DNA of 64,000 nt from an uncultured delta proteobacterium (GTDB taxonomy: Bacteria; Desulfobacterota; BSN033; UBA1163), in assembly GCA_963827685.1 (NCBI GenBank), contig CAWHBU010000006.1, positions 448,001 through 512,000 on the forward strand. The letters run 5' to 3'. The position numbers and the translations under genes were made by a program. How positions within the stretch are numbered: position 1 is the first letter of the stretch; each line of letters opens with the position of its first letter. The notes beneath the pieces were generated by a model. That model saw only the letters and a list, made by a program, of their open reading frames with translations, made no database searches and had not been told where the DNA came from. Of the stretch, positions 1-64,000 are shown piece by piece.

Positions 1-175
1 CCTTGAGATCGACTAATAAATCGCATTTTGCCATTACTTTAGACGAATGGTCAAGAACAGATTAACTTCTTTACTGCGGCTCTGATTTAGAGGAACGATT
101 CTTTGGCCGGCTCATCCTGGTTGTTTACAAGAACCCCAGTGTTCTTCACGAAACCGGGCTTCTTTGAGTGGGAGA

Positions 176-1432
176 CTAGTAAGGCTTCCAGAAGGGTTTA
201 TGCGGCATTACCAACTCCTTCACATTGTCTGCTATCGTCTGATAGACCGCGATTCTCGGGTCCGCGCAGTCACCATAGACGTCGCAGGTGAGCGTCCCCG
301 TCAATCCCTTGAAGCCCTTGGTAGCGTAGAGAGCATCCCGGAGGGCCTGGCGACCAATATAGAGTGTACCGTCCGGCGCCTTCTTCGCCACCTTCTCAAT
401 AGCGGCAAAGATTATCATCGCCGCATCATAGGCATGGGCATGAAAAACAGAAAGTGGTTTTTCGCCGTATTTCATCTGATGCTTTTCTAAGAAGCTTCTA
501 TAACCCCCGGCAAAAGCGGAGAAGTCAGGGCTTGAGTGAAACATGCCAATTGCCGCCTCGCCTGCAGCCTTGTAAAAATCCGGAGAGAACATGCCATCCG
601 CACCCATCAGGTAAACCTTCTCCAATCCAGCTACCTCTTTCGCTTGGCGCGTGATATGGCCCCCTGCGGCGATAAAGACCGGGTAGTAGATGAACTCAGG
701 CTTGCCTGTTGCAATCTTGGTCAGCACTGGCCGCATATCTGTGTCGGTAGGACCAACAGCCTCCTGAGAAGTAATGGTTCCACCCAGTCTCTTGAACGTT
801 GCGGCAAAGACCGCCTGCAGTTGCTCGGAATACGGACTGCCGTCGTGAATGGTGGCTGCCCTTTTAACAGCCAATTTCTTGTGGGCAAACTCAGCCGCTA
901 CGGCTCCCTGTACCTTATCATTGTGTGCTGTGCGCAGATAACCGGCATATTCCGCGCCGCGTTTCGGAGACGTCAGTTCCGGTGCGGTATTCGAGGGTGA
1001 GACCGTAACAATTCCAGCTTTCCAAAGGATTGGCGCGCCGGGGCGAGCCTCGCTCGAGCAAGTCGAGCCAATCGCTGTTACGATGGTGGGGTCAGCAGCG
1101 ATTTTGGTTGCAGCCGCCTGGCCCCCTTCGGGGTTACAGCCCGTGTCTTCAACGGTCAGTTTAATGGGGAAGCCAAGCAGTTTACTGCCTCTATCTTCAA
1201 TGGCAATCTCTACACCCCGCTTGGAATCTATGCCCAACGAGGCTTCCGACCCCGCCACGGCGAGCCAGCATGCGATGTGGATGGGTTCGCCAGGCTTGAT
1301 CTTCACCACGCCAATCTTATCTTCGTATACGAAAGATGATTTCGGCTTTGCAGGCGAAGCCGCTGGCGCGGAGGTCACATCCGAACCCAGTACCATGTTG
1401 AGAACAGTAAAGAAGAGAACGAGTCGTTTCAC
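176..1432 (-). CDS. Branched-chain amino acid ABC transporter substrate-binding protein (LivK/LivJ-like)
   Basis: 418 aa ORF with signal peptide and LivK-type motifs (IGSTCSSEA, YLRTAHND.VQG, HAYDAA, GLTG). Confidence 0.9.
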   Translation of the reverse strand: MKRLVLFFTVLNMVLGSDVTSAPAASPAKPKSSFVYEDKIGVVKIKPGEPIHIACWLAVAGSEASLGIDSKRGVEIAIEDRGSKLLGFPIKLTVEDTGCNPEGGQAAATKIAADPTIVTAIGSTCSSEARPGAPILWKAGIVTVSPSNTAPELTSPKRGAEYAGYLRTAHNDKVQGAVAAEFAHKKLAVKRAATIHDGSPYSEQLQAVFAATFKRLGGTITSQEAVGPTDTDMRPVLTKIATGKPEFIYYPVFIAAGGHITRQAKEVAGLEKVYLMGADGMFSPDFYKAAGEAAIGMFHSSPDFSAFAGGYRSFLEKHQMKYGEKPLSVFHAHAYDAAMIIFAAIEKVAKKAPDGTLYIGRQALRDALYATKGFKGLTGTLTCDVYGDCADPRIAVYQTIADNVKELVMPHKPFWKPY

Positions 1433-1659
1433 AGTTACCTCCCTTCTGGCAACTTCTTTCAGGCAACCTCTTTCAAGTTGCCCCCTTTTCTTAAGAAATT
1501 ATAATATTGAAAACTAAACTCTTGTCAATCATTTTTATCAAATCATTTCCCTCCACAGAATCTATTCTTCCCAAAATTGAGCAGGCTCCTACTACGAGAA
1601 AGCCCATCTCCGAGCGAATACGTCTTGAATCCCTTATGTATTCCAAATCTAAAAATAAT

Positions 1660-1687
1660 TTGACAACGATCAGGAGTTGTATATAAT
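1660..1687 (+). promoter_or_regulatory. sigma70-type promoter
   Basis: TTGACA (1660-1665), 16 bp spacer, TATAAT (1682-1687). Confidence 0.7.
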
Positions 1688-1776
1688 GCTCAGCAAGAGG
1701 GGATATTGGAGTAGGGGCCATTAATCCTTTAACGGTGGGGAAAGGCAATGATAAGCCCTGATCATCCAACAAAATT

Positions 1777-1843
1777 GGGCTCTCATAGCTCCAACCTGCC
1801 TGCGGTAAGCAGGAAAGGTATGGGCTATGAGGGCTTTTTTATT
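1777..1843 (+). terminator. Intrinsic terminator in the 5' leader of the PAS kinase gene
   Basis: GCTCTCATAGCTC pairs with GGGCTATGAGGGC (with G-U pairs), followed by TTTTTTATT. Confidence 0.7.
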
Positions 1844-1905
1844 ACCCACAAAATTAGGAGATGGGTAATACTCCGGACTCCGAACTAATCTGTGAGGGTG
1901 CCAGG

Positions 1906-4900
1906 ATGAAAGATCAATACAAGACGAAAAAGCAACTCATTGAGGAATTGGAGGTTTTACGCAATCAGCTCGTTAAACTTAAAAAGGCAAAAACTAACCG
2001 TAAGCGGTCAGAAGAAACACTGCGGGAGAGCGAAGAAACCTTTAAGGCTCTCGCCGAGAACGCTAATGATGGCATCTTGATAACCGTGGGCGAGGGAATC
2101 CAGGCCTACGCCAACAGGCGGGCCGGTGAAATAACTGGTTACAGCGTGGCCGAATTGCTAAAAAGCAGTATTAAGGACTTGGTGCACCCCGATGAGTTAG
2201 AGAAGATAATGGGAAAATACAGAAAAAGACTCGCGGGGGAGCCTGCCCCGCCCCAGTATGAGACCATCATCATCCGCAAAGACGGGAAGAGCTTACCCAT
2301 AGAGTTAACCGCCGCCAAAACAGTCTGGCAGGGGCGACCCGCCGATTTGGTCATTATCCGAGACATCACCGAGCGCAAGCAGGCGGAGAATGAACTGAGG
2401 GAATTCAAAGCAATTTCTGATAACGCAGGCTATGGTGTTTCGATAATTGACCTTGAAGGTAATGTCATTTATAACAACGCGGCTTATGATAGGATGCATG
2501 GATATACACCAGGTGAACTAATTGGTAAACACCTTTCTGCTTTTCACACTGAAAAGCAAATGGCGAATGTGAATAGACTAATAGAACAAGCTTAACCGAG
2601 AAGGTAACTACGTTGCGGAAGAGGTTTGGCATAAAAGGAAAGACAACTCTGAGTTTCCTACTTTGATGACTGGTACGCTTATAAAGGGTGCAAACGGAAC
2701 CCCTCTATTCATGGCTGGCACAGCTATAGACATCACCGACCGCAAGCGTGCAGAGGATGATTTGAAAATAAGGGAAGATTTCCTTCAAAAAGTAATCGAA
2801 CAAACACCCAATGCAATCTGGATATCAGATGAGCACGGAACCGTGATAAGAATGAACCAAGCGCTTAGAGATCTTTTGGAAATAACTGACGAGGAAATCA
2901 TAGGGAAATATAATGTATTAAGAGATGTCCAAGTTATAAAGCAAGGCTTTCTTCCTTTAGTAAAGAGCGTATTTGAAGAAGGCATGACCGTCAATTTTGT
3001 GATTGATTATTACACTGAAAAAGAGAAGCAAGTTGAATTAGCACACAGAACACATAAAGTACTTCAAATAGTTCTTTCTGCAATCAAAAATAAAGATGGC
3101 AAGATAGTTAATGCTATTTGTCAATATAGGGACATCACCGACCGCAAGCGGGCAGAGGAAGAATTGCGGGAGAGCGAGGAGAAATACCGGACGCTCTTTG
3201 AAGAGTCCTTCGACGGCCTCTTTATCACATCCCCCAGAGGAAAAATCCTCGACATGAACAAGAAGGGCATCATGATGTTCGGTTATGACACAAAAGATGA
3301 AATCTTGAGTCTTGATCTGGAGCGGGATGTCTACGCGTATCCACCGGATAGAAAGCGGATACTTGCAATGGTCAATGCACAGGGTACCGCCGAATATGAG
3401 GTCGTCGTCAAGAAAAAGAACGGTGAAGAGATGCTTACCTACTGCTCTTTAACCGCGGTGAAAGACGAACAGGGCGCCATCACCACATACCGGGGCATCA
3501 TCCGCGACATCACCGAGCGCAAGCGAGCGGAGGAGGCGCTGAAGGAATCTGAGAGCAGGTTCCGAAATATCATTGAGAACAGCAAAGATGGCATCATCTT
3601 TTTCGACGGAAAAACCCAAAAGATCCTCTTCGGAAACGGCGCCATGGCTGAGTTGCTGGGATGTTCCAATGAGGACTTGGTTGGCCGGTCCATTCAATCC
3701 CTACATCCCTCAGAAGAATGGGCAAGTATTAAACAGGAATTCCAGAAACATGTGAGTGGTGAGCTTTCGCTTTCTAGTGGGATTCCCGTCTTGCGTAATG
3801 ACGGCTCTGTCTTCTACGCGGACATCAGTTCGAGTCTCATAACGCTTTATGGGAGAACCTACTTCTCTGCCTTCTTTCGCGACATCACCGAGCGCAAGAA
3901 AGCGGAGGAAGCGCTGCGGGAAAGCGAGGAGAAATATCGTGACTTGGTGGAAAATATAAACGACATCCTCTATGCTACCGACGAAAAGGGCATAGTAACC
4001 TATATCGCCCCTACTATAGAATCTCTCAGCGGATACGCTCCCTCCGAAATCATCGGCCGTCCCTTCTATGACTTCGTCTATCAGGAAGACGTGCCATTTG
4101 TGCTGGAGAAGTTTCAGCAAGATGTTTCGGGCCATACCGAGCCACATGAGTACCGGATGGTGACAAAATCAGGCGTTGTCCGCTGGGCGCGCACGTTCAG
4201 CCGGCCCTTCTTTAGAGAAACTCGTGCTGTTGGTTTGCGTGGTGTCATGACCGACGTCACCGACCGCAAGCGGGCAGAGGAGGAAAGTGAAGCCCTTCGA
4301 GAACAACTTCGCCAGTCTCAGAAAATGGAAGCCATTGGCCGATTGGCGGGCGGCATTGCGCATGATTTCAACAATCTTCTTACGATCATTAAAGGGTACA
4401 GCCAACTCTCCCTTATCGAACTCAAAGAAGATACTCCCTTGAAGGGAAACATTGAGCATATTCACACTGCCACAGATAGAGCAGCAGACCTTGTTCGACA
4501 ACTTCTGGCCTTCAGCCGCCGTCAAATCCTGGAGATGAGGGTGTTAGACCTCAACACCACTTTGGCAAACCTCCACAATATGCTTCGCCGGCTCATTGGT
4601 GAGGACATTGAGTTGACCATGGTATTGGCAGAAGATTTGGGAAGGGTGAAAACCGATCTCGGGTGGATCGAGCAAGCCATCATGAACCTTGTCGTGAATG
4701 CCAAGGATGCGATGCCCAAAGGAGGGAAACTTATTATTGAGACGGCCAATGTGGAGTTGGACGAGGCATATGCGCGCGCTCATGTCGCAGTGACGTCCGG
4801 TCGTTATGTCATGATTGCGGTAAGTGATACAGGGGCGGGGATGACTCCGGAGGTCAGGGAGCGACTGTTTGAGCCCTTTTTTTCAACTAAAGAGAAGGAC

Positions 4901-5443
4901 AAAGGGACGGGACTGGGCTTGTCTACAGTCTATGGAATTGTAAAACAGAGCGGTGGCGACATCTGGGTCTATAGTGAACCAGGTAAGGGATCGACCTTTA
5001 AGATCTACCTCCCGAGGGTGTATGAGCCCCTGGAGCAGCCGAGAGAGAAAGTCTTGGGCGATGAGCTTCTTCGGGGAAGCGAGACGATTCTGCTGGTGGA
5101 GGATGAAGAGGACGTACGGAAATTGGCCCTTCGTGTCCTGGAGAGACAGGGATACAAAGTTTTGGCGGCCCGCGACGGAGATGAAGCCTTACTTGTCTGC
5201 GAGCGGCATAAGGACCCAATCCATCTGATGTTGACCGACGTCGTGATGCCGGGGATGAGCGGTCATGAGGTGGCCAAACGTTTGGAACCCTCCCACCCCG
5301 AAACGAAGGTGCTCTATATGTCGGGCTATACGGACAATGCGATTGTCCTGCACGGTGTTTTGGTGCAAGGAGTAAATTACATCCAGAAGCCTTTTACAGT
5401 GGATGCCCTGACAAAAAAAGTTAGGGAGGTGCTGGAGCAATAA
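1906..5443 (+). pseudogene. Multi-PAS/PAC hybrid sensor histidine kinase-response regulator, split by a 1-nt frameshift near 2590
   Basis: ORFs 1906..2595 and 2663..5443. The PAS domain continues in the +1 frame from 2591 (LNREGNYVAEEVWHKRKDNSEFPTLMT). H-box AHDFNNLL, G boxes (GTGLGLS) and a C-terminal receiver (TDVVMP) are present. Confidence 0.85.
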
Positions 5444-5465
5444 CCAGAGAATGAGAAGTAAAGAA

Positions 5466-5977
5466 CCCCGCAGCAGAGCTGCGGGGCATTAAAATTCAAA
5501 ACTTAATTGCTCCTGTTGCTGATACTTTATATAGCGACGTATGACTTCAGAGGTAACTTTGTCTCCAACAGACCGAACAAAATACCCATCACTCCAAAAC
5601 TCTCCACCCCAAAGCTCTTTCTTCACCTCTGGAAACTGCTTGAACACCATTTTCGCCGAGATACTCTTTATGATCTGCACAATCTCTGCCGGACAATACC
5701 GAGGAGGGGCAGACAAAAATAAATGAACATGATCATCCTTTACCTCCATCGTATCTATCTCAAACTCGTACCTCTCCGATATTTGCTCAAAACTCATCTT
5801 AAGCCTTTTTGCCAACTCACCTCCCAATATCATCTTCCGATATTTGGGAACCCATACCATATGATATTTCAAATCGTAGACCGCATGGCTTGTTCTTTTT
5901 ATCGAGCTCATGCAGTACTTATACCATGTCTTATCGCTTCGCGAACCTGTTTTCATCCGCCCAGCAGAGCTGGGCGG
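5466..5977 (-). mobile_element. IS200-like element (tnpA only) bounded by palindromes
   Basis: Hairpins CCCCGCAGC-AGA-GCTGCGGGG (5466-5486) and CCGCCCAGC-AGA-GCTGGGCGG (5957-5977) flank tnpA. Confidence 0.8.
5489..5911 (-). CDS. tnpA: IS200/IS605 family Y1 transposase
   Basis: YHMVWVPKYRK, HUH motif DHVHL, FWSDGYF, catalytic IRRYI; probable start ATG at 5911. Confidence 0.93.
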   Translation of the reverse strand: MSSIKRTSHAVYDLKYHMVWVPKYRKMILGGELAKRLKMSFEQISERYEFEIDTMEVKDDHVHLFLSAPPRYCPAEIVQIIKSISAKMVFKQFPEVKKELWGGEFWSDGYFVRSVGDKVTSEVIRRYIKYQQQEQLSFEF

Positions 5978-6015
5978 TATTCAACAGGTATTTTTTATAA
6001 ATTGAGGGGCCAAAA

Positions 6016-6115
6016 CTCTAATGGTTATCCATAAGGATGCTCGTTCAATTTATGGACATGACGGCGTCTTTAAGTCGCGAGTGGTCAGGGAGTTGGCTTG
6101 ATGAGCTTGTTAGGC
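6016..6115 (-). other. Degenerate attC-like site after the PIN gene
   Basis: GCCTAAC (6109-6115, minus strand) just after the stop mirrors GTTAGGC (6627-6633) before the gene; the distal end CCTTAT...ATTAGAG is degenerate. Confidence 0.5.
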
Positions 6116-6125
6116 CATCCGTACA

Positions 6126-6608
6126 TTACGGCGCCTGCTCCTTGAGACAATTCCACACGTTAAGGCCTTCCTTACGCGCAGCCTCCGCCAGCCCCAAATC
6201 TGCCGTCACCAGGATTGGCTGGGCTTCTGGAAACCTGGAAAAGAGGTCCTTTTTAATGGTGACGATTTGGTAAGCATCGACGATGTCGAGACCGTAAAGC
6301 TTCGCCGTTTTTTCGACTTCCCAAAATATCTCACTTTCCGAGATATCTACGTCCGCGAGTTCTATACGATCGCCGATGTGGCTCTTTAATATGTCGCCTG
6401 CCTTGAAATATGTCTCTTGATCGATTTCTTTGTGTGAATATTTTGACTTCAGTGCACCAAGAGCCTCCGCAAAGGAGAGTGATATGGCATAGAACGTCGA
6501 TGTATGTTCCACCGCCATATACTTTTCGATCGCCTCGCCACCGCTCTCTTTTACTGCGAGCCTAATTAACGCCGAAGCATCTAAGTAATGCACACGATGA
6601 GAATCCAT
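6126..6608 (-). CDS. PIN-domain (VapC-like) protein
   Basis: YLDASALI, AEAL, DIVDAYQI, LVTADLGL..AA..EGL; RBS GAGGAG before ATG 6608. Confidence 0.8.
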   Translation of the reverse strand: MDSHRVHYLDASALIRLAVKESGGEAIEKYMAVEHTSTFYAISLSFAEALGALKSKYSHKEIDQETYFKAGDILKSHIGDRIELADVDISESEIFWEVEKTAKLYGLDIVDAYQIVTIKKDLFSRFPEAQPILVTADLGLAEAARKEGLNVWNCLKEQAP

Positions 6609-6704
6609 ATACTTCTCCTCAAATAGGCCTAACATCCTGTTTCATGTTGATGCTATATTTTCACTAACGACCAAACCTTCAATTGTGAACGACTTATTAA
6701 AGTA

Positions 6705-6857
6705 GTCATTGCGAGGAGTCCCGCCTTGGCGGGATGACGTGCCTGCGCGCTGAAGCGCTACGCCTGCCTGCGCGAAGCCGCTTCGGCGAAGGCAGGGCGC
6801 GCAAGCGCGGCAATCTCATGGGATTGCTTCATCCCGCAGGGCGGGATTCGCAATGAC
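6705..6857. repeat. REP/MITE-like palindrome (GTCATTGCGAG...CGCAATGAC) containing nested smaller palindromes
   Basis: Terminal inverted repeat GTCATTGCG/CGCAATGAC; inner inserts at 6742-6809 and 6763-6796. Confidence 0.75.
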
Positions 6858-7293
6858 ACCACATGACGGCAACTTATCTATCATGTTCACTATGGCAATG
6901 TTATACCACATCCTCATCATCAATGAACAATACTATCCGGCTTGAATGAATGAACAGGCTTTTGAATTGCCACTTACGGTTTGAAATATACACCCTTTTG
7001 GGAGTTTTTGGAAGTGAAGATTTCATCAAGGAAGAGAGGGTTACGAAAAGGGATGATCGGTCCCACCGGCAAAGCTGGAATATTGTTGTGCTGAGGATTC
7101 TAAGGCTTATGGGATCTGAATGTCCATCCGCACCCTTCCCTCCCGCTTCGGAGGGAGAGGGAAGGGTGCGGAGCTACGAATCATTTCCCCCGCACCACCT
7201 AAAGCCTCGTTCTCCAGAACATGGATCTAACGGTGCATTAAAATATCTACCTCAAGGAAAGGTTCTTGCCTAAACACGGGGTGCGGGGTTTAA

Positions 7294-7629
7294 TTACGAA
7301 GTGAAAGAGGGTCCCCCGATTTTCCCTTCCAACTCCTTCACCTTTGCCTCAAGCTGAAAAACCTTCTCTTCGGTGACTCTCTTATAACTTTCCATATCGA
7401 CATCTTTAGAGGCTAATTGTCTATTTTTATGTTCAACTTCCTCCTTTAACCGATTCATTTCGGCTTCCTTCGCATTCGATTCCCTTTTCAACTTTGCCAT
7501 CTGTTGCTTCAGCAGGGCCACCTCATTCTTCTTTGGTTTTCTCACCACCTTGGCTTTGGCCACCTTCTTTGCCTTCGCTTTGACCACCCTTTTTGCCTTG
7601 GCTTTGACCTTCTTAATCTTTTTAGCCAT
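7294..7629 (-). CDS. Small Lys/Ala-rich coiled-coil hypothetical protein
   Basis: RBS GGGGAG before ATG 7629; MAKKIKKVKAKAKRVVKAKAKK N-terminus followed by heptad-rich helix. Confidence 0.7.
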   Translation of the reverse strand: MAKKIKKVKAKAKRVVKAKAKKVAKAKVVRKPKKNEVALLKQQMAKLKRESNAKEAEMNRLKEEVEHKNRQLASKDVDMESYKRVTEEKVFQLEAKVKELEGKIGGPSFTS

Positions 7630-7654
7630 AACTTCTCCCCCTTTCTTAGATTCT

Positions 7655-7720
7655 AGATTTGCGATTTCAGACTTAAGGTCCAATTCCGCATTCTGCGATC
7701 CGCAATCCGCAATCCGCAAT
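7655..7720. repeat. Inverted heptamer-repeat element (ATCCGCA type)
   Basis: ttccgcattctgcgatccgcaatccgcaatccgcaat abutting the thiC stop. Confidence 0.75.
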
Positions 7721-9006
7721 TAAGCTTTGTTAAAAAAGTCCTTCACCCTTTTGATGGCGCAAAACTCGCCGCACATCGTACAGACGTCTTTTTCTCCAGA
7801 TTTGCCTTCCTCATGATAGCGCTTTGCCTTCTCGGGGTCAAGTGAAAGTTCTATCTGTTTCTCCCAGTCAAAAGCCATTCGAGCCTTTGACATCTCGATA
7901 TCCCTCTGAAGGGCTATCTTATTTCCTCGTGCGATATCCGCAGCATGACCCGCAATCCTCGTAGCAATCACCCCTTCCCGGACATCCTCGATAGAGGGCA
8001 ACTTGAGATGCTCCGAAGGGGTCACATAACATAAGAAATCCGCTCCTGCTTTGCCCGCAATGGCGCCACCGATGGCACAGGTGATGTGATCATATCCTGG
8101 AGAGACATCTGTCACCAATGGTCCGAGTACATAAAAAGGAGCTCCCTTGCACAACCTCTTTTCCAAAAGAACATTGGCTTCAATCTGATCAAGCGGGACA
8201 TGGCCGGGTCCTTCGATCATTACCTGAACTCCCTCTGCCCATGCCCTTTCTGTCAATTCTCCGAGAACAATCGTCTCCTCCACTTGAGGCCGATCTGTGG
8301 CATCTGCCAGGCAGCCTGGCCTCAACCCATCTCCTAAGCTCAACGTCACATCATGCCTTTTTGCAATTTCTAAGAGTCGGTCATAATGTTCGTAGAGCGG
8401 ATTTTCTTGACCATTGTAAATCATCCATTCAATGAGAAAAGATCCACCCCGGCTGACCACTCCCAAAAGCCGACGAGTCCTCCTCAGCCTCTCCACAGTA
8501 CTCCGGGTCACACCGCAATGGACCGTGATAAAGTCAACGCCTTCTTCTGCCTGACGCTCAATGACTTCGAAGAGATCTTCAACCCTCATTTTAGCAAGTG
8601 CTTTCCTCTTCTTGACCGCTTCGATAGCTGCTTCGTAAATAGGAACAGTCCCCACAGGGATAGGAGATTGACGAATGATCTCTTTACGGATGACATCGAT
8701 ATCTCCGCCTGTGCTCAGGTCCATCACTGTATCGGTCCCGGCTTGAATGGAAACTTCAAGCTTTTCCAGCTCCTCTTCTAAATCGACGTGGTCAGAAGAA
8801 GTTCCGAGGTTCGTATTCACCTTGATCCGGAGCCCTTCTCCAATCCCCACAGGCTTAACGCCACGATGATGTCGGCTGACCGGGATCACGACCCGACCCG
8901 AAACAATCTTTTCTCGGAGCCATTCTGGAGAGACCCCTTCTTCTCTTGCAACCCTCTTCATTTCTTTTGTAACGATACCCTTTTGGGCTTTTATTCTTTG
9001 GGTCAT
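7720..9006 (-). CDS. thiC: Phosphomethylpyrimidine synthase
   Basis: KVNTNLGTS, DTVMDLSTGG, SLGDGLRPG, EGPGHVP, CTMCGEFC. Confidence 0.97.
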   Translation of the reverse strand: MTQRIKAQKGIVTKEMKRVAREEGVSPEWLREKIVSGRVVIPVSRHHRGVKPVGIGEGLRIKVNTNLGTSSDHVDLEEELEKLEVSIQAGTDTVMDLSTGGDIDVIRKEIIRQSPIPVGTVPIYEAAIEAVKKRKALAKMRVEDLFEVIERQAEEGVDFITVHCGVTRSTVERLRRTRRLLGVVSRGGSFLIEWMIYNGQENPLYEHYDRLLEIAKRHDVTLSLGDGLRPGCLADATDRPQVEETIVLGELTERAWAEGVQVMIEGPGHVPLDQIEANVLLEKRLCKGAPFYVLGPLVTDVSPGYDHITCAIGGAIAGKAGADFLCYVTPSEHLKLPSIEDVREGVIATRIAGHAADIARGNKIALQRDIEMSKARMAFDWEKQIELSLDPEKAKRYHEEGKSGEKDVCTMCGEFCAIKRVKDFFNKA

Positions 9007-9028
9007 GCGATCACCTTCTTTTAATGTA

Positions 9029-9100
9029 TGCAGAAGGCAGTAAGCAGAAGGCAGAAGAAGATAAAAAATGAGGTCTGCTCTCTGCCGGCCTCCTGCTACT
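9029..9100. repeat. Inverted heptamer-repeat hairpin (GCAGAAG/CTCTGC type) downstream of the four-helix-bundle gene
   Basis: gcagaaggcagtaagcagaaggcagaag ... tctgctctctgccggcctcctgctact. Confidence 0.8.
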
Positions 9101-9468
9101 TATGGAGTTTTGAACTTCTCCGGGGTAGCAATCATGGCACCCAGCATTTTCCCTACGTCTTCATATCCACATAACAGTCCATCATATCGTTCTCGAGACA
9201 GATAACCGCAGTCTTGGGCAAAATCAAGCCAAACTTGTGTTTCAGTTCCCTCGCTGTCAGCATCAGCCATTTTGCTTATGAACATATTTGGATATCTTCG
9301 TTTACGATACCCCTCTGCTATATTCGTGGCCACACTTCGTGAAGAACGGCGGATCTGGTCCGTCAAAGAGTAACGTTCTTCCATGGGGAACGACTTGGTT
9401 TCGTTGAAAATCTCCATTGCTAACTTGTAAGCCAACTGATAAACTTTCAAATCTCTATGCCCACGCAC
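9100..9468 (-). CDS. Four helix bundle protein (23S rRNA IVP / TIGR02436-like)
   Basis: HRDLKVYQ, FPMEERYSLTDQIRRSSRSV..NIAEG, ETQVWLDFA.DCGY. Confidence 0.92.
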   Translation of the reverse strand: MRGHRDLKVYQLAYKLAMEIFNETKSFPMEERYSLTDQIRRSSRSVATNIAEGYRKRRYPNMFISKMADADSEGTETQVWLDFAQDCGYLSRERYDGLLCGYEDVGKMLGAMIATPEKFKTP

Positions 9469-9489
9469 CTTCTCCCCCTCCTTTCTCAG

Positions 9490-9632
9490 AAAGCAGTAAA
9501 CACTATGCAGTGCGCAGTAAATTCAATCCCATTTACTTCGTTGTCCATACAGCTTTATGTCTTCTTTTTTTCTGTAAGCTTTCTGCATTCTATCTTTTTG
9601 TTCCCTGCTTACTGCCTACTGTCTACTGCCTT
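9490..9632. repeat. Inverted heptamer-repeat hairpin upstream of the four-helix-bundle gene; supplies the thiDN stop
   Basis: aagcagtaaacactatgcagtgcgcagtaa ... ctgcttactgcctactgtctactgcc. Confidence 0.75.
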
Positions 9633-10946
9633 CAATATTTTCTGAACGACATCGTTTGGGTTTCTTCCCAGCACTCGGACCATCGGTTCTTTACCCACAT
9701 CGCCTTCATCGTAGATGAAATCAGGGACCCGCTTCATCTTTGTCAAGACCTCTCCCACACCCCATTCTAAGGAAGAACCTTCCTCCTCCTTCACCCTCTT
9801 CGGCTCGAGCCTTCGATCAAAATGGCCGACGAGAAAACCTTTTCTCTTTAACTGCGAAATGTTCTCTTTTGAATATCGAATATTCATTGCCGAACGATAC
9901 TCAGGATCAAATTTCATGATCGTAAGAATGATATCGGCGACGTGCTGAGAAGCGCCGAATTCCGGATCACTAAGAGTGGTCACCGAATCTTTGATTCGGA
10001 CGATCCTACCCGGAAAGGCAGCCACATCTTCAATCCCCTCAGCTTGGGGAAGGGCATAGCCTAAGTTGGAAGAAACCTCTGGAATAAGATGTCCTATCTT
10101 CTCCTCCTTCAATACTTCCACTGCCCTCTTTAACTCCTGGGTCACCCGATACCGTTCCATCTCCCTCAGGACATAAGCAGAGGGGTTGGCAGGACCTGCT
10201 CCTTTTCCGAGGCTGAGACCGGATTGGATCGCCATGGTGATGAAGGTCTTTGCCTTTCTCACCGCTTCATAAACAGTATCCCCTCTCGCCAAGAGCGTTG
10301 CAATCGCTGAGGCAAAGGTGCAACCCGTTCCATGGGTATTCTTCGACTCAATCCTCGGTCCTTCCATCTCATCAAAATTTCTTCCGTCGTAAAGGAGGTC
10401 AATGGCCATCCTTTTGAGATGGCCTCCTTTCACGACCACATGTCTTGCTCCCAATTTGTAAATGAGATGAGCGGCTTTCTTCATCCCATCAAGAGAGTTT
10501 ACCTTTAATCCGGTGAGAGCCGATGCCTCCATAAGATTCGGCGTCACCACCCACGCAAGAGGAATCAATTTCCTGATGAGCGACTCTTGAGCATCCTTTC
10601 GAAGAAGGTGAGCCCCGCTCTTTGAGATCATCACCGGATCCACCACCACCTTCCTCACTTTATACTGTTTAATCTTTTTGGACACGACCTCAATAATTTC
10701 TTTATTTGCCAGCATCCCTGTCTTGATGGCATCAGCCCCGATGTCAGAGAGAACCGAATCGATCTGCTTTTCGACAAATCGGGCAGGAATCTCATGGATG
10801 CCTTGGACCCCCACTGTATTCTGTGCTGTCAGGGCAGTGAGCACACTCATCCCATAACCGCCGAGTAAAGTGATGGTTTTTAGATCTGCCTGAATTCCTG
10901 CACCGCCTCCAGAATCTGATCCGGCAATTGTCAGTATTCGTTTCAT
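9609..10946 (-). CDS. thiD: Bifunctional HMP/HMP-P kinase fused to ThiN-type thiamine-phosphate synthase (ThiDN)
   Basis: [28 protein letters not shown]; C-terminal ThiN domain [28 protein letters not shown]. Confidence 0.93.
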
Positions 10947-11728
10947 TTCGATCTCCGTAACTCTTTCATAATCAAAGAGGCCACCTTTTCCCCTGACAGG
11001 AGCATCCCTCCGAAGATAGGACCCATTCGATAGGACCCGAAAGTGGCATTGGCAGCCATGCCGCATACATAGAGCCCCGGAAAGACCTCCCGTGTATTGA
11101 CCATCGTATCCTTCTCAGCCGCTTCCGCCCACAATGACTTCTCGCCGACGATTTTGCCTGTCTCAGTAAATAGTCTGATATCATTTTTCTTTTGGAGGAT
11201 AGCAACAACCTCCGTGGCATGGCCTGTGGCATCGACAACGAATTTCGATTGAATGGTCAAAGGATCGACATGCAAACTGGCCATCTCCACGGCCGTCCAA
11301 TTGAGAACCAACCCAGAAACTCGATTTTCCCGGATGATGAGATCTTCAGAACTGATCAGATTAAATATGGCCACTCCTGACTTCACCGCTTTTGAACAGA
11401 GCGTTGAGATAGCCTCGATAGAATCAGCGGTGTAGTAGCCATTGCTGTAAGGTTTGGATCGAATTCCAAATTCATCAAGGATTCTCTTCCCCTCCTCCTG
11501 GACGACGATCTCATTGAGCATCATCCCGCCGCCCCACATTCCTCCTCCGATCGAGAGTTTCCTCTCGAAAAGAGTGACTTTAAACCCATTTTTGGCCAAG
11601 TAATATGAACAGACCAATCCAGAAGGCCCTCCTCCTACAATCGCCACATCGACGGAGAGGTTTTCCCTAAATTTCTCGTAGTATCGATCAACAATTGCCT
11701 GGGTGATAATCTTTTCATCAAGTACCAT
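10943..11728 (-). CDS. thi4: Sulfide-dependent adenosine diphosphate thiazole synthase (Thi4)
   Basis: [41 protein letters not shown]. Confidence 0.93.
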
Positions 11729-11787
11729 ACAAATCTCCTTTCTTGCCATGAACCCTACGGGTTCATGTTTTCACTGCTCTGGTACAA

Positions 11788-11830
11788 CAAAAAAAGCCGT
11801 AATTCCAAATGGAGGTATTACGGCTTTCTT
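11788..11830 (-). terminator. Riboswitch-associated intrinsic terminator
   Basis: Minus strand AAAGCCGTAAT...ATTACGGC followed by a T run, between the aptamer and thi4. Confidence 0.8.
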
Positions 11831-11839
11831 TCCGTTTTC

Positions 11840-11936
11840 CGCTTCCCTTCGCTGGAATTACCCAAACAGGTTCGGAGGGTCTCCCTGTCCCGCTGTAGCA
11901 GGACAAGGACTCTCAGCCCAATGAGCTCCCCTAGCT
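11840..11936 (-). ncRNA. TPP riboswitch
   Basis: Minus strand GGGGAGC..GGGCTGAGAG..GACCC..GAACCTG..GGTAATTCCAGCGAAGGGAA upstream of thiamine genes. Confidence 0.95.
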
Positions 11937-12281
11937 AACTTTTTAAAGTTATTATTACGAAGTAATTGTAATATGTCAACTAGTCTTTGTGAAAAAACAA
12001 TAAGCTCTCATTCGGGGGATAGCCGGGGGTTTACTATCTCTCTCGAACTTACCGTGCCGATGGATGATAGATAGAAGCTTTCCAGCCTCAAAACTGTTTA
12101 TTAATTTAATGAAATCATTGATGTATTCTCTGTGACGTTGGAGCCAGATTAACTTTGTGAAAAATTTCTTGACTTCTGGGAATCTTTACTTTATATTCTA
12201 CCCAAACTTTTGACAAATCTTCCCCACCAAAGTTATCATATCTGAAAATTTTTGCGGGGATCGTAAAGAGGAGAGGGCATT

Positions 12282-14798
<2,517 letters not shown>

Positions 14799-14821
14799 TC
14801 GTTGATTGATACACAAATAAG

Positions 14822-14860
14822 AAAAGCCCTCACCTCGCAAGGGGTGAGGGCTTTTTATTT
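14822..14860 (+). terminator. Intrinsic terminator (possibly bidirectional)
   Basis: AAAAGCCCTCACC-TCGCAAG-GGGTGAGGGCTTTTTATTT. Confidence 0.85.
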
Positions 14861-14887
14861 GCGGCTCTTCCGGGTTTCTTGTAGGTT

Positions 14888-14955
14888 ACCTCCCCTAACC
14901 CCCCTTCATCCCCCCTTAATTTAAGGGGGGAATAGAGGGGGGTTACAAGAGGGGG
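14888..14955. repeat. C-rich/G-rich palindromic repeat
   Basis: cctcccctaacccccc...ccccccttaatttaagggggg...gggggttacaagaggggg. Confidence 0.55.
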
Positions 14956-14981
14956 CCCTTTTGTCCTATGCCCTTTGCGTT

Positions 14982-15347
14982 CTACGGCCAATTCAAATCA
15001 AAGGCATCCCGGATCAATTCGATCTCTTCTCCTCCAGGGGTGAGGAGAATGGCAACAACATCAAACCTTGCCTTCACATCTCCTATCTTTTTCTCTTTGA
15101 GGAAATTTAATGCCACCTTGGAAAGCTGCCTCTGTTTCCAGGAAGTCACCGCCAGTTGGGGAGGACCAAAGTCCATGGATGTCCGAGTTTTCACTTCGAT
15201 GAAGACCAGGGTGTCTTTCTCCTTGCCAATGAGGTCCATCTCACCCATTTTACAGACATAATTTTTTTCGATGATACGATACCCTCTCTTCTTTAAGAAT
15301 CGAAGGGCCTTTTCCTCACCCTTCTTTCCGAGTTCTTTCTTCTGCAT
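14982..15347 (-). CDS. YraN family (UPF0102) endonuclease-like protein
   Basis: LGKKGEE.A, GEMDLI, LVFIEVKTR, RFDVVAI. Confidence 0.92.
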   Translation of the reverse strand: MQKKELGKKGEEKALRFLKKRGYRIIEKNYVCKMGEMDLIGKEKDTLVFIEVKTRTSMDFGPPQLAVTSWKQRQLSKVALNFLKEKKIGDVKARFDVVAILLTPGGEEIELIRDAFDLNWP

Positions 15348-15360
15348 CGCCAGTCCCAAA

Positions 15361-15458
15361 AGGGTTCGAGGATTCTCGGGTTCAAGGGTTCAAGTTACTT
15401 CTTTTGATATTTATTTATTCACCTTGACCCCTGGAATCCTTGACCCCTTGAACCTTTG
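15361..15458. repeat. Inverted octamer-repeat hairpin
   Basis: agggttcgaggattctcgggttcaagggttcaag ... cttgacccctggaatccttgaccccttgaacc. Confidence 0.8.
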
Positions 15459-15460
15459 CA

Positions 15461-16057
15461 TTACAAGTACTCTTTCACGCCTCGAAAGGTTTTGCGGTGG
15501 AGTTCGCAGACCCCGAATTTTTCAATCGCCCTCCGATGTTCCTTTGTCCCATAACCTTTATGTCTGGCAAAATTATATTGAGGATATTTTCGGTGGCATT
15601 CCAGCATCATTCGGTCCCGGGTCACTTTGGCTATGATGGAAGCTGCCGCAATGGAGTTACAGAGCTGATCGCCCTTCCGGATAGGTTTCTGAGGAATGGG
15701 GAGTGTAATACCTTGAAGACCATCGATAAGAATAAAATCTGGAGGCGGGGAAAGGTTTTCAATGGCCAGGGCCATGGCTTTTAGCGTGGCCTGGAGAATA
15801 TTGATACGATCGATCTCTTCTTGTCCAATAATTCCAATTCCTACTCCTTGGGCTTCTGAAAGGATCGCTTCATAAAGATGCTCTCTCTTTTTCGACGAAA
15901 TTTTTTTTGAATCAAAAACTTCCTCTTTAATACCGTTTCTGGATAGGACAACAGCCGCGGCGACAACCGGCCCGGCTAAGGGCCCTCTTCCCACCTCATC
16001 CACACCAGCAATCCGATTGTAACCACGACCATAGAACATCTTTTCGAAAAAATCCAT
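15461..16057 (-). CDS. rnhB: Ribonuclease HII
   Basis: AGVDEVGRGPLAGPV, DSKK, SIAAASIIAKVTRD, HKGYGT. Confidence 0.96.
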   Translation of the reverse strand: MDFFEKMFYGRGYNRIAGVDEVGRGPLAGPVVAAAVVLSRNGIKEEVFDSKKISSKKREHLYEAILSEAQGVGIGIIGQEEIDRINILQATLKAMALAIENLSPPPDFILIDGLQGITLPIPQKPIRKGDQLCNSIAAASIIAKVTRDRMMLECHRKYPQYNFARHKGYGTKEHRRAIEKFGVCELHRKTFRGVKEYL

Positions 16058-16096
16058 GGGTTGGGTTGGGAGGGATGGAAAAAGCATAAACCATTA

Positions 16097-16185
16097 GAGT
16101 AGGCAGGAGGTAGTAGACAGTAAGCAGAAAAAAAATAAAGATTCGATCTTCCACTACCTACTGCATTCTGCCTTCTGCATTCTGG
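16097..16185. repeat. Inverted heptamer-repeat hairpin
   Basis: agtaggcaggaggtagtagacagtaagcag ... ctacctactgcattctgccttctgcattctg. Confidence 0.75.
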
Positions 16186-16188
16186 TTA

Positions 16189-16542
16189 TCAGGCGACCTG
16201 TTTCTTTTCGCCCCGGATACGAGCCGCCTTCCCCTTCAGGCCTCGAAGGTAGAAAAGCTTAGCCCGTCTCACCTTTCCTCGGCTGATCACATCGATCCGA
16301 TCAAGCCGGGGTGAATGGAGGGGAAAAACCCTCTCAACGCCGATCCCGTAAGAGATCTTCCTCACGGTGAAGGTAGATCGAATCCCCCCCCTTTTCTTAC
16401 GAATGACCACTCCTTCAAAAGGTTGTATTCTTTCCTTCTCTCCCTCTACTATCTTTACATGGACCCTTATTGTATCTCCCACCCTGAAATCCGGGAGATC
16501 TGTCCTCAGCTGTTCTCTTTCAACCAATTCCATCGGATTCAT
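16189..16542 (-). CDS. rplS: 50S ribosomal protein L19
   Basis: [38 protein letters not shown]. Confidence 0.97.
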
Positions 16543-16570
16543 CTTCTTCTCCTTCCCTATACAATTTCAA

Positions 16571-16664
16571 AATGCGGATCGCGGAGTGCGGAATAAAAAT
16601 CGAAATTCATGTCTTGAAAACTTAAATTAAGAAATTCCGCATTCTGCATTCCGAATTCCGCAAT
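16571..16664. repeat. Inverted heptamer-repeat hairpin
   Basis: aatgcggatcgcggagtgcggaat ... attccgcattctgcattccgaattccgcaat. Confidence 0.8.
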
Positions 16665-17227
16665 CACGAACGGTCTCCCAATAATCGATCTAAAATAATC
16701 GCCACTGCTGAGCGAACTGGAAGGTGATTATATCCTTTCCCCTCGATTGGCGCCAGGACATAATCAGAGCCATCCTTCACCTCCTGAGTTAAACCCCATC
16801 CCGTTCCAAAAAGAATGAAGAAGGGGGTGCTTTCATCTTTCAATGACTTCTTTAAGAATCCAAAATCAATACTCTTTGGATGGGGGGAGGCTCCTGTTGC
16901 CACTCTTTTCACTCTTGTCTGCCAGAGATCGGAGATCTCTTGATCAGCTTCGTCAATGCTCCGTGAGACCCGGACGAGAGAAAGAGATTCCTTCCTCGTT
17001 GGGTTGTAAACCGACCCGATGCCCTCTACCCAATGCCGAATAATCCTCTCTGCTAACCGAATCTGGCTTTCCAATGGGGTAATAATGAAGAAACCTCCTG
17101 CTCCAAATGTCTTTGCACAACGCGCAATGTCGTGAATGTCAAAATTGGTGATGGCTGTAGCTACTACCTCTCTTTTCTTATCATAGATAGGATAGTGGAC
17201 CAATCCTATGTAAAGATTAGATCCCAT
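16664..17227 (-). CDS. SPOUT-family RNA methyltransferase (TrmD-associated)
   Basis: [32 protein letters not shown]. Confidence 0.85.
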
Positions 17228-17975
17228 CCCCGGCCTGTTCCCTCCTGATTTGCTGAAGGATTTCTTCCAAGAGTTTCTTATCCTCATCAGAGAGATTGGC
17301 CTTGGCTAACAGATCTGGCCGTCTCAACGATGTCCGCCTGAGTGCCTCTTTTTTCCTCCAGAGAGAAATCGCTGAATGGTTTCCAGAAAGGAGGACTTCC
17401 GGAACGCAACGCCCTCTGAAATCAGAGGGCCGCGTGTACTGCGGATATTCTAAGAGAGAGTTGAAGAAGGAATCGTCCTCGGCGGAGCGATCGGATCCCA
17501 AAACCCCGGGAATGAACCTTGAGACAGCGTCGACAAGGACCATCGCCGCCAATTCCCCTCCTGTCAGGACATAGTCTCCAATCGAAATCTCCTCTTCGAT
17601 AAAGAGCGCTCTTGCTCTTTCATCCACTCCCTCATATCGGCCACAGAGAAGGATGAGATGAGGTTGAGTGGAAAGCCTCCGAGCCAAATCCTGGTTGAGG
17701 GGTTCCCCCTGGGGAGTCAGATAAACCACCCGGGCAGATGGATTTTGAGACTTGACCGATTCGATAGCCCGGGCAATGGGCTCCACTTTCATCACCATGC
17801 CCTGGCCTCCTCCATAAGGATTATCATCCACCACCTGATGTTTATCCAGGGCAAAATCCCGGATGTTAATGGTTCGAATTTGGATAAGCCCTTTCTCGAT
17901 GGCTTTGCCTAAAATGCTTTCCTGCAGAGGGGAGGAAAACATATTAGGAAAGAGGGTTAGAATGTCAAACCTCAT
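17217..17975 (-). CDS. trmD: tRNA (guanine37-N1)-methyltransferase
   Basis: [36 protein letters not shown]. Confidence 0.97.
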
Positions 17976-18498
17976 CTTCGTCCTCCCACAAGCCCTCCAT
18001 TCGGACGACTTTCATCACTCCTTTCTTAAGGTCTATGCTCCGGATCACCTCCTCGGTCGCTGGCAGTAAGATTTCTCCCCTTTTTCCTTCGACAACGTAG
18101 ACGTCATTGGCCCCCGTACGAAAGATCTTCCTGACCTCTCCGATCCTTTTGCCCCCCTGGGTCTCAACCTTCATTCCCAAGAGGTCCACCCAATAATATT
18201 CTCCTTCTTCCAATTCAAGAAGTGCTTCTTTCTCAATGAGAATCTCTTTCCCCATCAGAGACTCTGCCTCTTCAATCTTTTCAATCCCTTTTAATCGGAG
18301 GATGAGACGCGGTGGTTGAGGAATTGCCTCTAAGATCTCGTAAGCCTTAGGTCTGCCCTTTTCGTCCTCGATGAAAATCTCACGATAGAGAGAAAGCCGG
18401 TGGAGGTCTTCTCCAAAATACTCCACTTTCACCTTCCCCCTGACCCCGTGGAGTTTGACCACCCTGCCGATGGGGAAAAGATTTTTTTCGCCAATCAT
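17965..18498 (-). CDS. rimM: Ribosome maturation factor RimM
   Basis: [30 protein letters not shown]; conserved operon position. Confidence 0.93.
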
Positions 18499-18746
18499 TA
18501 CCTTCCGGTTGTACAAAAAACGTTCCAAAAGGCAGCTGAGTCTGTTGAAGAACCTTTACACCTGCTTGCCCGTGGCCGCTTCGGCGAAGGCAGGGCGACA
18601 CCTTTGAACGTTTAGCTACTCAGTTTCCAAGCGTATAACAAAGGTCACTTCAGATGACACTGCACGCTATCCATAAAAGATGGAAAAACTCGCTTGGTAA
18701 TGGTTTGAAAGGAAATCCAACTGCCGATTTAACGCAACATTAACGG

Positions 18747-18983
18747 TTATTCGATGATCTCTAAAACGGAACGTTTCCCCAAATTCGCCGAGACCGCCCC
18801 CAAGATGACCCGAAGGGCCCTGGCCGTCCTCCCCTGTTTTCCGATCACCTTCCCCAAATCTTCCTTCGCCACAGAGAGTTCAATAATGGAAGTTTTCTCA
18901 CCTTCGATTTCAGAGACCTTGACTTGATCCGGATAATCAACCAATGCCTTGGCAATATACTCAACGAGCTCTTTTGCGTTCAT
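18747..18983 (-). CDS. KH-domain RNA-binding protein (KhpA/YlqC family)
   Basis: [13 protein letters not shown]; lies between rpsP and rimM. Confidence 0.92.
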
Positions 18984-19054
18984 ATCCCCACCTCCACTCT
19001 TCGCATCAGTCTTTGATGAGTCTCATGATCAGCAAGGGCTTGGAAAAAGGCGGC

Positions 19055-19324
19055 TCATGCAGTCTTCTCTTCCATCAACTTCTTTGAAATCCCGGACCGT
19101 ATTAGAAGTTGACGAACGGTCGGGGTGGGCTGAGCTCCCTTTCTCAGCCACTGAATCGCCTTTTCTTCCTTGAACCGAACCTCCACTGGATTTTTCTTGG
19201 GATCATAGGTTCCCACCTGGTCAATAAATCTGCCGCCTCTGGAAAAACGACGATCCGAAACTACAATTCGGTAATAGGGGCTCTTCTTTCCACCAAATCT
19301 CATCAATCTCATCGATGCAGCCAT
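19055..19324 (-). CDS. rpsP: 30S ribosomal protein S16
   Basis: RLMRFGGKKSPYYRIVV, GTYDP, WLRKGAQPT. Confidence 0.96.
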   Translation of the reverse strand: MAASMRLMRFGGKKSPYYRIVVSDRRFSRGGRFIDQVGTYDPKKNPVEVRFKEEKAIQWLRKGAQPTPTVRQLLIRSGISKKLMEEKTA

Positions 19325-19384
19325 ATCGTTTTCTACCACCTCCTTCTGTCAAAGAATCGCAAAGGGCATACCCTATAGATCGTA

Positions 19385-19540
19385 AAATTCCAAATGCCAA
19401 TATCCCTGCCTACCGGCAGGCAGGCAAATCTCAAATAAGCTCAAAATACCAGACTAAAATGACCGAAACGATTCTGTTTGAAATTTAGAATTTGGGTCAT
19501 TGAAACTTGTTTGTCATTTGGTGCTTGGGATTTGGCGCTT
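19385..19540. repeat. Inverted heptamer-repeat element (TCCAAAT type) with inserted 20-bp palindrome
   Basis: aaattccaaatgccaa...caaatctcaaat ... atttggtgcttgggatttgg; insert CCTGCCTACCGGCAGGCAGG at 19405-19424. Confidence 0.75.
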
Positions 19541-19559
19541 CTCTTCTGCGTTATTCTAT

Positions 19560-20900
19560 TCACGAAAAGAAAGGCACTCGTCCTCTTCCGAATCCTTTTT
19601 CTCCCATCTTCGTAAATTGCTTCATCATCTTTCGAGCTTGGGCATATTGTTTAAGCAGTCGGTTGACATCTTGAACACTCGTCCCGCTTCCTCGAGCAAT
19701 CCTCAATCTCCGGCTTCCATTGACGATCTGATAATTGGCCCGCTCTTTAGGCGTCATGGAATTGACAATAGCTTCCACCCTCACCAATTCCTTCTCATCG
19801 AAATCGAGGCCCCCTATTCCTTTCATCTTTTTTGGAAGTCCTGGGATCATCCCCAAGATCGATTCCAATGATCCCATCTTTCGAACCTGTTGAATCTGGT
19901 CCCGAAAATCCTCCAAGGTAAAAGAATCTTTCCGAATCTTCTTCTCTAACTCCCTTGCCTTCTTCTCGTCGAACGCAGTTTCTGCCTTCTCGATCAGGGT
20001 GAGGACATCTCCCATCCCCAGAATTCTTGAAGCCATTCGATCGGGATGGAAAGTCTCCAAGGCATCTAACCTTTCTCCCACTCCGATAAATTTAATGGGT
20101 TTTTGTGTCACGGATCTAATTGAGAGGGCCGCTCCTCCCCGTGCATCCCCATCCATTTTGGTGAGGATGATTCCATCAATCCCCAGCCGGTCATTGAAGT
20201 TTTTTGCAATATTGACCGCATCCTGGCCGGTCATGGCATCGGCTACCAAGAGCACCTCACTGGGCTTGATCTGGGTTTTGATCTCCCGGAGTTCCAGCAT
20301 TAAAGCCTCATCAATATGAAGCCTCCCGGCAGTATCGATGAGCATCAAATCATAACCTCCCTTCAGGGCGAAGTCCTTTGCTTTTAAACAGATCTCCATT
20401 GGGGTTTGCGAAGCTTCGGGGCGGTAAAAATCAACTTTCAACTCCTCCCCTAATTTCTGCAATTGCTCGATCGCCGCGGGTCGGTAAACATCAGCGGGAA
20501 CAAGGTAAGGTCGCTTCTTTTTTCCCTGAAAATACCGCGCCAGTTTACCTGCGGTGGTTGTTTTCCCACAGCCGTGGAGACCTACCAGCATCATTGGAAC
20601 GGGAGGACTTCCCGAAAGATGAATCCTCTGCTCCTCACCGCCCATCAGGGAAATCATCTCTTCTTTTACAATCTTGATCAATTGTTGAGCAGGGGTGAGG
20701 CTGCCCATCACTTCCTGACCGACAGCCCTTCCCTCGACTTGCTGAATAAAATCCTTGACGACCTTGAAATTAACATCCGCCTCCAAGAGGGCAATCCTCA
20801 CTTCCTTTAAGGCTTCTTGGATATTCTGCTCCGTCAACTTTCCATGGCCTCTCAGTTTCTTAAAGATCGAATCTAATTTGGTTGAAAGATTTTCAAACAT
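19560..20900 (-). CDS. ffh: Signal recognition particle protein
   Basis: ALLEADVN, GL.G.GKTT, DTAGR, TKMDGDARGGAALS, SRRLRIARGSG. Confidence 0.97.
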   Translation of the reverse strand: MFENLSTKLDSIFKKLRGHGKLTEQNIQEALKEVRIALLEADVNFKVVKDFIQQVEGRAVGQEVMGSLTPAQQLIKIVKEEMISLMGGEEQRIHLSGSPPVPMMLVGLHGCGKTTTAGKLARYFQGKKKRPYLVPADVYRPAAIEQLQKLGEELKVDFYRPEASQTPMEICLKAKDFALKGGYDLMLIDTAGRLHIDEALMLELREIKTQIKPSEVLLVADAMTGQDAVNIAKNFNDRLGIDGIILTKMDGDARGGAALSIRSVTQKPIKFIGVGERLDALETFHPDRMASRILGMGDVLTLIEKAETAFDEKKARELEKKIRKDSFTLEDFRDQIQQVRKMGSLESILGMIPGLPKKMKGIGGLDFDEKELVRVEAIVNSMTPKERANYQIVNGSRRLRIARGSGTSVQDVNRLLKQYAQARKMMKQFTKMGEKGFGRGRVPFFS

Positions 20901-20979
20901 ACCTAAATCCAAATAGACTATAACCAATTTATTCTATTCGCTCTTCTCCAGGTTGTCAAATTCCCACGTGCTTTTGGAA

Positions 20980-21115
20980 TGACACGGAGACAGGGTGATA
21001 GCGCGATACGGTGAAGCTCGCCGGGTCTTCGCGTCTTCGACCGCTGAAGCGCTTCGCCTGCCTGCGCGAAGCCGCTTCGGCGAAGGCAGGGCACGCAAGC
21101 GTCTCCCCCATCTCT
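20980..21115. repeat. Inverted octamer-repeat element with nested palindromes
   Basis: gacacggagacagggtgata... ; 34-mer at 21057-21090 identical to 6763-6796. Confidence 0.7.
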
Positions 21116-21122
21116 TTTTCAG

Positions 21123-21524
21123 TTACAGTCCCTTTATGATTTTCCATTCCTTTCCCTCTTTCTTGAAAAAGAGGACCTCTTTACCAGAATAGCGATTCTT
21201 CTTCATGCCTTTCTCTACTTCTAAATGAAATTGCTGGATGACGATTGCCGTTTCTCCATCGATTTGGATAGATCGGTCCCAACTGGAATAGGAAATCCGA
21301 TCGAAGGTTTTAAAATATCCTTCGATCCGTTTTTGAAGCCGGCTAAGGTCTTCCTCCTTATCTTGATAGGCCTTGGAGATGCAGGAGAGGTAAAGGGAGA
21401 GGTCTCTTCTCTGGAGGGCCTCTTGCCTTTGATTCAAGATTTGATAGATTTTTTCTTCTTCGGAGACCTGACAGGCTAAGAGGAAAAGAATAGGGAGCAG
21501 AAAGGAGAGGAAACTTCTTCTCAT
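21123..21524 (-). CDS. NTF2/SnoaL-like lipoprotein
   Basis: Lipobox LLAC; C-terminal FKKEGKEWKII typical of the NTF2 fold; overlaps the upstream stop. Confidence 0.7.
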   Translation of the reverse strand: MRRSFLSFLLPILFLLACQVSEEEKIYQILNQRQEALQRRDLSLYLSCISKAYQDKEEDLSRLQKRIEGYFKTFDRISYSSWDRSIQIDGETAIVIQQFHLEVEKGMKKNRYSGKEVLFFKKEGKEWKIIKGL

Positions 21525-23221
21525 TTCAGCTTTTCAATTTCTCCGGGCTGAATCTTCGCCTTTCCTCGTCCACTCGGCCCTCCTTTCACATCGACCCGGT
21601 TCTTATCGATATCAAAAATGATCTCATCTCCCGAGACGATATTCTCCCCTTCCGAAACTTTCGGGTCACCCGTCAAAACCACTTTTTGGTCAAGGTTGTA
21701 AAAAACGGCCTTCTGACAATTGGCGACTCGAAGACCCTGTTGGATCTTCACATTTCCCCCGGCAGTCACCCGATCAATCCCCTTGCCGTCTTCAATGATC
21801 ACTGCCTCTAAAGAATCAGCATAGATCACTATATCCCTCTGTCGAGCAATGACATTCCCTGTGAAGATGATCAAATTCTCCTTCCAGTAGGCCTCCACTT
21901 TGTCGGAGGTGATATCGATGGGTTGGCTCTTATCCACAAGCTTGGCGTCCTCAGTCTCCAGAGGAATCCCCTTCTTGACTTTTTCTTTCTCCTTGGAACG
22001 TATCGGGGAACTCGGTAATGCGGTGTTCCGTTTCTCCTCAACAGGCTTTACCTCTACCTTCGGTGCTGTTTTGGCAGAAGGGGGAGACGGAGGAATTCGA
22101 TCTTCCTTTACCGGTTCTCCAGTTGGAATGGGTTCGACCTTCTTGGCTTCTATGGAGCGAGGAATGGCTTGGCGTCTCTCCTCTTGAATGGGTTCGACCG
22201 CCACGGGTGCCACTGGCTTCCTGGATTCTTCTTTAGGAGGAATTGCCTTAACCGACTCGCTCGTGACAGGGAGGGAAGCCAATTGCTCCTGCTCCTTCCT
22301 CGTCTCAACCTTTTTCTCCTCCTTCAGAGAAACAGGCTGTTTCCCTTCCTCTTCGAATTTGACCAAGGCAACCCTATCGGGTTCTATCCCGGCACCTTCG
22401 TCTTTCTTCTTGGACTCTTTGGTTTTGGTCTTGCGAAGAGAGACTTTCTTTTCCGATAGACCTTTATCAACAATGACTCTGGCTTCTTGATAATAGGGGC
22501 TTTTGGGATATTCGGTGACAATCTTCCTAAAGGCCGCTTCAGCCTTCTCCCATCGTTCGAGTTCAAGATAACTCTTTCCTAAGAAGTAGAGAGTCATATC
22601 CTCATCGGGGTCTTTAGGAAATTTTTCTAATAACCCCTCAAAACGTGAAGCAGCGGCTTGAAATCTTCCTTGTTTGTAATAGAAATTTCCAACATAGAAT
22701 TCATGGTCAGCCATCCGTTTTTTACAGACACCAATTTTTTCCTTTGCCTTCTCGGTAAAGAGGCTGGGGGGATAATTGGCGATCAGATATTCGAAGCTGG
22801 AGAGGGCCTTCTTCGAGGGAGTCTGATCCCGATCAAGGGTGAACATCTGATTGAAATAGGACATCCCAATTTGATACTGAACATAAGGAATCTCTTCATG
22901 GCTTGGATGGATCTTCTTAAACTCCTCATAAGCTGCAATCGCCTCTACATATGCTTTCTGTAAGAAGTGACAATCGCCGACCTTCAGTTCTGCCCAAAGG
23001 GTATAGGGAGGACTATCGGGAAAACTTGACTTCAACTCTTCGAATTTCTTCATGGCCTCGATATAGTCTCTTTTATTGAATCGAGCCAATCCCTGCTTAT
23101 AAAGGATTTCAGGATCTCCTTCAATTTTCTTAATATCCTTCCCCTTCCCACCACATCCAAAAAGAAGGGAGAGGGCGATAGGCAACAAGAGCATCCATTT
23201 TAGAAATATTCTCTTTTTCAT
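21521..23221 (-). CDS. bamD: BamD-like outer-membrane assembly lipoprotein fused through a Pro/Lys/Glu-rich linker to an LptA/OstA domain
   Basis: Lipobox LFGC; AELKVGDCHF, EFKKIHP, DRDQT, ADHEFYVGNFYYK (BamD); C-terminal PIDITSD..FTGNV.ARQ..AGGNVKI.Q..VVLTGDP..SGDEI (LptA). Confidence 0.85.
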   Translation of the reverse strand: MKKRIFLKWMLLLPIALSLLFGCGGKGKDIKKIEGDPEILYKQGLARFNKRDYIEAMKKFEELKSSFPDSPPYTLWAELKVGDCHFLQKAYVEAIAAYEEFKKIHPSHEEIPYVQYQIGMSYFNQMFTLDRDQTPSKKALSSFEYLIANYPPSLFTEKAKEKIGVCKKRMADHEFYVGNFYYKQGRFQAAASRFEGLLEKFPKDPDEDMTLYFLGKSYLELERWEKAEAAFRKIVTEYPKSPYYQEARVIVDKGLSEKKVSLRKTKTKESKKKDEGAGIEPDRVALVKFEEEGKQPVSLKEEKKVETRKEQEQLASLPVTSESVKAIPPKEESRKPVAPVAVEPIQEERRQAIPRSIEAKKVEPIPTGEPVKEDRIPPSPPSAKTAPKVEVKPVEEKRNTALPSSPIRSKEKEKVKKGIPLETEDAKLVDKSQPIDITSDKVEAYWKENLIIFTGNVIARQRDIVIYADSLEAVIIEDGKGIDRVTAGGNVKIQQGLRVANCQKAVFYNLDQKVVLTGDPKVSEGENIVSGDEIIFDIDKNRVDVKGGPSGRGKAKIQPGEIEKLK

Positions 23222-23421
23222 ATGAAACGTTCCCAAAAGTTCCATTATTATGATAGGAAGCGCTTAGGATGTCAATACAAAAATCCCTTTCTCAGTGAAA
23301 TTCAAGGTAAGAGATGGTTTATCCAAAAGCATCTTTTATCTTGAATTTCAAATGGAAAGCCCTTAAGATGAAAAGAGATTTAAAAAATGCTTGCCCACCG
23401 CGAGGAGGAAGGGAGCGACGG

Positions 23422-24588
23422 ATGCGAATCGGCATGGCAAAAAGAATTGATCAAATCCCTCCTTATCTTTTCGCAGAGATAGATAAGAAGAAAGAGGACC
23501 TGAGGAGGAAGGGAGTAGATCTCATTGACCTGGGAATTGGAGATCCGGACCTCCCCACCCCCAAACCGATTATTGAACGATTAAAAAAAGCGGCGGAAAA
23601 TTCCAAAAACCACCGGTACCCCTCCTACGAAGGGATGATTGAATTCAGAACGGCGGTGGCCCAATGGTATGAAAGGAGGTTTGGCGTCAAGCTTGATCCG
23701 GGAACAGAGGTGCTCTCTCTCATCGGTTCGAAGGAAGGCATCGCCCATATCCCTCTTGCCTTTGTCAACCCGGGAGATTATGTTCTGGTTCCTACTCCCG
23801 GCTATCCTGTTTATCGTGTCTCGACCCTTTTCGCCGGGGGCGCCCCTTATTTCTTACCGCTTCGTGAAGAGAATGGATTTCTACCGAACCTTTCTGAAAT
23901 CCCTGAGAAGGTAGCCAAAAAAGCAAAACTCCTTTTCATCAACTATCCCAATAATCCCACATCCGCCATCGCTGAGAAACCTTTCTTTGAAGAGGTCGTG
24001 ACCTTCGCCCAGCACTACCAGATCATCGTTTGCCATGATGCAGCCTATTCAGAAATCGCTTTCGATGGATACCAACCTCTCAGTTTTTTGGAAGTGAAGG
24101 GGGCCAAGGAGGTGGGAGTCGAATTTCACAGCCTCTCAAAAACCTTTAATATGACGGGATGGAGAATCGGATTCGCGGTGGGGCATTCTGAAATACTCGC
24201 CGGATTGGGAAGGGTGAAGACCAATATCGATTCCGGTGTTTTCCAAGCGATCCAGGAAGCCGGAGCAGAAGCCCTCAATCACCTTGACACTCCGCTTCCG
24301 GAAATCATTAACATTTATGAGAGACGAAGAGATGTGATGGTAAGGGGTCTTCAAGAGATTGGGTTAGAAGTACATCGTCCCAAGGCCACCTTCTATCTCT
24401 GGATTCGAGTACCAAGGGGATATACCTCCGCTCAATTCGCTACGCTCTTGATCGAGCAAGGGGGAATCGTCGCTACCCCAGGAAACGGTTTTGGAGAGGG
24501 AGGAGAAGGCTACATCCGAATGGCTCTTACGGTCGATGAAAAAAGGTTGAAAGAAGCGATCGAAAGACTGAAACGAATCAAATTCTGA
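23422..24588 (+). CDS. dapL: LL-diaminopimelate aminotransferase
   Basis: [51 protein letters not shown]. Confidence 0.88.
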
Positions 24589-24688
24589 AGACTTCTCTTT
24601 TTATAAACCTGTTGGATGGAATTCGGTCGTTTGCTATTTTCTTTTTACCTCTTCTTTGGTCCTCGAACAAAAAATAGGAGGGTATAAA

Positions 24689-26002
24689 ATGGAAGGACTT
24701 TTGGGAGAGATATTTCTCATTGCTATGCTTATCCTCTTAAGCGGCTATTTAGCTGGGACAGAGATTGCGGTGGTGACCGCGAGGAAAATCAACATTAAAC
24801 AGATGGCCGAAAGTGGAAAAAGAAATGCAAAAATCTTTCTAAAACTCAAAGAAGAACCGGACCGATTTCTGGCAACCATCCAGATCGGAATTACTCTGAT
24901 GGGTGTTCTTGCATCAGCAATTGGTGGTGCGGCATCCGTAAAGGTGATTGAACCTTTGCTAAAAGAGGTGCCGATCAAAGCAATATCTTTAGCAGCCGGG
25001 CCTATTGCCATCGGGATTGTGGTCGTCATCATCACTTATTTTTCTGTGATCTTTGGTGAACTTGTGCCCAAGTCGATTGCCTTGATGCATCCAGAAACGA
25101 TAGGACTCTGGACGGCCAGATCCATCGATACCTTTTCGAAGGTCGTTTCGATTTTTGTCAAAACCCTCACTTTCAGCACGGCCGTCATGCTCAGACCTTT
25201 TGGCGAAAAACCGTTTACTGAGAGGGCCCATGTTACTGAGGAAGAAGTGAAGATGCTGATCAAAGAAGGCGGGAAACACGGCGTATTTGAACCCACGGAA
25301 GAAAAAATCCTCCAAAGCGTTTTCGAATTCACGGACATGTCCGTGAAAGAGGTGATGGTTTCGGATACACAGATGATGATGATTCAGATTGATAAATCGG
25401 TTCAAGAAATCGTTTCACTCATCGAAGAGGAACAGTTTTCTCGTTATCCTGTTTTCGGAAGGGAACTCAATGACATCAGGGGAATCCTTTATGCAAGAGA
25501 ATTCCTCACCACTCTCGCAAAAACAGGACAGGTCGATATCCGAAAGATCATCAAGCCTCCCTATTTCATCCCCGAGACGATGAAAATCAGCCTCCTCTTA
25601 AGGGAAATGCAAAGAAAGAGGATCCATATGGCTCTGGTGGTGGATGAATACGGCGGGATCTCTGGTTTGGTCACCATCGAAGATCTGATTGAAGAGATCG
25701 TTGGGGAAATCAGAGATGAATATGATATCGAAAGCCCTGTGATTCAACTCTCGGATGGAACGATGCTGATCGATGCGTCAATCAGCCTGAGGGATCTGAA
25801 AGAGGACCATCAGATCTCGTTACCGGAATCACCTGAATATGAAACCCTGGGAGGTTTCTTGATGGCGATCCTCCAGAGGATTCCTCAAGCCGGTGATATG
25901 GTAGAAATTGAAGGGAAGCGGATAAAAATTGTCGAAATGGTGGGACAGAGAATTTCAAAGGTAAAGTTAGAAAGGTTACCCGAACCTGCCGAAAAGAACT
26001 AA
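24689..26002 (+). CDS. HlyC/CorC (CNNM-CBS-CorC) membrane protein
   Basis: [18 protein letters not shown], tandem [26 protein letters not shown]. Confidence 0.92.
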
Positions 26003-26107
26003 GAAGTATAGTGCAAATCAGATATCCAGTTTGCGTTGAGCTCATAGGGACTGATGTAGAAAGAGGATTCATCGACTTTGTGCGGGCAGAATGAAGGCGG
26101 ATTATTT

Positions 26108-26485
26108 TTATTTAAAGATGGGATTTGCTTCCGCTGCCAATTCTTGAGCGATTGAGATCCTTTGATCCTTATCTTCTGGCCACCCGACAATATCTGCATG
26201 CCTTATTGGAGGAGGGTCAGTGGGGGCGACAACTAAAGCCTTTGATAAAATGTTAAAAACCCTTATATCAGCTCGTCCCAATAATGGCTTCCCTCGCATT
26301 CTGGCAACTTCAAGACCAATTTCCCAAATTTCAACGTTAGTAATCCCAGAAATCCTGCAGACCGACGTCCTACCATTATTGTTTGGCATAAAAGCTTGAT
26401 GCTTTATTGTGCGATTTGCCCTAAAATGGTTCTTATCAACTATAAATCTTGATAAATATTCAAACGGATTGATCGCCTCGGGCAT
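26108..26485 (-). CDS. Hypothetical protein, possible ADP-ribosyltransferase/RES-like toxin
   Basis: 125 aa; third gene of a coupled cassette; SRF..AFMP..TSVCR..RHADI.GW pattern (fold is inference). Confidence 0.6.
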   Translation of the reverse strand: MPEAINPFEYLSRFIVDKNHFRANRTIKHQAFMPNNNGRTSVCRISGITNVEIWEIGLEVARMRGKPLLGRADIRVFNILSKALVVAPTDPPPIRHADIVGWPEDKDQRISIAQELAAEANPIFK

Positions 26486-26486
26486 A

Positions 26487-26987
26487 TTATGAATAAAGCC
26501 TATTTAAACCTGTTAATACTATCGCAGGGAGAGAATCAGAAAAATATTCGGTTCCATGGGTTTTGTTTATTCCAAATAATCCAGCATACACAATACTGTT
26601 TTTTCCAGAAACAGTAACCACAAATACGTGTCGATTATCTCTATACCATTCTAGTGATATTTCCCCATCGTTGTCGGGACTAATCTCAGGCAATGGCAAA
26701 TTCAGGTTAATAGGTAAACTTTTGACGAAGCTTTCTGCTTCATGGTACGCATCTTCAGATAGGGGTAGTGCTCCTTCTCCATCCCAGTTCGGGACAGAAT
26801 ATTCTATGAATATCCTGCGAAGGTCCTGAAGGATCTTGTCTTGAGCTCCTAAGGTTTCTGTTTCCACAAATCCTTCCACAATACGATCCATATATCCCTT
26901 TAATTTTCCAGAATCAGCGCTAATTCCTATGGCTGAGAAGTTCGTAATACTACTGCAATCAACACAGGCAATTGCTCTTGTTGTCAT
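26487..26987 (-). CDS. Hypothetical protein (NWDG.GA motif)
   Basis: 166 aa; NWDGEGALP..PEISPDNDGEISLEW; ATGA overlap with the upstream gene. Confidence 0.7.
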   Translation of the reverse strand: MTTRAIACVDCSSITNFSAIGISADSGKLKGYMDRIVEGFVETETLGAQDKILQDLRRIFIEYSVPNWDGEGALPLSEDAYHEAESFVKSLPINLNLPLPEISPDNDGEISLEWYRDNRHVFVVTVSGKNSIVYAGLFGINKTHGTEYFSDSLPAIVLTGLNRLYS

Positions 26988-27730
26988 ATATAAATCTCCT
27001 TTAACTTTTCTGTGATAAACCCAAAAAATATTTGGTTCTTAAAATTCCGCATCTTCTCGAGGAGATTCCAAGCTTCTCTTTCCTCAATTCCTGCAGTTCG
27101 TTCTTTATTTACATCAATATCCAATATTACTGGAAGTTTGGGCATTTCTACAGGCATTGCTTCAAGTGCCTGCGTGATTATTGCATTGGCTTCTAATTCT
27201 GGCACATGAACATTCAGCCGGATCAAAAAGCTATGAACTCCCTGAGGCAATCCTTCGGGAAGAACTGGAGGAGCTACAAGATAATCAGCAAAATCTATTA
27301 CTGGCATCGGAATATTCAGGTTGTTTATGTATCGCAGGGCAACCCTGGTGATGGCTTCTGGGAGTACCGCTTCCTTGTACAATAACCATAATCTATTTGC
27401 CTCATTTCTAAATTCTTCCCAACTTAAATACGGAGGGAGTCTGTTATAAGTGAAACCATCAAGTCTTGCTTGGAAGATTTCGTTCTTATTCCTCGAAATG
27501 TAGCGGTAACCAGTTATTCTTAAAGGAACTGATTGTACTAATTCAGAACCAGGCTTTAATGCAAATTGCAATTGAGAGTGTCTTTGCTCTTGCTTCTCCG
27601 GATAACTTTCATTAACCTTCTCATAAACAGAGTCGATTCTTTTAACATCAAAATCACTAGGCAGTTTTACCCTTAAGTCAATAAGGGCCTCTTTAATAGG
27701 AGCTTTTGTTAATTTTGGATACCCTTCCAA
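26984..27730 (-). CDS. TIGR04255-like protein
   Basis: KAPIKEALIDLR, PYLSWEEF, RVALRYIN, ILDIDV, KNQIFF..IT. Confidence 0.8.
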   Translation of the reverse strand: MEGYPKLTKAPIKEALIDLRVKLPSDFDVKRIDSVYEKVNESYPEKQEQRHSQLQFALKPGSELVQSVPLRITGYRYISRNKNEIFQARLDGFTYNRLPPYLSWEEFRNEANRLWLLYKEAVLPEAITRVALRYINNLNIPMPVIDFADYLVAPPVLPEGLPQGVHSFLIRLNVHVPELEANAIITQALEAMPVEMPKLPVILDIDVNKERTAGIEEREAWNLLEKMRNFKNQIFFGFITEKLKEIYI

Positions 27731-28051
27731 ATTTAAACCTTCTTCGATGAGGTAATTTTCTAATATTTCTACTATTTTTCTAAAATCGTGTCAATCCAAT
27801 CGAAATTTTTAGAAAAATCAGTTGGTTAATTTGTTTTGCTCTACCATTGGGAGATTTAGGTTCTAGAACATTCTGAGGTTAAGGCATTTTCCCCGATTTG
27901 CCCCCCTTAAAAAAGGGCCAACCGTTGTCAAGTCGTTTCAGAACCTACGCCCCCTTTCTTGTCGGCATTTCAACTGATCAGTCTGCAAATCATAAATCAG
28001 GATATGGGTCTATTCGGGGTACCCGTGTCAGGAAGCTCATCGTAGCGAGGG

Positions 28052-29038
28052 TTACTTCCGGAACATGGTCTCGGGGGGTACCCCTTCGTTCAGAATCAGA
28101 ACTTCTACTCGTCTGTTGAGTTGTCTTCCGCCGGCAGAGTCATTGCCGGCCACAGGGAATTGCTTCCCATACCCCTTTGTGATAATCCGATCCGGGCTAA
28201 TCCCATTTGCGACCAACTGTTCTTTCACTGCATCGGCCCGTTTCTCAGATAGAGCCAGGTTAAAGTCGTCCGAACCGACACTATCGGTATAACCCTCAAC
28301 CAATATGTTGCGCGTTGGATTTTTTTGTAGAAAATCAGCTACCTTTTCAACGTTTCGAATGCCGCCTGACAACAATGTGGACTGACCGAAGGCAAATAAT
28401 ACATCGCCCATGGTCAAGACGACCCCTCGCTCAGTCTGCTGGGCCTTTAATTCGGAGAACTCTTTTAAGAGCTGATCCGTTTCGGCTTTGGTTTTTTCAG
28501 CCCTCTCTGCTTCCGCCGTGGCTCTCAGCCTCGCCTGTTCCGCTTCCTTTTTCGCTTTTTCAGCGGTCACTGCTTCCGCCGCGGCTGCTGACCGTGCTTG
28601 TTCAGCCTCCCGTGCTTTCGCCTCGGCTTCCCTTTTCGCCAGATTTGCCTCCAGAACCCGCTTTTGGAGAAGAAGATCGGTCGCTTCCTTGCTAAGAGCC
28701 TCGGTCTCCTTTTCAACCCTCTTCCCTTCTGCGATGGTCACAGCAGTTTGGGCTTTCTTTTCGGCAAGGTAGCCCAGTTGCTCCATCTCCACATAATCCT
28801 TAGTCTGCTCTGCTGCCTGTAGGATTTTACCTGCGTCAGCCAGCGGGGCTGGGGCATAAATCTCAACGTTTGGATTGGCCTTCGCCTGCCCATAAGCGGC
28901 GTTGGCACGCTCTAAACTTCTTTTGGCCCTGATTTCCTGCTGGGAAGCGCATCCCGTGACAAATAATAAAATGAGTAAACTGAACGGAATGAGTAATTCC
29001 AACCCTCTTTTGATTGATGTGGGAGCAATAACGGTCAT
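28052..29038 (-). CDS. DUF4398 / coiled-coil / OmpA-like peptidoglycan-binding lipoprotein
   Basis: Lipobox VTGC; DVLF, EGYTDSVGSDDFNLALSEKRA, RQLNRRVEV. Confidence 0.9.
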   Translation of the reverse strand: MTVIAPTSIKRGLELLIPFSLLILLFVTGCASQQEIRAKRSLERANAAYGQAKANPNVEIYAPAPLADAGKILQAAEQTKDYVEMEQLGYLAEKKAQTAVTIAEGKRVEKETEALSKEATDLLLQKRVLEANLAKREAEAKAREAEQARSAAAAEAVTAEKAKKEAEQARLRATAEAERAEKTKAETDQLLKEFSELKAQQTERGVVLTMGDVLFAFGQSTLLSGGIRNVEKVADFLQKNPTRNILVEGYTDSVGSDDFNLALSEKRADAVKEQLVANGISPDRIITKGYGKQFPVAGNDSAGGRQLNRRVEVLILNEGVPPETMFRK

Positions 29039-29060
29039 GGTCTATTTCCTCCTTGAAGAG

Positions 29061-29447
29061 TTATTGTTTGGACAAGAGTTCAATTTCCTGTCGTAGGGTG
29101 TTGATGCTTTGACGTAACTCCTCAGCTTTCTTCTTTGCCTTCTCGGAGGTCCCTTTGGCGCGAGCGTAATCAGCATCGACCAAAGCCTGCTCAGCCAGGC
29201 GGGTAGCTTCTTCATAGTCCTTTTTGCCGAGAGCTGTTTTCGCTGCCCCAAGTTTATCCTGAGCGGCCTTCAGCTCGGTGGGCGCATTGAGACTAGCATT
29301 ACTTTCCTCAGCCTCATTGACCGCCTTATCAGCCTGGGAAATTTTCTCCTTTGGAAGGGCAGCATAGGTAGCACACCCACTTATGAGAAGCAGGCTAAGA
29401 ACTGCAACGCCAGCAAACAACTGTTGTAATCTTCTCTTCCCCTTCAT
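29061..29447 (-). CDS. DUF4398-like lipoprotein
   Basis: Lipobox ISGC; APTELKAAQDKL..A..LAEQALVDADYA; typical partner of the OmpA gene. Confidence 0.8.
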   Translation of the reverse strand: MKGKRRLQQLFAGVAVLSLLLISGCATYAALPKEKISQADKAVNEAEESNASLNAPTELKAAQDKLGAAKTALGKKDYEEATRLAEQALVDADYARAKGTSEKAKKKAEELRQSINTLRQEIELLSKQ

Positions 29448-29906
29448 TTAATGCTCCTTTCCGTAATTCATTTGGATAGATTGCTTTGAGGTCCTTATCG
29501 ATTTCGGGTTGTCAAGTTTTGGGTTAGTTTTCCTCAGTTCGACACGTTCTTGAGGTTTTTTAGATCCCTGACTTGAATCGTCAACATATTCCCCTCAGGC
29601 CTCACGAAGGTCACAGCAGGCGAATTCTTGACGATCTTCTGGACAAACACCGTTTCATTATAACCCTCGCGAACTCCTCGGCGCAAGAGTACTTTTCTGT
29701 ATGTAATAAGGGTTGGGAGCAAGAAAGAAGATAAGGGCATGAGATTCATTAAGGAGGGCGTCAAGTCTACATCACTGGGACAAATAACTGGGGACGGCTG
29801 TAATAAAATGTAGCATTTGAAATCGGTTATAGCTTAATGATTTAATTGTTCTCCCTGTTTCCTGATCACCCCATCTTCTCAACTCCCCATTACCTCATCT
29901 CCTTAT

Positions 29907-31325
29907 TCAGGAAGTCTCTTGCTGTCCTCCAACCACCAACTCCGGAATTCTCAGAGTGGGTTGGGCATCGGAGACCGGAACCCCTTGGCCATCCTTCCCA
30001 CAGGTCCCGATCCCATACCCGAGATCACTGCCGACCATATCGATATCTTTCAGCACCTGGGGTCCGTTGCCAATAAGGACGGCTCCGCGGACCGATTCTC
30101 CGACACTTCCTTTTTCAATCAAATAACCCTCACTGACTTCAAAGATAAAATCACCATTGACGGTATTGACTTGCCCACCGCCCATCTTCTTCACAAACAA
30201 TCCCTTTTCTACAGAATGAACAATCTCTTCGGGCCGCATCTTCCCCGGAAGGATCATCGTGTTGCTCATCCTGGGAATCGGTTTATGCTGATAGGACTCT
30301 CTTCTTCCATTTCCACTCGATTCCACCCCGTCTTCAAAGGCGGATAGCCGATCATAAAGATATCCTCTCAAGATTCCCTGCTCCACCAGGATCGTTCTTC
30401 GAGAAGGGACCCCTTCATCATCAAAGGCATAGGACCCTCTTCTTTGAGGAAGGGTGGGATCATCTACTACAGTGATCAGAGAAGAAGCAACCTTTTCCCC
30501 AATTTTCTTAGAATACACAGAGAGCCCTTGCTGGGCGAGATCTGCCTCCAATCCATGGCCAATGGCTTCATGGATCATCGTTCCTCCTGCTTCGCTCGAT
30601 AAGACCACCGCCATTCTTCCCATCGGTGCTTTTCTGGCCGAAAGCATGAGAAGAGCTCTCTTTGTGGCCACCTCAGCCACTTCCTCGGGAGGATGAAGAT
30701 CAAAGAGCTCAAAACCCACCGTTCCTCCTGCCGGTTCATATCCGGTCTGGACAACATCCCCTTTCGCAGAAACGACCTGTACGGAGAAAATGGTCCCCAC
30801 CCTTTCCCCTTCTGTCAAAATCCTCTCTGAATTTGAAATAGTAAGCTTTTGATGGACATCCCGATAGAGAACTTTCACCTGCTGAATGTGGGGGTCCAGT
30901 CTCCGGGCCACTTCATTGGCTCGTTTCACCACTGAAACCCTCTCTCCCATGGAGAGCCTCTCAGGATGTTTCTGAATGGGATAAAGGGATTTGGAAATCG
31001 GAAGAGACGAAAGTGCGGCCCGAGGTGGCTCGGAAAAACGATTTATCCTTCCCTCTCCACCTTCTTTCGCAGACCGACTTATCCGTTTAGCTAAATCGAG
31101 GAGAGATTCTTTTGAGATCTCTGTTGTAAAACCATAAAATGTTTTTCCACCAAAGAGAACTCGAAGTCCCACCCCCATATCCAGACCTGAGATGACCTTC
31201 TCGATACGATCTTCTTCACAGAGGATCACCACCGAATGGGTCTGTTCAAAAAAGAGGTCTGCAAACTCCCCTCCTCCCTTTAGAGTTTCTTTCAGTATCT
31301 TCTCGTATGGAATCCCCTCTATCAA
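29907..31325 (-). CDS. tldD: TldD/PmbA family metalloprotease (TldD)
   Basis: HEAIGHGLEAD, DDEGVP, GNGRRESY, PRMSNT, CGKDGQGVPV; probable TTG start at 31325. Confidence 0.9.
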   Translation of the reverse strand: MIEGIPYEKILKETLKGGGEFADLFFEQTHSVVILCEEDRIEKVISGLDMGVGLRVLFGGKTFYGFTTEISKESLLDLAKRISRSAKEGGEGRINRFSEPPRAALSSLPISKSLYPIQKHPERLSMGERVSVVKRANEVARRLDPHIQQVKVLYRDVHQKLTISNSERILTEGERVGTIFSVQVVSAKGDVVQTGYEPAGGTVGFELFDLHPPEEVAEVATKRALLMLSARKAPMGRMAVVLSSEAGGTMIHEAIGHGLEADLAQQGLSVYSKKIGEKVASSLITVVDDPTLPQRRGSYAFDDEGVPSRRTILVEQGILRGYLYDRLSAFEDGVESSGNGRRESYQHKPIPRMSNTMILPGKMRPEEIVHSVEKGLFVKKMGGGQVNTVNGDFIFEVSEGYLIEKGSVGESVRGAVLIGNGPQVLKDIDMVGSDLGYGIGTCGKDGQGVPVSDAQPTLRIPELVVGGQQETS

Positions 31326-31511
31326 TTTCCCTCTCCGCGCGAATTTAGGAATGTCAAATGCCAAAGTTCGCACAAAGTGATGAACCAAAGGTGAATCAAT
31401 GTCAATTCAAATCCAAAGTCCAAATGAGATGCCGAAATAAATTCGGCATGAGGTGAATGTCATTCTGAACTTGTTTCAGGATCAGGGTCTTCGATTTCAG
31501 AATCCAATTTC

Positions 31512-32563
31512 GCCAGTTCAATAATGAAGTGCAACACTTAGGGTGACGTAGTATCCTAAGTATATGGAAAAGCTAAACTATCAACATCTCTCCAGTGAAG
31601 AGAGAGACAAAATTGCATATCTTCACGCACGAGGTAAAAGCATCTCGGAGATAGCCGAGAGTATCGGGCGAAACAAAGGTTCCATTTCACGAGAACTCAA
31701 GCGTAACCGATCGCCCATCTACAACGTTTACTTGGCCAATAGGGCCCATGAAAGAGCCGTTAAACGAAAACATGAATCCGTCCAACGACAGCGAATACGC
31801 AATCCTTTGATCCGTAGGTATATCATGAAAAAGCTCAAGCTCAAATGGTCTCCCGAACTGATTTCAGGAAGACTTTCTTTAGAATATCCAGACCTTCGTA
31901 TCAGCCATGAGGCCATTTATCAATTCATCTATGATAAATCGATCCCTACGAAGCAGAACCTGGTGCCCTATCTGACTCGGGCTCACAAGCGCCGTAGACT
32001 CCGTACCCATTCGCACCGGCATAAGACACTCCATATTCCACGACGGATCTCCATCAAAGAGCGTCCCCTGGAGGTCCAAACCCGGATCCAACCCGGCCAT
32101 TGGGAAGCTGATACGTTAATCTCCCGAACAAGTAAGGCCGCTTTAGCGGTAGCCCTTGAGAGAACCAGTAGACACCTGCACTTGGCCAAATTGCCTGCCA
32201 AGACCTCACAGAACTTGCGATGTGCCCTCACTCGCAGACTCAGCCGTTACCCCCAACCCCTTCTCCGCTCTATCACCTATGATAATGGTTGCGAAAACGT
32301 GGAGCATGAGTATACTAACAAGGTGTTGGGAACCCAATCCTACTTCTGTGAACCCTTCCATAGTTGGGAAAAGGCTTCTATCGAAAATGCCATCGGGCTG
32401 ATCCGACGCTTCTTCCCCAAGAAGACGGATTTTAATCTGGTTCCCAAAGAACAAGTCAAACGCGTCGAAACTTTACTTAATACGAGGCCACGAAAATGCC
32501 TCAATTATCGAACGCCCAATGAAGTTTTGGGCTCATGTGTTGCACTTCACTGTTGAATGCAGC
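31512..32563 (+). mobile_element. IS30 family element inserted within a heptamer-repeat/REP element
   Basis: Imperfect IRs TTCAATAATGAAGTGCAACAC (31517-31537) and GTGTTGCACTTCACTGTTGAA (32537-32557); host repeat arms at 31350-31426 and 32564-32612; exact ends approximate. Confidence 0.85.
31564..32556 (+). CDS. IS30 family transposase
   Basis: ISRELKRN, WSPELI, GHWEADT, ITYDNG.E, WEKASIEN, LNTRPRKCL. Confidence 0.95.
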   Translation: MEKLNYQHLSSEERDKIAYLHARGKSISEIAESIGRNKGSISRELKRNRSPIYNVYLANRAHERAVKRKHESVQRQRIRNPLIRRYIMKKLKLKWSPELISGRLSLEYPDLRISHEAIYQFIYDKSIPTKQNLVPYLTRAHKRRRLRTHSHRHKTLHIPRRISIKERPLEVQTRIQPGHWEADTLISRTSKAALAVALERTSRHLHLAKLPAKTSQNLRCALTRRLSRYPQPLLRSITYDNGCENVEHEYTNKVLGTQSYFCEPFHSWEKASIENAIGLIRRFFPKKTDFNLVPKEQVKRVETLLNTRPRKCLNYRTPNEVLGSCVALHC

Positions 32564-32623
32564 TTTTGGACTTTGACATTCATTTGACATTTCGACTTTG
32601 ACATTTGGAATTGAAGGAAGCCA

Positions 32624-32848
32624 CTAATCCAAGTGCGATAATAGAGGTTCGATGGGAATTTCCTCTCGCAGTCCTTCGATCACTCCATCGACATCCTTTT
32701 CCCATCCCGGGGCCACCATCAACTCCACGATCGCTTCCTGAGGATCTTTCGTCCTCACCACAGCCATTCCTTCATAGGATTCAATAATGAATTTAAAATA
32801 GGCGATATCTTTCCTGCGCACCCTGAAATATCTGGATTGAGTGTCCAT
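32624..32848 (-). CDS. DUF4911-like small protein
   Basis: DIAYFKFIIESYEGMAVVRT.DP. Confidence 0.75.
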   Translation of the reverse strand: MDTQSRYFRVRRKDIAYFKFIIESYEGMAVVRTKDPQEAIVELMVAPGWEKDVDGVIEGLREEIPIEPLLSHLD

Positions 32849-32859
32849 GTTTTTACTAC

Positions 32860-32957
32860 GCAGTTCGGAGTATTGAGCTCGGAGTTAGGAGCTGGAACAA
32901 AGTATCATAATCTCTTATGAAAAATTATTAACTCTGAACTCCGAACTATGAACTCCG
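32860..32957. repeat. Inverted heptamer-repeat hairpin (TCGGAGT type)
   Basis: agttcggagtattgagctcggagttaggag ... aactctgaactccgaactatgaactccg; contains the DUF3108 stop. Confidence 0.8.
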
Positions 32958-33800
32958 TGTATTTTTGACCAGGGTTCCCTTGACATCCCCAAAGAGCATG
33001 ACATCTTTGATCGTCCCCTCTGTGGGGTAAAGTTCTTTCGATAACCATCCTTCGATAAGACCTTCTTTGGAATGCGTCACCTCTGGATCCAGAAAAAGTT
33101 TAACGAGATACTCTTTTCCATCTTTAAGTTTCTCAGATTTTTTTCTCTTCTCCTCCTCCTCTTTTGAAGCCACTCTCACTTCATAGCTGGAAGGGCCCTT
33201 CTTGGGAAAGGTGGCCACTGTATATTTTCTACCTTTCTCGATCTCCCCATAAACACCGTAACGAAAATTATAAGAGGCCGTGATGAAATCATCATAGACC
33301 ATTCCTGGAGGAATCTCCTCCTCTGTCCTCACCTTGGTACCGTCTTTCCGTTGCCTCACCTTAATCCATTTTCGCTTTTGATAATCGAAGAAATGGGTTC
33401 GCCGCCGCAACGTGTTTCCAATCTTCACATCTTCTTCGAATGATATGGATCGGAGGCGTCTCCCCCCGTCTATTTCTTCCATGATAGAGCGATAGGTGTC
33501 CGTTCGATAACGAGCCACCCATCCCAGGATACCCAAGGTCTCCCCCTGAAGGGTGGACAAATAACGACCCTTTTTCCCCATTTCCTTGAAACTTATTTTC
33601 CCCAACGCCACTTTCTTAAATAGCCAAACCCCGATGATGTAGTGAAGTTCCTCTCCCTCGAAGAATTCGCCAATGGAGTTCCCTTCTCCTTTCCTTGGAA
33701 GGACGGGAAGATCCGCCCATGTCTCCAGAGCATGGAGAGGAAAAGAAGAGAGGAGGGGAAGTCCCAAAAGATATCTTAAAAAAAGTCGTCGCGTTAACAT
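32946..33800 (-). CDS. DUF3108-like exported protein
   Basis: Tat-like MLTRRLFL; GEELHY..G.W.F, YDDF.TA.YNFR. Confidence 0.7.
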   Translation of the reverse strand: MLTRRLFLRYLLGLPLLSSFPLHALETWADLPVLPRKGEGNSIGEFFEGEELHYIIGVWLFKKVALGKISFKEMGKKGRYLSTLQGETLGILGWVARYRTDTYRSIMEEIDGGRRLRSISFEEDVKIGNTLRRRTHFFDYQKRKWIKVRQRKDGTKVRTEEEIPPGMVYDDFITASYNFRYGVYGEIEKGRKYTVATFPKKGPSSYEVRVASKEEEEKRKKSEKLKDGKEYLVKLFLDPEVTHSKEGLIEGWLSKELYPTEGTIKDVMLFGDVKGTLVKNTRSS

Positions 33801-33803
33801 ACC

Positions 33804-33940
33804 AGTTCGTAGCTCGGAGTCAGGAGTTCGGCGCAATTCTTTAAAGCAAAAAGCATTTGAAAACTTATTAAAAGCCTTCAAACGAATCATTCTGAACTCC
33901 TAATTTCTTTTCTTAACTCCGAACTCACTACTCCGAACTT
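33804..33940. repeat. Inverted heptamer-repeat hairpin (TCGGAGT type)
   Basis: agttcgtagctcggagtcaggagttcgg ... aactccgaactcactactccgaact. Confidence 0.8.
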
Positions 33941-33958
33941 AATCCCCCATCGGGGGGA

Positions 33959-34927
33959 TTAAATATGCAGTTCGATCACATCCCCTTCGCTGACGAGATA
34001 ATCCCGTTTGACCATTTGTCCATCGAATTTTCCAGAACCCCAGATCTTGGCATATCGAAGTTTGGCAACGAAGTCTTTATGGATAGCGGTGCTTCCCTTC
34101 TTAAGAATAACAGGCTCCGTCAGATCTGGTTCCTTCCCAGGAATTTTCGTATAGACCCGGACGATGTCGAGGATTTGATAAATCTCTTTCTTCAATTCAT
34201 CAAAATTCATTTTTTCTTTGGCAGAGATGGGCAGGATGGGGAAGGAGTCCCGGAAATGGCTCTCCAATCTCTGGTAGGCCCCCATTGCATTTTTAACATC
34301 GCATTTATTCCCAACAAGGAGTGCCCGCAGAGAAACCCATCCCGTCTCCGATGGAGGGATGGGTGCTTTCCGGAGCACCTTTATTCTCATTTCATTCAAC
34401 TGTCCAAGGATAATCTCCATCTGGAAGATGGGGTCTTCCGTCAGATCCACCAAGAGAAGAAGGGCGTCCGCATTTCGAATCAGGTTTGGGAATCCAGGTT
34501 CGATATGATCCAATTGAACCGGTGGAGTATCCACCAATTGAATCTGAAGATTTTCAAACTTCGTCATCCCGGGAATGGGCTTTTGGGTTGTGAAAGAGTA
34601 GTCACCCACCTCGGAAGAGGCATGGGTGATCTGGGAGAGAAGACTTGATTTGCCAGAATTGGGAGGGCCTAAAAGAACGACTTGAGCAGCTCCCTCTCTC
34701 TTAATATTATAGGCCTGCTCTGCCCTCCCGACGGTAGGTCTCCTCTGGAGTTCCTCCTTTAATTTGGCCATTCGGCTTTTGAGCTGTCCCCGAAGTCTCT
34801 CGGTCCCTTTATGTTTTGGGATGACCGCCATCATCACTTCGAGAGCTTTTATCTTCTCTGGCGTGGTCTTGGCCTGCTTAAACTTAAGCTCTGCCTCTAA
34901 ATATTGGGGAGTGAGATTGGCTGGCAT
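33959..34927 (-). CDS. DRG/OBG-family GTP-binding protein with TGS domain
   Basis: MPANLTP, PKHKGTE, GPPNSGKS, FTT, DTP, NKCD, SAK, C-terminal GDVIELH. Confidence 0.88.
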   Translation of the reverse strand: MPANLTPQYLEAELKFKQAKTTPEKIKALEVMMAVIPKHKGTERLRGQLKSRMAKLKEELQRRPTVGRAEQAYNIKREGAAQVVLLGPPNSGKSSLLSQITHASSEVGDYSFTTQKPIPGMTKFENLQIQLVDTPPVQLDHIEPGFPNLIRNADALLLLVDLTEDPIFQMEIILGQLNEMRIKVLRKAPIPPSETGWVSLRALLVGNKCDVKNAMGAYQRLESHFRDSFPILPISAKEKMNFDELKKEIYQILDIVRVYTKIPGKEPDLTEPVILKKGSTAIHKDFVAKLRYAKIWGSGKFDGQMVKRDYLVSEGDVIELHI

Positions 34928-34935
34928 CTCTCTGG

Positions 34936-35955
34936 TTACGATTCATAAATTTTTTCTTGCAGAAAAATCTCCAAAAATCCTGGGTCAAATTGTTTCCCCT
35001 TGTTTCTTTCCATTTCCAAAAGGATCTCTTCGAGGGCCATGGCCATCCGATGGGGTCTTAGGCTCGCCATCGCATCGAAAGCATCGGGCACAGCAATAAT
35101 CCTTGCCTCAATAGGAATGGCTTCTCCCGCCAAACCGTCTGGATATCCTCTCCCATCGAAGCGCTCGTGATGACTACGAATCATGGGGATCTTATCCTCA
35201 AAAAACTCGATCCCCTCCACAATCTTGACACCGATCAAAGGATGCTCCTGAACGATCTGATATTCTTCCGGACTTAGAGGTCCTCGTTTGCCGAGAATTT
35301 CATCTTTAATACCAATCTTACCAATATCGTGGAGGAGTGCTCCATATTCCAAAATCTCTATTTTCTCTTCTGTAAATCCTGATGAAACGGCAATCTGCAA
35401 ACTCATCCGTTTCACACGATCGGAGTGGCCCCGTGTGTAGGGGTCCTTGGCATCGATCGCTTCTGCCAGAACCTTGACCGAATCCAAATTCGCTTTCTTC
35501 AACGTACGACAAGCCTGCCGAAGGTTTTCCGTCCTCATTTCCACCAATTTCTCCAAATTTCTGTGATAAGACTCGAGCTCCTCCTCCATCTTCTTCCGCT
35601 CAAGGGCTCTCTTCACACTGAAGACCACAAGTTCCAGATCGAACGGCTTGATGAGGAAGTCCGTTGCACCCAGGTGGATCGCCTCTACCGCTATTTGGAT
35701 CTCTGGATAGCCAGTCATGATGATGAACAACATGTTTGGTTGCGCAGTCTTCACATGCTTCAGGAGTTCTAAACCATCCATTTCAGGCATCCTGATATCT
35801 GAGATAATCAGCGAAACATCCTCCTTGTAAAAATGTTTGAGGGCTTCCTTCCCGTTATAGGCTGCGATACATGGATAGCCTTCTTGAGTCAGCCTTTGAC
35901 ATATCATATTGCAGATGATCACTTCATCGTCCACAATCAAAATCCGGTCTTCCAC
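34936..35955 (-). CDS. Response regulator with HD-GYP phosphodiesterase domain
   Basis: Receiver (ILIVDD, SDIRMP, KP); YTRGHS, LHDIGKIG, HHERFDGRGYP. Confidence 0.93.
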   Translation of the reverse strand: MEDRILIVDDEVIICNMICQRLTQEGYPCIAAYNGKEALKHFYKEDVSLIISDIRMPEMDGLELLKHVKTAQPNMLFIIMTGYPEIQIAVEAIHLGATDFLIKPFDLELVVFSVKRALERKKMEEELESYHRNLEKLVEMRTENLRQACRTLKKANLDSVKVLAEAIDAKDPYTRGHSDRVKRMSLQIAVSSGFTEEKIEILEYGALLHDIGKIGIKDEILGKRGPLSPEEYQIVQEHPLIGVKIVEGIEFFEDKIPMIRSHHERFDGRGYPDGLAGEAIPIEARIIAVPDAFDAMASLRPHRMAMALEEILLEMERNKGKQFDPGFLEIFLQEKIYES

Positions 35956-36131
35956 GAATGCCCCCCTTTCTCTTTTTCTATGGATCTCCAACTATATTCT
36001 ATAAGAAATTGATAAACAGTCAACTGTATTGAGACTTTGGTGAAAATTTGGAATGAAGATTTCTGGAAAAAATGATTTCCATTGATTTAAAAACCAATTT
36101 TTGGTAAGAATACTGCTGAAAGGAGTCCGAT

Positions 36132-37487
36132 GTGGAGTCCATGAAGATATTGGTCGTCGATGATGAAGCCCTCGTTCGGGACATTATCAGAAAGGGTCTT
36201 TCTCAGATAGGAGGATTTAGTGTAGAGGTCGCCCAAAGCGGACCTGAAGCCCTTGAAAAGATTGAAAAAGATGTCTTCGATTTAGTATTGACCGATCTAA
36301 AGATGCCGGGGATGGATGGTCTCGAGCTCCTGAAAAACATCAAGGGAACCAGGCCGGAGGTGATGGTCATTTTGATGACGGCTTACGGATCGATCGAGAC
36401 AGCTGTGGAGGCAATGAGAATAGGAGCGAACGACTATATCACCAAACCCGTTGATTTGAACGAACTCCACATCCACATCTCCAAAGCCCAAAAGGAAAGT
36501 CTCCTCCTGAGAGAGAATCGGCTTCTGAGGATGGAGGTAGCGAAAAAATTTGAGTTCAACAATATTATTGGAAAAAGCAAGAAGATGCAGGAGATTTTTT
36601 CCCTGATCGAAAAGGTTGCCCTTGGGAGTAGCACAGTGATGATCTATGGAGGAAGCGGAACGGGCAAAGAACTGGTGGCGAAGGCCATCCATTTTAACAG
36701 CCCAAGGGCGGACCGACCTTTCATCCCTTTCAATTGCGGGGCGATCCCTGAGACATTGGTGGAAAGCGAACTTTTTGGACATACCAAGGGGGCCTTCACC
36801 GGAGCGATCCAGGCGAAGAAGGGTTTGTTCGAAGAGGCCGATGGAGGGACGCTCTTCTTGGACGAGATCTCCACGATCCTCCCCTCTGTGCAGGTAAAAC
36901 TTCTAAGAGTCCTTCAGGAGAAAGAGTTGATGAAGGTAGGGAGTACAGAGAGGATAAAGATTGATGTCCGAATGATTGCAGCCACCAATGAGAACTTGGA
37001 AGAGAATGTGAAGAAGGGGAAATTCCGGGAAGACCTCTTCTATCGTCTTCATGTCTTTCCTATTTTTCTCCCCGATCTCAAAGACAGAAAAGAAGATATC
37101 CCTTTACTCGCTTACCATTTTCTTGATCTCTATTCCAAAGAAGCTAAAAAGGAGGTTAAGGGAATCTCAAAAGAGGCGACGAAACTTCTCTTAGAATACC
37201 ATTGGCCGGGGAACGTCAGAGAATTAGAAAATGCCATTGAAAGGGCTGTGATCATGACCGATCAGGATTTCCTGGTGCCCAATGACTTACCCAAAGATCT
37301 GACGGAAGGATTTTCAGAAATGATCAAAAGGGGAGTGAAGGATCGCAAATCTCTGGATGATATCAAGTCCGAATATATAAGAGAAATACTCAAAGAAGTC
37401 AGCGGAAACAAAAGAATCGCCTCAGAAATTCTTAAGGTCAATCCGAGAACGCTTTACCGTTTTGAGAAAAAAGGGCCAGCCGAATAA
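36132..37487 (+). CDS. sigma54-dependent response regulator (NtrC family)
   Basis: Receiver; G.SGTGKE, ESELFGH.KGAFTGA, LFLDEI, WPGNVREL; Fis-type HTH. Confidence 0.95.
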   Translation: MESMKILVVDDEALVRDIIRKGLSQIGGFSVEVAQSGPEALEKIEKDVFDLVLTDLKMPGMDGLELLKNIKGTRPEVMVILMTAYGSIETAVEAMRIGANDYITKPVDLNELHIHISKAQKESLLLRENRLLRMEVAKKFEFNNIIGKSKKMQEIFSLIEKVALGSSTVMIYGGSGTGKELVAKAIHFNSPRADRPFIPFNCGAIPETLVESELFGHTKGAFTGAIQAKKGLFEEADGGTLFLDEISTILPSVQVKLLRVLQEKELMKVGSTERIKIDVRMIAATNENLEENVKKGKFREDLFYRLHVFPIFLPDLKDRKEDIPLLAYHFLDLYSKEAKKEVKGISKEATKLLLEYHWPGNVRELENAIERAVIMTDQDFLVPNDLPKDLTEGFSEMIKRGVKDRKSLDDIKSEYIREILKEVSGNKRIASEILKVNPRTLYRFEKKGPAE

Positions 37488-37625
37488 TTATTCTTAGGCT
37501 CCTTCCTTGGGCACCTCCAGTGATTACTGCCCAAAAATTCCCCTTTTGAACAACCTGTCACTTGTCATCTTTGTTTACCTCCTTCTCTGATTCTGGATTT
37601 TATGTCTTTTTGTCAATTCCAAATG

Positions 37626-37641
37626 AGCAAAGACTATACCA
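37626..37641 (-). promoter_or_regulatory. sigma54 -24/-12 promoter
   Basis: Minus strand TGGTATAGTCTTTGCT = GG-N10-GC. Confidence 0.6.
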
Positions 37642-37852
37642 AGTGGTAAAAATTGGTCAAAAAAGAATGGGGGAAAATTTGAAATAAGATTAGCATATTA
37701 CAATTCCTTGTCTCCGATTAACATTATAAATTGAAACCCTATGACTTTTTGCCAGAAAAGGCAATTTTGGGCCATAAAAATGAAAAAAACGTTAATTGGA
37801 TCTTTTTTCTTTATCATGCAGAAGGTTATAATACTTCCCTGGAGGTTTTATC

Positions 37853-38578
37853 ATGAAGAGAATATTAATCACAGCCATCCTGTTTTCTTTTCCGGTCCTC
37901 CTCCTTTTTGGGGAATCCCTTGCCCTCACAAACGAGGAAGCTTCCTTTATTTTAAAGGATTTGATTAAGACAGAATTCAAAATCCTGGAGATCAAGGAGG
38001 CCCCCTTGGAGGGCTTTTGGGAGGTTACCTGTGGGATAGGTCAAGATAGGATGATTATTTATGTCCATAAAAACTTAAGATTCATTATTCACGGCCATGT
38101 ATTGGATCGCCAAACCAAAAGAGATCTTACTCTTGATAGATTAAAAGACTTGCGGAGAGCGGACCCCTCCACTCTTCACCTCGAAAATGCCATTCGAATG
38201 GGAGAAGGAAAAAGAAAACTCTACGTATTGACTGACCCTCAATGCCATTTTTGTTTCCAACTCCATGAAGAACTGAAACAGATTAAAGATCTCCAGACCT
38301 TCTTCTTTTTATACCCTTTATCTCCTGCTTCCTTTGAGAAAGCAAAGTCCGTATGGTGTTCACAAGACAAGGTGAGGGCCTTGGAAGAAACTTATCAAGG
38401 GAAAGAATTAAAACTCTCTTCTTGTGATACCACACCCATCAATAAGAATATGGAATTGGGAAGGCGTCTGCTGGTCGATTCCACCCCAACTCTCATTTTT
38501 CAAAATGGAAAAATCATGGAGGGTTATTCTTCTCCGGACACCTTGGAAAATCTCTTGAAATTGAATGCCGGTCTTTGA
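37853..38578 (+). CDS. DsbC-family thiol:disulfide isomerase
   Basis: Signal peptide; TDPQCHFC, FFLYPL, VWC, TPT. Confidence 0.85.
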   Translation: MKRILITAILFSFPVLLLFGESLALTNEEASFILKDLIKTEFKILEIKEAPLEGFWEVTCGIGQDRMIIYVHKNLRFIIHGHVLDRQTKRDLTLDRLKDLRRADPSTLHLENAIRMGEGKRKLYVLTDPQCHFCFQLHEELKQIKDLQTFFFLYPLSPASFEKAKSVWCSQDKVRALEETYQGKELKLSSCDTTPINKNMELGRRLLVDSTPTLIFQNGKIMEGYSSPDTLENLLKLNAGL

Positions 38579-38610
38579 CTTTGTATTCCAAGTCTGTTAT
38601 TTTTGAGAAA

Positions 38611-40371
38611 ATGAAGCTATTTTTAATGAAAGCCTTCGTTATTTCATTGTCTCTATTCTTTCTGGAGGCTTGTGCAGGAAGACCTGTATTTCAAGAACTA
38701 GAAAAAGGCCCACCTTCCGTTCAGCCCAATCCGACGAAACTCCAAAAAACTCAAAAGAAGACCCCTCCTTCAAACCCCCTTGCTTATTACTACTTTCTCC
38801 TCTCTCAGCTTAAATTACGGGAGGGAAAAGTGGATGAGGCGATTGAGGATCTTAAAGAAGCGATCGCCCGAGATGCCAAAGAACCTTCCCTGCATGTTGA
38901 ATTGGCTACCCTCTACATCCATAAAGGCCTATTAAACGAGGCGATCGAAGAGTGTAAAACCGCTCTCCTTGATGACCCCGATGATCTCTCTGCCCATTTG
39001 CTCCTGGGTGGATTATATTCCATCCTTAAGAAGTATCCCTTAGCCATCGCCTCTTACAAGAAAGTATTGGAGATCGACCCACAACACCGGGAAAGTTACC
39101 TTTTCCTTAGTTCCCTCTACGAAGACACCCAGAATTATGACCAAGCGATCCAAGTCCTTAAACAATTTCTCAAGATCGAACCGAACTCCGTGATGGGCCT
39201 CTATGCTTTGGGGAGGATTTATATCAGGACAAAATCTTATGAATCGGCCAAGCAATATTTTCTAAAGGCGTTAGCCATCGAGCCCAATCTGGTCTCTGTC
39301 CTGACGGATTTGGGGATGACTTATGAGATCCAGAATGAACCTGAAAAAGCAGCGGAGATCTACCAAAAAATCCTTAACCTCGATCCGGACAATAAAAAGG
39401 TGAGAAGCCGACTGGGGCAGATCTTCATCAAAAAGAAGAAGTTCGACGAGGCGTTGAATCAATTTCGGGAGATGCAAAAATCCGATTCAGAAGATCTCAA
39501 TATCCGAACGAAGATGGGCTTGATCTATTTGGAACAGGGCAAATTGGACCAGGCGATTTTGGAATTCAATTTCATCCTCGCGGCCAATCCCAAAGATGAT
39601 CGGGTCCGATATTATTTAGGGGCCGCCTATGTCGAAAAAGATGCCTTCGACCAAGCCATCTCAGAATTCAAGAAGATCCCTCCTGAATCAGCTCTCTTTG
39701 CTGATTCGAGAAGAAACATTGTCCTGATTCTGAAGAAACAGAACAAGATGGAGGAAGCGATCCGAATCTTAGAGGAATCGATTCAGGCTAAACCGAATGA
39801 GGGAGATCTTTACCTATTCCTCGCTGCTGTTTTTGAAAATGAGAACCAATTGGAAAAGGCGTTGGCCACCCTGAAGAGGGGACTCGAGAAAAATCAGAAT
39901 GATGAAGAAATTCATTTCCAAATCGGTGCACTCTGCGATAAGATGGGAAATTTCGACAAAATGGTCGCTGAAATGAAGGAGGTTCTCCGGCTCAACCCCA
40001 ACCATGCCGATGCCCTCAACTACTTGGGCTATTCCTATTCCGAGAAGGGCATCCAATTGGAAGAGGCCCTCAAACTCATCCAGAAGGCCATGGAATTGAA
40101 ACCCAATATGAGCTACATCACCGATAGTCTGGGTTGGGTCTATTATAAACTTGGGAACTACGGGAAAGCGGTGACCGAGCTTGAAAAAGCAAACCAACTG
40201 ACTCCAGATGATTCCACGATTACCGAACACGTGGCAGATGTTTATGTTAAACTGGACCGAATCGAAAAAGCCATCGAGTTTTACGAAAGGGCGTTGAAAT
40301 TGGATCCAAAACCAGATCAAAAGGAAAGGCTACAAAAGAAGATTAAGGAACTCAAAGAAAAAAAGAAGTAG
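38611..40371 (+). CDS. Tetratricopeptide-repeat lipoprotein
   Basis: Lipobox LEAC; many TPRs; ALNYLGYSY, DSLGWVYYK. Confidence 0.9.
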   Translation: MKLFLMKAFVISLSLFFLEACAGRPVFQELEKGPPSVQPNPTKLQKTQKKTPPSNPLAYYYFLLSQLKLREGKVDEAIEDLKEAIARDAKEPSLHVELATLYIHKGLLNEAIEECKTALLDDPDDLSAHLLLGGLYSILKKYPLAIASYKKVLEIDPQHRESYLFLSSLYEDTQNYDQAIQVLKQFLKIEPNSVMGLYALGRIYIRTKSYESAKQYFLKALAIEPNLVSVLTDLGMTYEIQNEPEKAAEIYQKILNLDPDNKKVRSRLGQIFIKKKKFDEALNQFREMQKSDSEDLNIRTKMGLIYLEQGKLDQAILEFNFILAANPKDDRVRYYLGAAYVEKDAFDQAISEFKKIPPESALFADSRRNIVLILKKQNKMEEAIRILEESIQAKPNEGDLYLFLAAVFENENQLEKALATLKRGLEKNQNDEEIHFQIGALCDKMGNFDKMVAEMKEVLRLNPNHADALNYLGYSYSEKGIQLEEALKLIQKAMELKPNMSYITDSLGWVYYKLGNYGKAVTELEKANQLTPDDSTITEHVADVYVKLDRIEKAIEFYERALKLDPKPDQKERLQKKIKELKEKKK

Positions 40372-40384
40372 AGTCAACTCCGGA

Positions 40385-40518
40385 AATTAAATTCCAATCA
40401 CCAATTACAAAATTCCAAACGATATAAATCATAAATAATAATTCAAATAACCTCTCCAAGTTTTGGTTATTGGAAATTGGGATTTGTTTGGTTATTGGAT
40501 TTTGGAATTTGGATATTA
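40385..40518. repeat. Inverted heptamer-repeat element (TCCAAAT type)
   Basis: aaattccaatcaccaattacaaaattccaaac ... gtttggttattggattttggaatttggatatt. Confidence 0.75.
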
Positions 40519-40526
40519 CGGTTTTA

Positions 40527-40766
40527 TCAACCTCCTGCGACAGGAGGGAAGATACTCAGGACATCGCCATCCTTTAATATCTGTTCCTTCTTTCCATGGA
40601 CGCCATTGATCAAAATGATCTTAGGTATCTCTTCGGGTATTTTGAGCCGGGACAAAATATCCTGGGCTCGGGTAGAACCATCGACCTCCATCTTACAGGA
40701 AAACCGACTGCTTCCCTTCGGGAGATAATCTCGAAGTGTTGCAAATAATTTTACCTCAATCTCCAT
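40527..40766 (-). CDS. MoaD/ThiS family sulfur-carrier protein
   Basis: VKLFATLR, C-terminal FPPVAGG. Confidence 0.9.
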   Translation of the reverse strand: MEIEVKLFATLRDYLPKGSSRFSCKMEVDGSTRAQDILSRLKIPEEIPKIILINGVHGKKEQILKDGDVLSIFPPVAGG

Positions 40767-40900
40767 GGGTTTTAGTCTTTCAATTTCTTACTTTGACCTA
40801 TTCGACCTTTTTGGGCCAACTCCATAGACCAAAAAGACGTTTTATTATTATGTAACCGAAATTTTCCCCTCGCCGCAAGAGGGATTTGAGGAAAGAAGGA

Positions 40901-41941
40901 TCAGAGAATTCGAATTCTTCCGCGAGGCTCTTCCACCACTTCCCCTACGATGTTGGAATGAATGAGCCCTTCTTTCTTTAGGGTCACCACCAGTTTGTCT
41001 GCCTTGTTGGAGGGCAAAGAAATTAAGAGCCCGCCAGAGGTTTGGGGATCATAAAAAATATTGACCAATAGATCGGGTACGTCGGGTTGAACTTCCACAC
41101 GGCAGGAGAAAAAATCTCGATTTGAATAAGCCCCCCCAGGGATTAATCCCAATTTCGCATATTCTACGGCTTCAGGGAAGATTGGAACAGCTTTTGATTG
41201 AATGACCATTCCCACCTGGCTTGCGACCGCCATTTCTAATGCATGGCCGATGAAACTGAAGCCTGTGATATCCGTACAGGCATGGGCCCCAAATTTTATC
41301 ATCCATTCCGACGTTGTTCGATTAAGGGTCACCATGCTCTCCACGATCTTCCGGACAGCCTCCTCCGAAGCCATTTCACCCTTAAGGGCTGTGGCAATAA
41401 TCCCTGTGCCAAGAGGTTTCGTCAAAACCAACTTGTCCCCTACCTTCGCTTTCGCATTGGTCAGGATTTTTTTGGGATGCACCACCCCTGTTACAGCCAG
41501 GCCATATTTAATCTCCGGGTCCTCGATCGAATGCCCTCCCACCAGAGCCACACCAGCCTCCTCCATCTTCGAAAGCCCTCCGAGAAGGATTTCTTTCAAA
41601 ATAGAAGAAGAGAGGTCTTTGATGGGAAAGGCCACTAAATTCATGCCTGTGAGGGGAGTCCCTCCCATGGCATAGACGTCACTCAGAGCATTGGCCACAG
41701 CGATCTGGCCAAAAGTAAAAGGATCGTCCACGATCGGGGTGAAGAAGTCTACCGTCTGAACCAGGGCGACCTCGTCACTTAATTGATAGACCCCTGCATC
41801 ATCCGATGTCTCCAGTCCAACCAGAACCTTCGGATTTTTTGGAAGCGGCAATCCTTTAAGAATTTGATCCAGATCCTCTGGACCCACTTTAGAGGCTCAA
41901 CCCGCTTTTTTGACTTTCGAAGTCAGACGCACTTTCTCCAT
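40901..41941 (-). CDS. selD: Selenide, water dikinase (selenoprotein form, Sec at codon 15)
   Basis: MEKVRLTSKVKKAG-UGA(41897-41899)-ASKVGPEDL; DDAGV, TVDFFTP, DVYAMGG, DPQTSGGLL. Confidence 0.93.
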
Positions 41942-41962
41942 TTCTCTCTCCGTCCTTTGAAA

Positions 41963-42220
41963 TTAGGTCAGAATTTCCTTCTTTTTCTCAAACCTTCCCC
42001 TTGAATCCTTTGTATAACATTCGGTCATCGATATCTTATTCTCCCTGAGGATAAGCAACGCTTTTTCTTCTGATTCTCCTGAGAGTTCGACCGCTACTCC
42101 GCAATCGGAACTAATATCCCTCGGCACTGGGATGAGGTCAACTTCTATTCCTTTTTCCTTAAGAAGTTTTTCAGTCCTCATCACCTGATGGACGGACGAA
42201 AAGAGGAGTACGCATTTCAT
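41963..42220 (-). CDS. DUF3343-like putative Se/S carrier protein
   Basis: LIPVPRDISSDCG. Confidence 0.85.
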   Translation of the reverse strand: MKCVLLFSSVHQVMRTEKLLKEKGIEVDLIPVPRDISSDCGVAVELSGESEEKALLILRENKISMTECYTKDSRGRFEKKKEILT

Positions 42221-42813
42221 GGACGGATCAGATGATCTGCTTCCAAAAGAGACTGAGCAATATCATACATATTGGAAACAGTTCCTACTCTCAATTTCTC
42301 CTTTAATCCATAGAAATCGAGGCATGTTCCGCAGGCCAGGATCTCTACCCCCTCTTCGGATAATTTCTTGAGAGTCTCCAAGACCTCAGAACCCTCCGAA
42401 GCCAATCGAACTCCTGAATTAATCAAAATCAATCGAGAGGGTTTTTTCTCTAGATCCATTAGGGTCTTCAAAAAAGACCTCATCAGGATCGCTCCCAATG
42501 ACTCATCCCCAACACCCAGGAGATGGGAATTAATATAAACGACAACCTTTTTGATTTTCTCGTTAGGCTGGGTCACTTTCTCTCTATCCTCACTACTGGT
42601 CTTTCGAATGCGAAGATAAAAATCCTGCCCTTCCTGCTTAATTTCCACCGGACATCCTTGACTCTGAACGAACCGTTCCACATTATTACAGGAGGAAGCA
42701 TTGTCCACAATGACGATCATCTCTCCTTCCTTCAGCTGATCTAATGCCTGTTTTGTTGTCACGACAGGTTGGGGACAGGCAAGACCTCGACAGTCAATCA
42801 CCGGCATTTCCAT
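42217..42813 (-). CDS. yedF: Selenium metabolism protein YedF (TusA + DsrE-like domains)
   Basis: DCRGLACPQPV; LGAILMRSFL, CGTCLDFY, SNMYDI. Confidence 0.88.
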   Translation of the reverse strand: MEMPVIDCRGLACPQPVVTTKQALDQLKEGEMIVIVDNASSCNNVERFVQSQGCPVEIKQEGQDFYLRIRKTSSEDREKVTQPNEKIKKVVVYINSHLLGVGDESLGAILMRSFLKTLMDLEKKPSRLILINSGVRLASEGSEVLETLKKLSEEGVEILACGTCLDFYGLKEKLRVGTVSNMYDIAQSLLEADHLIRP

Positions 42814-42960
42814 TTCCTCCGATTCATTTTAAGGGATTGAGAAAGAACTACGGATATTATTCTACCACATATTTCCTTTTCTTTTCATAGATATTCCAGG
42901 CAGCTCTCAAAACTCAAAAGACTACCCGACACTTGTTCAAGACCAAGAAAGAAGAGCGCA

Positions 42961-44115
42961 TCACCTTTCCTGTTTGGAAATCTGGGAGACGGTTCGGATC
43001 GCGGCCTCGATGTCTGCTTCGTTGTTGAAAGCACTCAAGCCAAATCGGACTGTTCCCTCTGGGAATGTCCCGATGGTGCGATGGGCTGCGGGCGCACAGT
43101 GAAGTCCTGAACGGCAGAGGACACCGAATTCCTTTTCTAAGCGGTGGGCCACATCTGAAGGAGAAAGTTGTTCAATATTGAAAGAAAGAGTGGCAATTTG
43201 ATTTTTCTGGATTTGTGGCCCATAGCGTTTCACCCGAGAAATCTTTTTCAACCCCTCGATGAGCTTTTCAGTTAGAGTGATTTCATTTTGCCGGATCTGT
43301 TCCACTCCTTTTTCCAGGACAAATCGAATCCCGGCGAGAAGCCCGGCAATGCCAACGCCATTTGGGGTTCCGCTTTCAAAGCGGTCCGGCAAGAAGTCCG
43401 GCTGTTCCTCAAATTCTGATCGACTTCCTGTCCCACCTTGTTTTAACGGAATCATTTCCTTTTCATCTATCCGTTCACCAATAACAAGCCCCCCAGTCCC
43501 CTGGGGCCCATAAAGGCTCTTATGTCCAGTAAAAGCTAAGAGATCAATCCCATCTCTTTCAACATCAATCGGATAAGCTCCGGCCGTCTGCGCAGCATCG
43601 ACCAAAAAGAGAAGATTGTGTGCCCTTGCGATCTCCCCAACTGCGATGATTGGAAGAAGTGTTCCTGTGACATTCGAGGCATGATTGAGAACTACCATTT
43701 TTGTATTCGATTGAATCCTTCTTTCCACTTCTCCTGCGTCCAGCATACCTTCTTTGGAACAGGGAATGACGCTCAATTCGATTCCCTTCTTCTCCAGATC
43801 CCTGAGAGGCCTCATCACCGAATTGTGTTCCATGCTGCTCGTAATGACATGGTCTTTAGGTTTTAATAAACCATTTAGGGCTAAATTGATGGATTCGGTA
43901 GCATTGAGTGTGAAGACGATTCTTGATGAATCTTTGACATGGAACAGAACCGAAAGAGCCTCTCTGGTCTCATAGATAATCCTTGCGGCTTCAATCGAGA
44001 GGAAGTGTCCAGATCGGCCTGGGTTGGCCCCGACCTCCTCCATAAATTTGTTCATCGCCTCTTTCACTTGAGGAGGCTTCGGCCATGAAGTGGCTGGATT
44101 ATCGAGGTAGATCAT
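42961..44115 (-). CDS. Cysteine desulfurase / selenocysteine lyase-like class V aminotransferase
   Basis: YLDN.ATS, EHNSV, DAAQTAG, TGHKSL.GP.G.G, RSGLHCAP. Confidence 0.9.
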   Translation of the reverse strand: MIYLDNPATSWPKPPQVKEAMNKFMEEVGANPGRSGHFLSIEAARIIYETREALSVLFHVKDSSRIVFTLNATESINLALNGLLKPKDHVITSSMEHNSVMRPLRDLEKKGIELSVIPCSKEGMLDAGEVERRIQSNTKMVVLNHASNVTGTLLPIIAVGEIARAHNLLFLVDAAQTAGAYPIDVERDGIDLLAFTGHKSLYGPQGTGGLVIGERIDEKEMIPLKQGGTGSRSEFEEQPDFLPDRFESGTPNGVGIAGLLAGIRFVLEKGVEQIRQNEITLTEKLIEGLKKISRVKRYGPQIQKNQIATLSFNIEQLSPSDVAHRLEKEFGVLCRSGLHCAPAAHRTIGTFPEGTVRFGLSAFNNEADIEAAIRTVSQISKQER

Positions 44116-44119
44116 TTCT

Positions 44120-44341
44120 TCAATCCTTTTTTAAAACAAGACGGTAACCTTCTTGAACCCTCTCAATTTCCACACTCCACCCTGATTGTTGAGCTAAGCG
44201 AGAAACATTCTCTTTGGAAGTGTCCGTATCTACGAGGATGATAATTTCTCCCTTGTTGATCTTTTTTGTCTCACTCAGAGCCAGCATCACAGGTTGAGGG
44301 CACGAAAGCCCACGGGCATCAACGATCTTACTCATCTTCAT
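44120..44341 (-). CDS. TusA/SirA family sulfurtransferase
   Basis: VDARGLSCPQPV. Confidence 0.88.
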   Translation of the reverse strand: MKMSKIVDARGLSCPQPVMLALSETKKINKGEIIILVDTDTSKENVSRLAQQSGWSVEIERVQEGYRLVLKKD

Positions 44342-44350
44342 CCCTCCTTT

Positions 44351-45445
44351 TTAAGCGACTTCTTTTCGCATTGTGAAGCCGATAAACAGACATGTGAGAA
44401 GTCCAATGATCACAGCGGCGACGCCATAGGATCCAACTCCGTCTGGAGAACTGGCCAGGCCAAAGTTATGTGCAAAACCGGCTCCGACGATCATCCCCAG
44501 GACAAAAACCGCTGCATCCCCATCGCCCTCCCCGGCAAGGAAGAGCTGTCTTCCCGGACAACCCCCGGCCAGGGCAAAGGCTAACCCTGCCAAGACCATG
44601 CCGCCGAAGTTCCAAAGGCTCATTGTGTGAGCCACGGGTTGCTTGACAAAACCGGGATGAAACTGTCCCAGAATCAAGTTCACAATAAAAGCAACAACCA
44701 CGAGAGCCATCGCTCCTGAGAGGAGATGGTTCTGTCTAAAAAGGACGAAATCCCGGATGGCCCCCATGGTGCAGAACCGACTTCTCTGCGCCAGAAATCC
44801 GATGCAGAGGCCAATCACCAGCGACACAAAAAGCGGTGCGTGCATGGACCCGGGGCCTTTCAGGCTGTAGAACAAGACTCCGCTTTTATCCTGGGCCTCA
44901 ACCTGGGGAAAGATGAACATCAGAACAAGAAACCCAAGCATGACTAAAGGCAATAACCATCCAACCGAGGTATGAGTGGTTTGAGAACGCCCCAGGTTGT
45001 AACCGCCTTTCAAAAAGAGTGTGCCAACCCATATTCCTCCGATGAGTCCGAGCAACCCGAAAATGGCATTCCCATCACCACCGGCCAAACGGAGCATAGC
45101 TCGCCAGGGGCACCCCAAAAACACCAGGGCTCCGATCATAGCAAAAGCCCCAAGGACAAATCGAACAATGGGAGCAGAGCCAGCCCGTGACCGGAATTCC
45201 TTGAACACATAGGCGGCAATCAGTGAGCCAAGGACAAAGCCGATGATTTCGGGCCGAATATATTGAACAACAGCGGCCCGATGAAGCCCCAGGGCGCCCG
45301 CAATGTCCCTCTCGAAACAGGCCACGCAGATGCCCATGTTCGCCGGGTTTCCCCACTTCTGCAAAAGCGGGGCAAAGACCCCGATAAAAGCCCCTACTGA
45401 AATGATTCCCCAACGAGTCGCAAAAATGTTCTTAATGGTGGTCAT
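44351..45445 (-). CDS. yedE: YedE family putative selenium transporter
   Basis: GNPANMGICVACFERDIAGALG, FLGCP, RSRFC, LAGGCP. Confidence 0.9.
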   Translation of the reverse strand: MTTIKNIFATRWGIISVGAFIGVFAPLLQKWGNPANMGICVACFERDIAGALGLHRAAVVQYIRPEIIGFVLGSLIAAYVFKEFRSRAGSAPIVRFVLGAFAMIGALVFLGCPWRAMLRLAGGDGNAIFGLLGLIGGIWVGTLFLKGGYNLGRSQTTHTSVGWLLPLVMLGFLVLMFIFPQVEAQDKSGVLFYSLKGPGSMHAPLFVSLVIGLCIGFLAQRSRFCTMGAIRDFVLFRQNHLLSGAMALVVVAFIVNLILGQFHPGFVKQPVAHTMSLWNFGGMVLAGLAFALAGGCPGRQLFLAGEGDGDAAVFVLGMIVGAGFAHNFGLASSPDGVGSYGVAAVIIGLLTCLFIGFTMRKEVA

Positions 45446-45534
45446 AGTTACCCTCCTTTCCAAAAAATTGGTTTTGGATCATAGCCAACTCTTAATAGAT
45501 AATGGTCAGGAGGGAGGGAAAAGGTGTGAAGAAC

Positions 45535-45688
45535 TCAGGGCACAAGAGGATAGAAATAAGTTAGGAGCATCCCTTTTCTCTCTCTCCTTCTATTGAACCG
45601 GAGACCTAACCTAGGTCTCTTTAGGCCAGATACGGCCCCTCATCTGAGAGAAAAGGGCGTTTGGGATTTTCCCACGTTGAGGCCTCCT
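45535..45688 (-). promoter_or_regulatory. Putative leader ORF with in-frame UGA and SECIS-like hairpin upstream of the selenium operon
   Basis: AGGAGG (45683-45688), GTG 45675, UGA 45640-45642, hairpin 45601-45619, next stop 45535-45537. Confidence 0.55.
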
Positions 45689-45868
45689 ACCGCTTCTTGA
45701 GAAAATTATTAAAAACAGTTAACTGGAAAATTGAGATATGTCAAATCGGAATTTTCGATAATGAGAATGATAATTATTGGAAATTCCAATTAAAAACTTC
45801 ACAACCCTTCTTCACCTTTCTATTTTCTTTTTGGTTGCTTTGCCAGGACAAAATTGATATAAATTTGA

Positions 45869-45933
45869 ATACCGGGATAATGGAATGTTGGAATGCTGGA
45901 CACCGTTTATTCCATTCTTCCACCATTCCAATA
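45869..45933. repeat. Inverted octamer-repeat hairpin
   Basis: gataatggaatgttggaatgctgga ... ttccattcttccaccattccaata. Confidence 0.75.
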
Positions 45934-45957
45934 ATAATCTTTTGAGGGAGGTGGGGT

Positions 45958-46395
45958 ATGTACAAAAAAATCTTAGTCCCGTTGGATGGATCAGAATTGG
46001 CAAAAATGGCCTTGGACGAGGCTGAAAAAATGGCTAAGGCCTTTGATGCTGAAATCATTCTTTTCCAAGTGGTCCCCTTTATGCCCATATATGGTTCACC
46101 AGAGCTGGTTACCCCTCTGATCGTCGACGAAAAACAGAAGGAAGCCGCCGAGAAATATCTTGCGAACCTCTGCGAGGAATTGAGAAAGAGAGGTCTTGGG
46201 GCAGCGGCGATGGTGAGGACCGGGCAGCAGGTGGCCGTCGAGATCATTGACTTTGCCAAAGAGGCCGGGGCGGATCTAATCATCATGTGTACTCATGGCC
46301 GGTCCGGAATTTCGAGGTGGGTGATGGGGAGTGTCGCCCTTAAAGTCGTAACCCGGGCTGAAACGCCCATCCTTCTCATCCGGTCAAAAAGATAA
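45958..46395 (+). CDS. Universal stress protein
   Basis: YKKILVPLDGS, DLIIMCTHGRSG..RWVMGSVA. Confidence 0.93.
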   Translation: MYKKILVPLDGSELAKMALDEAEKMAKAFDAEIILFQVVPFMPIYGSPELVTPLIVDEKQKEAAEKYLANLCEELRKRGLGAAAMVRTGQQVAVEIIDFAKEAGADLIIMCTHGRSGISRWVMGSVALKVVTRAETPILLIRSKR

Positions 46396-46418
46396 AGGCT
46401 TCGATATCGGGGTAAAAA

Positions 46419-47474
46419 ATGAAACGAGAACATATCTTTCTCATCTTCATCCTTTTCCTCACCTTCTTTTCCATCTATCTGCTCTACCAAATCCTTTCCC
46501 CTTTTCTTTCTTCCATCGTATGGGCCGTCCTCCTGGCCATCGTTTTTTATCCCCTCTTCCAGAAACTTCAACGCTTATTAAAAAAAAGGGAGGTCCTCTC
46601 CGCCCTCCTCATGACCTTGTTGGTGCTTATCGTCATCGTATTGCCCTTCACTCTTCTGATGGCCTCTTTGGCCAGCGATGCAATCGACATCTATCATCAA
46701 TTGGAGGAAATGATCAAAACCGGCCAACTTCAGGCTTATTTTGATAGAATCAAAGAGATCCCCATTCTCAAATGGATCTTGGCGGGGTTAGGTCAACATA
46801 TCGATCTCTCACAGACCAATCCTCTGCCTCTATTACTAAACAACCTCAACCGGATCAGTACTTTCATCTTCACTCAGACCACCATCCTTTTAAAAGGATT
46901 CTCCACATTTATTGCTGGATTCTTCTTCACCCTCCTCTCCCTCTACTATCTTTTCAAAGATGGAAGTCACCTTTTCGGGAGATTGAAAGAGGTCATTCCC
47001 CTCCCCTCCAGGGAGAGGGACCTTCTCATTCAACGGTTCAAGGACATGATCTATGCCACCATCTACGGAGGGATTCTGATCGCCCTGATTCAGGGGGTCT
47101 TAGGTGGGTTATCTTTTTGGATCCTTGGACTCCCTTCGCCTATCTTCTGGGGAACAGCGATGGGTCTGCTTTCCTTTATCCCCATTGGTGGAACAGCTTT
47201 CATCTGGGTTCCAGCGGCTATCATCTTATTGATCGGAGGGGCTGTTGCAAAAGGACTCATCCTGCTCGGCCTGGGAGTATTGGTGATCAGTATGGTGGAT
47301 AATCTCCTCAGGCCATTTTTTATCAGCACCCGAACCAATATCCATCCTTTGCTCCTCTTCTTTGCTGTGTTAGGAGGGGTCCAGGCTTTTGGATTAATCG
47401 GTCTGGTCGCGGGCCCCTTGATTGCCACGCTCTTTCTTACCCTGACCGAAATTTATATTCAAGGGATCCAATGA
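46419..47474 (+). CDS. AI-2E family transporter
   Basis: Multi-TM; SFIP.GG, DNLLRP, HPLL.FFAVLGG..FG..GL..GP. Confidence 0.9.
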   Translation: MKREHIFLIFILFLTFFSIYLLYQILSPFLSSIVWAVLLAIVFYPLFQKLQRLLKKREVLSALLMTLLVLIVIVLPFTLLMASLASDAIDIYHQLEEMIKTGQLQAYFDRIKEIPILKWILAGLGQHIDLSQTNPLPLLLNNLNRISTFIFTQTTILLKGFSTFIAGFFFTLLSLYYLFKDGSHLFGRLKEVIPLPSRERDLLIQRFKDMIYATIYGGILIALIQGVLGGLSFWILGLPSPIFWGTAMGLLSFIPIGGTAFIWVPAAIILLIGGAVAKGLILLGLGVLVISMVDNLLRPFFISTRTNIHPLLLFFAVLGGVQAFGLIGLVAGPLIATLFLTLTEIYIQGIQ

Positions 47475-47538
47475 TTGTAGAATGCAGAATGTGGATTGCG
47501 GATTTAGATTCGCATTCCGAAATCCGCTTTCCGCAATC
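47474..47538. repeat. Inverted heptamer-repeat hairpin between convergent stops
   Basis: attgtagaatgcagaatgtggattgcggatt ... attccgaaatccgctttccgcaat. Confidence 0.8.
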
Positions 47539-48509
47539 TAAAGGTTGGGGGCTTCTAAGATCTCGTATTTGAAATCTTTGGCTTGGCTGGGAAGGTCTTT
47601 GAAAATCACCATAAAAGGAGTGGCCTTGCCCGGAGGCGTAATCATCTCTTCTTTCGTTTGAGGTTTAACCACCATCTCCCCTCTAAAAAATTCCACAGGC
47701 TGTTGCTTCAACTCTCCACGACCGATAGTCTGACCGCAGATCGCCTCCTTCTCAGCCACTTTGAGTTTGTCTTGATCAAAAATGACAATTCTTATTTTGA
47801 TATACTTTTTGGTAAGCTTGGATTGATTCTTCACCTTTCCTTCGATGACAAAGAACGAAACATCTCCTATCTTCTCGTCATATCCGCTCAGATCTCCAAC
47901 GACCAGATCTTCTCCCTCTATTCCCCAAATCTGGTTCCAAACCTCAGTGATCTTTTTAACCGAATAGTCTACATAAGGGGAGAGTCTGCCACCGGAACTT
48001 AATTCCGACCATAAATAGAAGATACCGAAGATCAGGAGCATTAAAACAATGAGAAGGGCAAGAAAGCGAAAGGGGCCTCTCCTCTCAACACGCATCATAC
48101 TCTGCGGTCTGGAGGGTTTGCCCTCCCTCCTCTCTTCCCTGACAGGTTCCTCGGCGAGTAGGTTCTCCACTTTTTGAAGAGGAACTGATTTCTCCACTTT
48201 CTCTGTTGGAGCCTTTTCAGTAAAGAGGAATGTTTCTTCTTCCTCCTCTTCCCTCTCCGGCGCTTCCTCTTCTTCCTTCACTTTCGCCCCTGGAGAAACC
48301 TCCATTTTTTTCTCACTCGGTTCCATCAAATCTTCATGATATTTGGCAAAGGATTCCAAATTCTCGATAATTTCCTCTTTGGTCTCAGGAGGAGGGACAA
48401 CGTAGAATACATGCTTGCATCGCGAACAACGGACCTTAACTCCTTCGGCCGAAATTCGAGAATCGTCTAAATTAAACTTGGTCAAACAAGAGGCACAGGT
48501 GATAATCAT
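47538..48509 (-). CDS. Zinc-ribbon (MJ0042-type) / DUF3426 membrane protein
   Basis: MIITCASC...VRCSRCKHVF, acidic linker, single TM, PFMVIF. Confidence 0.85.
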   Translation of the reverse strand: MIITCASCLTKFNLDDSRISAEGVKVRCSRCKHVFYVVPPPETKEEIIENLESFAKYHEDLMEPSEKKMEVSPGAKVKEEEEAPEREEEEEETFLFTEKAPTEKVEKSVPLQKVENLLAEEPVREERREGKPSRPQSMMRVERRGPFRFLALLIVLMLLIFGIFYLWSELSSGGRLSPYVDYSVKKITEVWNQIWGIEGEDLVVGDLSGYDEKIGDVSFFVIEGKVKNQSKLTKKYIKIRIVIFDQDKLKVAEKEAICGQTIGRGELKQQPVEFFRGEMVVKPQTKEEMITPPGKATPFMVIFKDLPSQAKDFKYEILEAPNL

Positions 48510-48647
48510 AGACAACCTCTTTTGAAGATCTTTTCGACATTATGATGAAAGGAATAGAAAAAATCAAGGATAAATTTTTGGCCCGACAATTGGCTAGAGG
48601 GGAGAAATATGCCTCATCGTCTCTAACATAGAAATGTAGACTTTTAA

Positions 48648-48847
48648 AAATTCCAAATCCCAAATTGCAAATCACAAATAAATTCCAAACTCGAAATCCA
48701 AGTGACCGAAAGGATTTTGTTTAGAATTGGCAATTTTGATCATTCGAATTTGTTTGTTATTTGGCCTGCCTGCGCGAAGCCGCTCCGGCGGAGGCAGGTG
48801 CTTGCCCTGCACCATATTTAGGTACAGGGCTTAGGATTTGGTGCTTG
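48648..48847. repeat. Inverted heptamer-repeat element with inserted palindromes
   Basis: aaattccaaatcccaaattgcaaatcacaaat ... atttggtgctt; insert at 48765-48798. Confidence 0.75.
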
Positions 48848-48857
48848 CCCGAAGGGC

Positions 48858-50063
48858 TTATCTTCCCAAGCGTTTTTTAAACTCTTGGGTCAGCATGGGA
48901 ACAACAGTAAAGAGGTCACCCACAATTCCATAGGTAGCGATCTTAAAAATGGGTGCTTCAGAATCTTTGTTGATGGCGACAATAATATCGGATGTCTTCA
49001 TGCCAGCCTGGTGCTGAATGGAACCGGAGATACCACAGGCAATGTAGATTTTTGGCCGAACGGTTCGGCCGGTCTGGCCCACCTGGTGTTCATAAGGAAT
49101 CCAACCCGAATCGACGGCTGCGCGAGAGGCGCCCACGGCAGCCTGTAAAACCTCTGCCAGCTCACGGATGGCTTTAAAATTCTCCGGCCCCCCTACACCT
49201 CTTCCCCCTGAGACGATGATCTCCGCGTCAGCCAGATTGACTGTCTCCGCCCCTTTGATAAATTCCAAAATCTTTGTCCTGACCTGATCTTCGGTCATCT
49301 GGAGCGTCTCCCGAATGATCTCTCCCTTTCTCGAATCATCCCTCGAAGGCATGGGGAACACCTTGGGTCGGACCGTAGACATCTGGGGCCGGTAGTTGGG
49401 ATAGTCAAGAATCGTCGCCATGATGTTTCCACCAAAAGCCGGTCGAGTCTGTTTGAGATATTTCGTCTCCGGATCGATTTCCAAACCTGTACAGTCTGCG
49501 GTTAATCCTGCCTCGATGGTGGTCGCTACCGTTCCTGCAAAATCTCGTCCTTGCGTGGTGGCTCCGAAAAGGACAATTTCAGGTTTATATTTCCGAATGA
49601 GATCTACGGCAGCCTTAGCATGAGAATCGGTACAATATTGTTTGAGCAGAGGGCTTTCCATGACGTAGACCTTCTCCGCTCCATAGGCGATGGCATCCTT
49701 GGCAAATCGATCCACGGCCTCCTTGTCCCCGAAAAGCATTCCGCAGAGTTTGCATCCTATGGCATCGGCCAACTTCCTCCCCTCCCCCAAGAGCTCGAAG
49801 GAGACACTTCCCACCTTGCCGTGCTCATGTTCTATGAATATCCAGACATCTTTACAAGCACTGATGTCTATCGTTACGGCCTTCTCTTCCTTTTCTAAGG
49901 TAATCGCACTCACCGGACAGACATCCACACAAGCGCCGCAGAAGGTGCACTTCTCATCGACAACCGCAATCCCTTCCTTCATGCTCAGTGCGCCAAAGGG
50001 ACAGGCGGAAATACAAGATTCGCATCCGGTGCAGGTATCCTTGTCAATCAATAATCTAGCCAT
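48858..50063 (-). CDS. etfA: Electron transfer flavoprotein alpha subunit with N-terminal 2x[4Fe-4S] domain
   Basis: CTGCESCISACP, CTFCGACVDVCP; GLTADCT, TRPAFGGN, QVGQTG, GISGSIQH. Confidence 0.93.
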   Translation of the reverse strand: MARLLIDKDTCTGCESCISACPFGALSMKEGIAVVDEKCTFCGACVDVCPVSAITLEKEEKAVTIDISACKDVWIFIEHEHGKVGSVSFELLGEGRKLADAIGCKLCGMLFGDKEAVDRFAKDAIAYGAEKVYVMESPLLKQYCTDSHAKAAVDLIRKYKPEIVLFGATTQGRDFAGTVATTIEAGLTADCTGLEIDPETKYLKQTRPAFGGNIMATILDYPNYRPQMSTVRPKVFPMPSRDDSRKGEIIRETLQMTEDQVRTKILEFIKGAETVNLADAEIIVSGGRGVGGPENFKAIRELAEVLQAAVGASRAAVDSGWIPYEHQVGQTGRTVRPKIYIACGISGSIQHQAGMKTSDIIVAINKDSEAPIFKIATYGIVGDLFTVVPMLTQEFKKRLGR

Positions 50064-50085
50064 TCGCTTCTCCTCCTATATTCAA

Positions 50086-50152
50086 TAAGGAATTAAGGAA
50101 TTTAGGGATTATTTTCCCAAGTTCGCAATTCCTCAATCCGCAATTCCTCAAT
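50086..50152. repeat. Inverted 8-9-mer repeat hairpin
   Basis: aaggaattaaggaatttagggatt ... aattcctcaatccgcaattcctcaatt. Confidence 0.7.
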
Positions 50153-50952
50153 TACTTTATGAACTTGGTATCCATCAATTTGTTGACCAGCAGAGGAACC
50201 ACTTCTGGTAATTCCCCCTGCAAAATCTCGCCGCCGCCCCCCCTGGCCTCGGGAGAAAAAACTTTCGTCACCCAGGTGGGGGACCCCTTCAATCCAATAC
50301 GATTCTCATCCGCGCCGATATCGTTTGCAGTCAAAGTGGGAATCTGTGCCTTGGCTGCCTTCTTGATCCCTATCAGAGAAGGGAGTCTCGGTTCATTGAT
50401 GTCCTTCATAACTGTCAACAGAACGGGAAGCGAAGATTCCACGATCTCTCTCCCGTCCTCCAGCAACCGTTCCACCACGATCCTCTTCTTGGCGGGATCA
50501 ATCTCCTTGACCTTTGAAACATAAGTCAATTGCGGAATTCCCAGGCGGGTGGCAATGCCCGGTCCCACTTGAGCTGTATCCCCATCAATGGCTTGCTTTC
50601 CGCAAATGACCAAGTCCACTTCCCCTACGATCGCCTGAATCGTCTTCGCCACGGTATAAGCCGTAGCCAGGGTGTCTGCTCCTGCAAAGGCTCTGTCTGA
50701 GACCAGATAGACCTTATCCGCACCCACGGCCAGTGCGTTTTTCAATACCTCGCTGGCCTGTGGGGGGCCCATACTGATCACGTGGATTTCTCCGCCATGC
50801 TTCTCTTTGATGAGAAGCGCTTCTTCTATCGCGTACTCATCGAAGGGATTGGTAATGCTTGCCACACCCTCCCGGACCAGTGTGTTGGTCTTCGGGTCAA
50901 TCTTCACATCCGTCGTGTCCGGAACCTGTTTAATACATACGGCGATCTTCAC
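50152..50952 (-). CDS. etfB: Electron transfer flavoprotein beta subunit
   Basis: VCIKQVPDT, NPFDEYA, AGADTLAT, GKQAIDGDTAQVGP; GTG start at 50952. Confidence 0.93.
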   Translation of the reverse strand: MKIAVCIKQVPDTTDVKIDPKTNTLVREGVASITNPFDEYAIEEALLIKEKHGGEIHVISMGPPQASEVLKNALAVGADKVYLVSDRAFAGADTLATAYTVAKTIQAIVGEVDLVICGKQAIDGDTAQVGPGIATRLGIPQLTYVSKVKEIDPAKKRIVVERLLEDGREIVESSLPVLLTVMKDINEPRLPSLIGIKKAAKAQIPTLTANDIGADENRIGLKGSPTWVTKVFSPEARGGGGEILQGELPEVVPLLVNKLMDTKFIK

Positions 50953-50962
50953 TTTTTCCTCC

Positions 50963-51745
50963 TCATTTTCCTTTGAAATTCGGTTTCCTCTTTTCAATAA
51001 ATGCCGTCATTCCCTCCTTCTGATCCTCGCTGGCAAAACCAAGACCGAAGGCATAGGATTCTAAAGAACATGCCTCTGCCAAATCCATATTGAAACCAGC
51101 ATCCACCGCCATCTTAGCCAATTTCACCCCGATGGCTCCGTTGGCCGCGATCTGCAGGGCCACTTTCTTGGTCTCCTCCATCAGAGAAGCATGGGGAAAG
51201 ACTCGATTGACAATCCCCATCTGATAGGCTTCCTGAGCAGTAACCATACTTCCTGTCAAGAGCAGTTCTTTCGCTTTCCCTTTCCCGATCAGACGAGGAA
51301 GTCTCTGTGTTCCTCCGAAACCTGGGAAGATGCCGAGGGTGACCTCCGGAAAGCCGAACCTTGCATTCTCAGAGGCATAGATGAAATCACAGGCAATGGC
51401 GATTTCCGTTCCTCCTCCAAGCGCGTAGCCATTGACGGCAGCGATGACCGGCCGATCAAGATCCTGGATCATTTTTAAGGTGAGATGGCCCAGCTTCGAA
51501 AAGTTCAGGGCCTCGAAGGAGTTCATCCCCTTCATCTCCCCGATATCGGCCCCAGCGACAAATGCTTTCTCTCCACTCCCCGTGATGATGAGAACCTTCA
51601 GCTCTGAATGGTCCTTCACTTCCTGGATCCCTGCCTGGATATCTTTGAGCGTCTCAATGTTTAAGGCATTGAGCGCCTTGGGTCGGTTAATCGCCAGGAT
51701 CCCGATTTCCCCTTCAAAAGACACCAAAATATTTTTATAATCCAT
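50963..51745 (-). CDS. crt: Enoyl-CoA hydratase (crotonase)
   Basis: NRPKALNAL, AFVAGADI, AVNGYALGGG.E, PGFGGTQRL.RL.G. Confidence 0.88.
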   Translation of the reverse strand: MDYKNILVSFEGEIGILAINRPKALNALNIETLKDIQAGIQEVKDHSELKVLIITGSGEKAFVAGADIGEMKGMNSFEALNFSKLGHLTLKMIQDLDRPVIAAVNGYALGGGTEIAIACDFIYASENARFGFPEVTLGIFPGFGGTQRLPRLIGKGKAKELLLTGSMVTAQEAYQMGIVNRVFPHASLMEETKKVALQIAANGAIGVKLAKMAVDAGFNMDLAEACSLESYAFGLGFASEDQKEGMTAFIEKRKPNFKGK

Positions 51746-51758
51746 CTTACTCTCCATT

Positions 51759-51817
51759 AGTTCGGAGTTTCTAAATCTTATTTCTTACTCCGAACACCGA
51801 ACTCTTAACTCCTAACT
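51759..51817. repeat. Inverted heptamer-repeat hairpin
   Basis: agttcggagtt ... actccgaacaccgaactcttaactcctaact; contains the thiolase stop. Confidence 0.7.
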
Positions 51818-53095
51818 TCTTTCAACAATCATGGCCATGCCTTGACCACCCCCAATACAGAGGGTGGCAAGACCGAGATTGACTTTCCGGCGTCTCATTT
51901 CATGAAGAAGCGTCACGATCAACCTTGCGCCCGAGCATCCAATCGGATGCCCCAGAGAGATTCCGCTCCCATTGACATTCGTCTTTTCCATGTCGAATTG
52001 CAGCTCCCGAATGCACGCAATCGCCTGAGAAGCAAAGGCCTCGTTCAGCTCAATCAATCCAATGTCGTGAAGCGTGACTCCGGCCTTTCTCAAGGCCTTC
52101 CTCACAGCAGGAATAGGACCTAAGCCCATATAGGCTGGGTCAACGCCTCCGGCGGCATAGGACCGAATCGTTCCCATGGGTTCTAAATTCAACGTCTTCG
52201 CCATTTCTTTAGACATCAACAGGACAGCGGCAGCCGCATCATTGATCCCGGAGGCATTTCCTGCGGTAACGGTTCCTCCTGGTTTAAAGGCGGTCGGGAG
52301 TTTTGCCATCTTCTCCAATGAAGTATCCATAGGCCTCTCATCGGTATCGAAGAGGATGGGTTCACCCTTCTTTTGGGGAATCACCACTGGAACGACCTCT
52401 TCCTTAAAAATTCCGTTTTTGATAGCCGCTCTCGCCCTCTGATGGCTCAGCAATCCCAGTTCATCCTGTTCCTTTCTCGAAATGCCATACTTCTCGGCGA
52501 TGTTTTCAGCAGTGAGTCCCATGTGGTATCCATAAAAGATTTCAAAGAGACCATCAAAGACCATCAAATCCACCATCTCTTGGTTGAACATCCTGGCACC
52601 CCATCGACCTTGTGGAAACGCATAGGGAACCTGACTCATGTTCTCCATTCCCCCTGCCACCACCACCTCTGCCTCCCCTGTCAGGATCGATTGAGCACCT
52701 AAGGCAATGGCCTTAAGACCCGAAGCACAGACCTTGTTAATGGTAAAGGCATTGGTCTCCTTCGGAACCCCGGCATGAATCGTCGCCTGACGCGCTGGAT
52801 TCTGTCCCTGTCCAGCCTGGATGACATTGCCCATGATCACCTCATCGACTTGAATTCCCTTCATGGACTCATCCCATTGGTAATGGGATTTCTCCAGTTC
52901 TGTCATTCCTGTCCCTTTAAAGACATCAGGGGCAACCTCAAGAAGCTCCTTCTTGACGATCGGCTTAAGACCCACTTTCTTAAGAGCTTCTCTGATGACA
53001 AGGGCCCCTAATTTAATGGCCGAAACCTCCTTCAGGGAGGCCCCGAATGTACCGATGGCCGTTCTAACTCCACTCACAATGACAACCTCTCTCAT
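51812..53095 (-). CDS. Acetyl-CoA C-acetyltransferase (thiolase)
   Basis: NKVCASG, NEAFA, GHPIG.SG, CIGGGQG; extra N-terminal insert after the first helix. Confidence 0.95.
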   Translation of the reverse strand: MREVVIVSGVRTAIGTFGASLKEVSAIKLGALVIREALKKVGLKPIVKKELLEVAPDVFKGTGMTELEKSHYQWDESMKGIQVDEVIMGNVIQAGQGQNPARQATIHAGVPKETNAFTINKVCASGLKAIALGAQSILTGEAEVVVAGGMENMSQVPYAFPQGRWGARMFNQEMVDLMVFDGLFEIFYGYHMGLTAENIAEKYGISRKEQDELGLLSHQRARAAIKNGIFKEEVVPVVIPQKKGEPILFDTDERPMDTSLEKMAKLPTAFKPGGTVTAGNASGINDAAAAVLLMSKEMAKTLNLEPMGTIRSYAAGGVDPAYMGLGPIPAVRKALRKAGVTLHDIGLIELNEAFASQAIACIRELQFDMEKTNVNGSGISLGHPIGCSGARLIVTLLHEMRRRKVNLGLATLCIGGGQGMAMIVERS

Positions 53096-53338
53096 TTGAT
53101 TCTCCTTTTTATTACCCCCCTCATGACAAATTTGAGATGAAATATAAAAATAGGCTGCTCGTTAATTCAAAAGAAAATTTTCACGGGTATGTTTTTTAGC
53201 CCAAAACACCCCTTTTGTCAACTTATTTCTTCCCCTCCCCTCTTCCCTTGGAGGGAGAGGGATAGGGTGAGGGTGAATTACTATTCTCTTAAGAGCATTC
53301 GTCACGGAATTGGGGATGCTTTCTCTTGGGTTGGAATA

Positions 53339-54343
53339 TTAATGACTTAATTTCAATTTCGAAAGGTCAGCAGCAGTGGAGATAGCTTTGATAAGATTGG
53401 TTGGATCGGCCACTCCTTTTCCGGCAATGTCATAGGCTGTCCCATGATCGACCGATGTCCGGATGAAAGGTAGTCCCAAGGTGAAATTGACGGCTTCCTT
53501 AAAATCGAGCATCTTAATCGGGATGAGGCCTTGGTCGTGATACATGGAAATGACGGCATCAAAGTCGTAACGGCCTGAAAGGTTGAAAAAGGAGTCAGCG
53601 GGAAAAGGCCCTTCAACATCCATTCCAAGGGATTTCGCTTCTGCAATGGCCGGAAGGATCTCCCTTTTCTCTTCTTCTCCCAAGAGTCCATCTTCTCCGC
53701 AATGGGGATTGAGGCCGAGGACGGCAATTCTGGGGTGGGCAGTCCCGAAATATTTTTTCATCCCATCAGCCGTCAAACGAATGGTAGAAAGGATACGATT
53801 CGAAGTGATCCATTTTGAAATATCCTTCAAGGGAAGATGGGTCGTCACCAGAACGATTTTCCATTTTGATCCCAAAAACATCATGGCGACAGGGGAAGTT
53901 TGAGCCAAATGGGCCAAAAGCTCAGTATGGCCCGGGAATGAGTAACCGGCTGAATTCATCGCCTGCTTATTGATCGGACAGGTAGTAATCGCATCCAACT
54001 CTCCTCTCCTCACCCGCTTGACCGCCTCTTCAATATATTTCACCATTGCCTCTCCGCACGCTCTGTCCGGTTTTCCGAAACGGAGAGAAGGTACCTCTAA
54101 TTGGCTTAACGGAAGGAGGAATATTTTCTGGGGAAGGTATCCGTCTTCGGGAATTTTCTCGATGACCTCAATGGTGACAGAAAGCTTTTGAATTTGGATG
54201 GCTCTTGAAAGCACCTCCCGGTCACCGAAGACGATCGGCCGGCAGGCTTGAAACGGCTCTCCCATGGAGAGAGCCTTCACGATAATTTCCGGTCCGATGC
54301 CGGTCGGATCCCCCATCGTGATCCCGATGATAGGAAGTGTCAT
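53339..54343 (-). CDS. pdxA: 4-hydroxythreonine-4-phosphate dehydrogenase
   Basis: TMGDP.GIGPE, PGHTE, LNPH.GE, MYHDQG, RTSVDHGTA. Confidence 0.95.
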   Translation of the reverse strand: MTLPIIGITMGDPTGIGPEIIVKALSMGEPFQACRPIVFGDREVLSRAIQIQKLSVTIEVIEKIPEDGYLPQKIFLLPLSQLEVPSLRFGKPDRACGEAMVKYIEEAVKRVRRGELDAITTCPINKQAMNSAGYSFPGHTELLAHLAQTSPVAMMFLGSKWKIVLVTTHLPLKDISKWITSNRILSTIRLTADGMKKYFGTAHPRIAVLGLNPHCGEDGLLGEEEKREILPAIAEAKSLGMDVEGPFPADSFFNLSGRYDFDAVISMYHDQGLIPIKMLDFKEAVNFTLGLPFIRTSVDHGTAYDIAGKGVADPTNLIKAISTAADLSKLKLSH

Positions 54344-54370
54344 ACAATTAACCTCTATCAGAAATCATCC

Positions 54371-55492
54371 TAGTATCTAATTATATAAATAAGCGTACTT
54401 ATTTTTAGGGTGAACTGATTTGACATAACGCTTGGTCCATTCAAACGGGGCTGCCTTTTCGTTATGGACGGAAATAAACTCATCGATCGCCTGGCGCAAC
54501 TGTCGGACGCTTGTAAAGGAGGCGCCCCTCAAGGCATAGCGGCTCAGAAGACTGAACCAGATTTCGATCTGGTTCAGCCAGGAAGCATGTGTGGGCGTAA
54601 AATGAAAATGAACCTTCGGATGGCGTTTAATCCAATGATCCCTCTTCGGTCGATGAGTCTTCAAATTGTCCATAATCACATGGATTTCCTCGTCCGGATG
54701 TTCGGCAACGATCTCGTTCATAAAATCCAGAAACTCCCGGCGACAACGGCGGCCGTAATGGCCCGCCTTCACTTGTCCCGTGGCCACATTCAAGGCTGCA
54801 AAGAGGGTACTCGTTCCATGCCGTCTATACTCATGGTTGGCTCCCGTCAGCGCCTTGCCATTGGGCAGTTTAAGCCACCCCTGAGCCCGTTCCAACGCCT
54901 GAATGGCTGGCTTCTCATCCATGCATACCACCATGGCGTTCTCAGGAGGATCCAGGTAAAGCCCAACAATATCAGCGGACTTCCGTGCAAATTCAGGGTC
55001 CGTCGAAATACACCAACTGCGCCGTCTCTGAAGGCTAATCCCATACTTGCGCAACACCGCCCACACTTCATAATCCGGGATGCTCGTCCTCTCCCCCAGA
55101 AGCCTTCCGTTCCACTGGGCATATCCCTTCGGAGGAGCTTCATCGATCTTGCGCAGAATTGTGTGTTCGGTCTCTGCGGTGTACTTACGTGGCTGCCCGG
55201 GGCGCGGTTCATCAAGCAAACCTGCCAACCCTTCTCTGACGAAACGGCTACGCCATTTGCAAACGCGTGCAACACGAGTCCTCAGCCTTTTGGCAATCTC
55301 CGTGTTACTCTGCCCTTCAGCACCCCAGAGAATAATTTGCGCCCTCTCCGCCATACGCTTGGGAGTGGTATGGGTTCGAACCAATCGATCCAACTCAGCC
55401 CGTTGCTCGGGCTCCAACGTGATTTCTTTTGCTTTCCTGCTCATAATACAGGAAAGTTAGCATATTACGCTTATTATGTCAAGTAGATACTA
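54371..55492 (-). mobile_element. IS630 family element
   Basis: IRs TAGTATCTA..AATAAGCGTA at both ends with TA termini. Confidence 0.9.
54377..55444 (-). CDS. IS630 family transposase
   Basis: STDPEF, DEKP.IQAL, EYRRHGT, MDNLKTH, SWLNQIE.WF. Confidence 0.95.
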   Translation of the reverse strand: MSRKAKEITLEPEQRAELDRLVRTHTTPKRMAERAQIILWGAEGQSNTEIAKRLRTRVARVCKWRSRFVREGLAGLLDEPRPGQPRKYTAETEHTILRKIDEAPPKGYAQWNGRLLGERTSIPDYEVWAVLRKYGISLQRRRSWCISTDPEFARKSADIVGLYLDPPENAMVVCMDEKPAIQALERAQGWLKLPNGKALTGANHEYRRHGTSTLFAALNVATGQVKAGHYGRRCRREFLDFMNEIVAEHPDEEIHVIMDNLKTHRPKRDHWIKRHPKVHFHFTPTHASWLNQIEIWFSLLSRYALRGASFTSVRQLRQAIDEFISVHNEKAAPFEWTKRYVKSVHPKNKYAYLYN

Positions 55493-55635
55493 GTGCAGTG
55501 AATCTAACGCTTCTTTACATTAATTTCCTAGGCCGTCATTCCCGCGAAGGCGGGAATCCAGCCCAAAAACAATGGATTCCGGGTCAAGCCCGCAATGACA
55601 AATAAAGGAAAGAGATTTCTGAATCACTACACTAG
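55490..55635. mobile_element. MITE carrying a GTCATTCCCGCGAAGGCGGGAATCCA-type REP
   Basis: IRs CTAGTGCAGTGA / TCACTACACTAG; internal GTCATT...AATGAC palindrome. Confidence 0.65.
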
Positions 55636-55771
55636 CATTTTATACACATTATACACTACTGCAAGGTGAAAATCTTATCAACTGCTTGGGTGCCTCGCCT
55701 GCGGCGTGGAGGTATGGAAAAAAGCAGGTTATCCTGTCAATCATTTCACGTCGGTTGAATAACGTTTTTTT

Positions 55772-55861
55772 TCACAAACCATCCAATGGACTTCTAATTT
55801 CGGAAGGTTTCTTCCGTATCACATGGGTGTAAATCATCGTCGTATTCACATGCTTGTGACC
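55772..55861 (-). pseudogene. intI: C-terminal remnant of an integron-type tyrosine recombinase
   Basis: Translates as GHKHVNTTMIYTHVIRKKPSEIRSPLDGL*, matching the IntI GH..V.TT.IYTHV...SPLD tail. Confidence 0.7.
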
Positions 55862-56025
55862 GTGAAAGAAACATCTCAAAATCTCTGAGTTCACCCAGTT
55901 CTCTGTCCATCAATTGACCGAATAATAATTTTGATAGTTTAATGATACGCAACATAACATTAATTTTGCAATAAATTATTCATTCCCCAAGGAATGTTTA
56001 TGCCGTTATTAAGACTCTAAATAAT

Positions 56026-57134
56026 TAATACAAACGTCCTAAATAAAGTGACATAACAGTTTATTTATGTTAATATGTGGGCATGAAAAATCCCACATTA
56101 ATCTTAGAGCATAAAGAGGCCAATAAAGAGCGTTTATTAGCATTAGCCGAACAAATATCAGGGGCTTGGATAGGCATAAAGATAGCCGCCTTACTCCTGG
56201 TGCTTGAAGGGCAACGTCCGGGATGGATAACCGAGGTGTTAGGGTTGACCCGGATGAGTTTAAGCCGATGGATTCACGGGGTGAACAAAGACGGCTTAGA
56301 GTTCTTAAAATCCAAGCCAAGATCGGGAAGGCCTCCACGGTTAGAGACAAAGATTCAAAGGGTGCTGGAGGGACACTTAGAGAAGTCTCCGCGGGAATTT
56401 GGTTTAAACCGGACTCAATGGGATGGGCCAACGGTTGCGATTCATCTGAAACGGTCTTTCGGGATAAACCTGAAGGTGCGGCAAGCCCAACGCTGGATGC
56501 ATCATTTGGGTTATCGGTTAAAGAGAGCGAGTTATTCTTATCTTCAAGCACAAAGCCAAGAAGCCCGAAAGTTCCAGCGGGCTTTAAAAAAAACTTGAGT
56601 CCCTGGGGCCAAAAGAGACAATTGTATTCCAGGATGAGACAGGCTTTACGATGCACCCCAGGCTTAGCCGGGGCTGGGCGAAAAAAGGAAAGCGTCTTAA
56701 GATTCCCACGACCAGCCAGCATCGTATCCGTTTGAATATCTCTGGGTGGGTCAATCCTTTGCTTGGACGCTATGGCATGATTCAGACAAAACGGGGGGAT
56801 AGAGAAGGGTTTCTCAAACTTTTGCGCCACCTCTATGGAAGGTTTAAAGAATATACCATTTGGCTTTATGTCGACAGGGCCCGCTGGCACAGAGGCGATC
56901 CCATCGAACAATTTCTTAAAAAACATCCGAGGCTCCATATCGAATATTTACCCCCGTATCAACCGGGATTAAACGTGCAAGAACGGATTTGGCGCAGTGT
57001 TCGCTATGAATCCACCACCAACCGTTGGTTTGAAAACCTTGATAATCTTTGGTCTGTCGTTTGTAAAACAACTCGCTCATGGTCTTGTCAAAAGATTCGT
57101 AGGCTATGTAACATTACTTAATGCGTTTGTATTA
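56026..57134 (+). mobile_element. IS630 family element with two-ORF transposase (56083..56598 and a +1 frame to 57121)
   Basis: 30-bp imperfect IRs starting TAATACAAACG; A8 run 56586-56593; HTH ORF then QDETGF..DRARWH..LPPY.P.LN.QE. Confidence 0.88.
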
Positions 57135-57152
57135 GGATCATTTAGATTTTAA

Positions 57153-58665
57153 TGTTTAAGCGAAGTCAATATGTCCCCTTAACTGCAACGTGAAAATGTC
57201 CCCTCCAAGGGTTTTGATCTTGACCCTTGAGTGAGTGGATGAACTTCAATTTGAGTTTCTTTTTTTTAAGTGAGCTCTCATAAGAGATCCCTATTAATGG
57301 GCAACAAGCGAAATGTGAATCGCCAGGTTGCGCTACAATCAACGATGTTCGATGAGCAGGGGGTAAGGGTCACCTTCCCTGGAGGGTGCTGAAGCGAGAT
57401 AGACCCAGTGGTAATCTTTAACTCCTTTTGCATGGTGTTTCTTTCGGGGAAGAGCTCTCACCGGTTCCCGGAGGGAAGTAGGAGGATGTTTCGCAATCAA
57501 CTGATCTTGAGCGTAGATTCTCCAAGATCCGTTGAGAAGCTGCCGAGCTTCCACCTTGAGCTTCGCATAGGATCTTCTTTGAGGGCCAGGGGGAATATCG
57601 AGAACCAATCCTCCCAGCCGAGCCGTATTATCGTTGCCGACCGTAGCCGTATAGCGAAAGCTGATGATTCGATCCAGGTCCAGATGGTTTGGGACTTCTC
57701 TCCAGGCTTTTTGGGATTCTCTGGGTCTGACGGCAAAGCGACGGTTAAAGTCTTTTAAAAAGGTTGATTGTAAAAAGCGATTGGCCTCTTCCATCGTTAC
57801 AATTTCTTTTAAACGGAGTTCTGCTCCCAGACGATCCTGCAGGGTGGCAAAGAGTTTTCTATCCTTCCTTTGGCCTGAGGAGAAAGAGCCGAGATCGGCT
57901 CAATCCCCAAGGCTTCGAGAGCTAATCCGACTTGAGTCGGTTCCTGTCGGCCAGCGAGTTGCTCTTCCAAGCTCCAGTGAGGGTCATTCCGATGCAACGA
58001 CCCGTGGCGATCCTGATAGATCATCATTGGGATTCCATATTTTTTAATCATCTCTTTAAGAAGCCAGAAATAGCCTGCGGAACCTTCAAAGGGAAAGAAA
58101 CGGGCGGCCAGCAGTTTCCCGGTCGCATCATCGATGGCAGCCATCAGACAGCAAGGTGGAAGGTCTCGGCCAAACCAGGGGTGGGGACTCCCATCCCAGA
58201 GGACCATCCATCCTTCTTGAGCCATTCGCTCCCGTCGCTTTCGATGCTTAGGTCCCCGACGCCTGCGCTTGGGTGCCATCCCCGCCTCCCGCCGTAACTT
58301 CCTCACCGTCTCTCGATTCAAATCGATCCCTTCGCACTCCCGAAGTTTCTCCGTAAAATGGGTATCGTTAAAGTCCCAGTAAACCTCTTCCGACAGCTTT
58401 AATACCCTTTCTCGTAAGGACTCCTTGAGCCGGTGGTTCGAAGGTCGTCCCCTGTTACCATGCACCAAGGCTTTGATCCCTCTCTCCCGGATCGCTTGCC
58501 CAATCCGCTTCGCCTGACGGTAGGACACACCTATCCTCTCTCCAGCCTCCCTCAAGGTGATCTTCCCTACCTTTACGATCTCCATCAGATGCCACCTCTT
58601 TAACTCCCTCTGCCCCATGAGTATCTTCTCCTGTTCCATGGGGACATTTCTACTTTGCTAACACA
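57153..58665 (-). mobile_element. IS1202-like (ISNCY) element, frameshifted transposase 57339..58639
   Basis: 26-bp IRs TGT..ATGTCCCC / GGGGACAT..ACA; 16-bp direct repeat ATCATTTAGATTTTAA at 57137-57152 and 58666-58681; HGNRGR, WDGS.H.WF, IDDAT, SPQAKGRIE; 1-nt loss near 57857. Confidence 0.85.
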
Positions 58666-58682
58666 ATCATTTAGATTTTAAT

Positions 58683-58711
58683 TGACAAAACATATTTATG
58701 AACGTATCGTC
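58683..58711 (+). promoter_or_regulatory. Possible cassette promoter
   Basis: TTGACA-17bp-TATCGT. Confidence 0.4.
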
Positions 58712-58893
58712 TTATCAAAATATAACTTGCAGTTCAATAATCGTTCGGCGGTGACAAAACCAAAATGCTGTCCCCGCCGAACGTGCGGCGTTGTGCTTCG
58801 CTCATCGCACCTGGCCCGGCGGCTGACGGTAGAAATCAATAACAAAATAAACCAAACGGCATCTGGCGCCGAGCGTTCGGTGCATAGGAATTT

Positions 58894-59271
58894 ATGTCAT
58901 TAACAATTGCTTTAGCCATTGTTGGGTTCGTAGGAATTGTCGTGGGTGTTTATTGTCTTAGTCAAAATTTAAAGTTGACCCACTCACCAGCTCAAGGAAT
59001 TCATTCCCGCAAAAGCGTGGTAATTCTTTTAATCATCGGTGCGATCTTAGGAATATCTACGTGGCCAGCAACTTTCTTCATGGGTTACACTGTTAAACTT
59101 GAGGAGGGCATAGGTCGAATGGTTAGTCTTCCATTCTTCGTAGCTTGCTTCGATGCACATGGTGCGGATTTTGTGGGACCTCTGACAATGCCTGAAGTAA
59201 TAGGCAACGTTATCTTTTGGTTTTTAATACCACAAATAATCTTGTTGTTAGTTTGGAAAAGGAGCCGATAA
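58894..59271 (+). CDS. Small membrane protein on an integron-type gene cassette
   Basis: Hydrophobic 125 aa; GTTCGGTGC before the RBS and GCATCGAAC right after the stop. Confidence 0.65.
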   Translation: MSLTIALAIVGFVGIVVGVYCLSQNLKLTHSPAQGIHSRKSVVILLIIGAILGISTWPATFFMGYTVKLEEGIGRMVSLPFFVACFDAHGADFVGPLTMPEVIGNVIFWFLIPQIILLLVWKRSR

Positions 59272-59736
59272 TTGGGCATCGAACAAATCAATGAACCAGA
59301 CGTTACCCAGGGCGGAATGCATTTATAAACAATTTATGAATCAAAAAATTAACACGCATTATTTAAAAATGATAAAGACAAAGGGACAGATCTGGGGGAC
59401 GTTGCTCAATTCTTTCACTTTTCGTCTCACCTTCTCGAAAAATTCACATGAACTATGTAGCTCTCAGATCTTCCGGAGATGCAATTGTCCGTATATTTGG
59501 GAAGAGGGGTTAGTCCATGAGTCCATGAAATTCCTTCTAATCATTTTTCAATCTCATAAGGGCGATATTCTCAAAATCTCGGACTGACCCCATCTTCTGC
59601 TCGGCAAGGTTATTGATCTGGCAGAGGAGGGAGGCATAAATTGGAATGTTTCACAAGATTGAGAGATATTCGAGATGAGTGGAGGCCGAGTCAGAGTGGG
59701 GGAAAAACACGCATATCGCAAACTGGGGTTTCAAAT

Positions 59737-60699
59737 CTAAAGCTTGATTTCGATGGCGGCTTTTTCTTTCAAGGTGCTGAGATATTGTTTAAGGGCCTTC
59801 GCCATTTCACCTTCATAATAATCCGCCCGAACTTTCTCCTTAACTTCCTCAAAAGGAAGAGGTTCCAATCCTTTTCGATCGAGGAGTTTGATAATATGGA
59901 AACCAAATTCCGTTCGGACGATCTCACTTACCTCTCCGACCTTGAGACGCAGCGCCTCTCTTTCAAAGGCAGGGAGGAGTTCTCCCTTCTTAAAATAACT
60001 TAAATCTCCCCGATTCTTACTCGATGCATCTCCTGAATAGAGAAGAGCCATCTCCCCAAAATCCTCTCCCCTTTTAATTTTTTGTAAGACTCCCTGAGCC
60101 TTCTTCCTAATATTACGAATCTCCTCCGGTGTTGCCCCTTTTGGAACGACGAATAAGATGTGGCTGGGTCGATAGGTTTCATTGGTTCGATAGCGACCGA
60201 CATTCTTTTGATAAAATTCCATTAACTCTTTTTCTCCAGGTTTCGCTTCGACCTTCACCGACCAATTGATTAATTTCTGGCGCTGGAGGCCTTTTTCGAT
60301 CTGTTTCTTATAAGTCTCTAACGTCAGACCTTCGACGGCTAATGCCTTTTCCAAATCCTCTTGAGTGGCAGCGTTTCGCCGCTTCACTTCCTCCAGAGTG
60401 GTTTCTATCTCTTTACTGGAAATTTTGATTCCAGATTTCTTCACTTCCTGGTCAATCAATTTCTCCTCAATCAGCTTCTCCAACACCTGTCGACAGAGCG
60501 CCTCCATTCGTTCCCGCTTCTCCAAACGATCCTCGGTCACGATCTCTTGTTTGAGAGGGTTAATCCACTTTTCGACTTCGGAGAGGGTGATAATTTCTTG
60601 ATTGACCACAGCCACCACACGATCAACGACTGCTTCACTTAATGAAATCGGTCCGCATAAAAAGAGAAGGACCACAAATAGTAAAAGGAACTCTTTCAT
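59737..60699 (-). CDS. SurA-like peptidyl-prolyl isomerase/chaperone
   Basis: VVDRVVAVVN.EIIT.SE, SHIL, GDL.YF, RTEFGFHII. Confidence 0.88.
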   Translation of the reverse strand: MKEFLLLFVVLLFLCGPISLSEAVVDRVVAVVNQEIITLSEVEKWINPLKQEIVTEDRLEKRERMEALCRQVLEKLIEEKLIDQEVKKSGIKISSKEIETTLEEVKRRNAATQEDLEKALAVEGLTLETYKKQIEKGLQRQKLINWSVKVEAKPGEKELMEFYQKNVGRYRTNETYRPSHILFVVPKGATPEEIRNIRKKAQGVLQKIKRGEDFGEMALLYSGDASSKNRGDLSYFKKGELLPAFEREALRLKVGEVSEIVRTEFGFHIIKLLDRKGLEPLPFEEVKEKVRADYYEGEMAKALKQYLSTLKEKAAIEIKL

Positions 60700-60716
60700 C
60701 TTCTCGCTTCTCCCTC

Positions 60717-61649
60717 TTATGATCTGAGCCATTTCTTGTTGATCTTCACTCTTGCCTTCCGTTTGAGGCCCTTCAACCACTTCTGATAATTCTCCTCCCC
60801 CTTCTTTTGCTCAAGCTCCTGCAGAATCCCCAACCTGGCTTCTTCAAAAGAAATCTGCCGGGGTTCGGTTTTTTCTTCCAATTTGAAAATATGATACCCA
60901 TACGGGCTTTTGATCACCTCACTGATCGCTCCAACCTCCATGTTAAAAACACAGTCGAACTCGCTTGGCTTCTCTCCTTGGCTGAAATAGCCCAAATCTC
61001 CACCCTGAACCTTTTCAGGCCCCAGAGATTTCTCCATCGCCACCTTCTCAAAGCGCTCTCCTTTTTTTAGCCGTTTCAGGATCTGTATCGCTTCCTCCCC
61101 ATCTGCCACAACGATCTGACGTACCCTCACCTTCTGGCCAATCTGAAATGAGGACCGATGGTCTTCATAATAGCGAAGGGCTTCCTTTTCATCGACTTTC
61201 TCTCGGGAATGCAAGACACCCCGGATGACTTTCTCGGCTAATAATTTTTCTTCCAGCCGGACTTTCCATTCTTCCAGGGTCATCCCCTTGAGATCCAATG
61301 TCTCTCCAAATCCTCCCCCAGAATAATCCATTTTTATTTCAGAAATGGCCTGATTCAACTCTTCCGGAGAGATCTTGACTCCCAAGCGTCGGGCCTCCTG
61401 GACGAGAATCTTGCGTTCGATCACCTGATCGAGATAAGCCTGCCTCAGGTTTCCAAGATCTGCTCCTTTCGCCTCCCTACCTGGTTCTAATATCAACTCC
61501 TTCAACTCACGGTCAAATTCTTCAACCGAGATCTGTTCCTCATTGACTTGAGCGATAATATGCTCAGGGAGTCCCGTTTCCCACAGGTCACATCCGCACG
61601 GGAAAAATAATAGGAGGGTTAAGATAAGGAGGGCGGAAAATTTCTTCAT
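60717..61649 (-). CDS. PpiC-type peptidyl-prolyl isomerase lipoprotein
   Basis: IAQVNEE.I, VRQIVV, GGDLGYF, SPYGYHIF. Confidence 0.88.
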   Translation of the reverse strand: MKKFSALLILTLLLFFPCGCDLWETGLPEHIIAQVNEEQISVEEFDRELKELILEPGREAKGADLGNLRQAYLDQVIERKILVQEARRLGVKISPEELNQAISEIKMDYSGGGFGETLDLKGMTLEEWKVRLEEKLLAEKVIRGVLHSREKVDEKEALRYYEDHRSSFQIGQKVRVRQIVVADGEEAIQILKRLKKGERFEKVAMEKSLGPEKVQGGDLGYFSQGEKPSEFDCVFNMEVGAISEVIKSPYGYHIFKLEEKTEPRQISFEEARLGILQELEQKKGEENYQKWLKGLKRKARVKINKKWLRS

Positions 61650-62548
61650 TTCTTCCCTTCTTTTGGTTTCACCTCCTTTTTCTCCTCTTCAGTCCACAGC
61701 TTCTCATTGACGAGCACCTTGGCTTTCGATTTTGCTTCCTTCACATATTCAAGATAGGCGTCCTGCCTTTTCTTCGGCTGGAGAAAAAAGTGGATCCTTT
61801 CTTTGACTTGATTCAGGGGCCTCAAGGTGCTCCCCCGCATATCTTCCAATCGGATGATATGGTATCCATAGGGCGTGCTGATCACCTCACTGATCTCCCC
61901 TCTCTTTCTGAGGGAAAAGGCCGCTTCTTCAAACTGAGCAAAGGGAGGGGCCAACTGCCCTCGGCGAATATAGCCAAGATTTCCCCCATCCTCCTTGAAT
62001 TTACCGATATTGTAGGTAGAGGCTAACTTCTCAAAACTTTCACCCTGCGAAAGTTTCGTCACCACTTCCTTCAGAGCAGGCTCCGTATTGACAACAATGT
62101 GACGAATCTTTATCTCCTGCGGTTCCGTAAAAAGGGCTTGGTTCTCTTTATAGTACCGTTGAATCTCCTCATCTGAGACTTCCCCTCTTCCTCTCAATCC
62201 CTCTTCGAGAAGGGCTTCGATGAGGATCGCCCTTCTCGCATCTTCGATCTTAGCCTGAGTTTCTTTATTCTTATCCAGGCCTCTCTTCTTGGCTTCCTGG
62301 TAGAGCACCTCTCGGGGGATCACATAATTTTCGAGAAAATCTCTTGTCCCCTTCTCGCTCAACAACCTCATCTTTCCTTCCAAGGGTTGCTTTTCCAACA
62401 TCTGCTGAAATTCTTCCAGAGAGATGGAGACATTGTTGATCCTGACCAGTTCCTTCTCCCCTAACGCCTTCTCCCCTGATTTCTGACAGCCCGAAATCAA
62501 GAAAGAAAGGGAGAGCAAAATTCCTAAAAAAATCAGTCTCTTCATCAT
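61646..62548 (-). CDS. PpiC-type peptidyl-prolyl isomerase lipoprotein
   Basis: Lipobox ISGC; IRHIVV, GGNLGY, TPYGYHII. Confidence 0.88.
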   Translation of the reverse strand: MMKRLIFLGILLSLSFLISGCQKSGEKALGEKELVRINNVSISLEEFQQMLEKQPLEGKMRLLSEKGTRDFLENYVIPREVLYQEAKKRGLDKNKETQAKIEDARRAILIEALLEEGLRGRGEVSDEEIQRYYKENQALFTEPQEIKIRHIVVNTEPALKEVVTKLSQGESFEKLASTYNIGKFKEDGGNLGYIRRGQLAPPFAQFEEAAFSLRKRGEISEVISTPYGYHIIRLEDMRGSTLRPLNQVKERIHFFLQPKKRQDAYLEYVKEAKSKAKVLVNEKLWTEEEKKEVKPKEGKK

Positions 62549-62762
62549 CGCCCTCACCTTGTGAATCTATCAATAAGCTTATTTCCCCTTCTTTATGGAG
62601 CCCGAAGTCCCCCGTCTAAGGTCGGGACAGGCCGGCCAAAAGCCGTGCCTGCACGCCGAAGTGCCTGCTTTCGCCGTAATGCCTTCTGCAGGTAGGCGTT
62701 ACGGCACGCAGGCGTAGCCTCCCCTGCCGGGGCCAAAAAGGGGCACGATGATATTTACCATA

Positions 62763-64000
62763 TCAAGCCAATGCTTGCAATAGCTTTTTAGCCGCCCCGA
62801 AAGGATCTCGCCTTGCATCAGGCCACCCTTCAATAACCAATTTAGAGTCCGGGGTGAATCGATGCTTACCCTCCCCTTGCTGTACAAGATCCACTACCCT
62901 TTGTGGAGAAACCCGGGTGCTCTCGTCAAAGGTGAGCACAAACTGAGAAGGAGTCTGTTCAAACTTTTTGATCGACATTCTCGTCAGGAGGATTTTCACC
63001 TTGATCACCTCCAGGAGATGATCCACCTCTTTGGGAATCTTCCCAAATCGGTCGATCAGTTCCTCTCGAGTCATCTCCACCTCTTCCTCGGAACGAGAAA
63101 GAGAAAGCCTTCGATAGAGACTCAGTCGCTCTCCCGGATCCTCCACATAGGCCTCCGGAATGAAGGCGGGAAGATGGAAGTGAATCTCCGGAGTAATCTC
63201 TTCGACAACTTCCTCCCCTTTTAATTCCCTGACTGCCTTCTCCATTAATTGGGTGTAGAGTTCAAATCCCACGGCAGTGATGTGCCCGGATTGCGATGGC
63301 CCCAGAAGGTTTCCCGCTCCCCGAATCTCCAAATCTTGAATGGCCAGTTTGAATCCGGAACCCAGCTCACTCAATTCTTGAATCGCCCGGAGCCTTCTCA
63401 TGGCATCGTTGGAAAGGATGAGATCTCCTGGAGTGATAAGATAAGCATAGGCTTGGTGGCTCCCCCGTCCCACCCGGCCACGAATTTGATAGAGGTCTGC
63501 CAGACCAAAACGCTCCGCGTGATTGATCAAGATGGTGTTGGCGGTCGGGATATCCAAACCGGATTCGATGATACTGGTACAGACGAGAAGATTCACTTCC
63601 TTCCTGACGAATTGGAGCATCACCTTCTCCAATTCCCTTTCCCTCATCTGACCATGAGCAATGGCCAGAGAGGCCTCTGGAACAAGCTGTTTCAAATGGT
63701 GAGCGATCGTATGGATGTTTTGAACGCGATGATGGACGAAGAAGACTTGCCCCCCTCGATCGAACTCCCTCTGGATGGCATCTCGGATGACTTCGTCATC
63801 ATAACGGGTCACGAAAGTCCGAATCGACAGGCGATTTTCAGGGGGGGTCTGGATGAGACTGAGATCCCGAATTCCGGAGACAGCCATCTGAAGCGTCCTC
63901 GGAATAGGGGTTGCCGTGAGCGTGATCACATCCACCAATTTTCTCATCTGCTTCAATTTCTCCTTATGGGAGACGCCGAATCGATGCTCCTCATCAATCA
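62763..64000 (-). CDS. mfd: Transcription-repair coupling factor (3' part, runs off the window)
   Basis: DEEHRFGV, TLTATPIPRTL, AHGQM, QIRGRVGR, DLEIRGAGNLLG, TRCF domain. Confidence 0.96.
   Translation of the reverse strand, partial: IDEEHRFGVSHKEKLKQMRKLVDVITLTATPIPRTLQMAVSGIRDLSLIQTPPENRLSIRTFVTRYDDEVIRDAIQREFDRGGQVFFVHHRVQNIHTIAHHLKQLVPEASLAIAHGQMRERELEKVMLQFVRKEVNLLVCTSIIESGLDIPTANTILINHAERFGLADLYQIRGRVGRGSHQAYAYLITPGDLILSNDAMRRLRAIQELSELGSGFKLAIQDLEIRGAGNLLGPSQSGHITAVGFELYTQLMEKAVRELKGEEVVEEITPEIHFHLPAFIPEAYVEDPGERLSLYRRLSLSRSEEEVEMTREELIDRFGKIPKEVDHLLEVIKVKILLTRMSIKKFEQTPSQFVLTFDESTRVSPQRVVDLVQQGEGKHRFTPDSKLVIEGWPDARRDPFGAAKKLLQALA

Follow-up and report, generated by a model that had tools for sequence, protein, structure and literature searches.

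A question about Gram-negatives is how they coordinate the insertion of proteins by BAM and of LPS by Lpt as a single outer membrane grows; both machineries are antibiotic targets. In the window analysed here, a stretch of 64,000 nucleotides from an uncultured delta-proteobacterium, one gene was originally predicted to encode a single lipoprotein that joins BamD, an essential lipoprotein partner of BamA, to LptA. Is this fusion a genuine protein, and what would an LptA module do on BamD?

The fusion gene and its integrity

The gene occupies 21521..23221 on the reverse strand and encodes a lipoprotein of 566 residues and ~60 kDa, followed by a stop codon. Open reading frame analysis found an unbroken frame over 21521..23245 (574 aa, reverse strand) when an alternative upstream start is included. 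The ATG at 23221 is favored because a promoter-like sequence, TTGACA-17-CATAAT (23275..23247, reverse strand), is located just upstream of it and overlaps the alternative ATG at 23245. This sigma-70-like candidate has 11 of 12 consensus matches and is a consensus match only. The predicted signal peptide with its lipobox (residues 1–23; 23153..23221, reverse strand) contains MKKRIFLKWMLLLPIALSLLFG directly followed by the lipobox cysteine of a predicted outer-membrane lipoprotein (LLFG↓C). This cysteine, Cys23, is the predicted lipidated residue and is invariant across fusion alignments of 21 and of 52 sequences. The gene lies between an aminotransferase gene and ffh, outside the lptC-lptA-lptB slot.

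The window comes from a metagenome-type assembly whose contamination is 7.98%, and one minority contig in one run carries a 1-nt deletion. Both points would fit an artefact, whether by misassembly, by read-through from one gene into another, or by pseudogene decay. However, the ORF can be pieced together from contigs of four studies, which bridge both domain boundaries without frame breaks; these Logan contigs are about 150–500 nt long, none covers the whole ORF, and the continuity is that of overlapping pieces. The same architecture was observed on >100 independent contigs, and both domains are present in 120 of 120 homologues among the matches listed. An intact fusion occurs in 48 of the 55 genomes of the window's family, and a short BamD was found in none of the 55. 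Both domains are also strongly conserved. The mean column identity among 124 f1-type sequences is 0.87 for BamD and 0.90 for LptA, with 0.67 for the linker. The two domains are intact, conserved, and under selection; the linker is not conserved. Judged by these conservation data, the artefact is already refuted. The original prediction had allowed for a misassembly or for a fusion unique to this contig; no sign of the former was detected, and the latter is not the case. It had also allowed for a C-terminal domain unlike OstA/LptA, and this domain does match LptA.

A search for named loci found 21 that carry the fusion; it reached the window's own clade only, and this number does not show the full taxonomic range. 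Among the sampled genomes of the phylum, 13 of 73 contain the fusion, and they are spread over 7 families. Whole families of sediment bacteria have the fusion as a fixed trait, and it is not a peculiarity of this contig. No published description of it was found in a literature search; the original prediction likewise knew of none. Database entries call it 'BamD' or 'LptA' depending on the pipeline, which exposes an annotation problem of one protein under two names.

The BamD domain

The BamD TPR domain (residues 33–258; 22448..23125, reverse strand) was identified by TIGR03302, AlphaFold2, Foldseek, and phmmer. The N-terminal half scores 222 bits against TIGR03302 (cut-off 81.4) over residues 10–244, covering model positions 4–239 of 239, and Pfam YfiO (PF13525) gives 137.9 bits over residues 36–223. 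In the AlphaFold2 model, residues 33–258 are helical with pLDDT values of 90–98. Foldseek matched this half to 5d0o_D (TMt 0.90, rmsd 1.9 Å) and 3qky (E 1.7e-12), and its five-TPR helical fold superposes on solved BamD in BAM complexes. A phmmer comparison with solved BamD gave an E value of 3.9e-19. Arg193 of the fusion is invariant, and N. gonorrhoeae BamD has an Arg at the aligned position. The fusion is the sole full BamD of the genome, with the next TIGR03302 matches (66.6 and 62.1 bits) under the cut-off, and the same genome has two BamA paralogues.

The fusion shares with BamD (YfiO), as represented by the E. coli, Neisseria, and Rhodothermus structures, the lipobox, the five-TPR all-helical domain, and a score above the family cut-off. 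However, it has about 310 additional residues, which form the disordered linker and the LptA jellyroll. Known BamDs are about 245 residues long, and that of alpha-proteobacteria is reported to have an extension of only 60 residues (PMC3359395).

The LptA-type jellyroll is an extra LptA paralogue

Residues 431–556 (21554..21931, reverse strand) form an LptA-type beta-jellyroll, as indicated by TIGR03002, PDB sequence matches, and Foldseek. The TIGR03002 score is 81.1 bits (cut-off 71.7) over residues 428–559, covering model positions 3–141 of 142, and Pfam LptD_N (PF03968) gives 64 bits over residues 437–541. AlphaFold2 modeled residues 431–556 as 12 strands with pLDDT values of 78–91. All PDB sequence matches (9/9) are LptA/LptH, and the alignment covers the whole crystallised jellyroll. 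Foldseek matched the module to 2r1a_C (TMt 0.86) and 4uu4 (TMt 0.82). A profile of the fused modules gives 130–157 bits with free LptAs and 19–29 bits with LptD N-termini. In the module phylogeny, the fused modules group with LptAs in a single clade (support 100/100), and the window's clade has no long branch. The base of this clade lacks resolution in the 140-residue module tree, which is compatible with one or several fusion origins. A short C-terminal tail (residues 557–566 and the stop codon; 21521..21553, reverse strand) follows the jellyroll; it is conserved in the alignment, with a mean top-residue frequency of 0.85 in 124 sequences, and its pLDDT is low.

The same genome contains the canonical locus kdsD-lptC-lptA-lptB-rpoN, and the stand-alone lptA that the original prediction had suggested looking for is present there. 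The free LptA (189 aa) scores 90.6 bits on TIGR03002 and is 43% identical to the fused jellyroll. Canonical lptC-lptA-lptB and, beside it, LptD and LptE are retained, which makes the module on BamD an additional LptA paralogue. Genomes of the window's family keep a free LptA, and their LptC is a normal one of 212 aa. The module has the same fold as LptA (YhbN)/LptH, which forms the LPS bridge as a soluble protein of the periplasm, and exceeds the equivalog cut-off. However, it does not occur as a free soluble protein, nor does it occupy the slot between lptC and lptB: its N-terminal end is covalently tied to an outer-membrane lipoprotein, and it is encoded outside the lptC-lptA-lptB operon as a second copy beside canonical LptA.

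A different arrangement was observed in another family of the phylum (f4). No free LptA was found in its 51 genomes; of the two LptA modules, one forms a fusion with LptC, encoded in the lptC-lptB operon, and the second is the one on BamD. The LptC-LptA fusion likewise places an LptA-type jellyroll on a membrane-anchored partner. Unlike the BamD fusion, it has an inner-membrane anchor through LptC and is an lpt operon gene; it probably derives from canonical lptA. In one genome (G299), the BamD-fused module was considered as the only LptA, and this assignment was dropped because LptC there has an LptA-like C-terminal half.

The linker

The two domains are connected by a K/E/P-rich linker (residues 259–430; 21932..22447, reverse strand), which is predicted to be disordered from its composition and from AlphaFold2 pLDDT values below 50. 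It is 172–174 aa long and contains 17% K, 17% E, and 12% P. The linker length varies from 26 to 326 aa among 141 fusions, and an in-frame 78-nt length variant was found in the linker of a relative. A conserved island, ..alvKFEEEGkqPvsLk.., lies at residues ~284–300 (22322..22372, reverse strand) in the alignment, with a mean top-residue frequency of 0.82 vs 0.66–0.67 in the linker on either side. KFEEEG is at least 90% identical among the 124 f1-type sequences; it is the only conserved linker element and is restricted to the f1 family.

The BamD-like TPR region, the Pro/Lys/Glu-rich linker of about 180 aa, and the complete LptA/OstA jellyroll, as well as the uninterrupted frame with a lipobox, had all been proposed from the letters alone. 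They are confirmed by the profile and structure matches, and the proposed boundaries agree with the AlphaFold2 limits (nt 23125–22448, 22447–21932, and 21931–21554).

A long, exposed, and presumably disordered linker could be cut after export, so that a second LptA is set free from an otherwise normal BamD; the fusion would then only ensure co-expression. Such cutting would also provide the free LptA missing in f4. However, no conserved cleavage motif is evident in the linker, some linkers are only 26–40 aa long, and KFEEEG does not extend beyond one family. Processing of periplasmic polyproteins in this way is also unusual. We therefore regard this processing as very unlikely.

Possible coupling of BAM and Lpt

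Our best reading, to which we assign a probability of about one half, is that the fusion links BAM to Lpt as a docking or bridge unit of the Lpt pathway, tethered to the outer membrane. The original prediction had offered three roles, namely holding LptA at BAM, capping the jellyroll of nascent LptD, and co-localising LPS and OMP insertion; the evidence here does not discriminate between them. The N-terminal half would do the usual BamD work in BAM. The tethered jellyroll would dock through LptA-like beta-edge pairing at the outer-membrane end of the LPS bridge, where its partner may be the N-terminal jellyroll of LptD and/or free LptA. The tether would keep LPS delivery and the LptD translocon beside BAM. 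It would thereby ease the transfer of newly folded LptD to a bridge and bring the insertion of LPS and OMP to one place. The arrangement in f4 counts for such a bridge unit, since it shows that tethered LptA modules can be the whole LptA set. Extra modules on BamD are plausible because BAM of delta-proteobacteria is described as having no BamB, BamC, or BamE (PMC3359395).

Several observations argue against the bridge unit. Because the window's family keeps free LptA and normal LptC, the fused module is, on paper, not needed for a bridge. Unfused BamD occurs in the sister families (7 of 8 genomes in f2 and 5 of 5 in f3), and the module is therefore dispensable in close relatives. In f4, the LptC-LptA fusion alone could reach LptD. 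The geometry also has to be considered. The tether attaches at the N-terminal edge of the jellyroll, and in the canonical bridge, this edge of LptA faces the inner membrane; therefore, the geometry is constrained for the short-linker variants.

In a stronger version, the LPS bridge of these lineages would be hard-wired to BAM: the tethered jellyroll would be a working bridge unit proximal to the outer membrane, LPS would reach LptD only beside BAM, and OMP and LPS insertion would be mechanically coupled. The periplasmic bridge of f4 would then consist of two membrane-anchored halves that meet in mid-periplasm, LptC-LptA on the inner side and BamD-LptA on the outer side. By Rosetta-stone logic, a transient contact between BamD and LptA, or between BAM and Lpt, may then exist in model Gram-negatives. 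Taken jointly, these three propositions are tentative and rather doubtful.

Alternatively, the module could be a dedicated LptD-assembly chaperone that acts transiently at BAM. It would cap the N-terminal jellyroll edge of nascent LptD, and then release LptD to free LptA with no flow of LPS. LptD is a slow-folding BAM substrate, and the capping would last until the barrel and LptE are assembled. This chaperone is consistent with reports that immature LptD sits on BAM alongside accessory factors, among them BepA and LptM (PMC8423444; 10.1101/2023.01.02.522452). The retention of the full free Lpt set fits an auxiliary role, and a local holdase could work on a flexible tether whatever its length. 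However, the LptA equivalog score of the module is near that of free LptA (81.1 vs 90.6 bits), suggesting that full LptA constraints are retained beyond one edge, and f4 has no free LptA to take over. On balance, this chaperone function is unlikely.

A chaperone for BAM substrates that is independent of LPS and compensates for the absent BamB, BamC, and BamE is quite improbable. In this case, unfolded OMP strands or the acyl chains of lipoproteins would sit in the hydrophobic groove or at the open edges of the module. The absence of these subunits in delta-proteobacteria (PMC3359395), the addition of own BAM subunits in other lineages (PDB 9n2d and 9hiv), and the Lpt-like parts reported in lipoprotein export elsewhere (10.1101/2022.12.21.521298 and 10.64898/2026.10.02.756314) would fit it. 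However, the module is close to true LptA, as indicated by the fully supported shared clade and by the lack of a long branch. Moreover, 18 of 40 long BamD representatives have other extensions without an OstA domain, and the extension as such is therefore not bound to the jellyroll fold.

If the bridge-unit reading is followed, the tethered jellyroll is predicted to bind LptA or the N-terminal domain of LptD, LPS should be present in its groove, and BAM and LptDE should be in proximity. That whole families have fixed a natural covalent link between BamD and an LptA module hints strongly, on comparative-genomic grounds, at a physical contact between BAM and Lpt. The natural fusion further offers a simple template for experiments with tethered LptA in model organisms.

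Comparison with other BAM-associated modules

BepA is a protease that contains TPRs, and LptM is a small lipoprotein; neither has an Lpt jellyroll, and their active parts are not homologous to the fusion. In the literature on LptD maturation in E. coli, both are likewise described as BAM-located proteins that act on the LPS translocon. The extended BAM of Bacteroidota (BamF/G etc.; PDB 9n2d and 9hiv) is a precedent for lineage-own modules on BamA-BamD. However, its additions are separate subunits, whereas here an Lpt module is fused to BamD.

The downstream NTF2-like lipoprotein

The next gene (21123..21524, reverse strand) encodes an NTF2-like (DUF4440) lipoprotein of 133 aa with the lipobox LLA↓C, as identified by Pfam and AlphaFold2. 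Its start overlaps the stop codon of the fusion gene in an ATGA (21521..21524, reverse strand). The protein scores 35 bits with DUF4440 (cut-off 25.2) and 24 bits with SnoaL_3. AlphaFold2 (pLDDT 86.4) and Foldseek support an NTF2-like alpha+beta cone fold; all Foldseek matches are generic NTF2-like folds that give no functional lead. A search of the genome with PF24125 (Cds6_C) gave no match, and its control likewise matched nowhere. This lipoprotein was considered as a replacement of LptE and rejected, as the genome has LptE. The translational coupling of the two genes, part of the original prediction, holds at this locus. However, of 21 related fused loci, only 6 have an NTF2 gene directly after the fusion; therefore, the coupling is a subclade trait and not a general one. 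In some lineages, NTF2-like domains have been added to the fusion itself, and the NTF2 repeats at the C-terminus of these triple fusions are homologues of the 133-aa protein.

Domain architecture of the fusion

The uninterrupted frame at window positions 21521..23245 (minus strand) encodes 574 aa. A promoter-like TTGACA-17-CATAAT element with 11 of 12 consensus matches sits at 23275..23247 (−); therefore, the ATG at 23221 is the likelier start. Translation from this codon gives a protein of 566 aa (N-terminus MKKRIFLK...) with the lipobox LLFG|C. Both family models scored above their cut-offs: the BamD model TIGR03302 of NCBIfam reached 222 bits (cut-off 81.4), and the LptA equivalog model TIGR03002 reached 81.1 bits (cut-off 71.7) over positions 3-141 of 142. 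Pfam matched YfiO/BamD at residues 36-223 (137.9 bits) and LptD_N at residues 437-541 (64 bits). The original prediction of a single BamD-LptA lipoprotein frame was thus borne out. The gene lies between a divergent aminotransferase gene upstream (23314-24588, +) and ffh and rpsP downstream (19055-20927, −), and this order is kept in most of 21 related fused loci.

An AlphaFold2 model was calculated from a 52-row alignment, drawn from a set of 141 fused sequences (mean pLDDT 71.3, pTM 0.48). Residues 33-258 form a helical BamD domain (pLDDT 90-98), residues 259-430 a linker (pLDDT <50), and residues 431-556 a 12-stranded domain (pLDDT 78-91). In Foldseek searches of the PDB, the first domain matched BamD (3qky, E 1.7e-12; 5d0o_D, TMt 0.90, rmsd 1.9 Å) and the second matched LptH/LptA (4uu4, TMt 0.82; 2r1a_C, TMt 0.86, rmsd 2.2 Å). 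Sequence searches of the PDB agreed. The N-terminal half matched BamD of Neisseria (E 3.9e-19) and E. coli (E about 1e-16), and all nine matches of the C-terminal 146 residues were LptA or LptH, with nearly the whole crystallised chain aligned. The C-terminal domain is therefore of the LptA/OstA type, as had been proposed.

Both domains were detected in all 141 fusions, separated by linkers of 26-326 aa (median 177) rich in K, E, and P; that of the window protein contains 17% K, 17% E, and 12% P, with a net charge of +7. The mean top-residue frequency in 124 sequences of the type found in the window's own family was 0.87 for BamD, 0.90 for LptA, and 0.66-0.67 for the linker. Judged from these alignments, the conservation pattern is that of two functional domains on a flexible tether. 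Within the variable linker of this type, a conserved island, ..alvKFEEEGkqPvsLk.. (0.82; window 22322-22372, −), may be a short binding motif. The fusion could also be read as a polyprotein that is cleaved into its two conserved halves, but we regard this as very improbable.

Evidence that the fusion is genuine

PF13525 and PF03968 were both present in all 120 homologues listed (of 624 matches), on many contigs; these are named 'BamD' by JGI and 'LptA' by NCBI. The full-length fusion was found in 21 of 30 loci from named genome records, titled as Syntrophaceae, Thermodesulfobacteriota, delta proteobacterium, or Syntrophorhabdus MAGs. Metagenomes of wetland, peat, and sediment from 12 studies contain DNA nearly identical to the fusion. 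Four of these studies supplied short contigs that tile the frame and bridge both domain boundaries, a check across the linker that had been suggested; the only change that breaks the frame is a 1-nt deletion in a single minority contig. In sequencing run X8, one contig skips 26 codons of the linker (78 nt, in frame; window 22147-22226), an instance of natural variation in linker length between close relatives. An assembly artefact was rejected because the same architecture recurs on many contigs and is bridged in four studies.

No description of a BamD-LptA architecture was found in literature listings and abstracts, and a brief mention elsewhere is possible. The consulted part of PMC3359395 assigns only BamA and BamD to delta-proteobacteria and does not mention LptA or OstA; BamD is not mentioned in the consulted part of 10.64898/2026.10.02.756314. 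The protein joins two known families in a genuine and conserved fusion that has so far gone undescribed.

Lpt and BAM components of the genome

The assembly (5.23 Mb, 94.5% complete, 8% contamination) contains the canonical locus kdsD-lptC(212 aa)-lptA(189 aa)-lptB-rpoN-hpf-ptsN, which includes the stand-alone lptA for which a search had been suggested (TIGR03002, 90.6 bits). LptD and LptE are also encoded. The fused jellyroll is therefore an additional LptA paralogue, with 43% identity to the free copy. The fusion is the sole full BamD of the genome; the next TIGR03302 matches (66.6 and 62.1 bits) are under the cut-off, and a 1017-aa multi-TPR frame exceeds it solely via summed partial repeats. 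Two BamA paralogues lie outside the window (G000:C6:524815-526980 and G000:C6:259183-261348, both +; 660 and 503+ bits). In the second, a middle piece occupies its own 147-aa frame, perhaps through a frameshift or an assembly error.

Against a profile of the fused modules, free LptAs scored 130-157 bits and LptD N-termini 19-29 bits. A maximum-likelihood tree was calculated from 46 rows (28 fused modules, 10 LptAs, and 8 LptD-N domains), omitting the duplicate locus L013 and weak matches fitting none of the three classes. The LptD-N domains formed one clade (100/100), and the fused modules and LptAs another (100/100), whose base lacks resolution. The window's fused clade (99/99) excludes the genome's own LptA. 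The tree would be compatible with a single origin of the fusion, without lending it support.

The N-terminal half would be expected to work as BamD. The C-terminal TPRs of BamD are close to POTRA5 and the membrane, and a disordered chain of 170 residues spans on the order of 10 nm. In LptA, the N-terminal edge faces LptC and the C-terminal edge faces LptD. Most likely, the tethered jellyroll would use this edge pairing to dock onto the Lpt bridge at its outer-membrane end, and BAM and Lpt would thereby be coupled spatially. The jellyroll might instead serve as a transient cap for nascent LptD, which seems unlikely, or as an LPS-independent chaperone, which we consider less likely still. As a comparative-genomic pointer to BAM-Lpt coupling, the fusion has real value.

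Distribution across the phylum

The fusion is not unique to this contig. In a survey of 68 genomes of the class, an intact single-frame fusion was found in 48 of 55 genomes of the window's own family (f1); 21 of them align over the full length, and 27 carry both halves within one frame of 474-638 aa (one with a stop flagged within the match). Three of the remaining genomes are fragmentary and four have no BamD match. None of the 55 has a short BamD, and nearly all have a separate LptA of 181-246 aa. In the two sister families, BamD is 262-298 aa long (7/8 genomes) or lacks the LptA half (5/5). Among 73 genomes of the phylum, each at least 90% complete, BamD and LptA matched in one frame in 12, from six families (f1, f4, f13, f17, f26, and f27); a more divergent version in G013 (family f15) brings the total to 13.

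An exhaustive search covered 1.84 billion cluster representatives, and 40 matches longer than 380 aa among the 150 listed were scanned with Pfam. YfiO and LptD_N occurred together in 22 and were absent as a pair from 18. Ten long BamD representatives of 595-768 aa (P0187, P0189, P0193, P0206, P0214, P0248, P0249, P0261, P0263, and P0264) had no OstA domain or further Pfam match (E ≤ 1e-6) beyond BamD, and on their sequences these are other C-terminal BamD extensions. Three fused clusters in a protein atlas (108, 92, and 55 members; commonest taxon Thermodesulfobacteriota) serve as a lead only.

In family f4, no free LptA was detected by the LptA model in 51 genomes of 15 genera. The best match lay within a 417-598-aa frame in 48 genomes and a second within a 303-332-aa frame in 38; the sole short frames (198 and 165 aa) are at contig edges. 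All five long frames examined combine BamD (183-199 bits) and LptA (69.5-82.8 bits), as do all 120 listed relatives of this type, labelled Syntrophorhabdaceae, Syntrophorhabdus, Syntrophus, or Syntrophobacterales MAGs. The three Lpt loci examined, one in a single-contig 5.5-Mb genome, lack a separate lptA and read kdsD - LptC-LptA fusion - lptB - rpoN. This fusion of 303-305 aa (L084:2699-3616, L086:2321-3232, and L080:1459-2376; −) joins LptC (residues ~9-178) to an LptA-like part (~186-299) directly upstream of lptB, which it overlaps. All LptA-type modules detected in f4 are therefore membrane-tethered. Even so, the module on BamD counts as the additional one, because LptC-LptA alone could reach LptD.

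Proteins of 407-584 aa, with LptA as their C-terminal domain, occupy the lptC-lptA-lptB slot in six genomes from six further families (L090:997-2226, L091:987-2210, L092:1031-2341, and L094:1035-2276, −; L093:1706-2977 and L095:963-2717, +). Their N-terminal parts (260-455 aa) gave weak hints only (TolB_N, LpoB, FlgT_M, and SH3_3). By sequence, these proteins are another route of LptA extension in the phylum.

NTF2-like partner

The predicted coupling to an NTF2-like lipoprotein holds in the window, where the fusion stop overlaps the start of the NTF2 gene (21123..21524, −) as ATGA, but just 6 of the 21 fused loci have the NTF2 gene behind the fusion; ffh comes next in most of the rest, within ~60-170 nt. 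The product is a 133-aa lipoprotein (LLA|C) with a generic NTF2-like fold that matches DUF4440 and SnoaL_3. Its family is a tight clade with 698 matches, and the 120 listed are all at least 83% identical. Four distant cluster representatives of 855-1014 aa (P0132, P0135, P0142, and P0144) carry one or two NTF2-like domains (Cds6_C, DUF4440) behind the LptA module, and these repeats align with the window's NTF2 protein over its full length (pairwise E 1e-5 to 8e-5). The domains of these triple fusions are set apart by long Pro/Ala/Ser-rich linkers. The adjacency and the repeats therefore establish a recurrent link between the modules. Frames of 832-885 aa in genomes G225, G024, and G065 are triple fusions of the same make-up (BamD, LptA module, and Cds6_C/DUF4440 domains, one or two of them), with linkers of the same kind. 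In a Hydrogenedentota-labelled MAG (locus L044), an NTF2-like match (966-1313, E 4.5e-5) lies just upstream of a BamD match (1739-2092), which hints at an NTF2-BamD neighbourhood recurring outside the phylum.

Follow-up and report, generated by a model that had tools for sequence, protein, structure and literature searches.

A conserved leader with a short reading frame, an in-frame UGA and a SECIS-like hairpin: a candidate selenocysteine-sensing attenuator of selenium genes in Desulfobacterota

How bacteria sense selenium is largely unknown, and the known case at the RNA level is the SECIS-like operator of Escherichia coli selAB. Ribosomes held on a leader reading frame remodel the downstream RNA in TnaC (with a UGA stop and Rho), in ermC and in Salmonella mgtL/mgtA, and this remodelling exposes or hides a ribosome binding site (RBS) or a Rho loading site. 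In the available portion of a preprint (bioRxiv 10.64898/2026.03.03.709296) the E. coli selAB hairpin lies 3 nt from the SD sequence of selA and works purely through binding, and neither a uORF nor a UGA appears there. The available part of a study on Treponema primitia describes selenium control of fdhF(Sec) by translation–transcription coupling (PMC3892789). The mRNA of yedE rises 5.3 log2-fold under selenium starvation in Methanococcus maripaludis according to the accessible text of PMC11097638, and that of PMC5322559 calls the bacterial selenium regulatory network not clear and proposes a LysR-type factor alone. For Syntrophus aciditrophicus 19 selenoproteins have been listed (PMC1794560).

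Here we describe the 5′ leader, about 240 nt long, of a selenium uptake and utilisation operon in an uncultured delta proteobacterium, a leader that probably lets the cell gauge its selenocysteine (Sec) supply by the way in which a ribosome reads a UGA codon, as its uORF, UGA and hairpin suggest. The window, that is the whole stretch of DNA analysed, comprises 64,000 nt, and all features below are on its minus strand. By Pfam the operon (40901–45445) consists of yedE (44351–45445), tusA (44120–44341), csd coding for a class-V aminotransferase resembling Sec lyases (Aminotran_5, 42961–44115), yedF (TusA+DsrE, 42217–42813), the Se/S carrier gene (Se_S_carrier, DUF3343, 41963–42220) and selD (40901–41941), which is the gene order given in an earlier note made from the sequence without database searches. 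The selD gene has a Sec codon of its own (41899–41897), for which read-through and a SECIS were shown.

The operon promoter is likely formed by a −35-like TTGACA (45739–45744), invariant in 15 of 15 aligned leaders, and a −10-like TAACTG 17 nt downstream. A consensus scan called neither a promoter nor a terminator on the minus strand; it missed the promoter because position 6 of the −10 box is a G, and with no call from the scan we infer the promoter from conservation only. Abutting the −35 box is an imperfect palindrome, ATCGAAAATTCCGAT (45745–45759), which is conserved in the 15-sequence alignment, is perfect in one relative (ATCGGAA-A-TTCCGAT) and probably serves a transcription factor as its operator. 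In relatives the same operator and −35 box precede other genes of selenium and sulfur trafficking. The source genome has one real operator site, at yedE; five other matches to the motif with up to four mismatches were judged to be chance. Further upstream, a 170-aa minus-strand ORF (45774–46286) without Pfam or NCBIfam family was rejected as a gene since its conservation is that of the Usp gene on the opposite strand.

The earlier note had proposed an attenuator in this leader, and the elements it listed are present as it described them. An SD sequence AGGAGG (45683–45688) is followed after a 7-nt spacer by a GTG start (45675–45673) and a uORF of 11 sense codons, MGKSQTPFSLR (45643–45675), which ends at the in-frame UGA (45640–45642), the proposed Sec and sensor codon, invariant among homologues. 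Codons 7–10 form segment 1, CCCUUUUCUCUC (45646–45657), which is the 5′ strand of helix P1 and lies within the footprint of a ribosome with the UGA in its A site. Directly 3′ of the UGA, starting 4 nt on, is a hairpin absent from the earlier list, P2 (GGGCC-GUAUCU-GGCCU, 45623–45638), and then follows P3, the SECIS-like hairpin GAGACCUA-GGU-UAGGUCUC (45601–45619) with a perfect 8-bp stem and a GGU triloop whose first G (45611) is 28 nt past the UGA. The polypurine tract GAAGGAGAGAGAGAAAAGGG (45571–45590) is segment 2; it serves P1 as the 3′ strand and can alternatively pair, as the 5′ strand, with segment 3; its core GAGAGAAAAGGG (45571–45582) is the exact complement of segment 1, to which it is paired by both RNAfold and RNAalifold. 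If the UGA were read as Sec, translation would end at a TGA (45535–45537), where the note had put the read-through stop, and yield a product of 46 residues. Segment 3, the CU-rich tract CCUUUUCCCUCCCUCC (45509–45524), pairs with segment 2 at 14 of 16 positions as the note had counted; it belongs to a C-rich, G-poor stretch, is followed by UGACCAUUAUCUAUUA, and contains the anti-SD sequence CCCUCC, which in the MFE fold is indeed paired with the SD sequence GGAGGG of yedE (45451–45456). About 145 nt separate P3 from this SD sequence.

Homologues of the leader were found with a covariance model (R1), which matched 18 of the 55 genomes of the source genome's family and none of 13 from the two remaining families of its class. 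In a sample of 150 more genomes from across the phylum it matched 3, which all belong to one other family; in the order of that second family 13 of 17 genomes had together 15 matches. The model also matched 67 of 67 metagenome contigs, which had been chosen by a pattern. A pattern scan of genome contigs gave 65 loci, of which the covariance model accepted 10 as real, all from species already in the comparison set; the other 55, in unrelated taxa, were chance. The gene downstream of the leader is yedE in about 49 of 59 classifiable cases; in other cases it is tusA, yedF, csd or a rhodanese gene, and the leader is thus not confined to yedE. SelB is encoded in 51 of the 55 family genomes, too many for its presence alongside the leader to be informative, and one of the genomes with the leader, G064 (79% complete), lacks a SelB match. 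A search of Rfam 15 on the minus strand at E ≤ 10 gave no match extending over more than the leader edge, the nearest being SMAD5-AS1_3 (E-value 9.2, 45585–45721); plus-strand miRNA matches were set aside as a mere reflection of the inverted repeat of segments 2 and 3. The Rfam family SECIS_3 matches only the FdhA-type SECIS elements of the source genome and not the leader, and since it is confined to this type its silence on the leader is uninformative. The earlier note had staked its proposal on conservation in orthologous leaders: the uORF, the UGA and the hairpin are kept in two clades and in metagenomes. Conservation and covariation across 89 distinct homologues (74 and 15 from the second clade) settle at the sequence level that the leader is conserved and not a chance arrangement, with the proviso that the homologues are related by descent and the counts therefore overstate independent support.

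The reading frames of the homologues carry much of the argument. An SD-preceded, in-frame ATG, GTG or TTG lies 11–12 codons before the UGA in 72 of 73 distinct sequences with a complete 5′ end and in 14 of 15 sequences of the second clade, and the tract 5′ of the start is purine-rich and SD-like in homologues too. The start codons interchange (ATG 45, GTG 25, TTG 1), and codons 2–6 vary without indels. UGA is found in 74 of 74 distinct sequences, never TAA or TAG, and is preceded by a codon that occurs in 12 forms. After the UGA, frame 0 is free of stops up to the end of segment 2 in 69 of 69 sequences (13 of 14 in the second clade), whereas the same interval holds stops in frames 1 and 2 in 69 and 65 of 69 (14 and 12 of 14). 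Between segments 2 and 3 a frame-0 stop is present in 64 of 69 sequences (14 of 14), compared with 31 and 12 of 69 for the other frames (6 and 5 of 14). This second stop varies in position and among TGA, TAA and TAG, giving the column pattern T-R-A. Judged by these patterns, the frame behind the UGA behaves like a translated frame. Two exceptions are L225 (f39), in which the UGA is out of frame, the loop is UGU and frame 0 closes early, and L036, with one additional nucleotide and a uORF that ends at UAG.

A selenoprotein gene, too, would show a UGA within an open frame, a SECIS-like hairpin and a stop that is preserved, and the 46-residue, Arg-rich Sec peptide could be functional itself, with the hairpins being merely its SECIS. 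We consider this very improbable, as the covariation of the hairpins alters the encoded residues (PRLGL, LRLSL, PGSGL) and the N- and C-termini vary in sequence and length, the part after the UGA ranging from 27 to 51 codons across homologues. Moreover, the read-through peptide matches no NCBIfam family, no Cys form (TGC or TGT at the UGA position) occurs among the 74 and 15 sequences, and P1, segment 3 and their covariation would have no role in such a gene. The reading that we favour, and hold to be rather likely from the comparison of the leaders, is that of a translated regulatory leader which senses the capacity for Sec decoding, that is Sec-tRNA(Sec) with SelB.

The source genome encodes tRNA-Sec and SelB, and its own selenoprotein genes allow a direct comparison of P3 with genuine SECIS elements. 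In bSECISearch the apical loop is reportedly expected 16–37 nt past the UGA. The leader shows an in-frame UGA in a continuing ORF, a loop distance of 28 nt and a loop sequence as in a bacterial SECIS. The seven genuine elements of the genome (FdhA, a Mo-enzyme, three FlpD, SelD and Grx) have stems of 5–9 bp and GGC, GGG, GGA or GUU triloops 19–27 nt past the UGA. The P3 loop is GGU in 70 of 74 sequences and otherwise GGC, GGG, GGA or GUU, the same loops as in the genuine elements. The leader thus has the same form as the SECIS of SelD, FlpD, FdhA and Grx, an in-frame UGA and then a stem with a G-led apical triloop 19–28 nt on, but differs from the seven elements by the additional hairpin P2 between the UGA and the SECIS-like stem, by a spacing of 28 nt that is just outside their range, and by a product without a recognisable protein family. 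Both strands of the 5.2-Mb genome were scanned for an SD sequence with start, 6–22 codons, a TGA and a GGN or GUU triloop 15–32 nt on. A stem of at least 6 bp was present at 19 sites and one of 8 bp at only three, namely SelD, the UPYC glutaredoxin (both real selenoprotein genes) and the yedE leader. P3 resembles the SECIS elements of its own genome in form and spacing, and binding of SelB is predicted; the conserved loop might just as well make a tertiary contact or be the site of another protein.

The helices are supported by compensatory changes at 5 of 12 pairs in P1, 6 of 6 in P2 and 5 of 8 in P3 (33-genome alignment; alignment A4 was fitted to the structure of the covariance model). The observed covariation score was reached by 0 of 500 shuffles, and 92.5% of the cells pair, compared with 47–63% when the partner is slid; the P2 loop is free to vary and occurs in 20 different sequences. 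The helix of segments 2 and 3 covaries at 9 of 12 pairs in the second clade (0 of 500 shuffles score as high), in a structure derived from the same alignment on which it was tested; in the source family it is conserved, and no covariation beyond controls was found there or in the metagenomes. P1 and the helix of segments 2 and 3 share the polypurine strand and are mutually exclusive, so that the two helices proposed as alternatives in the earlier note stand as such, each with compensatory changes. Duplex energies are −21.5 kcal/mol for 1:2, −22.4 kcal/mol for 2:3 and −14.9 kcal/mol for segment 3 with the yedE SD sequence, and the nascent RNA with segment 1 masked folds into 2:3. The folding energy of the single sequence is unremarkable (z = −0.80; 48 of 200 shuffles fold as well).

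A three-way junction of P1, P2 and P3, its helices conserved and its P3 loop strictly so, might also work without Sec decoding. The UGA would then be an ordinary stop, and SelB-GTP-Sec-tRNA(Sec) bound at P3 or a small selenium metabolite would stabilise the junction and bring about the off state. The untranslated RNA is already in the fold with P1 formed and the RBS masked, and a precedent is the selAB 5′UTR, where, as far as the available part of the preprint relates, a SECIS-like hairpin represses translation once the SelB complex has bound to it (bioRxiv 10.64898/2026.03.03.709296, its reference 70). Nevertheless, we regard such a leader as unlikely. It leaves unexplained why, in contrast to the other frames, 82 of 83 sequences keep this frame open to the end of segment 2 and 78 of 83 close it before segment 3, why TAA and TAG are absent at the UGA position, and why the start codon is held 11–12 codons upstream; in addition, the junction strand J3/1 is conserved only moderately and there is no match to an Rfam family.

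According to the earlier note a ribosome masking segment 1 would free the yedE RBS, but in equilibrium folding of 47 leaders the mean probability of the RBS being unpaired hardly moves: it is 0.28 in the free RNA, 0.32 with a ribosome at the UGA, 0.27 with a ribosome on segment 2 and 0.30 with one at the second stop. The proposed attenuator is thus borne out in the conservation of its uORF, UGA and hairpin and in the covariation of 1:2 and 2:3, but not in the release of the RBS at equilibrium, and given this near-constant accessibility the model needs kinetic, co-transcriptional folding. In some relatives (G013, G023, G031, G022, G073 and some metagenome leaders) about 110–200 nt lie between segment 3 and the RBS; the insert is a dispersed repeat in G031, G022 and G073, those checked, and the inserted element of the relatives has no match in Rfam. 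Because this repeat parts segment 3 from the RBS, masking of the RBS by segment 3 may not be the output or may be one of several. Terminator-like sites are absent between 45300 and 46000, and no U-run follows segment 3. The 80 nt after segment 2 contain 34% C and 9% G in the source genome, a bias matched in 481 of 200,000 windows drawn at random from the genome, and 32% C and 9.6% G in 71 leaders. A C-rich, G-poor tract past the leader ORF together with the Rho gene, which is present, makes this a candidate Rho-dependent leader, and in our model the output step could be RBS masking or Rho. Among 21 sequencing runs one was of RNA; its contigs lie on the yedE coding sequence of relatives only, none on the leader.

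Under the reading of a Sec-sensing leader, the control would proceed as follows. When Sec-tRNA(Sec) is scarce, the ribosome would wait at the UGA and cover segment 1, and segment 2 would pair with segment 3 as the latter is transcribed. We propose that this helix ties up the anti-SD, C-rich tract and that yedE to selD are consequently expressed. When Sec-tRNA(Sec) is plentiful, SelB bound to P3 would deliver Sec at the UGA, and the ribosome would read through, cross P2, P3 and segment 2 and halt just before segment 3. Behind it P1 would re-form and segment 3 would stay single-stranded, to mask the yedE RBS or act as a Rho loading site, or both, and the operon would be turned down. An untranslated leader would take the P1 fold and be off. 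The transcription factor operator at the promoter would add a second layer of control.

Relatives carry a second, unrelated leader behind the same operator. It has an 11-codon uORF with TGA in 12 of 13 cases, a hairpin with GGU or GUU in its loop about 21 nt past the UGA, and an open read-through frame. The parts common to the two architectures are the 11-codon uORF, the UGA and the SECIS-like hairpin with a GGU loop. Class I leaders stand before yedE, tusA, yedF, csd and rhodanese genes, Class II leaders before tusA and genes of the HGD-D family.

The peptides of both leaders invite a further explanation, in which the nascent chain xxxxxxP[F/L]SLx and the UGA would bring about an RF2-dependent termination pause as in TnaC; the pause would track a signal other than Sec, or translation capacity, and flip P1 against the helix of segments 2 and 3. 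In its favour are the conservation of the UGA and of a P-F/L-S-L motif, the Y/F-R-P-UGA ending of the second leader class, which we take to resemble the Pro-UGA end of TnaC, and the C-rich, G-poor tract after segment 2, which together with Rho would fit a TnaC-like control by Rho. However, the PFSL codons double as a strand of P1, so that conservation of the peptide is inseparable from conservation of the RNA. Such a pause explains neither the constraints on the downstream frame nor the presence, in both of the unrelated leaders, of a SECIS-like hairpin at SECIS spacing, and every regulated gene belongs to selenium or sulfur trafficking. We find this explanation quite improbable, less credible still than a leader that binds SelB or a ligand.

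Taking the two leaders together under the Sec-sensing reading, we see slightly better than even chances that some Desulfobacterota sense their selenium status directly, through how efficiently UGA is recoded to Sec on dedicated leader peptides, with at least two unrelated architectures under one operator and in one selenium regulon. If true, it would be the first natural attenuator to sense the 21st amino acid, with the complex of SelB, Sec-tRNA(Sec) and SECIS as its input, and would extend ribosome-mediated attenuation to a recoded stop codon. It would provide a direct, testable sensor for selenium homeostasis, explain how YedE and SelD are tuned in selenoprotein-rich anaerobes, and, at about 200 nt, supply a small natural module for reporters that respond to selenium. 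It would also flag a co-regulated set for selenium trafficking: YedE, TusA/YedF, a periplasmic rhodanese, a Csd-type lyase and a protein of the HGD-D family.

The leader would extend the known kinds of ribosome-mediated control, and no description of such a leader was found in print. With the trp, his, leu and thr attenuators it shares a short, SD-preceded leader ORF containing the codon of the sensed amino acid, here in an 11-codon ORF, and exclusive 1:2 and 2:3 helices that share a strand, between which the position of the ribosome is proposed to select here too, with the untranslated leader in the off fold. Whereas these attenuators use tandem sense codons and EF-Tu, the present leader has a single UGA, predicted to need SelB and the SECIS-like hairpin, and the proposed choice is between pausing or termination and recoding. 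The intrinsic 3:4 terminator of the trp type, a GC stem with a U-run, is not found; the third element is an anti-SD, C-rich tract instead.

The E. coli selAB 5′UTR likewise has a SECIS-type hairpin in the leader of a selenium pathway and feedback by SelB-Sec-tRNA(Sec), which is proposed here. In contrast to the selAB operator, as far as it is described in the available part of its source, P3 is about 145 nt away from the yedE SD sequence and follows the UGA of a uORF whose read-through frame is kept open. In Treponema primitia fdhF(Sec), too, selenium decides on the passage of the UGA and hence on the downstream RNA, as we propose for this leader. There, by the accessible account, UGA and SECIS are within the coding sequence of the enzyme itself, whereas here a dedicated 11-codon leader with alternative helices is used and the controlled genes mostly lack a Sec codon near their start. 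RBS unmasking of the ermC type would agree with the pairing of segment 3 and the yedE SD sequence in the MFE fold, but masking of segment 1 moves the unpaired probability only from 0.28 to 0.32 and a repeat intervenes in some relatives. Finally, the stalling leaders of the TnaC, ermC and mgtL kinds respond to small molecules in the exit tunnel, to antibiotics or to the supply of proline-tRNA, whereas the trigger that we propose for the present leader is a recoding complex at a stop codon.

The leader proposed in the earlier note could be confirmed, and all of its elements lie on the minus strand 5′ of yedE. An SD motif AGGAGG (45688–45683) is followed after a 7-nt spacer by a GTG start codon (45675) and ten further codons giving the peptide MGKSQTPFSLR, and this upstream open reading frame (uORF) ends at an in-frame TGA (45642–45640). 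Directly 3′ of the UGA lies a hairpin, P2 (45638–45623), which was absent from the earlier description, and then the perfect 8-bp hairpin P3 (45619–45601), whose GGU triloop begins 28 nt past the UGA. Segment 1 (45657–45646) is the exact complement of segment 2 (45582–45571), and segment 2 is also the partner of segment 3 (45524–45509), which pairs with it at 14 of 16 positions and contains the CCCUCC complementary to the yedE ribosome binding site (RBS, 45456–45451). The claimed read-through stop is likewise present in the UGA frame (frame 0) at 45537–45535. The single-sequence folding energy of the leader is unremarkable (z = −0.80) and in an Rfam search no family accounted for it. Sub-threshold miRNA-precursor readings on the plus strand (45503–45594 of the window, Rfam mir-9201, E = 0.009) were rejected, being the complement of the long inverted repeat of segments 2 and 3.

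By blastn the leader was found in 14 relatives at 70–91% identity. A covariance model built from the sequences so found detected it in 18 of the 55 genomes of the window's family; the other two families of the class, represented by 13 genomes, gave no match. When 151 genomes sampled from the phylum were scanned, the model matched the window's own genome and three genomes, all of one other family; in the order of that family (the second clade) 13 of 17 genomes were positive, with 15 matches. A pattern scan of genome contigs yielded 65 matches, only 10 of them real, with carriers annotated as Syntrophaceae, Deltaproteobacteria or Thermodesulfobacteriota MAGs. With a stricter pattern 67 metagenome contigs were picked, and the covariance model confirmed all 67. 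Two of these contigs carry two copies (L176, 10237–10433 and 11124–11322; L191, 3903–4097 and 6949–7142). Our working sets comprised 74 distinct sequences (A3) and 15 second-clade leaders. The uORF, the UGA and the hairpin, whose conservation in orthologous leaders the earlier note had proposed as a check, are kept in the window's family, in the second clade and in metagenomes.

On sequence grounds the uORF is genuine. In 72 of the 73 5′-complete sequences an ATG, GTG or TTG with an SD in front of it stands 11 codons (12 in three cases) before the UGA, and an SD-preceded start is found at the same distance in 14 of the 15 second-clade leaders. The start codons interchange (ATG 45, GTG 25, TTG 1), codons 2–6 diverge freely without indels (MGKSQT, MVELQK, MTEHST, MERLQI and others), and the UGA is kept in 74 of 74 sequences, preceded by a codon that has 12 forms. 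The exceptions to the uORF are L036, with one additional nucleotide and a frame ending at UAG, and L225, the sole second-clade leader with an out-of-frame UGA; in L225, moreover, the P3 loop is UGU and frame 0 is closed early by a stop. Translation appears to continue past the UGA. Among 69 sequences (five of the 74, incomplete or not parsed, were left out) the UGA frame never contains a stop before the end of segment 2, as opposed to 69/69 and 65/69 in frames 1 and 2, and between segments 2 and 3 a stop is present in this frame in 64/69 versus 31/69 and 12/69 in the others. The corresponding counts in the second clade are 1/14 versus 14/14 and 12/14 before the end of segment 2, and 14/14 versus 6/14 and 5/14 for a stop before segment 3. 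Because this second stop interchanges between TGA, TAA and TAG, a T-R-A conservation pattern results; its position also shifts (+81 to +153), and the first UGA never varies.

Covariation was found for both alternative structures. Among 33 genome-derived leaders, whose alignment was fitted to the covariance model, compensatory pairs occur in P1, the helix of segments 1 and 2 (5 of 12), in P2 (6 of 6) and in P3 (5 of 8); 92.5% of the cells pair versus 47–63% with slid partners, and none of 500 shuffles reached the score. In the second clade RNAalifold itself picked the helix of segments 2 and 3, in which 9 of 12 pairs covary and pairing amounts to 88.6% versus 59–73% with slid partners, the score again being reached by 0/500 shuffles. 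P1 is weaker there, with one strongly covarying pair (CG 6, UA 6), and in the window's own family the helix of segments 2 and 3 is 94% compatible and shows no covariation. Segment 1 lies within 15 nt 5′ of the UGA, the stretch expected beneath a ribosome whose A site holds the UGA.

The hairpin P3 looks like the SECIS elements of the organism itself. In the window's genome the hairpins of the Sec codons in FdhA, a second molybdoenzyme, three FlpD/MvhD, SelD and a glutaredoxin have stems of 5–9 bp and GGC, GGG, GGA or GUU triloops 19–27 nt past the UGA, compared with 8 bp and GGU at 28 nt in P3. The P3 loop is GGU in 70 of the 74 sequences and the four variants are GGC, GGG, GGA and GUU; in contrast, the P2 loop has 20 forms. 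Scanning this genome for an SD with a start codon, 6–22 codons, TGA and then a SECIS-type triloop gave 19 sites, and only SelD, the glutaredoxin and the leader have an 8-bp stem. The glutaredoxin (86 residues, G000:C2:983726–983986; L228 77–337, minus strand) has UPYC in place of CPYC, with Sec at codon 14 and a GUU triloop on its SECIS stem. Both tRNA-Sec and SelB are present. The operon downstream of the leader has the composition that had been claimed, as Pfam matched YedE, TusA, a class-V aminotransferase, YedF, a DUF3343 Se/S carrier and SelD. The selD gene (40901–41941, minus strand) is itself a selenoprotein gene, with an in-frame UGA as Sec codon (41899–41897) and a SECIS stem bearing a GGA triloop 20 nt past it; thus, the sensor would control an enzyme that needs Sec itself. 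Judged from these sequence patterns, Sec sensing is the best-supported reading of the leader.

The gene 3′ of the leader is YedE in ~49 of 59 classifiable cases, the remaining genes including TusA, a periplasmic rhodanese, a Fer4/CCG–VTT protein and a molybdoenzyme; in the second clade YedE, Csd and YedF are found. Of the two copies on L176, one stands before a periplasmic rhodanese gene; the gene after the other copy encodes a Fer4/CCG protein with a fused VTT (DedA-like) domain. In L135 and L153 the leader is followed by no more than a short fragment of the N-terminal part of yedE and, ~240 nt further, by a molybdopterin oxidoreductase gene, which looks like a rearranged locus with the leader retained.

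The promoter region contains a putative operator, the palindrome ATCGGAA-N-TTCCGAT with an adjoining −35 element TTGACA (45739–45764, minus strand). A 170-aa minus-strand ORF just 5′ of the promoter (45774–46286) was dismissed as an antisense artefact of the divergent gene for a universal stress protein (Usp, 45958–46395, plus strand, 145 aa). The window's genome has the operator only at the yedE promoter. In relatives (L016, L017, L020–L023, L030, L031) it precedes a TAT-signal DsrE-like gene, a periplasmic rhodanese and a different leader (class II), and in G035 it stands directly before yedE with no leader between. This recurrence before selenium/sulfur-trafficking genes suggests a transcription-factor regulon. 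The class II leaders (L202–L212, L143, L181; for example L202 ~1516–1850) are conserved, unrelated to the leader described above (class I), and occur in 10 of the 55 family genomes, the window's own not among them, upstream of HGD-D-family and TusA genes. They carry an 11-codon uORF ending with TGA in 12 of 13 cases; in the exception, L211, UGG replaces UGA and a continuous 50-codon frame results. A hairpin GCCCA-N6-UGGGC with GGU or GUU in its loop follows ~21 nt past the UGA, the pre-AUG sequence GUGAGAGCC pairs over a long range with a downstream GGCUCUCAU, and in 10 of 11 the read-through frame is open beyond the latter strand.

Release of the RBS upon stalling, as the earlier note had it, is a proposal only. 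The calculated duplex energies are −21.5 kcal/mol for segments 1 and 2, −22.4 for segments 2 and 3 and −14.9 for segment 3 with the RBS, and a nascent transcript without the RBS and with segment 1 masked is computed to fold segments 2 and 3 together; the equilibrium accessibility of the RBS hardly changes between four modelled states (0.28, 0.32, 0.27 and 0.30; 47 leaders). Several relatives have ~110–200 nt between segment 3 and the RBS, and the insert examined is a dispersed repeat that gave 15, 11 and 43 matches, one figure for each of three genomes, and has no family in Rfam. Such an insert is carried by L042 (1712–1872), L046, L048, L045, L038 and L161 and looks like a MITE/REP-like element. 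The 80 nt past segment 2 are on average 32% C and 9.6% G (71 leaders), the value of the window's genome being equalled by 481 of 200,000 random windows, and Rho is present in this genome. Given the flat accessibility, the insert, the C-rich tract and Rho, the output could possibly be RBS masking, Rho loading or both. The sign would be the same for either: a stall at the UGA would switch the operon on and read-through would switch it off.

This sign fits a report on Methanococcus maripaludis, in which selenium starvation raises yedE mRNA by 5.3 log2 (PMC11097638). A full-text literature search returned no described leader peptide or uORF carrying a Sec codon. The nearest items that it returned are the SECIS-like operator of selAB in E. 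coli (bioRxiv 10.64898/2026.03.03.709296) and, in Treponema primitia, a translational coupling within fdhF(Sec) that depends on selenium (PMC3892789).
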